NCBI GenBank assembly: GCA_900088475.1
Contig: FLMG01004002.1
Span: 54,402 to 118,401, forward strand
From: Hyphochytrium catenoides
Taxonomy: Eukaryota; Protista; Hyphochytriomycota
Reading direction: 5' to 3'
DNA length: 64,000 nucleotides
Both the position numbers and the translations under genes were made by a program. This document shows, one piece after another, positions 1 through 64,000 of this stretch (positions are counted from its first letter, which is position 1; each line of letters starts with the position of its first letter). The notes beneath the pieces were generated by a model. It saw only the letters and a program-made list of their open reading frames with translations. It had not been told where the DNA came from and made no database searches.

Positions 1-3000
1 ATTAAAGAAATGAGGTACACTCCGGGACCAAGAGAACAAGTAACTGGAGGACAAATTGGTGGGGAAAGCTGAACGACAAAGCAAACGCGGAAGAGCCTGT
101 TCGCAACCGAAGTTGATAAGAAAAGGAGAATGCCCTAATTAAGCTCTTACCTGTGCAAGGATATTGATGTTGGTGCTCTTTCCTCCTCCGGTAGGCCCAA
201 CCAACATGATCCCATGCCTCACACAGAGAGTCTCATACAGTTGAACTACCTTAGAGAGAAATGAAGGAGGAGAAAGGAGACCTTCCCGTTCACATTGCAG
301 ACCCACAGCCCGGTGAAGTGCCATCAAGTCAGAAGGGGGCCGCTCGAGACCCGGGAAGAGATCTGCTAGGATACCCTGAAAGAGAGGAAGATCTTGAGCA
401 AGGAACTTAGGCAGATTTACATCCTGCAGTGCTCTTAGTAAAAGAGCCTCTTCATCCATCTCCGGGTTCTGACGCTTCAGATTGCCGGCCGCGGTAATTG
501 TGGTCTGAATGGGTCATAGGAGAGGGCCACGAGAAGAGCGATATAAGGACGAGAGAGAGGACGCGTTCAAGACACCGAGACCTAAACTACAGAAGGAAAT
601 GCGACGATCTCATCAAGAATGTAAAATGAAGAGGCGTCGCTGAAACTGACAGAAAATGAAAGCACGAGCTCCAAATGGAGCAGATGTGAGTCGCAAGTAG
701 CCGATGACAATAAAAATGTGTCCTCCTTTTTAGGCCAATCTTGGGAAGAGTCACCTACCTTTACAGCTCTCATCCCATAATCATAGTGGAACTGGGCGGA
801 GAGCTGCTCGGAGCAGAGCTTAAAGGTGCTAACCATTTTCTGCCCACATTCTCTTGCCCTTCCAAATCCAAAAGCGAAGAAAAGAATTTCTCCAATTAGG
901 GCGTAGTCGGGAACCATCATTGCAACAGGTCTGAACAGAGCTGCTAAAGAATCTGGGAGCTCGGAACGTCCTGCATAACCTGGGTTCATCGTAATGAAAA
1001 CCCCGAACTGGTCATTTAAGGGAATGTCCGAGCCTTCGAAGATCAGACGCTGTGAAGAGAAACCGTCAGCAGAGGTACCAGGGTAATGGGACTATGCGAA
1101 GAGGCTACATCAGTAAGAAGGAAGACTTACCTTCTCTCCTCTTCGGATGCCCATTTGAATGGTAATGACTTGCTGTCCAACCACCGACAGCACCTCCACG
1201 TCAATGCGGTTAAACTCATCAAAGCATGCCCAGGCTCCGCAAGAGGCAAGGCCCTTAAAAAACTTCCCCATAGCAATATAGTCCAATCCTACATGTTCGT
1301 GGTAAGATGTTAGAAAAAGCTAAGAGAGACACATGGCCAGAAAAAGCTTTCGCTCCAACGCTATTTTGGCAACACTGCTGCTTTTAGTTCTTTGCCTACC
1401 ATCTGAACAGTTAAAGACTACGCACTGCTTAGCCAGGGCCTTAGCGAGATCCTTGGTGGACTCAGTCTTTCCGGTACCTGCGGGACCGGCAGGAGCCCCA
1501 CCCAGAGTCATCTGCAGAGCTGTGAAGACAAAAGGGTAAAGCTGATGAAAATTGTCTGACAGAGAACTGGAAGCCCCAAAATGAGGTTATGCCGCTGAAC
1601 CTCGTCAGATCTAAAGTGCCCTCTCCGTAATCCTATTCATGAGTTCAATGACACTTCCTCCTGTTGGTGCTTCTTCTCCTTGATGCGGTCCTTTTTGCCA
1701 TATCGTGTAGATCTTACCTGCCAGTAAGGTCATGTAGCACTTATCGGTGAGCGGAGTGATGACCAGCCTCATAGAATTGCCAAGATATTCGTAGCCGTAA
1801 GGCCGCCGTGCGGAGACCATCTCTGCCCAAAGATTTCCATCATCCTTTCCTTCCCCTTGTCCTTCTTTCTCTCTCACCCAGTAGTATCTTAATTGGCTAA
1901 TCCAGTTAAAGTCCGCGACATCCTTCACTCCTCCTCCCTTTTCCCCGTCACCCTCTTGCAATAAAGAGGCAGTGACGTCTCTTGCATGCACATCGAGGAC
2001 TGTCAATGCTCCGAGCGTGGTTCTGGTTTGACCACTAATGTTGGAGCGGACGAGACGGACCATATCGGCCAGCTGAGCCAGTTGAAGGTCTAGTTGAGCT
2101 TTGATCCCAGTAGGGCCTGCAGAGGTAATAGCCTCTTCCATCTGACGAGTCCAATGAGTCTGCGACGCATTCAGGACGCACATGCCTGGCGAACCAGATA
2201 AAGAGGATTAGGGCAATGAAACCTCCCTAGGTACGTACACACTACACTCCATTCCACAGGGTCATATTGGCAAGTGCAAGTTGATACCTGGCCATCGCTG
2301 TATCCATTTCGTCCGCGGCGTGGCCTCATAATCCAGAATAGCAGCCTTCATTGCCTCCCTGACCGCTTCCCGCATGCTTTGCTCCAGGTCACCCATCCAG
2401 ATCTCCACTGCTCTTCCTTTTGTCTCAATGGGAGAAGAAAGGGGAACGGTCTCCTCCTCTGCACTGATCATCGCACTAATCGTTCCGTCAGCCCTGCAAA
2501 GGACCTTCACTAGACCCTCAAAGCACTTCTTAAGATGCGGTTGCACTCTCTGGACATCTCTCCCCTCAGACAGGAGAGAAAGCAGCTCTTCATTTGCAAG
2601 AAAATAGAAGCGGGAGAAAGCTGCACGCTTGGTCTCAAGGTAATCGCTGAGGCCTAGTTTAGAGGGCAATTCACGTCAGTTAGTAAGATTGTGTTGGGCA
2701 AAGGAACACCGATATCAACAGAACCGGGTAAGACCAAGAGCCCGCAAACATTGGGAAGAAGAGGGCCCGCCACGGCAATGGTGGTGAATTGGTGTTTTCT
2801 ATGGAGAGACTAGTAAGGGAAAAGAGAGGAGGGCAAAGGAGAGATTGCAGAGGTCGGGAATTGTGTTCATCTCACCTTTTTGAACGCTTTCAAGCATCCT
2901 ATTGCTCTCCTTCAACTTCTGGAGAAGCCTCTCATTGTCGCAAACCTTTAAAACTGAAGGTTTGGAGTGCGCTTGTGCCAACATATTGCGGTAGGTCTTA

Positions 3001-6000
3001 TCGACTGTTGAGAAGCGCTTGCTTTCGGTCGGAAGCTAGGTGTATACGGAGCACGACGTAGAGGGAAGCACAAATGAATTGACGTTAGGCGCAATACTCT
3101 CCCTGAGGGTGATATAAGGTACCAAGCAGTGCACTGCAAGCTATTTGGCTTTAGGATATTTCCAAGGCTGCTTGCAATCCTTCCCTGGGTGCCGTCCGGT
3201 TTTCCTCTCATAAACTGACCGACCATCGTCCTCACCTGCTTGATAATTTCTGGGGAGTCAAAAATGGGCTGAAGATAAAGCCAGCTTCTTTGAACCGCCA
3301 TCCACTCCTCCAAGACCTCGCTGATGAGACTGAGTGAAACGGACCAGCGCTCAATTTTTTCTTCGTAAGGCTTCTTGAAGGGAGAGAACTGCAAGGTTTG
3401 GACCATTGTCAGCTTTTCTCCAAGATCAGCCAGAACTTCCTCCACGGCTCTCAAGATGAACGTCTGCGTCTCCCGGTAAGGTACAACTTGAAGAGAGAGA
3501 AGAGAAAGCCCCTTTTCAATCTCATCTAAGGCTTTTTCAATCTGGTACTCCTTGTTCGCAGTCTCGGCTTTTTTAGAAAGAATAGAAGAGAGCAAGCATG
3601 GAGTGAGTGTGCCGTCTAGTAGAACGAGCAAAGGATCTCTGCCAACAAGGGGGTAAAGAACAATGTAGGTGCTAGCAGAAGTGAGTTGCACTAGTCACGA
3701 AGCCAAGCAACAGGTAAATATACGTTTAAGAGGGAGGGGGAGGCTTACCAACTTTTGAGATGAGCGTGAGATGTTCTGCGAGGTTCATGTTCAGCATATC
3801 GGCCAACGAATTCTTCTCGTTTGGAGCGATGGGCTTTCCAATCTGTGCTCCCAGAGCCTCCCAATGACGGAGGCCTAGGCCAGGCGTCCTCAGCGCAGTT
3901 ATGAGAGGAAGGTGTTCCTTGAACGCCAATATTCTTGTTTTGATCTCAGTGGCAATGGCTGAACAATCCACATTCTGAGCCTTTTCAAAATACTTCGATG
4001 CCTTCTGTGCGCCCATCCATAGACTCTCGAGCTCTTTTTCCATGGCGTCGGGAGAGAGAGAGAGGAACTGACCATCCATCCAAGAGGATTGTCTACGGAG
4101 AAAGTTGCTGGTCGTAACCCAAAGGAGAGTATAGGGTTCAAGGGACTTCTTGAGAGTATCCAGAAGTTCAAAGCGAGACAAAGTTAGGGAAAGCAGCTCT
4201 TCTCGGCTATTGTGCAGCGCTCTCTCCTCTTCAAACTTCTTAATCTTTTTCTCCAGCACGTCGACATGCAGTCTGATCTGGTCAATGTTCCTTATATCTT
4301 TGTATCGTGAGACGACTTGTATCTCATTATCCAGACTCTGTAGGGCGTCCATCATCAGGACGCTATCCTCTTGAACACTATGTAAAATGGCTTTAGCACT
4401 CTGATTGTAAGAGGCAAAATAACGTTGACAGAAAGAATGAAGCAAGACAGAGAGAAATAGGGGGAAATTAACGTCTTACATCGTCGAGAAATTAGATCTG
4501 AGTTCTTCAATGACCAAGCGTGTCCTCTCTACCTTCCTCCCAATTCTGAGAGGAAAGCTCTTCCTCTCCAAAAGCTTTCTAGCATCTTCTTCTGGAACAA
4601 TGAAGTGAAAGTTCCAAAGTGATTGGAGGCATCTCTCGGCCTCATCTTCTCTTTCCTTCAACGCTTGCAGCTCATGTGGAACAGTGGCAGATATGTACTC
4701 TACCAACGCCGTCAATTGCTCCACGTCTCCAGGGGTCTTGGAGAGGGTGTCTATGACCTAAGGTCAAAATAAGCCAGCAGCAAAGTGGAAGAAAGGGAAG
4801 CAGAGTGAGAACAGCCATCATCCATTAGAGTTATCATCCTTAACCGTATCCAACTCAAATACTTTAATGGCATCTTTCTCCTGGTATTCTTTGTTGGCAC
4901 TTACCTTAAGATACTTCGCCTCGCTCTGATTTCTGACTGCCCTTGCCCTCCTCAACAGAAAGTCTTGTAACTGGTGGGCGACCTCCAGATGCTTTTTGAG
5001 AAGTACTCCGCGGACTTCGGCGCAGTTGACCGCAATCATACCAAAGTTGACTAAGTTTCTTGGTATCTCTTCGTCAGCAGCCCGAGCTAACTTCAGGCGA
5101 TTGCGAATTTCCGTCTCTATTTGCAACAGATGGTGAGGAGGAAGAGGCACTGAAGGATCATCAATAAGACCCCTCGCGGCCACCCCAGCTGCCACCTTCT
5201 CTGCTTCCAAATCCGCTGCCGCTTCACCTGTAGAAGCTGCCTCTGAGGCTTCGGTGGATAATGACTTGGAAAAAGGAGCAGAGGAGGATGTTCCTCCTGC
5301 GCTGACGTACTGTAAGACATGCTCCTTGGTGTCCAAGGATAAGGTCTCAACATGCTTGTTGAACATCGTAAGATACTGCATGAGAGGAGCGGTATATTCT
5401 CTCATTCTTCGTGCAAGGCCATTTCTACATGCTTGTATAGACTCCTCTTCAAATGAAACGGGAGTTAGAGAAGGGTGGCTACTCCAGAAGAAGTGCTTCA
5501 TAGCATACTGCTCCGGATTCTTAACCTTAAAAGTGCTTTTTAGAGCGCTGTCAAAAACCCGAAGCAGCGACTCTTCAAATTTCTGCAATTCGGTGTTATA
5601 CGTAAACCCATAACCTTCCCGAGGAGAAAGCGGAGAAAGAGGGCAAGGATCTGACGAACTTCCGCCCGCTTTCTTGCGCTCGGTGTACCAGGCCTCGATC
5701 TCCTGTTGCATGTGAATAGATCACTCCGGTTAGAGCTGCAGCACTTTTGGAAGCTGACAGCAGGTGCACACATGAAAGTGATGGCCCATTTTAAGCAGAT
5801 AGTAATGCGGGATGCCCTAAGAAGACGTCGAAGAGAGCACGAACAACAGCATCGCTTTCTACCTAACCTTGTTCCGTTGGAGCATCTCTGCCTCGTTTAT
5901 AATCGCTTTGTCCTTGCTGATGACGAGGTCAACGTAAAAAGTAGGGGGATGCAGGTGTAGTCCGTCCGCTCCGTTGACTTCCTTCATTGTCTTACTGTCT

Positions 6001-9000
6001 CCGCTAACTTCCAGGGTTCGCCCATATGGTGTTTTCCGACAACTTCTGATGATGACTTCATTTATGCTTCGCACCTCGACGGTGCTGGAGTCGTATGGCT
6101 CAAAGAGCCCACAGAACTCAGAGAGCGAAGTTAATGTTGCAGTGCGCAATGCCGACTGAGTAACATTGGCGGGGAGAAGTTAGTCCAACAAATGTACAGA
6201 AAAAGAGGCTTCTGCAGAAGACAACAACCAAAACCCAAAACATGCCTAGACAAGAAGACGAATCGAAGAGACCGAGAGGAGGTCGGAGAACTTAATAGGC
6301 AGACCAGCCTAGCAGACCTGCATCATCAGCCGGATACGTATGAATAGCTTCTTCAGCTTGGAGTACTGGTATGAGTCAAAGTCGCTCTGACCCATGTGGA
6401 ACCAGCCTTTTTGGACCGGGGCCAACCCGCCTTCTATCGCTTTTACGACCTCCTGCACCCATACACCTTCTAGATACTCCGCGGCTGAGGAGATTGTCAC
6501 TTCCTGCTGTTGTGCAAACTCCTAAGGTGGGCGAAGAAGCATTATGATGAATAGCAACATTAGATTACTCTTGTGTCAATCATTCTAATTATCAGATTCC
6601 AGTGAGGAGGTGCCATACGTCGGAGAGATTTGAAACCCTTCGTCGAAACGCTAAGAGGACGATGAGAACCATTGCCCTTCACAGGGTTATACCTTGAGCC
6701 TTGCCGCTCGACCTGGCTTGACAATGAGAAGTTTTTTACTAGCTGTGCGGTCACATTCAGCCAACGTGGAGACTAACACAGCTATGACCTGTACAGAGAG
6801 GCAAAAAATCACTCCTTTCGGAAAACCCAGAGCTCACCGTCGTTCAGAGACTAAGCAGGTGACCGAATAGCTCATGAAGAGTGAACACTGAGTGACTCTT
6901 GTGGCAGAAGGTGACTATCGGATATCGCACTCTTTAACATATTCAATATAGAGGAGGAAGGAGATTCATCAAGACTAAAGGTTTCTTGGATCTTCGTTTA
7001 AAAGGCGATGAATGACAAGTAGAATGGCTGGCTCACCTCTGCTGTTGTCAGGCATGTCTCTGTCAAGAAAGAGGTCTTCTTTTCTCGGACGGCTGCTGGA
7101 GAGAGTTTCAGGTTGTCCATTCGAGGATGGCCGTAACTGGAAGACAGAGGATCTTTGCAATGCCGAGCAATCACGCTGAGAAAATCAGGATTACTGCTAA
7201 TGACCGGCGTGATCCAGATCAGCAACATGAATCACGAGGCACGATACGCAGGTAGGAGATAGGAAGGTTAGCATGAATGCCAATGTTATAGCTCAGTGGG
7301 GAGGCAGGGAATCCCCCCAATACACATGTTTTGACATTGATAGGAGTTTGATAGAGGACAATGTCCATGATGGTGGACCAAAACATGGGAAGGATCAAAG
7401 ACGAGAAAAAGAGCATGATGTCAAGGTCTATCTAACCGTAGACGAAACAAATTGAGCAACAAAGAACATGTTAGCTCCGACTGATCCCTTCCCTTACCCG
7501 GAAACAAGGGCATGCGAATCAAAGGCAAGCTTGTTTAGCGTTCTTTGGTATGCTCTGGATATTTCCACTAGTAGATTTTTGAGAAGATTCTCCTGGTAAG
7601 GTGTTTGACCCTGGGATGAGGATTTCCCGTCGCCTTTTTCAGGAATATTTACTTTTCTGCGCAGTCTTTGCCGCTGATTCATACCAATCTGAATGGTAAG
7701 GAAGCTTAGACTGGCACAAGAAATTGGAGCTCATAGAAGTGATGTCCGAAGCCCAGGCCAGAGCTATACGGTCATACGTACGCAGCCGCAGAAACAGGTA
7801 GCACCAGCAAAAGTCATACGGAAGAGGTGATATGAAAAGCTATCAGGAAGACCTACATCAGGCATGCCCTCAAGTGGCATACAGTCAACAGAAAGGCTGT
7901 AGTGAAGGTTCTGCAGGGTCTCATGACGGAGCTTGTGTGCTCTCGCAAGCCTTTGCGCAAACAGAACTGGATCCTCTACTCTGAACCAGATTTTAAGTCT
8001 GGGAATGCTCTCCTCAAGAGGTTCGAGTGTTGGGTCCTTGAAGATGACCTTGAAATGTCGCTGGACGGGATCGTAGGACGTGACGATACATTCAGACCAC
8101 TGACCAGCCGCAGAACCCTTCATGCGCTGTGCCATAGCAGGTATCGCCACTCCTCCCTTCTTCTGGCACTTTCCAAGTTCTATCCATCTCTAGAGGGTAT
8201 ATTACAAAGTCGTGTGAGAGGCGGAGGATGGGGAAAGGCCCTAGACTAAGCTGAGGAACGAAACACCCAAGCGGGGAAAGCAGGGAGTTCGTGATAGCTT
8301 ACCTCAGGGGGATGAGCCTCATAGTATTCTGCATCGTCGAAATCTTCGAGTTTCAGGAACGACTCCAACGGGGAGAGAGCATCGCTGATGGACAGCTGGT
8401 GGAGTTCTGTAGAGACTAAGGGACCTATGTCTGTTTCCATGTATTGCCTTCTTAATCTGCACGACCACACCATCAAATGCAGTCAGCGGAAGCAGGCCTT
8501 ATAAAGTAAGCCAGCAAGTGTTTCTATGTTACTTGCATGAATGTGGTAGTAGAAGAAGAGTGTAAGATCGATAGAGAAGACGAAAGAGTTTGCGGTCTCA
8601 TATTAGAGAATTGAAAGGTGGTCCCGCACCCACTCACCTCTCAATTATAACGCCTCGTGGAGTTTGCCCGCGCTGGCGGTTGTGTGGAACCCAAGCCTTT
8701 GGCTCCAAGGTTCCAAAGTCGTCATAGCGGCTAAAGCTGCAGTCACTATTATTCCTCTTCCGGCCAATGGTGGACTCTTGAGTCGTGGTTTGGCTGTCTC
8801 CTGCTAATACGGCTAGAGGAGGAGGTGCAAAGGACGCTGCTTCTTGCCGCCGTGTAGGTGAGCAGTAGCCCTCCGATACATGGCCTATGACTGAATGCTC
8901 GGTATCTCTAATCACCAAACTCTGGTCTGGAAACTCTCCCTTTACAATAGGGGTAATACTAGCCCTGTTATTGGGGCCGCTGCCCGGTGGGGCTTGCGGC

Positions 9001-9023
9001 CTTGATGGCTTCAATCGGACCAT
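1..9023 (-). CDS. DNAH1: Axonemal inner-arm dynein heavy chain, DNAH1 type; multi-exon, 5' part only, continues past the window start
   Basis: Exons encode the AAA1 P-loop [42 protein letters not shown] and the AAA2 P-loop GPTGGGKS, plus linker motifs WLYLQPIF and [14 protein letters not shown]-terminal motifs ([46 protein letters not shown]) match the DNAH1 tail as I recall it. The GT-AG junctions I checked in 150-6320 keep the frame. The ATG at 9023 has an in-frame TAA just upstream; the start is approximate. Confidence 0.93.
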
Positions 9024-9972
9024 TTACGCTTTTAGGTCCTCAATCGGAGACTGGGAGTCCTCCTTCACTCTTCCTGGTCCGCACCTCCCGAGTAATCACC
9101 TCGCTGGTGCTCTTAATCACAAATACCTGCTCGGATATCCGTCATTGGCAGAGATCACTACCAGGTCCCGTATTACTGCCTCCATGACCTGCCTCCTCAG
9201 GAAGTGGTACAAGCTGCTGAGAAACTAGAGAGTGCTAGGAGAGAATCTCAAGTGGAAGAAGAGCTGTTTGGCTGCGAAGCACTGACAGAATCTTCTCTCT
9301 CTGTCTCCCGGTAGAGCACCTCCTTATCATTCATCAGCTCTCAGTGTTGTTAGAGCTTCCGATCAAGTCCTTGCGGCCGCCTGTCCGTGCTCCATTCCAC
9401 GACCTGTGAGCCTCCTCTCACCCAAAGCTTTCGTGCCGTTTCAAACAAAGTCCCTCTTCGTTAATGCTATCAAGAATGAAACTCATGCATAACTATATTA
9501 TCAGCGATTAGAATGACTGCTAGAGTAATTGTTCATTGTTTGTGGTCCTTTATTCTTACTGAGCCGTTTCAGTGTTCGCCAGATTGTCGCTAACGCCAAC
9601 CTGCGCCCATGGTTAGTTTAGAGTAATCAGTCTATGATTATCACCGTTGAACCAAAGCTGATCTAACTGAAGAGAAGGGCGCAGTAAGTAACTTTCTTAT
9701 ATAGCTGCTAACGGTATCTCGTACGTTCGATTGGTCTGCGGCTCATTTCACGAGGAGGTGTGAGGCTTCTGACCCGCGCTTCTGATGATGGAAAAGGCAT
9801 GCGCTCAACTGCCAGCCGTTCTCTGGTCCAACTGCGAGCTCTGAGTAGTCTTCAATCTCTACTCGAGCTAGTCCACCGTGGTGCCTGGACTCATACAGCA
9901 TAGGCAACCCTTGCCCCTGCTTCCTAGGCAGCGAGCCTCTGGTCTTTGTGCTTTTCATAGCAGCCTGTGGGC

Positions 9973-12900
9973 ATGGGAGCGTCCAAGGTGCAGTCAGAGG
10001 CAATGGCGCTTAGGGATCATCAAGATCCAGAAGTTGATGGAGACGGAAAGTTGGAAAGCGCGGGGAGGATAGTCGGAGGAGGTGACAACAAAGCCTTTTT
10101 GGAGAGTTTCTGGAATCTAGCCTCCGTTGATGTAAGTACAAAGAGTCATTAGGAGTGAGCCTTCCGCAGCTAATTTAGCCATCACTGTCTTCACCCGTCC
10201 CTTTGCAGGGGAGGAAACGTTCTGGGGCTGGCGCCGCTATTATTGAATATTTAAAAGCATCACAAGCTCGATTTGAAGGCAACGAGTCGATCAAGAGTCA
10301 AGAACGGGTAATATTGGCGAGTCCCGATGTACAATATGCCCTAAAACGTCTGCTTCGCGGCCTTTGCTCTTCTCGTGAGAGCGCACGTCATGGCTTCAGC
10401 GCAGCATTGTCTGTGCTGCTATCGACGTTTCGGTTTATTTCATTACGTGAGACTCTGAAAAGCCTTCTTGAAATCACGGAGACAACAGGAGGCATGAAGA
10501 ACAGCGAGGAGAGAGAGCTAGTGTTCGGCCGGATATTCGGGTGTATGGCTGTTTATCGCAGTGGCCGCTTGGAGTTGCAGGTACACTCAAATACTCTGTT
10601 TGCTTCTCTCCTACTCAAAGCTATCTCGTCAAGCCTCTCTGATTCTACAACCCCACCCTTATTTCACCATAGTGTAATGGTCTCCGCCGTCCAATGAAGC
10701 TTGACCATTCTTTCACCCCACAGAAGAAGGCCTCGAAGGAAGAGAAAGAAGATGTGCGAGGTGCAATCCTAGCTGCAATTGATATATTGGTGAAGCTCTT
10801 TCCCCACAAGAAGTTCCTACGGGAGCTCTGCTCCAATGCCATTGCAGCATTTCTGTTAAGTAGTCCATCAGATCTCGCTATAGAGGAGATTATACCTCGA
10901 ATTGGTTCCTTGATGGACGGAAAGAGCATGAAGGAGCTAAATCCGGAACAGCTTCTTCTTGTGCTAGCAGTAGAGAGGTACATGAGGACTCAAGAACTAC
11001 AGAGGAAGGACTTGGTGGTACAAGGGAAGCTTTCAAAGATCTTCGCAAAGAAACTGTCGAAGACTGGAAAGCTGTCAAAACTTTCAAATCCTCTAAAACA
11101 GTCTTCTGGCAACTATCCCAAAGTTCACAGTGTTTGGAGGTACCTAATGGCAGAGATATTCCAGTGCGATTTAGAGCTAACGAGAACGAGTAAGTTCCCA
11201 CTCACGTCAGCTGACCTTTGAAATTCTTTCTTCGGCGCATCGCTATTTTGTTAGTAGCTTTCGCGTTAGCCTTCTGCTCGGCCCTTCAATAGACTGACAG
11301 CTCTCTCTATCACACTGTCCTTTCTTACGATCTATTTTTGATCAAGGTTTGCAGGGGGCTCCAGACGTCGCACTTGTGCGCGAGTTCTGGTCAGTTTGTG
11401 TGGTGGATACGTTGATAGTTGGCGGCACACATGAAAAGAAAGCCCTATCATTTAAGCTCTGCTCAATGGTTTTCCCTCTGGTGACGGAGCCTTTGCTTGT
11501 CCAGTCTCTTCTCTCACCGGCTTTTCTGCGCTGTGTGGTCAACAATGCGAGTAAGAAGGGGACATACCTTCATGAGCCAGCAAAGGAGATGCTAAACGGT
11601 CTCTTAAAAACCGCTAAAGAGGACGAGAGGGTGAAAGTAGCTACCATGATCGCGTTGCTCTCTAATGGAGGTCATAACTTCGACAAAAGGACAGGACTCC
11701 CGATTGTATNNNNNNNNNNNNNNNNNNNNNNNNNNNNNNNNNNNNNNNNNNNNTCTGCTGGAGGACGATGAAGACGAGGGGATGATTAGGAGAGACCGAG
11801 CGGAAGAAGCAGAAGGGAGTTTGAAGCTGGTGGATGGAAAGAGAATGTGGGCTGCAGATGCTCTATCTGCATCTGTCAAGAACGCTAAGTTACCATGGAC
11901 TGAAGACATGTTGAAGCGCGTAGTGGGACTGTTCTTTCTCTTTTCCCTTTTCAACGATCAGCGGGATGTGCCTAAAAACGTGAAGACAAAGAAGAAGAAG
12001 AGCAAGAGGCCGTTCCAAGAGGAAGGGGAGGATCCCTTCCTTCTCATCTCTGGTGGACTGCAAGCGGAGCCCGGATTCTCCCCAGCTTTCCTCTCCTCTT
12101 GTGAACAGCGCTTTTTTTCTCTTGTGAGCGACCTCAGTGTTGTTAAAGTTGTAGGTCAGGACGGCGAAAAGGTTATGGAGAAAGGTGCAAAGACCCAAGA
12201 TAGATCTAAAACATCTACCAAATGGCTGGACTACTGCCTTAGCCTGTGGAGCAGCTTGGAAGGGAAGGGAGTGCAACCCAAAAAAGCTTTAAATGACGAG
12301 CAGCTGGCGCTACGAGAACGGGTCCAAGGTACAATCGACACGCTTAGAGCCTCTGGGCTTCGGCAAACGGCAGAAGTACATGAAAAAGCATCAAAGAAGA
12401 GGAAACAGGGCAAGAGTACTGCACCTGATGCTGGGTCTTCCTTTTTCTCGACCGCCCAACTGGATGCCTTTCAGATTCTCCTTCTCCACCTTACACTGCA
12501 GCTCTTGAGTTCCTCACGGGCAGAGGAGGCCGCGAGTAGCCTTGAGGACCTTCTCAGTTATCTCTCGAAGGACAGGAAGGAAGAAAAGGCAAAAATACAC
12601 AGTGAAGGAGAAAGTTCCAGTATCGCTGTACTCACAGACCTTCTCATTGGTCTTTTATCTCAAAGCAATCACGCCGTTAGGGATGTCATTAAGGAGGTCT
12701 TCCGTGCAGTAGTCACTGAGGTTGACGAGGACGCCTTAAAGGCGATCCTCTCCGTATGCTGTAAGCAGGGCGGCGATGAACCCCTCCTGGATGTGGAGGA
12801 GGACGAAGATGATGACTTTTCTCCTATAGATCCCAGCGAACTCACTCAGGATCGAGAGGTAAGGAGAAGTAAGCTAATGCTAAGAATGGTTGATGTGTCT

Positions 12901-14868
12901 AGTGCTTGCTCTCGATCTCTACAGTACGTAGCAAAGCTTACTTTACGGCTCCTACCTTACTGCGTTTACTCTACACCAATCTAGGACGAGAGCGACGAGG
13001 ACGACGAGTCAGTAGACGATGACGAAGATACCCCACGGAAAGCCAAAGAGAGCCTTTCAGAGGAAGACCAAGAGGATGAAGTGATGGTGGATTTCCACCA
13101 GGCGCTTATGGATGAAGATGAAGAAGAGCGAATGAACAGAGAAGACAGTGCGATAGCCGCTCTTTTAAAGGCTCAACAAGAGAAACAGAAGAGGAAGAGA
13201 CAGGCCAAGTCCATCGCAGATCAGACTCTGCACTTTCGGCTACGGGTGCTGGATCTTCTCGATATCTTTTTGATGAAGAGACCAGACAGTCTCCTGATTC
13301 CGACCCTTGTGATACCTACTGCTGTAAAGAGTATGCAAACGGGGCAGAAAGCACCAGGGAAGGGCAAAGGTGGTGGAGAAAGAGCAAAGCAAGAGAAGTC
13401 AGCTCTATTCAACCGGCTTCGCAGCATTCTTTTGCAGCGAATAGCAAAAGGGAAGGATGTCCCTCGTTCTCGACTTGGTGGTGAAGAGACTACGAAGATA
13501 GTGGAGGCGATGGAGATTGTGGTGACGGCTCTATTGAAGGCCTCCACTCGCGACGTTATTGCCCCATTCTCTTCTGCTCTACTCTATCTCATGCGAGTAC
13601 TCATGGTGAATCTGCCTCCCTCTTCTCTACCTAAGGACAAGTTGAGGGACATTTATGATAGGGCTGCTGATTCTTTCTTTAGAGATAAGAAAAGCAGATT
13701 AACGCCTCAGTTCTTCGAAGACTTTATGACGAAGTTCCCGCAAGTGGCTTGGCAAATACTTCCCCTCACCTTGGTGAGAGGAAGCTTTCCATACTCCAAG
13801 GAATCCGGTGGAAAACCGGAAGATGCAAGAAGGAAAGGGTCAAGATCTCTGTTTGCCCGTGCGGAAGCATTCCGCTTGTCCACCATCTTCTTCAAGCGAT
13901 ATTCCTTGACTAACAGCAGTGAAGACCTACGCGTCTTACGTGAGGCAGAGGAATCTTTCAGGACAGCAATCCAGGAGGTTGCCGGAGCGGGAGATGGTGA
14001 GCCCAGAATACCTCCCTGCTCTCAAAGTCGGAAGGCGCATATACCTATCCTCATGTCGTTTCAAACCATTGTTGATTCAACCAACTTCGCTCTGTTCTTT
14101 GTTCCTCTGCCACTTCGAGATCTTTTGCTGACTGTGTCTGCCCGCTAAACAGCGTCAAATACTCCCTTGGGCAAGAGTAAGCGACTGCGGGAAGTGCTGA
14201 TGCTGGGACAGACTATTATGCCCCTTATCAGAGCAAGGAAACTTAACGTAGGTTCAATCGGTTTCTCGGTGGCCCTCAGATGACGACTAACTTCGATGTC
14301 ATGCTTTCCGCATGTCTTAAACTTATTTTTTCCCTAGTTGAGTCTTGATATCTATCACGATCTACTCCCCAAGATCCAGCAATCGACCCAAAGTGGGCCA
14401 GTCAAAGGAAGCTGCATTCAGATTTTGAAGCAGCTTGACTATAAGTTCCCTGAGTCGTCTTCCTCTACTACACATGGCAAAGGAGACAAACAGTCCCTTA
14501 AAGCTAAGCTTAAGCCCCTGCAGAAGCAAAGTGGACAGAACACCGATTCGTCTAAAAAGTCGAAGGCCCTGGAGAAGGACGAAGGCGAAGAAAAGACAGG
14601 GAAGACCGGCACCGGGAGCGTAGCAGTCGGGAGTTTGAGCATAAAAACAAAGGCTAGTGGCAAGCAAGAAGGGATGAACGCTCTGACAGGGAGGTCAAAG
14701 AAGACGAAGAATATGGACCAAGAAGGTACTACCCAGCGGCTGGAGACTTCATTCGCTAAGAATGGAAGTCCCCCAAAAAGGTCACAACAGGGAAATGTGG
14801 CAGATGTTAAGAAGTCTACGAAGAAGAAGATGCAAGTTGGAAGCGACAAAAAGAAAGCAAAGGCCTAA
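9973..14868 (+). CDS. MYBBP1A: MYB-binding protein 1A / DNA polymerase phi (Pol5) family nucleolar protein; multi-exon
   Basis: FLESFWNLAS, YALKRLLRGLCSSRESARHGFSAAL, ERELVFGRIFG, NFDKRT, VLTDLLIGLLSQ, an acidic stretch, HFRLRVLDLLDIF and a Lys-rich C-terminus are typical of the family. The gene spans the N-gap. Start is 9973 or 10003. Confidence 0.9.
11710..11753. other. Assembly gap (44 N)
   Basis: Run of N inside the MYBBP1A gene. Confidence 1.
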
Positions 14869-15035
14869 AGAAGCAGGAGCTCCGTTCTCCATACTATTAT
14901 ACTGTGGTCCTTTACTGTGTAGCATAGACTGCGAAGACATAACTAATAGATAGATAGGGGTACTGTCATCCGCTTGTTTGCCAGCATTGCTTTGACCCTT
15001 TAGATAGACCCATTTCTCAGCTAGGGGACAGGGTC

Positions 15036-18000
15036 CTAAGCTGACTGATCCTTGCGTTCACCAATATTGGCAGTGTTGATAGACCCTGGTTCGCTGTCAT
15101 GACGTGGAGAGAGAGGAAGCCGTCTCCCAGGGCTAAGGCTCCGTTTTCTGTGGATTCTGAACTTCTGTAACGCCCTAATGTCAAATTCTCGGCCTACTGC
15201 CATCTTCAGCTTTTCCGAAGTATAGAGCTTCCGAGAGTCTAGCTCTTTTAGTATTGCCATCTGAAGAGAGAAAAACGGATATTGGAACAGCGAAACTTAG
15301 CCCAAGGTGTATAGAGGACAGGCATGCAGCGGGGTGGTGGAGAATATGGCATGTGAAGAATTCATTACTCCCGAGGTCGTGTCGGGTCGGCCAAGAGGAA
15401 GCTTCAATAGGACATATAACCATAAAGTCGGTGAGACGGTAATACCTCTGAAAGAAGGTGCTGTACCGGCTCGTGGCCATCAAAGACTTCAACGAAGCAC
15501 TTGATAAGGTACGGAACAAGGTCAGCTCCGAAAAGCTGTCAAGGAGGTTAACGATGATTAGGGTTGAACCAGCAGGATTTTCTGGATAAATAAGGTTTAG
15601 GTCATACCCTTCCGGCCATGAGAACTTGAGCTCGGGCTGATCGATGTGCATCGTTGGGCTCTGCAGGGCTTGTGCTTGCCAAATCCACTTGAAGGGCACT
15701 GGCAAGAGAGGAGAGAGATATAACGACACCTTGAAGCGTGTCTTGGAAGCATAATGCTAAAGGGTTGCAAACAGAGAGAAGCGCCATTCGCCTACACGAG
15801 GGATGAGATGGAGGGCACAAAAGTACGAGAAAGGTAAGTTCCAGCGAGAGAAGAAGAGTTTGACGAAATCATACACAGCTGCATGTTAAGTTTAAAGAGG
15901 ACAGATACAGTAAGCACCACAAAGGAAGCGGAGCTATATTCCACTAGCTCTGCAATATCTGTACCTTAGCTCATTCAGGGCAGTGAGGACGCTGTTGGTG
16001 AATGATGCTAGGGCCGGACAGGTCATGAGGCTTCGCGGGGGAGCGAATTCTGACGCCGGGGACCATGGCATGGTGGGGGAGAACATGCGAGCGTCTGTTA
16101 ATTGGACCTTGATGGTGTCAGGGCGGGACCACTATGGTCTAAGCACTTACTCTGGATGACAGAGTCTCCTGTTGAGAAATCGGTTCCCAGTAGCGACGGA
16201 ACAATCAAGGTTAGAAGCTCTCCTCCGCTTTCTCCTTTTTTGCCGCTATGGGTAGTCATCACTGATATTGCTTCCTCAAAGTCATGCAACGCCCCAATTA
16301 ATCCTTCTTGGACGATAGTAATGATTCGACGCTCAACAATTGGAATTAGAAGCACTGTGGTTGCGTAAGTCCGTCAGATCGTAGTGTTAGCTTGTATAGT
16401 CTCGGGGACCAAGTGAATAGCGGTAGAGTCTAGAGCGCTTAAAAGAAAGCGAAAGAGGTCGTCATCTTTAAAAGCGATCAACAGGATCTACTAGAGGGAC
16501 AGCTGCGATCTTAGAGGCAGAGGTGCAGCAGGCGCAGGAGGACCGACATACCCCGAAAGTCAGCTCCGACCCGGCTGAGCGAGGCAGCAAAGAAAAAGCT
16601 CTGCTCCATGACATTGCAAATCTGCCCGCCGTCCGTTATCCGAGCAAGGTACCTAGAAGAAACAAAATCCTTTGAGCTCGACCTTCCTTTGCGGATCACG
16701 GTCATTGTCTACGTCCATAACGGATTCTCGTCTTACTCCTCAATTTGCCGAAGGAAGAGCTCGACGTTACGAACTGCCCAAGAGGCCAGTAGATCGTCCT
16801 GCCTCCCCTTGATTTCCTGCGAAAGGCAAAAGCACCGCTCATGAGTGTGTGGTCGATTAGTCAGTTTAGCAGGAGTCAATTTGAGCGGGCATAATCCTTG
16901 TAGAAACGTTTAGGGATTGGTCATAGCATGATCTATTGATGCACATGTAAGTCCCTATCAGACCTCGCTGCCAAAGATGGCCTTGTATTGGGTAATCAGG
17001 TCAAACCATGTTGTGCGCTTCTTCTCTATGATGCTCATCAACTAACGACGAAAGTGAAGATATCAGTCATGAACGGATGTCAGAGGCAGAGGTACTGTCT
17101 TAGCATAGCACTACTTGCCGCTAAAGACTGGGCTCTTATAGAAAAGGAAGGCAAACTCAAGAAAGTAGCTTAGAGAACAGCTTATACCAAACAAGTGACA
17201 AGCAAAAAAATGACGCGCTTGAGAAAAAAGAGGTTCATAAGCTGGAGAGACATCATAGACCCCATCCATGCCATGGTTATTCTTACAAACTGATAAGGTT
17301 CAGCTGGAGGCAGACTCTCTACAGCAGAGGTTAGCCAAGCTTCCCTGTTAGAGAGGAACTGCGCCTTCAAGGTGTGGTTTACTCCAATAGAGGAGGACAC
17401 CGTGGCAGGAAGAGAGCTTGACAGAGTGCTGGTTTCCAGCATCTGGGCATCCAGCCGGCGAAGGTAGCTAACAATTCTCAAACAGGTGGGGAGCTGAAGG
17501 TTTGTTCGAAGCTGGGCCAGTAGGCGGTCCCGCATCAAGGTGACACTGTCATGGACCTCAGTAACCTAACATCAAACGCAAAGAGGTCAGTAGTGTCAAA
17601 AGAAGAACTGAAGACCCACCGATGCAACTCTTGGCCAATAGAACAACGGTGCACAACAAAGAGAGTGAAGATACGCATTGTTCAGATACGAAGCACCTCA
17701 TAACAAGACAATGGCAGTAGCAAGAGGTTCACTAGCATAGATAGCGACAGGGAAGAAAGTTGAGGTAGCAAGTGCATGATTGGGGAGACTCGAAAATGTA
17801 GAAATGGAGGAACGGGAGATTCAGCAATAACCCCTTCTTCACTCCTGCACCTTCTCCCTGATTGGCTCCCCGTTTAAAGTCTTACAATGCTTGCAATGAT
17901 AGGATTAAGCTTCATCGCCTTCACGTTGCCACTCTCCGTCGGAGCCACGCGGTGCCTCCTTTCAAGGTTGCTAACGAAGGCGCTGAGGTCTAGCGCTTCG

Positions 18001-18756
18001 TCATAGAGGTCATTCCTTACACACGTGTCCATAATCTGAGGTATCTCTAAAAGTTCTAAGATCTGGCGGGGGAGACGGAAACGTTAGGCACTCTATTTAA
18101 GCATCAGGCTCGTCTCTGACCCTGATCGAGGACCCTCGTCAGAACAAAGACACTATTTGAAGTTGCTTACTAACCATCCCACCCATCTCTCCTGCCTTCG
18201 TTTGGTTCAGCTAATCCTTCCACCGAGAAGGTACCTGCAAGTGGTAGTGCAATGTTTGCCGTGTCTTTCGGTGGCTTTCACATACCGCCCCTCCTTCAAC
18301 CGCAAACCTCTCGCAAGCCTCTTTTAGCGGTTTACAGAGGCCCACGAGCCTGTCAGAGGATGCACTGACTTGCTGGAGCTAGTAGTATGAAGTAAAACAT
18401 TGAATTGAATGGTTAGTAGAAGCATCCAGAGAGAACACAGCGCCTTTTCGTCAAGCAATACCTCGACAGGAAGGTCATTAGTGTGGCGGAAATAAGAACG
18501 GCACACAGCGCCAGGTCGATTTCTTTAAGCCTAAGCAACGGGTTCACTTCAGATGCCAAGACACCCGTACCTGGTGCTTTATATGCCTCCTAGACTTCTC
18601 AGATACTAGGAAATACCCATAGTTGCGTAGTGAGAAATCTCTGATCTCAGCCTCCAAGTGGGAAATCTCAACTCGAAGCTTTCTGGGTTCTGTGGCCAAT
18701 GACGATAGGTCACCCTCAAGAGCTCCATCCGCCAAGAGCTCTTGGACTCCATTCAT
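15036..18756 (-). CDS. COG8: Conserved oligomeric Golgi complex subunit 8 (Dor1 family); multi-exon
   Basis: Spliced peptides [99 protein letters not shown] and [14 protein letters not shown]. The last exon is 15036-15260. Start approximate. Confidence 0.92.
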
Positions 18757-19248
18757 CTTGCCCTTAGAAGCCCTTATGACTTCCACGGGACACCTTCAAT
18801 AAGCCGCTGTCTGGAAGCCTGATATGTATGAAAGTACCCTGCATAGTCGTCGATGCCTTAACCGTCACATTCACTTTAACCTCAAGTCCAAACTCTGAGC
18901 TGTTCTAAAGTGTACGAGTTTCAGGCGATAACTGATGACGGTCTCTTCCTTCGTCGCGCATGCTTCAGAGCGGCATAATGCTGCAGCTGAGGTTGAAGAT
19001 GCCGCAGCCTCTGCTTCTCTAGTGTCTCTCTTCTCTCGTCACAGAGACTTCGTATCCAGAAGCACCTCCCTCAGGTTATTGCGTTATCTATCCCCAACAA
19101 AGATTAGAAAATGATGGACTGGTGCGACATTCGGGATATAACTGGGACTGTTCCTTATAGGCTCTTGATATTACGCTATTATAGGGAATCCGTCTGACCA
19201 GGGCCATCAAGCCCCAGCTTATCGAAGTGCCGTTTGGGAGGCTTCAGA

Positions 19249-22200
19249 ATGTCCATGAACCCTGGACTCCAAGCAGAACAAGCGCTGCAGAGTCAAAGAG
19301 AAGGCATCACCAAGGCTCTCTGCCTTAGTAAGGAGCTTGAAAGCAGCAATGGTCCTGTTCAGGGGCTGGAAGATAAATCTGACGAGAAGTCCCGGCAACG
19401 ACACGATGTACCAAGCAACTAGCTGGCTCCTTATCTAGGAGGAGAAGATCCTGGCCGGGAAGCCAGCCTGACTCTGCTGGCTCTCTCCTAATTCCTGTCT
19501 GTGTCAGGTTGACAGAAAAGGCCACTGGACATAGGTCGGCCTCAGTCGTATGAAAGACCTGTCCTTGAGTCTGCATGTAAACCCATTGTAATGGAAGACA
19601 TAGCGGGTGATATTCACGCCGCGTCCCAGGTGGTCGACCAGTTGGCGATGCTCATAGCAGGTAAATATAGGTTATATCAAGCTATGGCATCCAGGCTTAT
19701 CTCTAATGCGCCACATTAGTGAGTCCACCTGATGTTGCGACGGGCGCTGCCATAACAACGGCCGTTCAGCGTCTCGAGGGCTTCTGTCAGAACTATCCTC
19801 ACCTTCCAGACCCACTATGTAGTTCCACAGCTATCGTACACATTCTCATTCAAGCACTGCAGTGCCCATCCCGGAATGGTGACGAGCTTTTTCGCTTTGC
19901 CAGCCTTCTGGTACGCGAGCGTCCCACACTGTATCCGTGCTTTATTTTGTCCCGACCTGGTTCCTCCTTGCGACCTGCTTGCATATTCGTCATCCTGGCC
20001 TTGGGTATGCTCTTCTCCCTGTTGTCCCTATTGTTTCATCGCGTTGCCTCTGCTTCGCAACCAACATCGAGGTGCGCACTAACCTTATAGCCCACACCGA
20101 CGGCTTACATAGGGCACACTCTTGGAGTTCGCAGGCGAAACCATCGTTGAGAAGCCGGAAACTTACGGCTTACCTGATGTCCTATTGAAGCATCTGGTGG
20201 AGATCTGCTACAAGGAAAGACTTGTGGAGGAAGCCTATGCGGCAGCGGTTAGTCCAGTTAACTCGTCCTGTCACGTCCTCGCCTACCCCATGGCGACTTC
20301 TGCTACCCGTTTTACTGGCCAGACATCCCCATAAGTGTTTTGAACTTCTGTGGCCCGTCTTTGCTGTTATAGTCTGTCTCCTCTAGCCCCTTCCATTTAT
20401 CGATCCCCATTTTGTCTCTCTACTTTGTTGTTCAAAGGAAGGAGGAGGAGGAGAAAGGAATACCTCTGCTTCTATTCTTGTGCGGACACTGTCCTTCTGT
20501 CACTTTTCCACTTACGCAATGAGATCTGCTAATGTTCACGTCCGGAATCTTAGTTGCTGAAGTGTATGCGGCTTCTTCTGATCAATATGGACGAGTCCCC
20601 TTTCAGCTCAGGAATGACACTTCTAGTCAAAGGCAAGAGACTAGAGCTTCAGGGGAAGCATCTTTCAATCGTTGTAGTTTTGAGCCCTGTAGTCATGATC
20701 TTTCTGGGGAAACACCGCAGAACTCCTTTGTGTGTCTCTGCTGGTCTCTTCTGGAGCTGTGCTACCCAAGGCTGAGACTGCTTCCACGTTTCTTGTGCAG
20801 CTATCCACGGCACGTCGGTCCACGTCGTTGGAAGATACCGACAATTGAAGCCTCAAAATGTACCTGATATAAACTGCTTGCACAGACTCAGCAAAGAGCT
20901 CTTCGGGACAATCAAGGAGTTAATCGCCCAAGCGGGCTGTGCAGACGGTGGGACAACTTTCTCGTACATTCTAATTCGTTACGGACATCATCTCTTCTCT
21001 ACGTCGCGCCCCTACTCTCAGATCTTTGCTTAGTTCGTAGGTAGCTTTTGAAATACTCCCTCTTGCGTCTGCTGCTCGACTTACTGTGTCGGATATCCAT
21101 TTTCCCTTTTTGACTTGGACCCAGCGCTCCTTCATAGCGAGTTTGCGAGGACGCTAGAGGACTTCTTCCTTTGCCACATGAAAGAAGAGATTCCCTGCTT
21201 GGAACTTCCTCGTTTGGAAGGCAAGCTCAACAACAGAGCAGGCATCCTGGTTGCCCCTTATGCACCTGAGTTTCTCTCGACTCTCCACCAAAGTACGACG
21301 CTTTTGTCAACACTGAAAGGGGTCCTGGCACAGCCAGAGAACCTCCGATTTCTTCTCCAAGAAGCCGTACGATGCTGGTGTTACCTACATACCCCTGATG
21401 GAGAGCGTTGGTGGGCCCGCTCAGGCACTGCGGGGGCACACGTCGGCGCTATTTATTTAAATCTAGTAGCAATTGTGTCATCTGTCCAATACGGGGACCC
21501 TGTGGCGTCGGACCTCATTGAGGAGATTTTAGACCAGAGTTTGGGCATGTGGCAGTATGACTTCTGCAGCGCATTGGCGGTGAGCAGACAAATGGGTAAG
21601 TCTGTTGTCTTTTCTTTCCAGTGACACGCTAGTCAACTTGCCAATATGGATCCTGAGAATGGGGAGAATTGATCTATCCAGCTGATGTCGGTTATAGACG
21701 GTGTGTCCATACGTGGAGAGGCAGATGTCAAAGAGGTTATGCACTTTGACCTCGCCCGATGGGCTGCAGAGCTCTCTCACGCCATGTTCAATCATCTCTC
21801 TCTGACTCTTATTTTTTATGGACGTTAGTACCTCCACTGTCTTTGGGTGATCATTCTCGCTTGTTTACCGCCCTTTACGAGGAAATGGCGAACATTCGCT
21901 GCAACCACTGCAACGCGGAGGTGAGCCTCTATGCTTGTACGCTCATCAGCAAGACGGGTGTGTAGCATTTACCATTTCTACCCTCTCTGTCTTTTCAAAC
22001 TCTTTTGCTTTAGGAGGTGATCGCATCTTTAGAGCGAATGGATGACTTGATCCTGGACGATGTATATGGAAAGGCTCTCTTTTGCACCGTGCCTGGGGCT
22101 GTACCCTCGCTGTTAAGTTGCCTTGGTAACATTGACAAGGTCGTGCTAGAGGTGGCCGCGAGCGTCTCACTTTCTCTCTTAGAGGATTGCAAACTGGCTC

Positions 22201-25200
22201 AGGTACGGAAAGTAAATCGGCGATTGCACAGTGGCCGCTGAATAAGTCCCACTCTTGCAGTCAGCGTTGGCCACATTCAAACCCCACGGCAAACCGACGT
22301 TTTTCTGTCTAATATCTTCTTCGACTCTCCTATCCTGAGCCAGTCCGCCTCGGTCTTACCATTAATCCGATCGACAATCCTCCAGGAAGAGCTAATATAT
22401 TACGGCAGTCTCTCTGTACTTTCCGAATGCATGGGGGATTATGATGCGGACGTTAGGACCGTTGTTCTCAAGGTAATGAGACCCTTGTTGCGTCTCCCGC
22501 CCTGGCATTGGGTAGCCATGGATCTTACCACCTTCTTGTCTCTTTGTATAAACAGTGCATCGGGATGCTTGCTGCGGTAAATGGCTTCTCGCAAGACTTA
22601 CTGAGGGCAAAGGGAGTGCTGAGGCACATTCTGCAAATCATCGCAGAGGTCACAATTAGCACGCCTTAGTGACCTCCGGCTCAAAAGTGACAATTTATGG
22701 TTTCTCATGTTTATGGAGTCTCGCCTGATAATGTCCTCCGTCTTAGCTGAATTTTTTCCTTACACGTCCCCTTGCTGCTCTATTTTGACTAGTATTCTCT
22801 TATTGCTGCGCTCGACCTCACGCTACGATTGCTCCTCTCCAGTACCCGTCGCATGACTCAACACCAGACCTACTGGGAGCAGCTCTGGAAGTACTTTCCC
22901 ACGCTGTGACAAATAATGCCCGTAACCAAGACTTCGTTCGTACATTTCAGCTTAAGGAACAAAGGATTGTGGGCGAGAAAGGAGAAAGCATGGGTTCAGT
23001 AAAGGTTGATTACGCCTTTACCCATCTATTTCGGATCTTAAGACATAGTCTTCAAGGTGCCTTGGTCCTACACCGATTGAAGGACGATGGAGGAACTAAT
23101 GTCGAAATGGCTGATAAAGGGGACGGTGCAGAAGCGGATGAGTTATTCCAGATTATAGAAGCCCTACTTTTGGCTTTGAACAACCTTGCCTTCAAGAGCA
23201 AAGAGAACCAACTTCTACTGCTAAATAATGGGACAGTACAGCTGTGCCTAGAAGTCCTCAGCCGAAGTGTGAAAGAAGATGACTTTAAGACAGAGGGTGA
23301 AGCTCTGAGGATCTGTCTTGGTCTTCTTCACTTGTTTGTGAACGTGGTAGATGGGTGCAAGGAGGGACAAGATCTGATGTGGCAATCATCTTCTCTTCTA
23401 CTGCCTGTCCTCATGCAGTTGTTAGACCCGCAATGTGTTACTCATCTGGAGGATGTTGCCCTGAGCTCGCTCTCAGCCTTGTTTATCTCTCATCTCTGCT
23501 GGAGCCATCAGAGGAACCAGAATGAGCTCGGCAAGAGCGCCGTCCTGCTGGCTCATCTTTTACGGCTTATCAGTGCGGGACAGCTCCTTACATTTATTGG
23601 GAAAGCAGATGGCAAGGTGAGCACAAGCTTCAGATTACTGCTATTTCGTGCTTGGAGTAGGCTCTGGATTGATTTAGCCCCGTTGATACCTTACTTTGTC
23701 ACTTTACCGTAGTCTTCTCTATGGCACCTGTTTGTTCGCATTCCCTCACATCCTTTACATGGTAAGGATTATGTATGTAAGCGGATTTTTGGAGAGCTGA
23801 GGAAGCATTATCCACGGCTAGAAAAGCCGATTGAGAAGCAAGATATGCCTATCCTGATGAGAGTTTTAGAGGTAGAGTATTCCAGAAGATGTTCGTTATG
23901 CTTTAGCGGACCCACTATTAACCTGATGCGCTTCTCATTTCAATTGCTCACTGATGGTAGGACGCTACGAATCACGGCCTCATGGCCTTGACGAATCTGT
24001 CCTTTAGAAATCGACTTGTACAAGACGAGCTCCTCCGACAAGGGGCGGTACCGCTCCTTCTCAGACAAGTCGACAGCCACTGGTAAGATGTCTGGTCATC
24101 TGTCCTCCTTCTCTGCCTCCTGAACTCCACGTCAATGTATGCTGCCTTTTTCTTCTTCTGACTCGCGGTCAACCACAGGAACGACGTACGTAAAACTGCC
24201 GTTTTCTGTCTCAGCAATGTCATCAACGGCCATCAAGGAAATTCTATTGCCCTGGAAGCCTGTCAGGGTATCAACCGTCTGGCGTGGCTAGTAAATGATG
24301 ACGATGATGATGAACTAGGAAAAAAGGCAAGTAGTCTTTCAAAGTTACTAAAGTTTGAGCGCAGAGGACGCGGATGTGATCCTCTAAAGAAGCCTGTCGT
24401 CATGGCGGCAGAACAGCATCTGGGTTGGTGCATCTCTCGCTGCGTCGTTTAATCTCATTACCCGTCAACCTTAAAGAATCTTCTCTGCAACCCTCTCACC
24501 AAGGCTCTGGCCAGCGCTAACTGCGTCTTCCATTAACCATCATCGTAGGCTTTTTACACTTTGTCTCAACTGGGGCAGATTGCTCTGGATAGGCTCGTCA
24601 GGAACTCTGCAACGCTTTCACTCTCGTTCCCTCGGAAAGAGCATTTTCCACTGTTGGCGTCTTTGACGGAAGCGGAGCTCATCAAACTGGGCTTGGGTCC
24701 GCGGCACCTCCCCTGGCGTCTAGCAGTTCATTTCGAGGATACAACTCCCACTCTTCTCATGCATGACGAGAATAGGGAACAATCACTCAGGTCTTATCCT
24801 GATCCTGCATGCATGGGCTGATCCTTGGGCACTTCTCGCTACTTGGTCCTCTTCTACAATGGATGACTGTTGGCTCTTGTTAAGTTGGGCGACCTCAGCC
24901 TTTGTCTACCGTACTCGTGTGTGAAAGAGTCAGCCATAAGAAACCCTGATAGCCGTTTCTTACGAGCTCTCCGTGTGTAGCACCGAGGCACTAAGCCGCT
25001 ATCTTCCGGTCATCAACGGCTTACTGTACACCAGTTCCCTTTCGCGACAGCGACTCTTGGGAAAATTTGGCCTTCTGCCGTTCCTGCTCATACTCTCAAG
25101 ATGTCTACCCTGGGAGCTGCAGGGCCAGACCCTTACTATTCTCGCTAATATCACAGCTGACAAGCAGAAGGGAGACGTGATTGAGGTGAGATCTCTAAAT

Positions 25201-25884
25201 AGATACGGTTGAGGGAGGCAAAGTGGGTTCACGATGGGGGATAAGGAGAAACCCCCAAGCGGCAGGGTCATGTTTGATATCTAAAAGACGAGGGTAGAGC
25301 CGTGGGTGGTGAAAAGTTGACGATGCTTTTGATTTTGTCCTCTGTCAGGCACATTCTCGGCCGTTACTTCAGACAGTATCTGCACTATTTCGAGAGCGGT
25401 TCCTTCCACAGGCCCCCGACTCCCGGACTGCAGCCTATCAAGCTCTCGCAAATGTCTCCAATATGGCACCAACCATGTTCTCTCATATAGTTAAGGATTC
25501 GCTCCTCTGGGGTTGGATAGTGAAGGTATGTCCTCATTTTGATATCTCAGCTCCTCGCCAGCCTGAGTTTGGTCTTCAGTGACATGTCCTAAGCGTCTGT
25601 CATGCTGTTGCGGCCCAGTCGCCACCGTCAGTCTCTGCAAAGTACTCATCACTCTTTTCAAATCCCCCTTGAAGGACTCTAGCAATGCAGAGGAAGATGA
25701 GCTGCTCACGGTTGCTTTGGAGCTCTTCTTACAAACCTTAGAGGCTGACACATTCCATGGAGCCATGCCCGCTGAGACTGCCCTATTGCTGAGAGGCCTG
25801 TGCCAGGACTCCGAACCAGCAGTGGAGTCAGGGCTCTTTGCACAAAGGGCTCGGAAGATCATAGACATGTACCATATAACCTAA
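19249..25884 (+). CDS. Large armadillo/HEAT-repeat protein of unknown function; multi-exon
   Basis: ARM-like repeats ALLLALNNLAFKSKENQLLLLNNGTVQLCLEVL, ALTNLSFRNRLVQDELLRQGAVPLLL and VRKTAVFCLSNVINGHQGNSIALEACQGINRLAWL. There is a chain of plus-strand GT-AG exons ending in a stop at 25882-25884. Internal exon structure is only partly resolved. Confidence 0.7.
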
Positions 25885-26463
25885 TAGCACAGTTCCCGAA
25901 GAGCACGGGGCACTTTCCCATCTCCCATGCACGGTTCCGCGTCAGCAGTCAGCACCCTCCATGGAGCCCAAAGCTCTTGCAGTGCCGAGGCTCTGCACTT
26001 CTGACAGCTCAAAGGCCACGATTCTTTGGGTTGATGGGCAGGTGCTTTCTGTGTGTCACTTGCATCCTATCAGGAATAAATGATACTAGGGCATTGGTTA
26101 TGAAGGATAGTGATGCTACGATGATGGATGTGCATGATGGTGACAAAGGTCTATGTTGTGAACCGTTGCGGCTTCAAAAATACAGAAAATCTCCGTATGA
26201 GGATGATGAGTTCTGATGCTGCCGATGACAGAGATCTTCCAACGGCAACTGACCATGCTTCAGATGAAGCCAAAAGCTTCCACTTGGGATATCCATCGGT
26301 GGCTAAAGCAAGGAGACTCATAGCTCCAGATGTCTTGTTTTCATGTCGTCCGTGTAAATAGAAAGTGGTTGTCCACGGAGGATGAGAACCGATTAAGTAA
26401 CTGATGGGCTTCAATCTGGCCATGGGCATTGGACCTTGTTGACCGGTCTCCATCTACCGAAGA

Positions 26464-29400
26464 ATGGACGAGTCTGACGACATCGAAAGACGGTTTGATG
26501 TGCCAGATCTACTGAGTATGGAACTTGCACTTAGCGCTATTGTGGGCATTGCACTTATATGTATGTATTTGTTGGCCAGGGTCGGAAGGTCAAGCCCTAG
26601 CGGATTTGACAGACGAGGAGCGGATCTTGGCTAAGACAACCATCAACAATCACCAAGGCGTGTCTAAAGTCTTTAGCGAGTGGCATGGGTAAGGCTGTAC
26701 ACCCGAGACATGAGTCTGTGCTTAGATCAATAACATCGTTCCTCTGCCAGTCCTTTGTCTATAATTGACTGCCGCAGTTGTCGCTTCGTGTGTGTGGGGT
26801 CTATAACCCGCTGTCACCTAGTGAAACTTGTGAATTGCGAAATCTTTGTAGGTGGGTCTCTACTTTACTTTTGCTGGCTTGCATCATTGGTCGGACATAG
26901 ACTGAAGCTATTGTTCTAAAACCGTCGATGCCTAGTAAAACCCGCCAACCTCTTATCCCAGCCCCAACTGTTTAGTTTGGCCTCATTTTGCACAGGGTGT
27001 CTTCCGTAACCCAAAACGCTCACCTGCCAAGATCTCTCATCAAGCGTTTTATCTCTCCTTCAATATCAACCTCTTTGTAGCTCCCTGTCATGGAGACACA
27101 ACTGTCATAGACGGTTGCAGAGGCTGTGTCCTAACAATAGCAACGTGAGTAAATCCTACTGCCGAAGACGCACCCTTGGTTTAGCTGCCAAGATCCCTAA
27201 TCCCCCTTACTCCAAACCCTTACGCACGCATCCGCGGGCTTTACTTCCTCATAGGAGGCGTGCGTATATTTTAAACTCTGAAGACTGCACTGTCTATATG
27301 TACTGTCAGCTGCCTCCCATTCTCAGAAGTTCTAAGGATATTCGGTTGGGTCCATTCAATGGAGAATACTCAGGGATTGTTCGAGTACGAGAAGCTGGGA
27401 TCTCCCCAACATGTTCTCCACCTACCTTTCCCTTATCGACGTCTCGCTACTCCCACATTAAGTGCACCGTGTACAGTCGACGGCCTTTTCATTCTTCTTT
27501 TCCTCGACTGACGATTATCAATGCAAACATGAGTGGTCAATTCAGACTTTATCCCTAACATAGAAAGTTCTGGGGCACACTATTTTATAGGACTTCCTTT
27601 TGGCAGGGCTGAGGCCGGACAAGCCGAACCGAGCTATGGAACCCCTTATTTATGAAGCTATGGAGACTTCCGATGGCAGCCCACTTTCAACTCTGTCTAT
27701 ACTAGGTGTGGTCGCTTGCTGTGATCCCTCACCTACCTTCGTGTTTAACAATCCCATTTTATAGACCCGTCCTCGGGCCTGGAAGCAGAAGCATCTTGGT
27801 CCCCGTTTGGCTTAGAGAAGGTTCGTGAGGTTTTCCGGTTATGGGACGTGGACCACGATGGCGCGTGGTCAAGTCAGGAATGGCGAAGTGTGGAAGACTT
27901 CCTACAAGATCCATCGCACCTGCTAAAAATAAAGAAGTACAGCCTTTCTGGGCTGTTATCTCTGCTTGCTGCAGCGACAAAGCGAGGTGCGATTAGTCAG
28001 TAGAAAAATCACTCCCCTCGCACCTTCGCTTAACGAGTATATGCAGAAATTGATGACGTTGGGAAGTTACGCATGGGATCGTTTATTGACGCTCTCACTA
28101 AAGAAAGCCCAGACAAAGTCAAAGCCTTTCTAGAGCTAATGGGCATTCGTAAGTAAGCACCGCACCAAGCACAGCACTGTTCACATAGGTAAAGAGGGAG
28201 AGAGGGAAGTACATTCGAGAGAGAAGAGAGGTCCAAAGACAAGAATATGTTGATCGTTGTGCGAGCAAGTGCAATTCGAGTAGGACAAGATTTGTGAGTT
28301 CTATCAGGAACTCCGGCACGATTGTATCCAGAGCGATAAAGAGAACCATGAGGCCGTGTAGATCCACTTGCTATTTCAGGGGTCAGCCATAGTCTACCTT
28401 CTAATATTAGATGCAGGCACGGGAGAAGTGGACCCCTGGGTGCTGGACTTCCGAGAGGATGAAGAGTGGCTTAAGGAGCGACAAGGAAGACTCAGGGATA
28501 TCAACTTGGTGCCAATTAACCCTTGTGATCCAAGAGTTTTGGACAACATCTCTCTCTTCCTAGAGCTTGGAGATAATAATGCCCTGCCTGACAGCGATGA
28601 CGAGTACTACGAAGATGAAGGCGAAGAGAAAGAAAAACGCAGCGAGGGAGGCGGTCATACTTTTTTGGACAGTCCACATATCGGTAGCTGCCTGGAGCTA
28701 CTCGTAGCAAGAATACAAAGACTTCTGGTGCATCTTCGGCTACAGCTTCGCTCTCCGTCATTATCTGGAGAAGATTATCAGCGCGACTCGTCAGCCGTGT
28801 ACTTCGACAACGTACCGGCTGCAATCAAAGGGGAAGCGGAAGCGTGCGATGCGCTCTTTCTCTCAATCTCCCCTTACCTAAAGGGTATTCAACTGGATTT
28901 GCCTAGTCTCAATCCTCTGGCTGAGAACGATCTGCGGAGTCTTCAGCTGCTAGATCTCCTGTGGTCTAGCCGTCTTGAGGCTATACAGGACTGTAACTCA
29001 ATATTACCCGAAGACATAACAAGGTTCCCTTTGGAAGAGCGAGAAGACAAACTTCTCGCATTACATATCGAGTCCTTCCCGTCTTTCTGTAGGCTAAGAG
29101 AGCTCATCTCTCAGCTCAGAGCCAAAAAGCTTCTGGATGATACGTTCCTTCCAATTTTAGAGATATCGCAGGTCTCTGACATGCTGCTTACTCATTTAGT
29201 CTACAAGGAGATGTCCGCTAACGAGATCCTTAGTCGCGATGACAACCGAAAAGGGGCCCTAGAGAGGGAGGTAAGACGCCAAACTGAGATTTGCGAAAGG
29301 ATGGCCCAGCAGATACAGAACTGGTTCAATGCTCGGCTTGGGATAGCCAAAGGCTGCTTGTCTTTCCCTGCTAATCAGTACATGGATTGGCTAACTGTCA

Positions 29401-32400
29401 CTGAGGTCTGGAGAGCTCGACTTGATGAATGGCAGGCTAACCTTCAAGACCTCCTTCTCCAGTCAAGCATAGGGAATGCGGGAAAGACCGAACAAAGTGC
29501 TGATGAGATCGAGGCAGCGAGTGAAGAAGACCCAGAGGAAGAGTTTTTAGAGCTAAAAGAAGCTATAAGCTCTACTACTTTCCCCCTTGGTTTTCCCTAT
29601 TTCGAGTTGTACCGGTTTCTGGAACTCGTTCGGGCTCACAGTCACATTGTGACGCTCTCGAACGATAGGACCAGCGCAGCTTTTAGTCGAAGACAAAGCC
29701 TTCAGAATCAACTTTTAGCAGAGACTGAGTCGTGTGAGATTGTTCAAACCAAATTGGCACGGTGGATCCAGCCAAGCGTAGGCGGGAAGGACCCGCTAAT
29801 AGAGGCAATACCTCTAGAGAGAATGACCGACTCTCCATATGTCATCCAGGTATGGCGCCGGAGATTAAAGCAGTGGACGGAAAGACTCCTCGAGGCTAAA
29901 CAGGCGGACCTCACGCTGAAGACCTCGCCACATCAGTCCCTCTCTACCAGTTATTCCGTAGACACAGTTTATGGTGGACCGTCGTATGAGTCAGATGGAA
30001 GCTTCTTGGCTCCCTTCCTCCAGCAAGATGTCGTCCCCCTCAAGTTTCTCCAGCTGTTACAGCTAGCTACTCGGCTAGGAGTTGACGTATGGAAGTGGTT
30101 CCAGAAGTTTGACTCCTCTGGTGCCGGGCTTTTGTCTGTGGATAAGTTCATACCCGCTGTTGTTTCGTTAGGAGTATACATTCAACCCATCAACCCATCC
30201 AACAGTAAACTAACAATGGACGAGGACGTCCTTCAGAGGATCCTCCTTGATTTCGATTGTCTTGGCACGGGACAGGTCCCCTACGCAAGATTGCTGAAGT
30301 TGGTAGGCTTCAGCCCTTACCAGGTAAGAGAGATACATGTTTTCTTTTAAAAAGTATGATTAATTGGAGAGAAAGCTCCAACGGCATTAGAGACCTAATC
30401 AATTGGCATGATGTACATCAGAAGGAACATTTAGCCCACGGTGATGCTGAAGCGACTAATCTAAAGGGCACTCAGATAGGAGACCAAAGCCAACGGCCAA
30501 GACCGTGTCGTAAGCGGAGGATAGGGCCCCAGGAAATAGACGCAAAGCTCCGTCTATGCGCCAAATCCTCTCCTCACAAACTGCTCGAGCTTATGCGAGA
30601 GATGAGGCTCACATCGGCGGACGAAGCTAAGTCAGAAGGAGATCCTGTCAATTCAGTAAAGATAAAGAGGGCATTTGGCAGTGTATTAAGGCTCACACTC
30701 TCTGTTGAGGAGATCAGGGCCTTTTTACGGTGGCTTTCTGACAAAGTGACCCAAAAGCCGGGACCTGAGGCCGCCTCGATTTTAGAAGTAACGAAGTCAA
30801 TGCTGAATCTTGACTCGCACGCTGACGGCACTGCGGAAGGAGGGATAAAATCTATCCAATCCCGCTCCGAGGTGGATTCATTAATACTCTTTGCGTACTT
30901 TCAAAGTCTTCGACACCGGCGAATGATTCCTCTTCAGGAGTGGCTTCAGAACAAAAGAGACGCGAAGAAACAGGAGAGGGATCGCACTCTTCAAGACCTG
31001 CGTCGAGCAGTAGGGGGCCATAGAACCGAGTTATCTGAGGTACAAACTAAAGGATGGTTGGGTAGGCTAGGTCGAATAGACTCTCTTTATTTAGCTAGTG
31101 GCTAAAATGAAGCCTGAAACAGTGCCAAGCCATGTGGGCACCTCTCACAGAACCCTCCCATATCCTGCCCAGGAAGAGATTGATGCCCTTTTAGACGCTG
31201 GGGAGCTCCTCTTGCCCGAAGAGATTGATGAGATTCTAACCTTATATGCCCTGGAATGGCTGCGAGGCCTAGCTGGGCAATCAGCGGTCAGAAAGGTTAT
31301 GGCCAAGTCAACAAGAAAGCCCCACGAAGCCCCGCAGCATGTTGAAGAGTCTGCCAGGTAAGACACTTACTCTGTTTGCCCCTATCCCACTTTGTTCCTG
31401 GTCCTACTCACTGTCTCGCATTGCTAAGGAAAGAGGTTCTTAAGCGCTTTATGGATGAGGCTACAACAGGACACGATGCAAGAACAACCTTGCGTTCCAT
31501 AAAGAAAAAGCTATTTGGACGGTACCAGCGCTCTCAGAAGCTTAAGGGGTCAGGACTTTCGTTTATGGACTGGATTAAAGAGAGAATCGGTACCGTAACA
31601 AGCACGCTAAGCACTATTTTCTTGCATCTCATAAAGGGTATCCTCATAACGTCGGCAATCCAGCTTCTCACATTCATCTCTCTCCTCTACCTTTTGTTAC
31701 CATTCAAGCTGCTGAAAGAAAGATGGAGAGTGAGATAAAAGCCTTTCGAGAGAAGTCTATGGAGGAAAAGAAAATGGATCTAGAATGGGAAAGAGAAGTA
31801 GCTCCCACGCACAAGGTCCACGATAAGCTGCAGTCCCTAATGGTCCGCTCTAAGAGAGAAGCAGCGCATGTAAGATTTTGATGCTGTTTCCTGTACAGTT
31901 CCTACTTAAAAATAGAGGTGCAAAATCTTGGCTAACATCTATCTCGTAGTCCAACTCTATCCTGAGACAGCTGGTCAAACGAGCCACCTTCCGGGCTGGA
32001 GAGGGCACTGCAGATGAAAAGAAGAAGGTTCTATGGTGGGAGAGGTGAGCTTGCTGATCTCTTTGACTTCTCCACGTTCTTGTTATGACCCATTTGTAAC
32101 TGATCAATAGACTAAATGCTGACGGATCCCTAAAGCCCAAGGACGGGACTGGGTCCATCGTGACCAGGAAAGAGTTCTATGAAGTGACACAACAGGTGGC
32201 TTTTTTGGTTTGCTTATCTTCGACTGATGTCTGGAAGGTCTATGACCTCTATGCTTAGAAGGTGCTTGATAGTACTATTCGCCAAAAGAGCTCATCATAC
32301 TCTATACGCCGTGCAGATTCTCTTTTCCATGGCATCCGAACCCCAATGTGTTCAAGCTGCAGGAGGAATCGGTCAGCTTAAGCGACTCCTAAAGCGGCCC

Positions 32401-33212
32401 AGTGAGCTTCAAGTCAACCGGCAAAGTGAAGGATCCATAAGGGAGAAGATTGAGAAGCTCAGAAATGAGCTCTTCACTCCTGATCTGGATGCAGCTGTTC
32501 AAGAAGCCATTGACGCCTTTGAGGATAAGCGGAAAGCAGCGCAAGAAACCGTACGGATATGTCTTTTACGTGCTTCTGGGCGATCTATTTTTTGAGTTTT
32601 TGAGTTCATTTTTTTGGTCAACGCCTCTCGCTGTCTTTACTTGCTTATTACGACTCTATCCTAAACGACAAACTCTCTTTACACAGTTCAACTCTTGGGC
32701 TTTGAAGAAGGAGGAAAAGTCTGTGAAGGCCAAAGCTCTGAGCCACAACAAGGCATTACTGGAAAGAAAATATGAGCTGGAGCAGAGACAGAAGGCCGCG
32801 GAAGCCTATCTCGAATGGAGAACCGCTGCGCAGGCCAGAAAGTAAGTGCATGCCTTACCCGCTTACTACTGTACCTTCCTCTTCAAGGACAGTATGTTTT
32901 TTTAAAGAAGCTAACCTTGGCGTTGCGCTGTCAAGGTATGTTTCCTACAGCAACGACCAGGTTCGCACTCGGCCGAAGGCACAGCCATACCGCCATCCAA
33001 ATCAGTGGTTAGACAACAGCAAAACAAGCCGCCTACACGTGGGCGGCCCAGAATCATCTGTTGCCCTTGCACGTAAGGAGGCTGACTCCCAAAGGGTGAC
33101 AGCTGGGGGGCCAAAGAACGTCAATGCAACAGGCGCCATCCTGACTGAGGCTGATGTGACGGAGTACTTGGACCGAGTGGGTTTCGATTGGATGACGGCT
33201 GATTTCGCTTAA
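26464..33212 (+). CDS. Large protein with an N-terminal TBCC (C-CAP/cofactor C) beta-helix domain, EF-hands and a charged coiled-coil C-terminus; multi-exon
   Basis: Spliced N-terminus MDESDDIERRFDVPDLL..GPLSIIDCRSCRFVCVGSITRCHLVKLVNCEIFVAPCHGDTTVIDGCRGCVLTIATRRAYILNSEDCTVYMYCQLPPILRSSKDIRLGPFN is a TBCC domain. A canonical EF loop DVDHDGAWSSQE lies at ~27846-27881, with a degenerate EF pair near 30100-30290. There is a long exon at ~28410-30323. One gene is assumed from exon continuity. Confidence 0.72.
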
Positions 33213-33286
33213 AAATAAAAGTTCCATTCCAAGGCTAACCGTGATTTATCCTACTTTCCGTTGATTGGCTTCCACCCTTCCTTACA

Positions 33287-33317
33287 CTTGTCATATTATT
33301 TCCTTGTCATATTATTT
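33287..33317. repeat. Short tandem duplication, CTTGTCATATTATTT x2 (16-bp period)
   Basis: Identical 15-mers at 33287-33301 and 33303-33317; the second overlaps the ceramide synthase stop codon. Confidence 0.9.
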
Positions 33318-34850
33318 ACTCTGACTTGGTGACCTCTGTATCAGAGTCAGAAGTACCCTCGTACTCATCCTTCCCAGTCTTATGAGCACCCTTAGTGATT
33401 AGACCGTGCAGCAGCCGGAGAAGTAGGAAGAACCACCAGATGTGCAGCCCTAGGAGCATGAGCAGCAAAAGACAGGCCCAATTCCAAAAGGGCATGTTTG
33501 GGGGATCAGGATTTGAGAATATTTGGCAATTGTGCTCCTCTGCGTGCAGACAGTGATATTCGAGCAGCGCTGACCGGATTACTTTGAACGGGTAGAGGTA
33601 TAGACGAAGCACCAGCCATGACACCAGGGTCAGGACAAAGAAGATCTCTGGGAAGGTGTGAAGAGTTTGTGAGTCAGCTAGCAATATCTGATATGGAAGA
33701 AGCGCAGCGACCATTGCCTAGAAATAGGTTGGCAAACAAGCTTGTAATAAGTACTATAGCAGCTGAACAAAAAGAGTACAAGTGCCAATGGTATACCTCC
33801 ACCCGGCGCACTCCTACTATACTCCATGCATATCTTACCAGTCAAAAAGAGGCCTCTCAGGCCCTCCAACTTTAGCAGGTTAAAGAGCTTGAGGCAGTCA
33901 ATAAATATATCCGAAGTATCGTGGAGAAGAAGGACTAGCAGTCCGATCCTAAGGTATCCGTTATAGTACGATCCGCCCACCAGTAGCGTGGTTATCAGGT
34001 GGTGGGACATCATGACAACGTAATCCTTCTTCCTGTCCTCTAAGTATCGAGTTGAAAACCCCATATAGATATAGACAGCCTGCTCACAATACCGTCAGGA
34101 TACCGAGACCGTTACCGCGGGAGGACGCAAAAGGGTAGATTAAATGAGAGGAGAATAGAGTAAAGAGGCTGGAGAGTACTCGGTGCGCGAGGTCTCACCA
34201 ATTGTGCAAGATAAAACAACCGAAGCCCCTCACTGTGGGTCTGGTCACGAGGGTGTGGACGCCAACCTGTGGTCATAAGTACGGATTATGTTCAGTCAGC
34301 CCAGGGATCAATGAGAGTAAGCGAATCAGGGCATAAGGACCCAGCGCTCTGGTAGAAGAGTGAAACGACGCTTAACTTGAATATGGCAAGCCAACCATGT
34401 AAGGGTAGTAACAGACAAGAGGAGAGAGCAGGTCGCAGATAAAGACTCACAGAGTGTCGTGTCGTTCCACCAGTCTTCTTCCGATAAGATATAGAGCTCG
34501 GCCAAGGAGAAGGACGTGTGAAGAAACAGCTGCCAGCCTTGGTCGCTAAATTTCCGACGTGGTCTGACCTTTGCCAGAGGGTCATTGAATGGCGCGGAGC
34601 GGAGTAAGGTAGCGGAGAAGTAACCCCCAACTACCTCCATCGAGTATCGTGCGACTCTGATCAAAATAGCTGTGAAGAGGACCATACCACCTAGCTCTGC
34701 GAGAGAGGTCAGACTGTTGCGAAACATTGCCACCACGAGTGCAACTTCGGTCCAATAGGTGCTGGTGAGGATAAAATCCAGCCATAATGGCACCTTCACG
34801 GCACTTGAGAGGTTCTGCTGCTTTGAGCGCGCTGCCCTTTTCATTGCCAT
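33316..34850 (-). CDS. Ceramide synthase (LAG1/CerS, TLC domain); multi-exon
   Basis: RKFSDQGWQLFLH, LFYLAQL, the Lag1 motif RKKDYVVMMSHH...LLLHDTSDIFIDCLKLFN, WLVLRLYLYPF, LHIWWFFLLLR and an acidic tail DEYEGTSDSD. The start could lie further upstream (34928, or an exon at 35204). Confidence 0.93.
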
Positions 34851-35763
34851 CCTTGGTCCACTGCACGTTGTGGCGTGTGGCGCACACTTTGTTCCTCTGT
34901 AAGAGTCGGGCTCCAATACCTCATTCAAGCTGCTCCCTAACGTACGCCCTGAAGCTCAAGCGTCAAAAGCAGCAGGGCTGTTGCCTCCAGAGCGATGAGA
35001 CTGCCTTTAGCTGCTAGCAAGCAAGAGGTGGGTCCGTCGTATGCCTGTGGATGACTCGATGACCGATGACGCGCCAACCCCAAACAGCCCTTCGATCTCA
35101 ACACTCGAGGCAGAAATGACGGACGGGGGAAAGAGAAAGGGGAAGAAGCCAGTCACCTTAGCCTTTTGAACGTCCAAGAAGAGACAGATCCAGGGCGAGC
35201 CCATAGCAGCATAGCAGAGGAGAGAGGTTGGAAGGACAAAGGGAAGGACAGAGGGGGACAGTCACTCTTCCCTCCATGACAATCCTGGAGGAACTTTGAG
35301 CTGGACTACATCTCTCGATTACCACCGAGAGGTTATAAGTGGTTATTTACATTTGATAATCTCTCAAATAAATCAATGATTCTGGAGCTGTTGGGGTTCA
35401 AGCGGCAAAGCGGGCAATTCGAAATTCTGGAGTGGTGTTGTTACGGCATAGAGAGCCAAAGGAACGAGACAGAGGCGGGAAAGAGGTGTGAACGAGATTC
35501 ACAGACAAGAGAGTGAGGTCCTTCGAGACAGAGTAGGTAGGGAGACATGAAAGAGAGATCTCTTTTTGGGGTCATTCTTTAGCAGTTGGGCATTCCCAAT
35601 GTGATGCCATATCACCAGACTCCTTTCTCCCTGGCTACCCTGATGATGACACTCTAAGAGACATTCAGAGTCTGGAGATTTGGAGACTCTCAACTGATAT
35701 CTGATTGCACCAAGTGTTAGCGTCAAGGGCCGCAAGACTGACGCGGGAGAATCTAAGCGATCA

Positions 35764-37001
35764 ATGACAAGTTCTATTGATAAAAAGCTCTTCGGCTTCC
35801 GGCCGACGGACTTCATAGATGAGAGTGAGTATCTTTCAGATATAAAGCCCGCCTCAGGCTGACCTTCTTTGGCAGTATATAGCATCGTGGATATTGCTTT
35901 GTCCTCTGGCATTGAGTCCTGGGAGCGTAAAACTCTCAAGGTTAGTAGCCTTCTATCTTCTATGCTAACTCCCCTAAGGCGCTCAATGCTCGCAGAGAGA
36001 GAATGAGAATGCAAGAGACAACTCGGGTGTCAAACAGGTGAGTGAGATATACGTGGTTTCAGAGCTTATTCGTCGCCTAAAGTCATGATCTTCATAGGCT
36101 CACGATGCCTTCATCCGGAGAGTAAGAGCTGTTTTTGACAAGAATTTCGATAAATTTGAGATGTACCTTCTGCGTAATATCTTCAACGTTCCTTTTGAAC
36201 TCAGCGACGCCGAGGTGGGTTGTATTTCCTGTGGTACCTGGGCCTCTCAATCTAAGCCTAAAGCCTCTCATAGACTCAGGCTGGCATAGAAGAGCTCCTC
36301 ACTGCTGGGGACCTTAATACGCCAGCGAGCGATGAGGATGAGGCTAAGCTCGATCAGGAAATCTTGGCGCTGCATGCAAAACTCCAAAAGGTGAGCGCTA
36401 GATTTTGACACAATGAATCGCTAGGTGACCATAGTCGTTTCCAGTCTCAAAAAAAGAATACCGAACTAAGAGGAGAGAGTGCGATTCTCAACCGAAACCT
36501 AACAAGGTTCAACAGTGGGGTGGACTCGCTGAAAGCTGCCACGAGCGTTCTAACCGCTAAGGAAGGTATCTGACAGTCGCTCTTTCTACCTTGACTATCA
36601 ACTAAAACGGAGCTCTTCTAGGGGTAACTAGCGTCACGGAAAAGTTCAGTCGTTCTATTAGTGAATCCAGACTCTTAGAGACTGCCCTGCAGAGAATGGA
36701 AGGTAAGGAAGGGGTTTTACCCACGTGATCGACAAGGCTAAAACATCTGAGCCTGAACATCTATTCAGCTCTCAAGCATCACTTATCCCAGCTGCAAGTC
36801 GTCGACGAGGAGGTTGACGGTATGCTGTCCTTAGCACTTTCCTATCCACTTCACCGCTCTCACCATAGCTGTTTGGTCTTAGCAGAATTTCAACTGCTTC
36901 TAAATACGTTTGAAAAGCGCACGAAGGAGTTGGGTTGCTCCAATACCGAGCCCATAAACGCCTGGCTGAGCCTACTTACAAGGACAGCCTCGGCCTCATG
37001 A
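35764..37001 (+). CDS. MIS12: Kinetochore protein Mis12; about 8 short exons
   Basis: Manual splicing gives MTSSIDKKLFGFRPTDFIDE|IYSIVDIALSSGIESWERKTLK|...|AHDAFIRRVRAVFDKNFDKFEMYLLRNIFNVP, which contains both Mis12 signature blocks, followed by coiled-coil exons. TGA at 36999-37001. Confidence 0.85.
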
Positions 37002-37409
37002 CCTCACTTTCTTCCCGTAACAATCGACATTTACCCTTGCGGCTTGTCCGGACCAATCGTGTTGTTGGACGCGTAAGAGTGTCCACAGACGGCACCGACT
37101 GCCTTACTTCTTTCTGCCCATGTAATTTGATTAACCAACTTGTTGATGCACATTCTACATCAATTCCTCCTTACACCGAGCCAGCGGAGGTAACACGGAC
37201 CCGGTCTATGTAAAATATTTATAACTTCTTTCTGAAGTCTCCAGTCGTTAGGGTGTTAGACATCCGATCGAGGGACAAGCCTTTCGGTGAGGAGTCAGGC
37301 GCAGCAGCGATGAGGAACAGAGGCTGTATGGACACCGTATATCAGAGGTGAAAGGAGGGAGCTGGAACTATTCTCTTTCATTTTCCACGAGCCAATACCA
37401 GTGCCTGTC

Positions 37410-39146
37410 TTAGGCTGGGTCGCCTTCAGTGCTATGTGTTGATAGCACCTGTAGTAAGTACCAGAGAGAATACGGCACGAAGTAAGAGCCAGCCAAGATC
37501 ACCGTCAGAGCGAGCAGAACGATATTCCTCTGGCAGTGGTAAAAGGAACTCCAGGCATCTAGGACTGGCACCTTGTTCCACTGCAGAAGACACATTAAGG
37601 CTAAGGTCTGCGATAGGTTGATAAGCAACTCAAATGAGAGCTGTCGTCCTACTTCGTAGACCAGAGCATCTTGAAGTAGGGCCTCTTGCAAGTAGTATAC
37701 GAATGACTCAGGCTTGGAAACAAGGCCCTCGTCGTCTTTGAGTCCAAGCCATTGCGCTCGCTCGGATATCCGAAGAGCAGCCCGCGACATCATCTTGGCG
37801 CAGTTCGAAAAGCCAATCGCAATAAAGGAGGAAGCTAGACTTCCGTATGCAGTGTAGATCCAAATGGTGAAGATCGTCCGCACCTTCCTTGTCGCCTCTT
37901 CTTCCTCCGCTTTGTTTTTGCCACTAACATTGGCAGTGCCCTGGTCAGCTAAGGTTGCCCCTTTAAAGCTTTGCTGCTGACTCCTTGGGCCATCAAACGG
38001 TACGACGGGAGAAGTGGAGTTGCTAGAGATTGAGATATCTTTTGACGTTACCCTGCCGGGAATGACGTGCCTTGAGATGACCGGGATGCTCCACCGTAGA
38101 TTAGTGTAGAAATCCTCACCGGTTCTCACAATGCTCACCGCCAGAGACTGTCTTTTTGACTCTCTTGATGGCCTGCGGAAGACTTTTGCCCCTGCTACAG
38201 TGTCATTGAAGGCAACAGAGACAACCCCAAGCAGTGAAAGAAAGCCCGACAGCCATGTCAATCCTATGACAGACTTGCTGGCAGAGTTAAGAACACGCTG
38301 GGCGCAAGAGAACAAACACTGCGCAAGCGCGATGGTGGCAAACCAACTTGTCTTCCTTACAAAGGTCCCTCCCTGGGGAGATGTGCTCCTTCCAGACGAC
38401 GAACTTGGATCGGTGAACAAATCAGCGTAAAACCTCTCCTGCGTGAGCGTGTAACCCTGAAGCCTAAGAAGCGTCTGAGCCACAAGCGAGACGATAGGCA
38501 CTGCAAAACCTGAGATGAGGAAGCCAGTTAGGCTGTCTCCCATATGAAGCGTTAGAGGAAAGACGACAAACTCAAAAAATTGTGAGCCTATGATAGGCAC
38601 AAGAGATCCAGCGATGACCATTGAGAGGAGCCTTCTTCGAGAAAGCTTGCTTGAAGGCGGTTTTTCCTCCAAAAGAGCACAGGCAAAGTAGTAGCACTCC
38701 AAGAGCAGCATGAGACAAAATAATGCCTGGCCGTAGGCCCGATTATCTCTCTCCATATAGTAGACGCTGACGAGGCCTAGAGCGCCTTGGGCAACAATGC
38801 TTACAAAGAGATTGGCAGGAACAAGCCACCGAGGAAAAACCCCTCTCCAATCATTTGTGGCACAGAGCATACCCACGAGGGGCCATAAGCCAATGAAAGG
38901 GTTAAGAACCAGGGGCCGATAGAAGACTCTAATCCCATAGCCGGAGCTAAGAAGTTCAGCGGTAGTCGCACATCTTTCGTGCAGCTGACGGTCACAATAG
39001 GGGTAGTAGTGCATGGACATAAAAATCAGACTGGACAATGCGAAGCAAGAGGCGAAACCATGTAGAGCCATGAGCAAGCCGAAGGCGGCTATGCCAAGTA
39101 ATGTAACAAAGTAAGAGGAGCGAGACTGCTGTCCCTGCTCCGTCAT
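37410..39146 (-). CDS. Intronless multi-pass membrane protein (578 aa, ~11 TM), unknown family; paralog of 41467-43296
   Basis: Single long ATG-to-stop ORF with about 11 hydrophobic segments and strong block conservation with the neighbouring paralog. Confidence 0.85.
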   Translation of the reverse strand: MTEQGQQSRSSYFVTLLGIAAFGLLMALHGFASCFALSSLIFMSMHYYPYCDRQLHERCATTAELLSSGYGIRVFYRPLVLNPFIGLWPLVGMLCATNDWRGVFPRWLVPANLFVSIVAQGALGLVSVYYMERDNRAYGQALFCLMLLLECYYFACALLEEKPPSSKLSRRRLLSMVIAGSLVPIIGSQFFEFVVFPLTLHMGDSLTGFLISGFAVPIVSLVAQTLLRLQGYTLTQERFYADLFTDPSSSSGRSTSPQGGTFVRKTSWFATIALAQCLFSCAQRVLNSASKSVIGLTWLSGFLSLLGVVSVAFNDTVAGAKVFRRPSRESKRQSLAVSIVRTGEDFYTNLRWSIPVISRHVIPGRVTSKDISISSNSTSPVVPFDGPRSQQQSFKGATLADQGTANVSGKNKAEEEEATRKVRTIFTIWIYTAYGSLASSFIAIGFSNCAKMMSRAALRISERAQWLGLKDDEGLVSKPESFVYYLQEALLQDALVYEVGRQLSFELLINLSQTLALMCLLQWNKVPVLDAWSSFYHCQRNIVLLALTVILAGSYFVPYSLWYLLQVLSTHSTEGDPA

Positions 39147-40869
39147 GATACTGAGGGTTCAATCTGTGTGACCTCCTTTAGAATGCTACGGAGTATATAG
39201 CTCTTCCGCAGCTTCCTCCGCGGTCTGCAATCAAGACCTCCGTCTCGGTGTTGTTGTTACATTGCCGCTTTGAACTGACTGAGGAGGGCAATAATGCTGA
39301 TGGACCATAAGGAATAGGCAGCTTTCTTTGGTGGTGTGCTTCTCCACTATGTCTACTTGACAATGATGATCATGATTGTCATCATCTGGAACGATGGAGT
39401 TCAATCAACACCTGCTCAATCACATGCTGGAGGATGGGTACAGGCAGTAGTTCAAGTCTAGGCCCTCGAACTAATCAAACTCGCTCTCCGCGTGATCTTG
39501 ATTCACAAAGTCTTCCTTCCACCTACTAGGTGGCTGCCTTCATCGTCGCTCATCATCAAGTTCTTCTGTTGTTATTCTGCAGAGACTGACTGAGGAGGAT
39601 GCTCTTAAGGATGAGACGGGAGGAAGGAGGGAGACTTTCGACACCCGCCAGCACCCAGGAGAGTGCGCAGCAGTACGTGTCAAGTGAGATCCCCAGCGCG
39701 AGTCGTGCACATCCTTAGCCACAAACACCAAGGAAGCAGCACCGCACGCCGTAGGTCCTGTGAGGGTAGGAAGCGCACCCAATAACCTCTACATCATGGC
39801 AGTAATAACGCCTGTAACGGATTACCTGACGGTCACTTCCAAATATATTATGTCCGTTATACACTACGATAGAAAAGCCAAGGATCCTCTTTATAATAAG
39901 GCTGTGTATTATTATGGAGGACTATCAACTACCGTTTTGCAAGGATAATAGTAGAGTGGACGCTGCGGGACTGCTGCCTGCGACAGTGCTGAGACGATGT
40001 GGATATGCAGTGCAATGTACTAGAAGAAGTGAAGCTAAGAGCCGCCAGACAGCTGTAGTTGCCTCCTTCTGTTGTCCCAAACGTCTGCCGCCTCGATCGC
40101 TGGTAGGGCTGATGATATCACTACTAACTAGAGCCGTTCTTTGTTACTCCTCCTCCTTCCTTTTTTTATGGATGTTGTCTTTGTGTCCCTCGATAGATGG
40201 TCTCACACGATATGTCTCTACTCTCGTCGCCGTGGCTGACAGTTTCAAGGTTGCTGTTGCTCCCATCATTTGGCGTCGTCTCCTCTCATCATGTAGATCG
40301 CTTCTTCTTCTTCGTCATCATCGCTCCATTCGCTCCTTTCCTCGTCTCCTCTCAATCAGCACACCACAGATAGAAGACAACATTTGCAACTCATCCTCGG
40401 CTTCCCGGTACTGGCCCCTTCTCTCCCTCCCTAGTTGTGGACGGTTAGCACTGGAGGCAGGTTCTTATCATCCTTTTTCATTTCAAGCCTCTTGCCATGG
40501 CTACAGCTTCTGTCATCTATGTACATGAAGGCTATCGTGGTGGGGTGGCCGGTGGTAGAAAGATGATACACAAGAACAGGGATGACCAGCCTCCTCCTTG
40601 CTACTATTACTCTTGCTGGCAGATTAACATGGCAATAAGAGGCGCCTTATTCTTTCTCCAGAGTCAGCAGCAAGAGGAACGATCACTTCTCTCCTTCATT
40701 GAACTTGTTTGTCCATTATATCTGCTGCTTCAAACCGCCGCTATTACCACTATCCGTAATACTACCTACTTCTTCTCCTGCTTTGTACTGGTCAATAGCC
40801 AGAGTACGGTAGCAGGGCAGTAAGGAGCGAAAGAGAACATTGGAAGGATAATGTAATAGGTCTCTCCCC

Positions 40870-40916
40870 CAGCAGCAGCAGCAGCAGCAGCAGCTCATAA
40901 GCAGCAGCAGCTCATA
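40870..40916. repeat. (CAG)8 microsatellite followed by a duplicated GCAGCAGCAGCTCATA
   Basis: Directly visible. Confidence 0.9.
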
Positions 40917-41466
40917 GTAGTGCCCATCTTCCGCTGCGTTAGAAGGACTAGGAGGTGAGGTTTACTGCAATAGTGTATACGTGACCCGGCGGTTATTACT
41001 TCTGAGTTTGTCTGAGTCATCTTCAGCATAGCCTTAAAGCGCATGTTCTCGAAATCCAGCGATGTCAAGAATGGAACTGCTCTTATCTAACACTTAGACT
41101 ATTGCCCTGCTCAGCATTCGGAATTATACTGGCCTCCTCCTCTTGGCTTCGCCGCTCCTCCGTATCATCCGGTAGGAGTCGTTTGTTTGCTTAGGGCATC
41201 GGCCGGGCAGATAGTGTACAAAGTGCGATCAGTTGGGGGCCACAGGAGCCTTCAGTCGATCAACTTGCGGTCACGAATTGTTAAACAAATAATAGCGGAC
41301 ATGCCTCTGTGAGTGCTCCACATCAGGGCGAGACAAACAACCTGGAGTCGCTCCCACATAAGTTGCCGAAAGAAAATCTGTCAGTCTAAGATGATGTCTC
41401 AGCAATACGCACGCTAAACTACCGTCAACAAGCGCCCTTCTCTTCGATTCTCACCAACTGTCAAGG

Positions 41467-43296
41467 TTATAGCAGAATCTGGCAGAGGTACCAAAGAGCA
41501 TATGGTACAAAATATGAGCCAGCAAGCAGAACAGTAAAAAACAGCAGTGCCATATTTCTCCTACACAAGACAAATAACGACCAAGTCTCAAGGATAGGCA
41601 CATTGATCCACTGAAGGGCACAAAAGAGCGTGCCGTTTTGGGTCAGGTTGATGAGAACTTCCAAGAAGAATTGTTGAGCAGTGTTGGACAGTACAGACTC
41701 ATGAGAAAGGGCCTCATACAAGTAGAAGCCAAAACTCCTGGATGAGGTGCTAGATAACTCCGACGCTATCAATGGGGACGGAGAGGGACCTGCCTCTTCT
41801 TCTAGCGCTGTTTTTTGGGTCCACCGGGCCATTTGGTCCATGTTTAGCATCACTTTTGCCATCATTTTGGCCCCGTTGGACACACCAATAGCGAGAAAAG
41901 ACGATGCCATCGCGCCATAGGCGGTGTAGATCCAGATAGTAAAGATGGTTCTCACCCTGCGGGTTGCCTCTTCATCCACCATTTCCGCTGACTTCCTGAT
42001 GACCCTAATGCCTGCTTGTTGATGGCCCGAAATCTTCCCGCCCTCCTCCTCCTGGGGTTGTTGCTCCGTCGCCGGCCCTTCCTCTGGTTTACCTTTCTTT
42101 TCATCGGTCGGCAGTGGCGCTATGGACGTTATTCCTGACCCGCCGACAGCTCTCTCTCGGTCTCGAACTTCATTAGATGGTGGACTAGTAGATAATAGGG
42201 TTGCCCAGCCCCTGTGGGTTGTGCCATAGAAGGCTTTACCAGTGTTCAACACTACCACCCCAAGAGATTCCCGCTTATTGATTGATGAGAGTCCCTTTCG
42301 AGACTTCTGCCTGTAAATCCGTGCACCTGCCACGGAGTCGTTGAAGGCGATAGACAGCACACCCAAGAGGGATAGAAATCCTGAGAGCCAAGTCAGACCA
42401 ATGGCGGACCTGTTGCCAGAGTTTAGAACTCGTTGTGCGCAGGAGTAGAGAATCTGCGTCAGTGTGATCTGGGCAAACCAGGTGGTACTTTTTGTTAGCG
42501 CTCTGGGCGCTTGGGTGTTCCGGACGCTATTCAGGCTCTTGGTGGATGAAACAGAGCCATCTCCATCGCTGAAGAGATCAGTGTAATAGCGCCAGTAAGT
42601 CATTTCGTAGCCCTGGAAGCGAAGGAAGGTCTGGGCACCAACTGAAACCACTGGAATCGAAAACCCACAGACAAGGAAACCTATCATACTGCTCCTCTCT
42701 AACTCTAGAGTGTAAGGAAAAACGGCGAACTGGAAAATAACGGAGCCCACATAAGGCAGAAGTATGCCCGCAATGACGATTAAGATCACCCTTTTCCGCG
42801 ACAGCTCCTGCGACGTAGATTGGCGCGCGAGATAGCACGCATAATAGTAGCATTCAATGAAGATGGTGGCGAAGTATATCACTTGGCCATACACGGGGTT
42901 CTCAGCTTCGGGATGAATGAAAAATAAGGCACTGAGGCAGTTCTGTAGAACAATACCGTTAAAGGCACTCAGTACCAGGACCCACCGAGGAAAGACGTTC
43001 TTCCAATCACTAGTTGCACAAAGCATTCCGACCAGAGGCCAAAGGGCAATTGCAGGGTTTCCTACGACCGTCCAGAAGATAAGCTTGATGCCGTAGCTCC
43101 TTGTCAATAATGATGGCAAATCTTCGCATTGGGCAAGCTTCTGACTATCGCAGTACGGAAAATGGTGCATCACAGCCAGGATGAAGCACGAAACTAGAAA
43201 GCAAGAGAGAAAGCCGTGCAAAGCAATACCTACGCCAAAGGTTGCTATCTTCAGCAATCTGGCAAGGTGCACCCGCAGCTGGCTGCTGTCAACCAT
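41467..43296 (-). CDS. Intronless multi-pass membrane protein (609 aa, ~11 TM), unknown family; paralog of 37410-39146
   Basis: Single long ORF sharing LWPLVGMLCATxDW, CAQRVLNS, IGLTWLSGFLSLLGV, EEATRxVRTIFTIWIYTAYG and LAGSYFVPYxLWYL with the paralog. Confidence 0.87.
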   Translation of the reverse strand: MVDSSQLRVHLARLLKIATFGVGIALHGFLSCFLVSCFILAVMHHFPYCDSQKLAQCEDLPSLLTRSYGIKLIFWTVVGNPAIALWPLVGMLCATSDWKNVFPRWVLVLSAFNGIVLQNCLSALFFIHPEAENPVYGQVIYFATIFIECYYYACYLARQSTSQELSRKRVILIVIAGILLPYVGSVIFQFAVFPYTLELERSSMIGFLVCGFSIPVVSVGAQTFLRFQGYEMTYWRYYTDLFSDGDGSVSSTKSLNSVRNTQAPRALTKSTTWFAQITLTQILYSCAQRVLNSGNRSAIGLTWLSGFLSLLGVLSIAFNDSVAGARIYRQKSRKGLSSINKRESLGVVVLNTGKAFYGTTHRGWATLLSTSPPSNEVRDRERAVGGSGITSIAPLPTDEKKGKPEEGPATEQQPQEEEGGKISGHQQAGIRVIRKSAEMVDEEATRRVRTIFTIWIYTAYGAMASSFLAIGVSNGAKMMAKVMLNMDQMARWTQKTALEEEAGPSPSPLIASELSSTSSRSFGFYLYEALSHESVLSNTAQQFFLEVLINLTQNGTLFCALQWINVPILETWSLFVLCRRNMALLFFTVLLAGSYFVPYALWYLCQILL

Positions 43297-44167
43297 GACT
43301 CCCCTCCTCTCTGCCTTGTCCTTATTGGTATGGTGTGTGAGCCGAAGATGATTAATGATAGTTAACGGAGGTTCAATCTCTTCTTCCTCCTCCTGCCTAA
43401 CAAGAGATTTGAGGGCACGTAAACAGTGTTACTACCGCCATGGCCCGGTAGTCTCCTATAATAGGGCGATCCTTGTCCTAGCTTGAGAACCCAGGACCCT
43501 CTTCCACTTATCAAAAGAGCTCCAGCAGGCAGGGTTCGGTGATACAAGCTGGCGGTAGTGAGTTCGGTACTAGTGGCAAAAGGAAAAGAAAGAGAAGATC
43601 TCCCGCATTAAGAACGTTCTACATACAGTCCCCAGGATGTAAAGAAAGAACGGAAGAAGCAGGATCCTTCTATGGGCCAGCGCACGATGATAGGTTGATA
43701 ACAGCGGCAGGGGAACACCTCCTCTGAGTGACAAACAAGACACTAGTGGGCAGCTGGAGCGTTCCGCGCTTGGTAAGCTGAGCCCTCCTCGTCTTGGAGC
43801 CAGTGGTGCTTACAAACAAAAGAGGAGGTTGGCAGCTTGTTTAGATGATATGTCAGAGATGATGAAGTCGGCGTTTATATTCCCTAGTTCGTCCTTCTGA
43901 AGCTGCTGCGCTCTCCTGTCATGGAAACCCATCAGAACTCTCTGAAAATAGCTGGTGGCTCGTACCTTCCTCTCCTAGCCCTCCTCCTAGAGCGAGATGT
44001 CCTCCCGCCATAGCTTTGTCATCATCAGCAGTTTCTCTATCATCATGTTCAACAACAGATGCCTCTCCATTTATTCTCCTTCCTCATCATGCCGCGTCTG
44101 TCTTATTCAGCCCAGAGCACGAAGAATGCTGAGATGGGCAGCAAAGGAGAACTGTTTGTTCGAAGGA

Positions 44168-44397
44168 AGAGGGGCGAGAGAGAGAGAGAGGGTGCAGTAG
44201 CACATAGAAAGAAGAAAGAGACAGAGGACTCGGAGAGAGACAGAGAGAGACAGAGAGGGAGAGACATAGAGAGACAGGGATAGACAGAGACAGAGGGAGA
44301 GAGAGACAGAAGGAGAGGGAGACAGAAGGAGAGAGAGACAGAGAGAGAGTCCGCCGGGGCAGCAATAGCAACAGCAGCTGCAATAGCAGCAACAGCG
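44168..44397. repeat. Compound GA/GACA polypurine microsatellite followed by CAG/CAA repeats
   Basis: Directly visible low-complexity tract. Confidence 0.9.
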
Positions 44398-45852
44398 CCA
44401 TCTCTTGCTTCAGACCAGACCTTACAAAACGCCTACAACCTGCACCTGCAAAGATTATACGTTGCACAATCCGGGAATCTTTCGCCATAGTCCATGGGTT
44501 TAGCCTATGAAAGATTCATTGCGATAAGAGATAAACTCAACAACCCACCAGGAAGCCAAGGCCGTTACACACATGACGCTCCTCCCTCTTTGTGGTGTAT
44601 TGATGGTGCAGAAAGCTTTGCTGCTGCTCTCTTTGCTAATTCATCATCATCTTCTTTGTGGGCTTTGCCACCTGGCGCCCGCGCCTTTCGTGTCCTTCTC
44701 TATTTGATGATGTGCATTGACTGAAGAAGTTGTAGATGTTAGTGTCATTCTATTGGCGTTTATGCTGGTAGTAGTAGTACTAGAAGCTTGACTAGAAGAT
44801 CTTTTCATCATCTTCTGGTACTTTTCACAGACCATGAGCTGTGGAGCTTGTTTCCGGGTTGATTAAAAAATCAAAGCTTAGGAGGTTAACCATAGTACTA
44901 CTTGTACCATACTAGTGGTCATCATAGACACGAGAGAAAGAATAACAATCTGTTGTTTTTTATAAAGCAGCATTATGTAGAGCTGCCGCCACAGGAGCTC
45001 ATTATCACCATTATTGTGAATCAGCAGCCCTTCTCCACCGCCCAAGCCCGATAATTGAAATAGCATCCCAGAAGAAGGAACCCTACATCTAATAACACAA
45101 CAGCACAACGACAAGGACAAAAAATGCCTTTCTCTCCACCTCCTACCAACTAGTTCAGTATTTCTCGTTGGATGCTGCTCATTTGTTGTGTTTTGTTGAT
45201 GCATTTTGTTGATAATACTCTTATAATGATGATGGCGATCGGGCTGTTTCTTTCCTCTAATAAACATACGGCATCAAAGAAACCTCTGGTAGCACTAAGT
45301 GATGAACCGGCTTCATCGCAGTGCAATAATACTAATAAGGCTGGCCCTATTACTTGTAGCTAGGGGCTAGGGCCCCGTTCTAACTCATCCTCGACCATTC
45401 ACTGGTACAGTACCACAACGCTGGCCTGTGGGTGTGGGAGCCAACAGCCAACAACTCGGTGAGGAGGAAGGAAGGAGTTCTAGGACTACTCGTAGGATTG
45501 CTAAAGGCCCTTATTTGCTGGCACCACAATCGTGTCAACCTCGTCTATTGAGAACGACTGCTGCAGATTGTGACATGCATTCTTTGTCAGCAGTGGGTCA
45601 CACCGGAGCACGAGCCCACCTGCCTTCGAAGGAAGCTGCTTACCTCCTTCTGACTGAGGACGACAAAGAAGCAGCGTCGTGGTGGCAAGGGGAAAGGGCT
45701 CGATAGCAATTCGCGTTAGCTGCTGCCATCATCTAGCCATCGAGAAGTAAGAGCTGGGCTTCTAGGAAGGTGGTGATTGCCTCTTTCTATGGCAGATCAT
45801 AGCGAAGACGGCATTGCCAGTAGTCCTCGCAGGCGTCTAGGTGATCGTTATA

Positions 45853-45956
45853 ATGTCCGTGTATGACGAAGTTGAGCTGGAGGAGATGGAGTATGACCCC
45901 AACGAAGAAGCATTCTTTTATCCTTGCTCCTGTGGAGACAAATTTTCCTTACTCTG
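45853..45956 (+). pseudogene. DPH3: DPH3/KTI11 (CSL zinc finger) first-exon fragment, apparently truncated and frameshifted
   Basis: MSVYDEVELEEMEYDPNEEAFFYPCSCGDKF is the DPH3 N-terminal half and is followed by a GTATGT donor at 45957. One extra T in AAATTTTCC would restore the consensus-like KFFLTL in phase 0. I found no intact CPSC second exon before RPB11. Confidence 0.7.
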
Positions 45957-45971
45957 GTATGTCTACGAGTA

Positions 45972-46146
45972 CACTGTACAACTATATCCCTTTTGTAAGC
46001 ACGTTACTGGTACCCTAACCCTAACCCTAACCCTAACCCTAAAAGGGATGTAGTTGTACAATGTAGCGATAAAGTATCGTGCTTACAAAAGGGATATAGT
46101 TGTACAGTGGTACAGGCAGTACGGCGGGTGTACTGCATACAATTTT
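45972..46146. mobile_element. Short non-autonomous inverted-repeat element (HINE/Helitron2-like or MITE-like) with internal telomeric repeats
   Basis: Perfect 32-bp inverted repeat at 45972-46003/46078-46109, internal (CCCTAA)5, a partial third IR copy at ~46041-46063, then a 7-bp hairpin GCAGTAC-N7-GTACTGC (46116-46136) and a T-run. Mobility is inferred, not shown. Confidence 0.55.
46013..46042 (+). repeat. Interstitial telomere-type repeat (CCCTAA)5
   Basis: Five perfect CCCTAA copies (TTAGGG on the minus strand). Confidence 0.95.
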
Positions 46147-46565
46147 TGACGACAACTTGAACTACACGTACGGAAGCCTCTGGTCTGTTGTTGCCGCTGT
46201 GTGGTTGGCTTTCTATGAGAGGAGAACTAGTGCGGGATCTGCGGATGGTTTATGAGCAGAGTTGATCATCAATCCGTCCTCTGTCGCTAGAGCTCTTTCA
46301 GTTCTCGAGCTTCGTCTTCTCAACAACTCGTCTTTACCTTGTCCCTTTATCTCTGATTCTCCGTCGGCGCAGATTTGAAGCAAACAAACTATTGCCATCA
46401 GCTCTAGTATTGTTCGGAGTTGGTACGTGAGGGTGGCCGGAAGGTTCTAAGCTCTTTCCTCTCGTGGCCCCTGCGGCTGGAAAGAGTTCGCCCTCCTCCT
46501 TACAGGCGTCTATACCGATCGCGCTCTTTGTCTCCTGTGAGGAGCCACTTGCTGTCTAGGGTACT

Positions 46566-47122
46566 ATGAATGCTCCGGATAGACAGGATATGTTCCTTCT
46601 GCCCGATGGGGCTGCCAAGTATGGTTCCGTAGACGTTATCTCACACTGGGAACAAGCGCCTGATTCGCTTACTTGCGCAGGGTTACATACGTTAAGGACA
46701 CTCGGATGCCCGATGCCGGAGAGTTTACTGTTCTCAGAGAAGACCATACAATGGCAAATTTGGTTCGAATGTAAGGTTACTCAAATGCTCTGACTTCCAA
46801 TGCAGGGATAGGAACTACAACCTTCTTTGTCGCAGGCAACTGTTGAGAGATAGCGATGTCATATTCTCGGGCTACCGGGTGCCGCATCCTCTCATTTTTG
46901 ACATCAACATCAAGGTCCAGACCAAAGAGAGCTCAGACCCTATTAAGGCTATGAAATCAGCCTGTGATGACCTGAAGGATGAATTTCATAGCTTGCAAGA
47001 GAAGTTCAGGGTACACCCGTCACTTGCATTGCCAACATGCTGTAGCCTGACTAATGGTTCGCAATCGACAGAACGCCGTGGCGCAGTACCAGCAGAGTCA
47101 AGAGGAGAACGAGTTTAGATAG
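46566..47122 (+). CDS. RPB11: RNA polymerase II subunit RPB11; 4 exons
   Basis: MNAPDRQDMFLLPDGAAK|VTYVKDTRMPDAGEFTVLREDHTMANLVRM|QLLRDSDVIFSGYRVPHPL...LQEKFR|NAVAQYQQSQEENEFR*, with canonical introns. Confidence 0.96.
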
Positions 47123-47371
47123 TCCTGGAAACTTTATTTATGTATAAGAAACAGCTGGTTTGTAACCCGTCGCTCAGGTTATGCAGATTCATAGAACCCT
47201 CTATCCATCCTCAACCTGCCAACCGACACTGCTTCGCAGACAGACAGTGTGTTCTGCTAAGTGTATTAAATAGGGTAGAAAGCTAAATGGCGCAATGGAA
47301 GCCGGAGACGTAGGTACTTGACAGGCAAGCAGGGGTATCTACGAAGATATCTTGACACAGCGCCACCTCTT

Positions 47372-47934
47372 CTACTTTCCTGCTTCCTCACCCTCCCCGT
47401 CATCATCTTGGATCTAAGTCATAGCCAATATATAAGGTACCTCCATATTCAGTGAGGTCCAACAGCAAGAAATGTCCTTACCCTCTTGTTCAACTCCTCA
47501 ATTACCGCTTTCAGCTCCGACACCTCCTTCCTCAAAGCTTCATTCTCCGCACGGATGGCGTCAATATCCACAGCTGTTGGGGCCCCTAGATAGCGCTTGA
47601 CATAGCTGACAGATAATGACTTAGATTTCTAACTTCGCGCTGCCGTGGGGTTGTGTTCTTGGACTACTTACTCTAGGGAGTTGCCGGGACGCTCAGGCTC
47701 TTCATAGAGCCCAACGAGCACTAATGAGGTAATCCTCGATCAGACGCTAGGTGCTGGCAACTTTGCATTATGGCCGTACCTTTAGTAAGGGCGTCCACAA
47801 TCCCAGTCTTCTCCAAATATTTTCTGAATTCCTCCTTCTTGGAGTCCGGGGTCTGCAGAAGGCAGACATCAGTTAACTGTTACACAAGCGTCATTAAGGG
47901 CTGACCGGCATGTGATCACCTGATATGTAGTCAT
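47372..47934 (-). CDS. MYCBP: c-Myc-binding protein (AMY-1/FAP174-like); 5 small exons
   Basis: Manual splicing gives MTTYQ|TPDSKKEEFRKYLEKTGIVDALTK|VLVGLYEEPERPGNSLE|YVKRYLGAPTAVDIDAIRAENEALRKEVSELKAVIEELNKR|IQDDDGEGEEAGK*. It is absent from the ORF track. Confidence 0.92.
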
Positions 47935-48763
47935 CTTCTTGACAGTCTACTCTTTTTTATCAACAAAGACTCCCTGTTTTTCTGTGAAAGGATGTCGGAA
48001 AGCTTTATAACGAGTGCAAGCTACTACCTGCTAGGTGGCTATCTGTTAGCAGTGTTGCCCTGGCCGAAGCTTCATAAAGCAGGGACAAGAAGCTCTGTCA
48101 TTGAGTTATTTAGTAATTATTATGATCGTTGACAAACAATGTGACCTCTATCAGCGCCAAAAGGCGCCACATGGCCACGAAACAAGGTTCTATTTAGCCC
48201 ACCACTCTTGACTCCTTTGATACCTAAAGCAGAACCAGAATAGTCCAGGATAACAAAGTCAATAGATTCTCAAATAATAGGTTGCCTTTTTCCTTTATCC
48301 TTGATTATCACGTTCATTGTGAGTACAAAAACAACCTACGTTAGCGGCTCCTTGAAGACTCGCACTTTTCTTCGCCCGTTTTTGGCTGAAGATCAAGAAA
48401 AGCGAAAGCTCTGAAGAGCGAAGCGGCAGATTTCTCCAGGCTCATCTTCATCAAGAAGATTGCTCAAGGATGAGCGAGGATACTTAAGGTCTGAGCACCT
48501 TCATTGGTCAGTTAAGGAATCTGGGGTCTTACTGAGGTCAGGCATAGAGCGGAGAGAAAATGCTCCGGTAGATGCACTGACTCTTTTCTCTCAGCAATCA
48601 GAAATCAAAGAGTTTCGGATTCTTAGCGTGTAGCCCTTCCGCGATTGGAGACGGAGCTCACAAAAGCAGCTGTCAGAGAACGAATAGCCTTGCCCTGCGT
48701 AACTTCTGGGCTGTTGAGGCACGCACAAGAGTCCTGGTCTGAAAGTACTTGTTGGGGGGTAAT

Positions 48764-51700
48764 ATGGGACAGAAAGGATCAAGAGAAGATGGAGCAGGCC
48801 ACAATGACCGTAAGGTTAATGAGGCACTTAGGCAAGCAGGAATTCGACGGCCTTCCCGCTATAAGTCAATGCTCCTAAGAGACATGCCTCCGGACTGGTC
48901 TGGCTATTTCTTCTCGGTTAACTTGGTGCAGGTAACCTTCTCTTGACGGAATACTGCTTCTGCTTTCTGACCTGACCAATGGCATCAGGCTAAGGGCTTT
49001 CTTATAAGTCGGCCCTATGGCTGCATCCAGCTTCCGGACGACCAGCTTAAGGTCTCTAGATCAGTTCAGAAAAAGACTTCAAACCCTGTGTGGAACTCTC
49101 GCCTGGACTTCCTCTGTGAAACTTTGCCAGAGAAGATTGAAGTGTCCTTTTGGGATGATCAGCTAGTCAGAGGCAAACGATGCTTCGCTGAGACAACAAT
49201 ACCTCTTGATAAGACAGTTCTGGAGAAGGAAGATACTATAGAGAAGTGGTACCCACTCAAAATGGTGGGCGGTGAAGAGGCCAGCGTGGAGATCCGCATC
49301 AGTTCTTCAAGGGTTTATAACGTTGACAAGGAGCTCATGGAGTACACCGAGGGCATCGGGGTACTCAGCCTAAAGGTTGTGGGCGTCACTGGCATGCTGG
49401 GGCGCTCCGAAGCTCTATACACCCTAATAGACTACGGTCTACAGCATTTCAAAACTCGAACATCAAGCAAAGGTGGCGGGAAGGCTGGGACGAGGAGGCA
49501 GATCTCGTCTCCATCTAATTTGCAGAGTCAAGCCAACGCAGAGGCTGAGCTAGGAGAAAGCAAAAGTGCCCCCAATCTTAGAGAGAGGGAACTGGCACCT
49601 GTCTTTGACCACTTCTGGAACGAGACCCTACGCATGTGGATTAACAGTGACATGCTAAATCACAAGTTGATGTGCAGTGTTTGCGAAGAGAAGGACTCGA
49701 CGGTCAAAGGTGCCACGCTGCTTGACCTGTCTCAGTTTTTGGATGGCAAAGTACACAGCCTGTCGGTGCCCCTTTATGACTTAAAGACAGGTATCTTCCA
49801 GCCCTCCTTCCGGCGTCCTCATAGATGCTGCCCTTGGCCCGACCATCCATCCCACGGTCTTAACAAATACTGAACCTTGGACAGGGAGATACCGCGCTCT
49901 CAGTGACCGGAATCGTCTCACTCTACAGAAAGTGACGTCAGAAGCTCAGAACTCAATGGATATCGAACCGGGACAACCAGGTAAGCGCAGAGATCGTAGA
50001 GAGTGCACAACTCAGGAACAGTGAGCTCTGCGTGGAGGACTTATAGGAAAGGTCCGAGAAGATAGACTTAGCGACTCATACACCGCCTGTCTCCTTTGCA
50101 GAGAAGCCTCAGAAAGGAGATGTGGTGATTGGGTACCTCCACGTGGAAGCTACTATGACTCACAAAGACGATGTGGAGGAGGGTTTCTATCTAAGGCTCC
50201 TTGAAGCCTTTGACGTCAATGCAGACAGTACGTAAACATCTTCAGTCCTCACACTAGACCTCCTTTCATCTGTTCCTGCTCTACAAAGTCGGCTCTCTTT
50301 TGCTGCGTTCCGTTGCTAAAATGCAAGCTCGCCTTAGATCACCTCAGTGAGGTAGAGTTCCGGGCTGCCTTGGTGGCGATGGGGATTCCTTTTACAGATG
50401 AGAGCTTGACCAAGCTATTTGCTGAGTGTGACAAGGATAAGAACGGAACCCTTGACAAGGCAGAGATTGTTAATATTTTGCGGTCACCTCAATTTCAGAA
50501 TGGTACGGTTGGCAGACTTTAGCTGGACCTTGACTCTTCATCCTATCGGTTGTAGTTGTCCTTCTGCGTCTTAGGGTTAGGAATGACATCTCTTGTTTTT
50601 CTGTACACTCCTTTCTCTGTTTTATTCCATCCAGACTTTGCCCGGTTTGTCCTTCTATCCCTGTTCCTCTTTTAGGGGAAGGTTTCGCCTATCCTTCGCT
50701 TACCTCCGTGCTTCACTTTGACGCCAATCACGAGCTCTAACTTGCAGTCCCCCAGCCTACACTTCCACAGCACTGCTTGCCTTTGCAATTGAAGGAAAAG
50801 AAGGTCTAGACAGCATGATCTTTGGCATCTTTAACCGTGCTCCCAATGATCCCCACCTTCCTTCGGCTGGCGACGAGCACCTTCAAAAGGAGGATCTACT
50901 AGTCTTAGATAGAGAGTCGGGTCTTGTTCTTAGAGAGCACATTCCAAACTATGTTCGCGTAAGAAAAGCAGAATTCTCTTCCTCCTTTCCTGTGCGAGCC
51001 TGATAATCGCCTTCGGGTGGGCATGCTCTGTGTCAAGCCTCTTTATGTAGCTCTATATCTGCTGGAAAACCTGTGAACTTACTAGCAAGGCCTCGTTTTC
51101 TCTCTTTCTTTCTCGTTGGTCTCATCCGTCCCTCACAATAAGTTCAACGGGGCTCCTGACTATCGGACTGCTTTAGATCGCTCTTGGAACACTTTATAGG
51201 ACTCGTATTGGACGTTCAGCGACCAACACAAGGAATGTACGGGCCTTGTTAAGAAAGCTATCGTTGGCTGAAGGAAGAAAGATGGACGCTCCTGAGAGCG
51301 CAGAGAGAATTCCAAGATTCATCGAGCAGCACAATATTAACATGGAGGAGGTTCTTCTTCCGGTGCATGAGGTATGATGAACACTATTGCTCTTGTTAGT
51401 TGGCTACAGTGATGTCATGCTATAGGTGTTCCCTTCTTGTCTGACTTTAGGGCTCTTCTGCGATTGTGCTAGAGCATGCTCTGTATCTGGCTCTTGTGGT
51501 GCCGTGTGTCATAGTTTCATCTAACCTGTTGCCTCCTTCTCTACTAAAGTTCAAGACCTTCAACCAGTTTTTCTATCGCAGTCTGAAGCCAGACGCGAGG
51601 CCAGTAGTCGCACCAGAAGAGCCAAGAATTGCAGTTTGCAGTGCTGACTGCCGGCTGGTGGTGTATGCCTCCATTAACGAAGCTACCAGGTCAGCTCTGC

Positions 51701-52994
51701 CAACACTGTAGCGCGCTCCATCTTGGACGATCCCATCTATCTCCTTTGTTACTTTTCAGGGCGCTACTGGGCATGAGCTTTGCCGTGACTTCTCTAATTG
51801 GCTGACCACCGTTTATAACCATCTTCTTTATGACTTCTCTCGCGTCGTCTATCCTGCATGCGACTTGATAGTGTGTGGATCAAAGGCCGAGAATTCACCC
51901 TGGATGGCCTTCTGGGTCCTCGGAAGGATCTTGTTGAGCAATTCCAAGGAGCAGCAATGGCTATTTTCCGACTTGCTCCACAAGACTACCACCGCTGGCA
52001 CTGGCCTTGTGATGGTGTTGTTGGCAAGCGGACAGTGGTAAGAATCCAATAGCTCTGGGACACATGACGCGAGACGGACAAATCAGAAGATGTATAACTC
52101 AACAAGGGAAGAAGTTAGTAAAGCTTTTGACTATGGTACTGGTGGAAGCTCTGGATAACACATGTCACGCACGCTGAGCGCCAAATGCTTAGCTCCTCGA
52201 CAACGGCGTAGTCCATGTCGGATGGGCTTCCACTTAACATTTTGGTCTTCTCTTTCCCTCTGCGCTGCCTTCACTGCCCATCCCTCTGTACTAGGTACCG
52301 GGATCGCTCTTCACAGTTAATCCTATTGCTGTAAGAGAGGAGACCATCAACGTTTTCACCGAGAACAGCAGGGTCATTTGCGAGTTGGAATCGGACGCCT
52401 TTGGAAAGGTGCTTCTCATTGCGGTTGGAGCCACGATGGTTGGGTCCATCAACTTTATAGAGGGGAAGTCAGAAGAGGGAACGGTGCGTATCTTCTCTGT
52501 TCTTCATATTCTCCCTTGTCCAATGGACAGAATAGCAACCTAGTATAGTTTTGCCTTTCCGCTTTGCACCTCTACACTGTGGTCGCCCGCTTTACATTCT
52601 TCGTCTTAAGAAACTTCGTAACCTACCTCTGACCATGAAGTGACTCATCTCGTAGAGGGTAAAGAAGGGCGATCAACACGGATATTTCGCCTTTGGTGGC
52701 TCAACTTGCGTGGTCCTCTTCCAGCGGAACAAAATCGTTTTTGATTACGACATCCTAAGGAACTCCCGGAAGCCTATAGAAACACTCGTCAAAGTGAATA
52801 CCTCCTTAGGCAGTTCACCAGAACTCTCTCGTACACTCTCTCCTAAAAGTGCGGTGACCCTTTCCCCTCGCGGAGTAGTAGTAGGCACCAACTTAGGGGC
52901 AAGGGGGGATGGCGAACGGAAGACGGTTGATGAAGGAGTCAAGGGAGAAGGGATGGCACCAGCGACCATTAGCGAGGAGGCTTCCCTCAAGTAG
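48764..52994 (+). CDS. PSD2: Type II phosphatidylserine decarboxylase proenzyme with C2 domains and EF-hands; multi-exon
   Basis: C2 domain (FSVNLVQ|AKG..PYG..KKTSNPVWN..VSFWDD), a second degenerate C2, EF loops (DVNAD.., DKDKNGTLDKAE), FKTFNQFFYRSLKPDARP, SADCR, FRLAPQDYHRWH, VNPIAV, VGATMVGSI and the GYFAFGGST self-cleavage motif (52695-52706). The start MGQKGS is myristoylation-like. Confidence 0.93.
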
Positions 52995-53370
52995 GGGAAA
53001 TCACTTATGCTCATAATGTGCACATATAAGGGGGAACACTTATTTATCTCTATAATTATTCAATCAATTCGTGTTCATAGCGCGTGGTTTAAAAAAGGGT
53101 GAGTGCAAGCGTTACAAGGATTGCTGATGTTTTTTTTCTCTATGCGCAAGTGAGTAGCGATACGGTATACTTCGCAAGCATTTGGTTCTGTAAGGAACGT
53201 ATGCTTATACCTATTTCGTCCAGAACAATGAGTGACGGCAGGCTGTAAATTACATGGACAAGGATCTGCGCAGGCGGACAAAATCACTTGTCTGGGCCGT
53301 TCCTGTGCACCCAAGGTGATAAAGAAGAGAGATGTTAATTCCGTACCTTCCCAGTGAGCTCGGTGTGACA

Positions 53371-56300
53371 TTAACATGAACTGATGAGACCGGTTAAAAC
53401 GACAAAAGCGAGCGGGAGAGCACTGTATGACGGCGGACCCAACGACCCGAGGAAGGCGCTCTTACGTCTGAATGTTTGGTTTTCATTGACCTTCCCCTTG
53501 ATTAGCCGGCTCAGTGCAGATCGTGGCTGCTCACGAGGGAGAAGATCATCCAGTGCCTGCAAGAACTATTCACTTAGCAGTTAGGAATCTAGAAGCGTGA
53601 CGGACGATAGCTGGCATAGGGAGCTAAGGAAGAAGTGGAAATAGGTGGAGAAGGGTCCACAAAAAAGTGAGGGGTCCAACGCCATTTCATACATACCTCG
53701 TCTATATCCTCCACACCCCAGTACCCTTTGTCAAGGGCTTCAAAACAAAGAAACGCTGACAGCACCAAGTCTGGGCTCTGTAGCTGCTCCACCTCGCTGA
53801 CAGTGCGTTAGCAAACAGCATTAACAAACCAATTTAGGCTCAAAGTCCCATGCCCGGAAGACTTTAGCTCAAGGAGTCTCACCGTCTTTGGAGTGTCTTC
53901 AAGTTTGAAAAGGTGGAGTTCCACAGTCTCTCCCAAGCGGATAAGGGACCCTGGAGCAATCACAGTGAGATCCTTATAGGCGTCAGTCCCATCAGGGACC
54001 AAGGACTTAGCAAAAAGGTTATTCCCATCTTGGGAAGCTAATAAGTCAAAGTGATGTCACGTACCTGTTGCTGATCCCTGGAGACTACACCAGGACATAC
54101 GGAAGGCAACACACAGTGAAAGCAAGTGTGGTGTTGGTCGGCAGTGGTAGTCAAAGGACAGATTTAGGTCTATAACTTACAACCTCCAGACTTCCACTTC
54201 TTCCATCCTGCCCGCTTAGCTGCAGGTTGGCCAGCTTCCGTTGCAGCGCGCTCCACACTCTGGTTGATTGGATCGGTCTTCTCGACCACGTGGCGACCCG
54301 TCTTTCCTATGTATAACCTGGCAGAGGCGCCATCGTAGAGCTTCCTCCCGTCACCTAAATCGATTGGAGTGCCATCAAAGGCGATAACTTCCATCATTTC
54401 ATCTTCCGCTAAGAGTCACGAAAAGGAGGTCTTAGATGTTGGCTGCACCGAAGACACTGCTTGACGGAGAAGAGTCCTTCTAGATGCACTAAGGCTTATT
54501 ATCTTCTTCAAAAGGATCCAACTTTATGGAGGTTCCCGGAATAATAATGAGAAACAGAGAGTACAAAAACCTACCGACACCAAATCTCAGCCTCACAAGA
54601 TCCACCACTTGCGACCTCGGAGTCCCCACGTAGTAGGAGAGCAAGACCGACCTTGATCCTGTCTCCTTAGCATGAAGCTTTAAGTGATTTCTAAGGCTTA
54701 CGTATGAAGATGTAGGAAAGAGGCAAGGGAGGAGCCGAAGGTAAATGCTCTGTCACGCAAGGGATACCAAAGAGGCCACAGACCCCATACCTGAGATGGG
54801 GCTTGGACTTTGAATTGGAGAGGTTGATGACCCAGAGCTTTTTGATACATTCGTCACATGTACGTTTGCCATATGCATCTAGGGTTAAGACACGAGCCGT
54901 TCACCCCAATAAGCCATTATATCGTGCATGCGCCGAGCATATACATCATCAAAGGGGTAGGAAAGAAGGTGAAATGACGGTGACAACCTGCGAAATAACG
55001 AGAACAATACTATGCAGGGAGGCATTGGCCAGGATTTGGTTTACCTGCGGCAGGACCGTGTACTAGTCGAAAGGAAGAACAATCGGAACAGACTTGCTGA
55101 GTGCATAACTAAAGAGGAGGACATGCGGATGAACGGGGTAAATGGTGAGCACCGGCTCAAATTGCCTCCGGCCAAGGTCAACCCACCCGGCATCTGAGTC
55201 TTCTGAAGAAAAAGTTGAACGTTGCTAGTGGTTTGCGACAGACGTGACAGGTTCTGTTTAGAGTTTGACGCGCCTTCCGGGCTGGGATCGGGCGATTGGG
55301 TAAGGTTCCAGCTAAAAGGGCGTCGATATCATCTACATGCAGACTACCGACAAGACAACCTGAGTAACGTAGGAGCAATAAAAGAGGAACTTGGATATGC
55401 ATCTTTCTACCATCTGCTTACAAACTTTTTAGACTTTAGAAGCAGTGGTTGCTGAAAGTGACCAAAGAATAACTCCGTCTTTCTTTCTGTACCTGTTGGT
55501 GTCGTATAGATCAAGCTCTGCCTTCATGAGCTGCCTCACAAAGCCCATGTTCGGGAAGATGATTGGCCGGCGCTTCAGACAATAGTTCTGTGCTGTGATG
55601 AGCGACCACTGACAATTCTTCATCAAATAATAAATAACTGTAAACGTCAGAGGAAGGCGAACCACAGGCGGAAGCAGATTAGGGACGACGTTTCGGGGAG
55701 CACCTCCCTCTAACCAGGGACGTATGCGTTAAACAACTTGATTGACAGTAGGCTCCTACCTATAGTTGCTGAGCGAGAGATGCCTTGGGTACAGTGCACT
55801 AGAACCCTGCTCTTTCGCTTCCTGGCTGCTTCCTCTACAAGGAATGCACGTAAGGAAGCAACGGAGTAAGCGACTGATTGGGTTCATATTTCCAAGGATA
55901 ATGCCCACATACAGTACGAAAGGACTCACTTTGTGAAAGGTTCTATGGATACTCATAGTTGATTGCTCTAACGACTTACCGAGAAATCTGCATGATGAAG
56001 CGAAGAATGCGCCAATGTCTTCGTCCGGTTTGTCCTTGATTGAGATGTTGAGATACTCTACTCCTTTGTCCTCAAAGAGGTTGCCGCAGTCTTGGGTGAC
56101 ATTGATGATATGGGTAATACCCAGATTCTGGAGGATTTGGAAATGCGTGGCCTGCGATTATTACACGCAGAATAAGGTCATCAAGGCATTCCTTAGGAGG
56201 CCGGAGCAAAGACGAATATATGTGGGGTAAGAAAACATCCTAGCCCTTTCGTCTGCGCCAGATTGACAGCTTTTCTACCAATACTGAAAAAATGTGACAT

Positions 56301-59300
56301 GCTCTACCATCAGACACCTTACCTGCCACAAGTTCCCCAGGTAAAGAAACCCTTCGATTATTTCGTTGGGATACGTGATTGTATGACCCCCTACGAGCCG
56401 CGTCACCGGTGAGCCGCTGCATAAGCTAACGTAACTCTACCCTGACGAGCGGGAGTGGACTGTTTTCTGGTCCCACCTTACTCCAGCACTCCAGCTCTAA
56501 GTACTTACCGCTCTCTGTTAAGAACCCGCCTTGCGTTCCTCCTGCAGCCTTGTCCTCATACTCCGTGGTCATGAAAGGATAACGAATATGAAATGTTGAA
56601 TAGGAGTCTAGAAACGCAGTTGATCCATACGGACAGGAGGTTAGACGTGGCTCAGGAGAACAGAGACAAGCAGGAGATATCAGCAACGAGCATTGTCTTG
56701 GATTCCCAGGAAAGTGGAAATTGCATATAAGCAGGAGATTTAAGCAACGAGGAGGGTCTTGGAGTCTTTTCACCATCAATATTGCTAAGACAACCCGCAT
56801 GCGCCAAGTAAATCGTCACAGATCGCGCCTTATAGAACAATACCTGCTAGATAAGAGACGGACGCAGCCACCTTCTCGAGTATGAGGAAGTCTGCTAACT
56901 TGCTCGTCCATGACGACCGATGCTTGCTTTTAGCTGAATCGTCATCAAAAATAACAACTTCCATAAACTTTCTTCTTGAAAAGAGCCGTTTCTATCCATT
57001 GGCGCACCATATATAAGGTAAGCTCATGATGGACATCTTCATAACCTCAGTCACCTGTTCTTCCATGCAGTTGCTTTCGATCTGGTCAAGCGATCTGGGA
57101 TGGGGCATCGGAGGCACGGAAATGGCGGAGTAGATTGTCCCAGTTTGGTATTGCGTGCGTTCTCTGTTCGTCAGGCGTATTGTCAATGTTCGAAGACCCT
57201 CAGAGAGCTCAACTGTGAGCAGTTCTGAGCTTCAGCAAAAGAAAGCTATCATGTCACCTTGCGTCAATGAGGATCATTCCTCCCGGCACCTGGAGCCTAT
57301 TGAACAACCAGTTGCATGTCACCATAGGAATGTCAATCTTGACTTTTGCCTGTAGCTAGGTTTCCCGAGAGGTAGCAGAGGCCAAACGGTAAGAGCAATA
57401 AGGCACGCCATCTCCGAAGCCAAACCCTGTCCAGCAATACTGGCAGTAATGTCCAAAGGAGACAAAATTATGAGCTATATAGCACCTGTGCGGTCTCGTA
57501 CTCTGATGACCGTCGTTCCGTGGAGCTTGCTAAGAAGGATCGCATAACGCTGGCATCCTGGCTCTCAATCTTTTGATTCAACGAAAATGATGGTGTCTGA
57601 ACCGTGGCAAGAGAGGCTTGATATTCACCGTTTCGCAAAGGCTCAATCTCACATTCCGATACACTACATAGATGGACCAATCGCCATAAAGAGGACGAAA
57701 CGGAAAAAATGCCTTACTCTTAACTTCCAATTGGGGTCGACAGCCAGTATACCAAACAAGTGGAGTGAAGTGATGAAGGAAGTAGATGATGCCGTACTAC
57801 ATAAATGCAAATCATGTATGTAAAGTGTGCCATTCTTCGAAGAGGAGTGTGCCGACAGAAACGGTAAGACAGCATTAGAGATAGTAGAGGTAGATGAATC
57901 CATTAGTCACTTGTGGCTACCTCGCTGTCCCAAAAAGGTCCTGCTCCAACCGGCCCAGGATTCGTATCATCTTCTTGGGAAGATACACCACCGGCCGACA
58001 TCGTAGGACATAGGAATAAGCGCGCAAAAGATTGTACCTAGGGAGGAGACAGCTCGTTAGTGCACGACCTACGCGGGTTACACTTTCACTAAGGAGAACA
58101 CGGTGAAGACTAGACCTTACTTGTGCACACGCATTAAGATGTACATAGCTAGTGCTGCTGATGCCGCGATTCCCTGGGTACAGTGTACCAATACCTTTGC
58201 GTGGGACGACTGAGCCTCATCTATCGATGGACAGCCAAGGGAGCCAGAAAGTGAGTGTCGAGGGTACTCATCCACAGTGCACCACTTATTATGTGTCAAT
58301 ACCTATGACTGCATCGACCGCGTGCGTGTCGATGGCGTCGCTCTCTGCCGGGAACTGCTGCTGGATGTACCTGAGAAGCCTCAAATCAAAAACATCTTTG
58401 ACAAGACCATGACGGGTACGGCAGGTGCTTGTTTTTGCCAAGAAAGACGAAGTTAGGGTGCTCTGTTTCAACATATACCTTAAGCCCTCTAACTGTGGGT
58501 GGTCCTTTTCGTCGACAGCCAGCGAGATGATGTGCTTGATGTCCAAAGCACGAAGCACTTTCTCATCTCGCGCCTCGAGTAATGTGCAAGTACGTAAGCG
58601 TGGACTGCTAACCGGCCTCTGTTCTCCTTCTAGCTCACCTGCCAAATATTCCCGAGATAAAGGAGCCCTGGAATAATCTCACTAGGAAATCTTGTATCAA
58701 AGCCCTCGGCTTCGAGCGCAGAGGAAGAAGTTATCAATATCCTATACCGCTTGGAGAAAGTATCGAAACCACCTTCCACGCAAAGTAGAAGCTGCGGTTA
58801 GCGATGGCCTTCGGCAGGGTTTCTGACCAAATAAAGACTGCGAACGAATACCGGGCAGGGAGCTATACTGGCGGTAAGAGGAGAAGAGAGAACACGTGAA
58901 GGTCCGCCCGAAAATTTGTGAGGAGCAAGCACCTTCTAAATAGAGAATGTTCGAATACTGTAACTCCTCTTGAAGAAGTTTTACGAGATGAGCAACCCAG
59001 CTTCTCCCTGCTCCAATTCCGGGGCTTGGTTCAGAGCTTACGTCTGCCCGATCTTGATGAAGGTTCATGCCATCGTCGTCATAAAGGATGATATCTATCG
59101 CTTCATAGTCCCGACTCATACCCTGTTGTAGGCAAAGGTGACATCCACATTAGTGGTTATCATGCCCACACATGAAGGCTTTAGCTTTTAGATTGGGCAA
59201 ATCCGAAGTAAAGCGGTGGAAAAACACCTTTCATGAGAAGATGTAGCGACGGTATGGATGCAGGCCCCAGTTGACAACACAAACGAAAGTAGGATGACAC

Positions 59301-60676
59301 CTTGAGAGATTTGGCGGTGATGTGCGAGTCTGCAGCACTGTCTATCACTTCAAGAAGATTGTTGGCATCCAGGGCTGGAGGAAGATTGACACTGCCTCTT
59401 ATATGAGCTTTAGGGGAAGGTCCAGAGGACAAGTTGTCGGAATGCGGGAATAAGCGTGGCATTAACGTTAGCGTGACCCAGTCGTGGAAAGAGTAAAAAA
59501 GAAAAGAAGATAATCCAGACTTACCGAGTTCGAACTCCGCTTGCGGCCGTAGGTCAATGATGATCACGTCCTCAGGATGCTGAAGAACATTGAAAAGCTG
59601 AGTGGGCTCGACTACCTGTACGGTTGTTAATGGCGGTTTTGCCTATGATCGCACGAAAGAGCCTAGTTAGCTTCCTATGGACTCCTTGTCCTCCTTTTTG
59701 TTGCGGAGATAGCAGGCTCCACAGTGACGACAAAGGGCCTACCTCGCTGCTAAGTGTTGGATCCTCCTTCTCATCTGTGTGGGAGGCCTTTCTTCCACCT
59801 AGACACGAGTTGCACTAAATGTTGGACCACAACTTCTGAACCATTTTCTCGATATGACCTAAATCACCTAGCCTAGAACGTGTACTCTACGATACCATAC
59901 CATCATCGGACCGACTCTGAAGTACCGAGTTGGACGAGAACGCACGTCTTAACCTTGGTGATGGGCGTTGCAGCCTTTAAGGAGAGAGTAAGGTGAGAGG
60001 TAAGTACCATTGACAGACGGTAAGGAACTCGGTAAGTAAGATAACTTTAACGTAAAGCACGGATGCAGACAGTGAGGAGGGGGAGGCCCAAATCAGCCGC
60101 TTAGGTTGCATGAGTTTAAGGAAGTCGTCCTCAATCTTGATCCCTCACCTTCTGCTTGTCGAATCATGACCGAAAAAAGCCTTGAACGTCTCGGGCTGGG
60201 CAAACATATGAGCCGAAAAGGTCAAGAAGAGCAAGCCTGGATTCATCTGCAAAATGAGTCACCTTATCCACTGATGCATGGCGCTGATTCTTGCCTCTGT
60301 TTTCTGTTCCTATTCTCAGCCGGTAAAGAGCGGGGCGCTGGACAATAGAGACGATCAGCCTTCGACTTTTCTAGCAGAACGTCTCCTTATCAGGTCTCCT
60401 TACATTCTCCCTTTCTTGAGCCACAAGGCACAGCCATCCACGCTCACAAAATGAGTTGAGGAGCTGCTCCGCTTGCGCTTTGGTGGGCTGACTGTCAAGG
60501 TTGCAAGAAGAAGAGTATTGGGCATCACCGAGCTTAACATAGACCTCGGGTTGCTGCAGGATGTCAAGCAGCTCAGCTGAAGAGATGCAGTTGGCAAATA
60601 AGTTGATGAAGTAACGGTGGTTCTTGACTAAACCCGCAGCTTCAACTATCCTTCTAAACTCTTCCTCTTTCTCCAT
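53371..60676 (-). CDS. Multidomain dual-specificity phosphatase: DEP - rhodanese - DSP (Arg-less) - rhodanese - DSP (intact) - FYVE-like - C-terminal region; multi-exon
   Basis: DEP-like VKNHRYFINLFANCISSAELLD..TKAQAEQLLNSFCERGWL; rhodanese VEPTQLFNVLQ..IIDLRPQAEFEL|AHIRGSVNLP; DSP1 PSEIIPGLLYLGN..VLVHCTQGIAAS; DSP2 YPTQIIEGFLYLGN..IKDKPDED..VLVHCTQGISRS..RRPIIFPNMGFVRQL; zinc finger CHVC/CRLC/CSDC/CDEC. The 3' end is approximate and some middle junctions are unresolved. Confidence 0.8.
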
Positions 60677-61140
60677 TGCCGGACAAGCTGAACAAAGGCC
60701 TTATCAAATCTGCGCAAGATGTCGCAGTGCTCTAGTGTCAGCTCCAGCTACGCTCAGCCACCAGGGGTCCAGCATCATGTTCATTTGGTTTTCTCACGCG
60801 CACAAATTCCCGTCACGCTGCCTTGAAGACGTATTAGCGCAGGTCTCAATGAGGCTCTGCCTCTAATCATCGAGTTCTAGAAGCTGCTATTTCCACAGGG
60901 GAGTGGAGCCAAGAAGTAGCCCCGAGCCCAGCCAGTCGTTTGGGTTACTTAAAGAGCCTCCCGCTCTACTGCCCACAGCTGAGGACAAGACGGCGTAGCA
61001 AGACACAAGCTGTGTTGCTATTGCCAGACAGACGACAGACTCATGCAGATCAGAAGGCTGGCGAGCTTTTCCTCTTCATAGGAAAAAAATGTAGCAGCGC
61101 CCCCGCAACTTCAATATCCTACAGCTGTAGAGCACGGAGA

Positions 61141-61460
61141 GCAGCAAGAGGGTTGGACAAGGGAGAGAGGGGAGGATGGTCATACAGAGAGGAATGGGCT
61201 TCAGAGAGAGAGAGGGAGGACAAGAGGAAAGGAGAAACGAGGAGAGGAGAGAGAAAGTGTGGCGAGAGAACCAAGAAAGAGAGACAGAGACAGAGGGAGA
61301 GAAAGAGAGACAGAGGGAGAGACGGCAAGGAGAAACGAGGAAAGAGAGAGGAAGTGTGAAGAGAGAGAACCCAGGTGAGAAAGAGACAGAGGGAGGGAGG
61401 AAGAGAAGAACAAGAGACAGAGTGAGAGAGAGAGAGAGAGAGCGGGAATGAGGGAGAGAT
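61141..61460. repeat. GA-rich polypurine low-complexity tract
   Basis: Directly visible, in the spacer between two divergent genes. Confidence 0.9.
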
Positions 61461-61881
61461 AAAACAGCTTCTTCCGTAAAAATGGCCTGATCGCAGCGAA
61501 AGGTTCATAATAAGGTTCCTGAAATAATAGTATAGAGCCATTGTACTTGCACCCTTGAAGGAATATTCCCAGTTAAAGCAACCTTGCGAAACCTTCCGAA
61601 TGGTTTCAGCAGCGGCGAACAGGCTGCACTCGTTTGACGCACATTTTCAAGGTGAAAGACGCTCCCTTGCCGCTCTGCTCTCGACTCTCCTTCAAGGACT
61701 TTATTTAGCATTCAAAGCCCATTGACACTATTGATAACAAGGAGAAGATAGAGTCTCACTGAGCTTTCTTTACCGCTGAAGTCTTGCAGCTGCGGATGCC
61801 TAGGATGGTTTGACCTGAGACTCCTGGTAGAGGATGGCGTAAGAGTGAACAAGCACGATCTAATCCCACTTGCTATCAAGC

Positions 61882-62664
61882 ATGACGGGACCTAACGTAG
61901 TGTATGCAGTCCCAATTGAAAGCAAAGGCCCATATGACGACTTTCAAGACTCTCCAGCATCGGCTCCTTTAGATGCTGGACCCTTCCCGCCAATCATCCC
62001 ACCGCAATCGGCTTTTGTGAACAGCAGGAAAAAGAAGTACAATCCAATCCCGATGGCAATATTAGAGTGGCTACCATTGGACTGTTCTCCAGCAGGTATC
62101 TTGTGACCGAAAGGGAGGGTGGGAAACGTTGTCTCACTCTTCGTCTCTTTGTTTTCAGCGCGAATAGCATTAGGAGCACCCTGTGTGGTGTTTGCGGACA
62201 TCAACGCACACATGGGCATATCCTCTTTTGCGCTCACTGTTATCACCGTTTACGGGCTCTGGATGCTATCGATAGCTACCTTATTAGTTGCCAGCACTAA
62301 CGGGAAGAGCATGGCATCTGATTACGTTGAGCACTTGTACGCGAACACTAGGTTACACACTGTCTGGGGTTACAGCTTTGACCAAGACGGTTATTTCTTC
62401 CTCTGGATCGGACTTATGGGTTTGTTTAGCTGTCTGTTTCTGTTCTTCTTTCAACGGTATCGGGTGCGGTCCTTTCTGGAGAAAGAGGTAAGATGGCATA
62501 GTATGCTTCACGGTGAGCCAACTGCTAATGCCACTCTTTGCCAATAGCCAAGCATAGGAGGAGTTCTGGGGTATCTCTGTCTTCCCTTCTGCTTGCCATG
62601 TTCAGTATACCAGTTAGCGCGGGAGCTTGGCTTGTATAGACCGCCGCCACCGCCAGAAGAGTGA
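61882..62664 (+). CDS. PLAC8 / cysteine-rich membrane protein family; 3 exons
   Basis: Spliced: ..WLPLDCSPA|ARIALGAPCVVFADINAHMG..(2 TM)..FQRYRVRSFLEKE|PSIGGVLGYLCLPFCLPCSVYQLARELG..*, which contains the PLAC8 PCVxF and CxxCxxxQxxRE motifs. Confidence 0.82.
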
Positions 62665-63524
62665 TGAGAGGGAGCGTCTCCGTCTCGGCTTTCTCTTACG
62701 ACAGAAAATAACAAATTTCTTCTGCGGCCTGCGGTCTGAGCCTTCAAGATAACGAGCTAGGGCATTCAACGAACTATGGTTGAGAGGCGGATTTCGGCCG
62801 AGATGGGAATGTTGTCAGGTGGCATGGCCATCCTTGGGCTCTGCATGGTAGACACTCTAGTCTCGCACAAGCGGATTAGCAAGTTCTGTATTTACTTCTT
62901 ATCAACTACTACGAGCAGACTGCGAAGGTGCCCTAAGGCTTAAGGTCCTGCTAAATGCCTACAAAGTTCACAACGGTTGCAGTCCAAGTGCAACCTACAG
63001 CTATTGCCATCCCCTCGTACTGAAAAGGAAGAGGCCTTTCCAGAGCTAAACGCAACATAGTCTTCCAGACTTTAATAGTTACAGGGATCAGGCGGGACGG
63101 GACCTGTATGGCATTATTTGAAGAAGCATGGAGGTTTCTCCGCTGTTCTTCCGGCCCAGCTCCTTTCATGGTAGAACGAAATATACCATACATAGGTCGA
63201 ATCTATCGTTGGTGGCGTACCTCCAATAGGCTCATCATCAATTGTCGAGGAGGAATGCTCTGCGCTAAAGTGTATTTATCTATATTTTACTACATGGGAG
63301 GAAACGCGCCGGCAATGCACGAATCTTTGCATGAACCACCAACATCAGTGACTACTATCTAGCGGGTAGCCCCAGTCCAATATGCTATATAAGGTCCATA
63401 AATATATGGGATCTCTATATACACATTCTGTCGCTGTTTCTGCCCTTCACAGGCGCACCATGAGCACAGTTAGCCATTCCTCTTCTGCCTACAAGCTCTA
63501 AATATAAATATTGGGCCGGAACCC

Positions 63525-63962
63525 TCAATAGATAATGTCTATTTCCCTGTCACTACCCTGACAGACCGTGCACAGTGGTTTCACCCTAGTTGACCTGTAT
63601 TCTTCCACTGCATTCTGTCGTCTCAAAGAAGGTGGCGGAGGTAAATGATCACTGTTCATATCATCAGGGCAGACAAAAGCATCTAATAGTGCCACTCTCC
63701 GAGACAAACGGCAATTCAGCTCCTTATCGTTCTTGACATCGTAATTGTCCTCAGTGGGTTCTGTCTCTGACCATCGCGACCAGTCCCAAGTCTTGCTAAG
63801 GTCCTCTTGTTGAGCCCATGACCAGTCTGCAACAGATTCGTCTGCGTCCTCTTCACTCTCAGGACTTAGAAAGTCGTGCTCTACGCTGTACACGAAGCGA
63901 GGCTGAGTTGGATCCGCACGATGGTGGTCTCGTGGTCCTATTCGCAGGCCAAGATGTGACAT
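63525..63962 (-). CDS. Hypothetical 145-aa acidic/Trp-rich protein, intronless
   Basis: ATG-to-stop ORF with non-random-looking composition (acidic block, four Trp, PPPPSLRRQNA, terminal CxxC) and AT-rich sequence after the stop. No family recognised. Confidence 0.45.
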   Translation of the reverse strand: MSHLGLRIGPRDHHRADPTQPRFVYSVEHDFLSPESEEDADESVADWSWAQQEDLSKTWDWSRWSETEPTEDNYDVKNDKELNCRLSRRVALLDAFVCPDDMNSDHLPPPPSLRRQNAVEEYRSTRVKPLCTVCQGSDREIDIIY

Positions 63963-64000
63963 CTTGTAAAGTAGGTACCGTATAGCAGCGGAGGGAATAT

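Follow-up and report, generated by a model that had tools for sequence, protein, structure and literature searches.

A Hyphochytrium catenoides gene predicted to join a crippled and an intact rhodanese-dual specificity phosphatase module to a FYVE-like zinc finger

Pseudophosphatases are known mostly from animals, as in STYX, MK-STYX, and the D2 domains of receptor protein tyrosine phosphatases (PTPs). A stretch of 64,000 nucleotides from Hyphochytrium catenoides (contig FLMG01004002.1; here called the window) appears to encode two successive modules, each consisting of a rhodanese domain and a dual specificity phosphatase (DSP) domain, the first of which lacks a catalytic residue. The locus raises the question of whether one protein carries both a defective and a working phosphatase, and of the family to which such a protein would belong. 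The reading that we favor, and hold to be moderately probable, is a single gene encoding a protein of about 1192 residues in which a crippled module 1 precedes an enzymatic module 2 and which would be held on a membrane by a zinc finger and a C-terminal tail.

Gene model and domain order

The hand-built gene model contains 29 exons on the reverse strand, comprising 1192 codons and a TAA stop codon at positions 53371 to 53373 (Table 1). All 28 introns, which range from 63 to 257 nt, have GT-AG boundaries, and every junction is in phase. A script working from the coordinates alone found that the exons are free of in-frame stops, that all split codons are sense codons, and that the total length is divisible by 3. 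The model has exactly the span proposed in the first-pass annotation (positions 53371 to 60676). The encoded domains are, in order, rhodanese 1, DSP1, a linker, rhodanese 2, DSP2, a FYVE-like finger, a ubiquitin-like region, and a hydrophobic tail. The locus is single copy within the assembly, no database protein exceeds approximately 55% identity to a query exon, and a metagenome scan using exon 19 recovered relatives at 33 to 42% only. Pfam searches of the window were run on the exon pieces one by one.

Table 1. Features of the gene model, with positions in the window and the evidence for each
Feature	Positions	Strand	Basis
Whole gene model	53371..60676	-	Script on exon coordinates, phases, and stops
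Exon 1, DEP-like, 91 codons from ATG	60404..60676	-	Weak Pfam DEP match; codon score
Exons 2-4, Ser/Arg-rich linker from exon 1 to rhodanese 1	59743..60246	-	Phases; codon scores
Exons 5-8, rhodanese/CH2 domain 1, divergent	58639..59615	-	Sub-cut-off Pfam Rhodanese match
Exons 9-12, DSP1 body	57921..58573	-	DSPc match; P-loop translation
Exon 13, 59-codon Ser/Glu-rich intermodule linker	57486..57663	-	Codon score
Exons 14-17, rhodanese/CH2 domain 2	56509..57349	-	Family profiles
Exons 18-21, DSP2 with P-loop, general-acid Asp, and PNxGF	55493..56390	-	Pfam DSPc; solved DSPs; profile
Exons 22-24, ELD..LL..P.RP.P motif, then FYVE-like finger	54791..55343	-	Family profile
Exons 25-26, post-FYVE domain, predicted ubiquitin-like (beta-grasp)	54181..54690	-	Profile; paralogue model
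Exons 27-29, lineage-specific C terminus	53371..54037	-	Translation; codon scores

The second module and its family

The presence of two rhodanese-DSP units, as originally annotated, is upheld by Pfam DSPc matches on exon pieces of both modules, by a Pfam match for rhodanese 1, and by family profiles for rhodanese 2. The catalytic set of DSP2 is complete, including the His-Cys pair, the Arg, and the general-acid Asp, and the PNxGF motif is also kept. Translation confirmed the P-loop HCTQGISRS (55770 to 55796, reverse strand), and the Asp of the IKD string in exon 19, previously picked out as the general acid, corresponds in alignment to the general acid in the ISD string of MKP-3/Pyst1 (PDB 1mkp). 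Against the profile of the FYVE-type relatives, DSP2 scored 180.7 bits and rhodanese 2 scored 107.8 bits summed over exons; the latter scored 80.0 bits against the CaaX-type profile, and Pfam Rhodanese matches the corresponding region in the relatives. Module 2, having the Cys, Arg, general-acid Asp, and PNxGF, would thus be the enzyme. Ahead of the VVIFDDD strand of rhodanese 2 is a conserved basic cluster, in which R-K-L is invariant in the relatives, that is a candidate kinase interaction motif; module 2 probably dephosphorylates a MAP kinase-type substrate docked on this cluster.

Module 2 is collinear with the family, as are the finger and the post-FYVE exons, and all three belong with the single-module oomycete Rhod-DSP-FYVE proteins, such as Phytophthora sojae PHYSODRAFT_542317. 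Judged by sequence, this is an MKP-like family, to date encountered only in oomycete-like stramenopiles, in which a noncatalytic rhodanese/CH2 domain and a DSP whose P-loop is HCTQG(I/V)SRS are combined with a FYVE-type zinc finger and a predicted ubiquitin-like domain. The P-loop of the window protein is also that of the oomycete Rhod-DSP-FYVE and Rhod-DSP-CaaX proteins and of two paralogues in the same genome, C625 and C2498, none of which has the extra N-terminal module; in the CaaX-type relatives, prenylation takes the place of the zinc finger. Three intron positions are common to the window gene and C2498. Ahead of these parts, the window copy would bear an additional rhodanese-DSP module that is older and has diverged strongly. 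The combination of an MKP-like enzyme with membrane-targeting parts (FYVE-type finger, CaaX box, or hydrophobic tail) points to MAPK control at membranes, and the group with this family includes major plant and animal pathogens.

Module 2 resembles the MAP kinase phosphatases (DUSP6/MKP-3, DUSP4, DUSP9, DUSP10, and DUSP16) in its N-terminal noncatalytic rhodanese/CH2 domain, its HCX5R(S/T) signature, and its general-acid Asp, and DSPc matches were obtained on three exon pieces from both modules. The MKPs have xAG in the P-loop where the window protein has TQG, and the latter is tandem, with a FYVE-type finger and a ubiquitin-like domain. Among solved structures, exon 19, the first DSP2 exon, matched ordinary MKPs (1mkp, 3ezz, and 2hxp) and Slingshot best, and DUSP10 and DUSP16 were the best animal matches of family members. 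In a domain tree of the relatives, most of the other sampled DSPs, among them the DUSP10, DUSP16, and DUSP3 rows, form a starred clade (96/98) to which the three groups of the family do not belong; P0160 and P0161 fall inside the family.

The first-pass annotation had suggested a relationship to animal MK-STYX (STYXL1). That protein has a rhodanese/CH2 domain and a DSP, as here, and its P-loop, IFSTQGISRS, shares TQGISRS with DSP2 (PMC2873733). STYXL1, however, has one module, lacks the His and Cys, and has no FYVE domain; both window modules keep His-Cys and so do not have its FSX5R signature. In a language-model protein atlas, the closest clusters to family member P0009 were those of STYXL1 (0.93, against 0.91 for DUSP10), and some NCBI submitters named oomycete members STYXL1. 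Together with the TQGISRS string, these are leads only to an affinity with MK-STYX/STYXL1. The pairing of one active and one inactive domain per chain is also found in the D1-D2 receptor PTPs. This is a design analogy only, as these have the classical PTP fold rather than that of DSPs, place the active domain first, and have no sequence relationship to the window protein.

The first module and relatives with the tandem layout

Rhodanese 1 matched Pfam Rhodanese at 19.2 bits (E 1.7e-3), below the cut-off of 22.2, and matched the family profiles at 6 to 26 bits summed over exons. DSP1, which begins in the 3' end of exon 8, gave a mixed picture across its exons: exon 8 matched CaaX-type members best, exon 11 matched active DSP2s, and exon 12 matched module 1 of the tandem relatives (15.0 versus 9.5 and 8.2). 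Exons 9 and 10, read through a stop-free intron, gave no PDB match at E<=10 and no family-profile match, and hence no alignment that would place a general acid in DSP1; the exon 11 segment matched Pfam DSPc with an E value of 1.1e-6. The P-loop of DSP1, HCTQGIAAS (58159 to 58185, reverse strand), lies wholly inside exon 11 and was confirmed by translation. The reported lack of the P-loop Arg likewise holds, the second Ala of IAAS occupying the position of the catalytic Arg when aligned with solved DSPs, and the HCX5R(S/T) feature is therefore absent from DSP1. A sequencing error is an unlikely source of this change: the codons are ATC GCG GCA TCA, at least two base changes separate the Ala from any Arg codon, the neighboring Ser is changed too, and the locus is single copy.

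The P-loop Arg of Cys-based phosphatases binds phosphate and stabilizes the transition state, and its mutation cuts activity by orders of magnitude. Having lost this phosphate-clamping Arg together with the preceding Ser, DSP1 should be crippled as a catalyst and, in contrast to domains of the STYX type, should bind phosphate poorly. Module 1 would most likely serve as a docking or regulatory module.

The tandem architecture is not peculiar to this organism: the same order, without the DEP domain, is present in entries from Saprolegnia, Achlya, Thraustotheca, and Aphanomyces. The relatives concerned are P0057, P0171 to P0173, P0175, and P0001; the Saprolegniales entries, deposited as "dual specificity phosphatase," are from Thraustotheca clavata (OQS03324.1), Saprolegnia parasitica (SPRG_14484), S. 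diclina (SDRG_06997), Achlya hypogyna, and Aphanomyces spp., and P0001 is an unplaced Logan protein. All share with the window protein the series of rhodanese 1, DSP1, linker, rhodanese 2, DSP2, ELD..P.RP.P motif, FYVE-type finger, and post-FYVE domain, and the window DSP2 conforms to their DSP2 P-loop, HCTQG(I/V)SRS. Their DSP1 is, as here, predicted to be inactive and without PNxGF. The residues lost are different: in the relatives the Cys is replaced by Ser and the Arg is kept, within an invariant VH-S-xxG-x-SR, whereas in the window the Cys is kept and the Arg is replaced by Ala. The relatives also have no DEP-like N terminus (no PF00610) and no hydrophobic tail, and their genes are apparently intron poor. 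Since the N-terminal DSP is a predicted pseudophosphatase in the aligned Saprolegniales and Logan relatives, a noncatalytic first module is, on these alignments, the family norm. The earlier proposal that one module had turned regulatory agrees with the relatives to this extent, the regulatory role itself being a prediction. In the domain tree, from which the window domains are absent, the module 1 clade of the relatives joins other long branches. Neither this tree nor the mixed profile and best-match results favor an internal duplication, as first proposed, over an inherited module 1. Tandem two-unit proteins are thus already deposited for water moulds, and the window gene represents a different predicted DSP1 inactivation. 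A literature search found no paper describing a protein with tandem active and inactive DSPs, and none on the tandem layout or on the arrangement in the Peronosporales, where separate neighboring genes with consecutive locus tags encode the counterparts of the two modules.

It could be that DSP1 is still an enzyme, its Cys acting without the Arg on another class of substrate or at a low rate, or that it is a redox-sensitive switch. DSP1 does keep the His-Cys, the Gly, and the P-loop frame, with six residues identical to those of the active DSP2; the Saprolegniales lost the Cys and kept the Arg, which suggests that their last common form with the window DSP1 might have possessed the two residues; and a P-loop with the Cys kept and the Arg lost was found in none of the 229 fetched relatives. 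We nevertheless regard this reading as improbable, because active Cys-based phosphatases are not known to lack the Arg, because the Ser before it has been replaced and PNxGF is gone, and because divergence has left the first half of DSP1 (exons 9 and 10) without a match among solved DSPs or family profiles.

Less improbable, if still unlikely, is the idea that DSP1 of an old tandem MKP-like phosphatase, common to oomycetes and related organisms, lost its activity in separate events in different lineages, each through another catalytic residue, and has a function of its own here. The Cys-to-Ser change of the Saprolegniales might then yield a natural substrate trap, set against the Arg-to-Ala change with retained Cys in the window, and an Arg-less, Cys-bearing DSP1 might regulate the neighboring active domain, for example in a redox-sensitive or phosphate-independent manner. 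The window gene and its oomycete relatives form a natural series of states of one domain, active in a separate Peronosporales gene, a Cys-to-Ser "trap" in the Saprolegniales fusion, and Arg-less here, which could show a route from catalytic to regulatory domain. The value of the locus is moderate, as the family is already in databases and the single transcript and the loss of activity are predicted.

Continuity of the transcript and the terminal regions

Exon 13 is the sole connection of module 1 to module 2. Its codon score is +15.3 bits in frame (+16.1 when trained with all introns) and about -10 in the other frames, a score equaled by 11% of the stop-free windows elsewhere in the 64 kb. No homologue of exon 13 was found, including with the family profile. 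The modules might instead be encoded by two adjacent genes, as in the Peronosporales, where a Rhod-DSP-CaaX gene adjoins a Rhod-DSP-FYVE gene and some annotations fuse them. The first gene would contain the DEP-like exon, rhodanese 1, and the Arg-less DSP1; the second would contain rhodanese 2, DSP2, the FYVE-like finger, and the ubiquitin-like domain; and exon 13, in keeping with its lack of homologues, would be noncoding. Such a division is possible because read-through of the exon 12 donor gives an Arg and then a TAG (57916 to 57918) at which the first gene could end, and because exon 14 has an in-frame ATG, eight codons before a conserved Trp, at which the second could start; single-module relatives begin about 10 residues ahead of the same Trp. 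Against this, exon 13 is open, in phase at both ends, and positive in coding score, whereas the introns on either side score negative in all frames and its own upstream open extension also scores negative. The first gene would moreover be without the CaaX tail borne by separate upstream genes, a 3' untranslated region, a promoter, and a 5' untranslated region would have to fit into about 590 nt, and the fused state exists in the Saprolegniales and P0001 proteins. We consider two genes rather unlikely and a single transcript for both modules likely.

Still less probable, and in our estimation very much so, is that exons 1 to 12 are a decaying remnant contained in no functional product, with only the module 2 gene being functional. 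The divergence of module 1 (6 to 63 bits against family profiles) and its missing catalytic residues fit such decay, but all 12 exons are still open, with intact GT-AG sites and compatible phases; in-frame codon scores are positive in all of them except exon 11, with the other frames mostly negative; and module 1 retains structural motifs, among them LYLGN.WQ and VLVHC.

There is no in-frame start codon in exon 5, which begins rhodanese 1, or in the two exons preceding it, so upstream exons are needed. Exons 2 to 4 have weakly positive codon scores (+2.7, +0.6, and +8.9) and no homology support, and exon 2 opens with an ATG that is a possible alternative start. Exon 1 scores +23.5 bits in frame versus -5.9 and -30.9 in the other frames and is for this reason taken to be coding. 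Its assignment as a DEP domain was not confirmed: the Pfam match reached 19.3 bits against a cut-off of 32.7 (E 1.1e-3) over 26 residues, a genome-wide DEP scan did not pick up the exon, and hhalign gave a probability of 3% against eight DEP domains of the same genome. Its single-sequence AF2 fold had a pLDDT of 53, a PDB sequence search gave a chance ribosomal match only, the protein atlas gave none, and the genome holds no paralogue of the exon. The register of the weak alignment is DEP-like, a weak indication that exon 1 might encode a diverged DEP domain.

At the other end of the protein, the FYVE-like finger that had been annotated is borne out by homology: exons 22 to 24 contain eight Cys in four CxxC pairs and are collinear with the FYVE region of the family, matching positions 8 to 52, 54 to 70, and 86 to 106 of the family profile at 31.1, 15.0, and 19.7 bits. 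Pfam FYVE gave no match on the window exons alone; it matches relatives, with 44 bits on paralogue C625, and the C625 model matches the solved FYVE domains of RUFY, EEA1, and Hrs. The finger is a doubtful PI3P binder, since its core reads RRLRCR and thus lacks the two His of R(R/K)HHCR; RTC is found in place of RVC, and no WxxD precedes the first CxxC of the finger. Beyond the finger, exon 25 matched positions 118 to 154 of the profile at 17.5 bits and exon 26 matched weakly, at 2.7 bits. In the AF2 model of C625 (pLDDT 78), the FYVE domain is followed by a strand-strand-helix-strand-strand unit, with weak structural matches to UBL, SUMO, and RA domains, and the post-FYVE domain is predicted from this model to be ubiquitin-like (beta-grasp) across the family.

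Exons 27 to 29 had no match to the family profile and have codon scores of +9.3, +13.4, and +4.2. The protein ends in about 18 hydrophobic residues (53374 to 53427) directly before the stop codon, a possible tail anchor that, together with the zinc finger, would keep the protein on a membrane.

Gene model and the two P-loops

The window gene could be read directly as 29 exons, from ATG to TAA, in a hand-built model that was checked by a coordinate script and has the same span as that proposed in the first-pass annotation. All 28 introns (63 to 257 nt) are of the GT-AG type, every junction is in phase, and stops are absent from the exons and from the codons split between them, giving a gene of 1192 codons. 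The region is eukaryotic, and the stretch is single copy in the 61-Mb assembly. Homology was assessed exon by exon.

Positions of the window gene, its neighbors, and its paralogs (window coordinates unless a contig is named; paralog-related positions are those of the contig piece)
Feature	Position	Strand	Remarks
Window gene	60676 (ATG) to 53371-53373 (TAA)	-	29 exons
DSP1 P-loop	58159-58185	-	HCTQGIAAS
DSP2 P-loop	55770-55796	-	HCTQGISRS
Intron between exons 9 and 10	58371-58478	-	108 nt, no stops, frame continuous with both flanking exons; retention would add 36 residues to DSP1, frame intact
CT-rich low-complexity stretch	about 61100-61500		Immediately upstream of window gene; source of spurious long open frames (Ser/Leu/Pro and Arg/Glu) on either strand
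Phosphatidylserine decarboxylase gene	51858-52049, more pieces to about 52994	+	Downstream neighbor, opposite strand, convergent with 3' end of window gene; Pfam PS_Dcarbxylase 2.6e-11
Paralog on contig C625	C625:104000-113999, about 7471-9346	+	Intron-poor; rhodanese and DSP (HCTQGISRS), then a true Pfam FYVE (44 bits) and a UBL-like domain
Open frames upstream of C625 paralog	C625:104000-113999, 6857-7403		No Pfam match
Paralog on contig C2498	C2498:58000-67999, about 6273-9217	+	Intron-rich; rhodanese-DSP-FYVE-UBL-like
Histidine phosphatase gene (phosphoglycerate-mutase type)	C2498:58000-67999, 2790-3170		Upstream of C2498 paralog; Pfam His_Phos_1

Translation reproduced both P-loops reported earlier, and because each sits within one exon, the readings are unaffected by the choice of splicing. 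Pfam DSPc matches exon pieces of both modules. Among solved structures, those closest to exon 19 (DSP2) are MKP-3/Pyst1, Slingshot-2, and DUSP4, and the IKD Asp, previously put forward as the general acid of DSP2, aligns opposite the general acid of MKP-3. Alignment of exon 11 (DSP1) to solved DSPs places the second Ala opposite the catalytic Arg, bearing out the proposed Arg-to-Ala replacement, and the first Ala opposite the preceding Ser; the two are encoded by GCG GCA, and the second is at least two base changes from any Arg codon. Exons 9 and 10, the first half of DSP1, had no match among solved DSPs or family profiles, and the PNxGF motif present in DSP2 is absent from DSP1.

The published P-loop of MK-STYX is IFSTQGISRS, compared with VHCQAGISRS in MKP-1 (PMC2873733); the FSTQGISRS given in the first-pass annotation agrees with it, and TQGISRS is therefore truly common to MK-STYX and DSP2. 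In the protein atlas, the relative P0009 lies nearest STYXL1 clusters (0.93 and 0.92), with DUSP10 just behind (0.91), and some submitters have used STYXL1 as the name for oomycete members. These similarities are leads to a possible affinity between the TQG family and STYXL1.

A family of tandem phosphatases in oomycetes

The window gene is a variant of an already deposited, uncharacterized family of tandem MKP-like phosphatases, from which it is set apart by a first DSP that has kept its Cys and lost its Arg. A full HMMER search with exon 19 as the query against 1.84 billion representatives found no near-identical protein, so the window gene product is not in the library. The best match was P0001 (860 aa; Logan, taxonomically unplaced), and P0057 of Thraustotheca clavata (OQS03324.1) ranked far lower, at 37.8 bits; both are laid out as rhodanese-DSP-rhodanese-DSP-FYVE. 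A word search limited to the conserved half of P0057, used to widen the set, added proteins from Saprolegnia parasitica (SPRG_14484), Saprolegnia diclina (SDRG_06997), Achlya hypogyna, Aphanomyces cochlioides, and Aphanomyces invadans, together with about 40 single-module rhodanese-DSP-FYVE proteins across oomycetes, none of which carries a Pfam DEP. The tandem modules described in the first-pass annotation are thus real but not unique, since the Saprolegniales and P0001 share the layout; more broadly, its observations held apart from the DEP domain, and its interpretation was right in part. The named close relatives are all oomycetes, at about 35-55% identity, and the window gene is far more intron-rich than their genes appear to be. 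No description of this architecture was found in the literature, and a 2024 paper on the oomycete phosphatome (PMC10925823) makes no mention of FYVE, rhodanese, or pseudophosphatases.

Across the Saprolegniales proteins that were aligned, as well as P0001, the DSP1 P-loop is invariant (VH-S-xxG-x-SR). In these proteins Cys is replaced by Ser and Arg is kept, whereas in the window gene Cys is kept and Arg is replaced by Ala; a P-loop with Cys but without Arg occurred in 0 of the 229 relatives fetched. The Peronosporales have, in the position of module 1, a separate upstream gene that encodes rhodanese-DSP-CaaX with an active P-loop. The two genes have consecutive locus tags (F442_01122/01121 and DVH05_018252/018251), with other pairs on the same contigs, and are fused in a few annotations (P0174, P0177, and P0178).

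One profile each was built for the pseudo-DSP1 domains of the relatives, for the CaaX type, and for the FYVE type, and the window exons were scored singly. Summed scores for the FYVE type exceeded those for the CaaX type in both the rhodanese (107.8 versus 80.0 bits) and the DSP (180.7 versus 169.1 bits) of module 2, which on these profiles is clearly assigned to the FYVE type. Exons 22 to 25 are collinear with the post-DSP region of the family (ELD..P.RP.P motif, zinc finger, and Y.eGT...RF.V domain). Module 1 is far more diverged, with mixed per-exon signals: exon 12 best fits the relatives' pseudo-DSP1, exon 8 the CaaX type, and exon 11 active DSP2s. In a maximum-likelihood tree built from database domains, the relatives' pseudo-DSP1 form one clade (100/99), which joins other long branches, a placement that says little about its origin.

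The same genome contains two further single-module, FYVE-bearing paralogs, one on contig C625 and the other on C2498. No start codon precedes the rhodanese within the open frame of the C625 paralog, which, given the unexplained open frames upstream, may also have a further N-terminal part. Three intron positions are common to both window modules and the C2498 paralog and are therefore old; one more, common to the two window modules and not to C2498, is weak evidence at most.

Flanking domains and membrane anchors

The DEP domain proposed for exon 1 was not confirmed. The Pfam match covers 26 residues at 19.3 bits (cut-off, 32.7), a whole-genome DEP scan found twelve other sites and not exon 1, and searches of the PDB and the atlas were blank. 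Comparison with a profile made from eight of the genome's own DEP domains gave the expected register at 3% probability, and the single-sequence fold was unreliable. Exon 1 is possibly a much diverged DEP.

The FYVE-like domain fared better, as homology assigns the finger a FYVE-type fold. The finger lacks the His pair, WxxD, and the exact RVC motif, making PI3P binding doubtful. The domain that follows is predicted to be a ubiquitin-like beta-grasp from the model of its C625 counterpart (pLDDT 78; weak UBL, SUMO, and RA matches). The last ~18 residues of the window protein are hydrophobic and may form a tail anchor, whereas relatives end in a CaaX box or nothing. CaaX-like C termini (e.g., CTVM, CYVM, CIIS, and CVIM) occur in many single-module relatives, including P0007, P0009, P0012, P0041, P0067, P0071, P0094, P0105, P0160, and P0162. 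Judged from these sequences, the membrane anchor seems to have been swapped within the family among prenylation, a FYVE finger, and a hydrophobic tail.

One gene or two

Because oomycete relatives show both fused and separate states, the number of genes is the main uncertainty. Two adjacent genes are possible: reading on past the exon 12 donor yields an Arg codon followed by TAG, and exon 14 contains an in-frame ATG shortly upstream of a conserved Trp. However, exon 13 is stop-free and in phase on both sides. Scored with a codon table derived from eleven further long ORFs in the window, it reaches +15.3 bits in its own frame (+16.1 when the training set includes all introns) and about -10 in each of the remaining two frames. 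The portion preceding its only Met scores +10.6 by itself, the open extension 5' of its acceptor scores -4, and the introns on either side score negative in every frame. Even so, in the rest of the 64 kb, 11% of windows lacking a stop reach a score this high. On balance, we consider it fairly probable that exons 1 to 29 form one transcript.

The 5' end of the model is less well supported than the exon 13 junction. Exons 2 to 4 have weak coding scores, and exon 2 opens with an ATG. Exons 3, 4, and 5 contain no in-frame start codon, so exons further upstream are needed, and exon 1, at +23.5 bits, is clearly coding.
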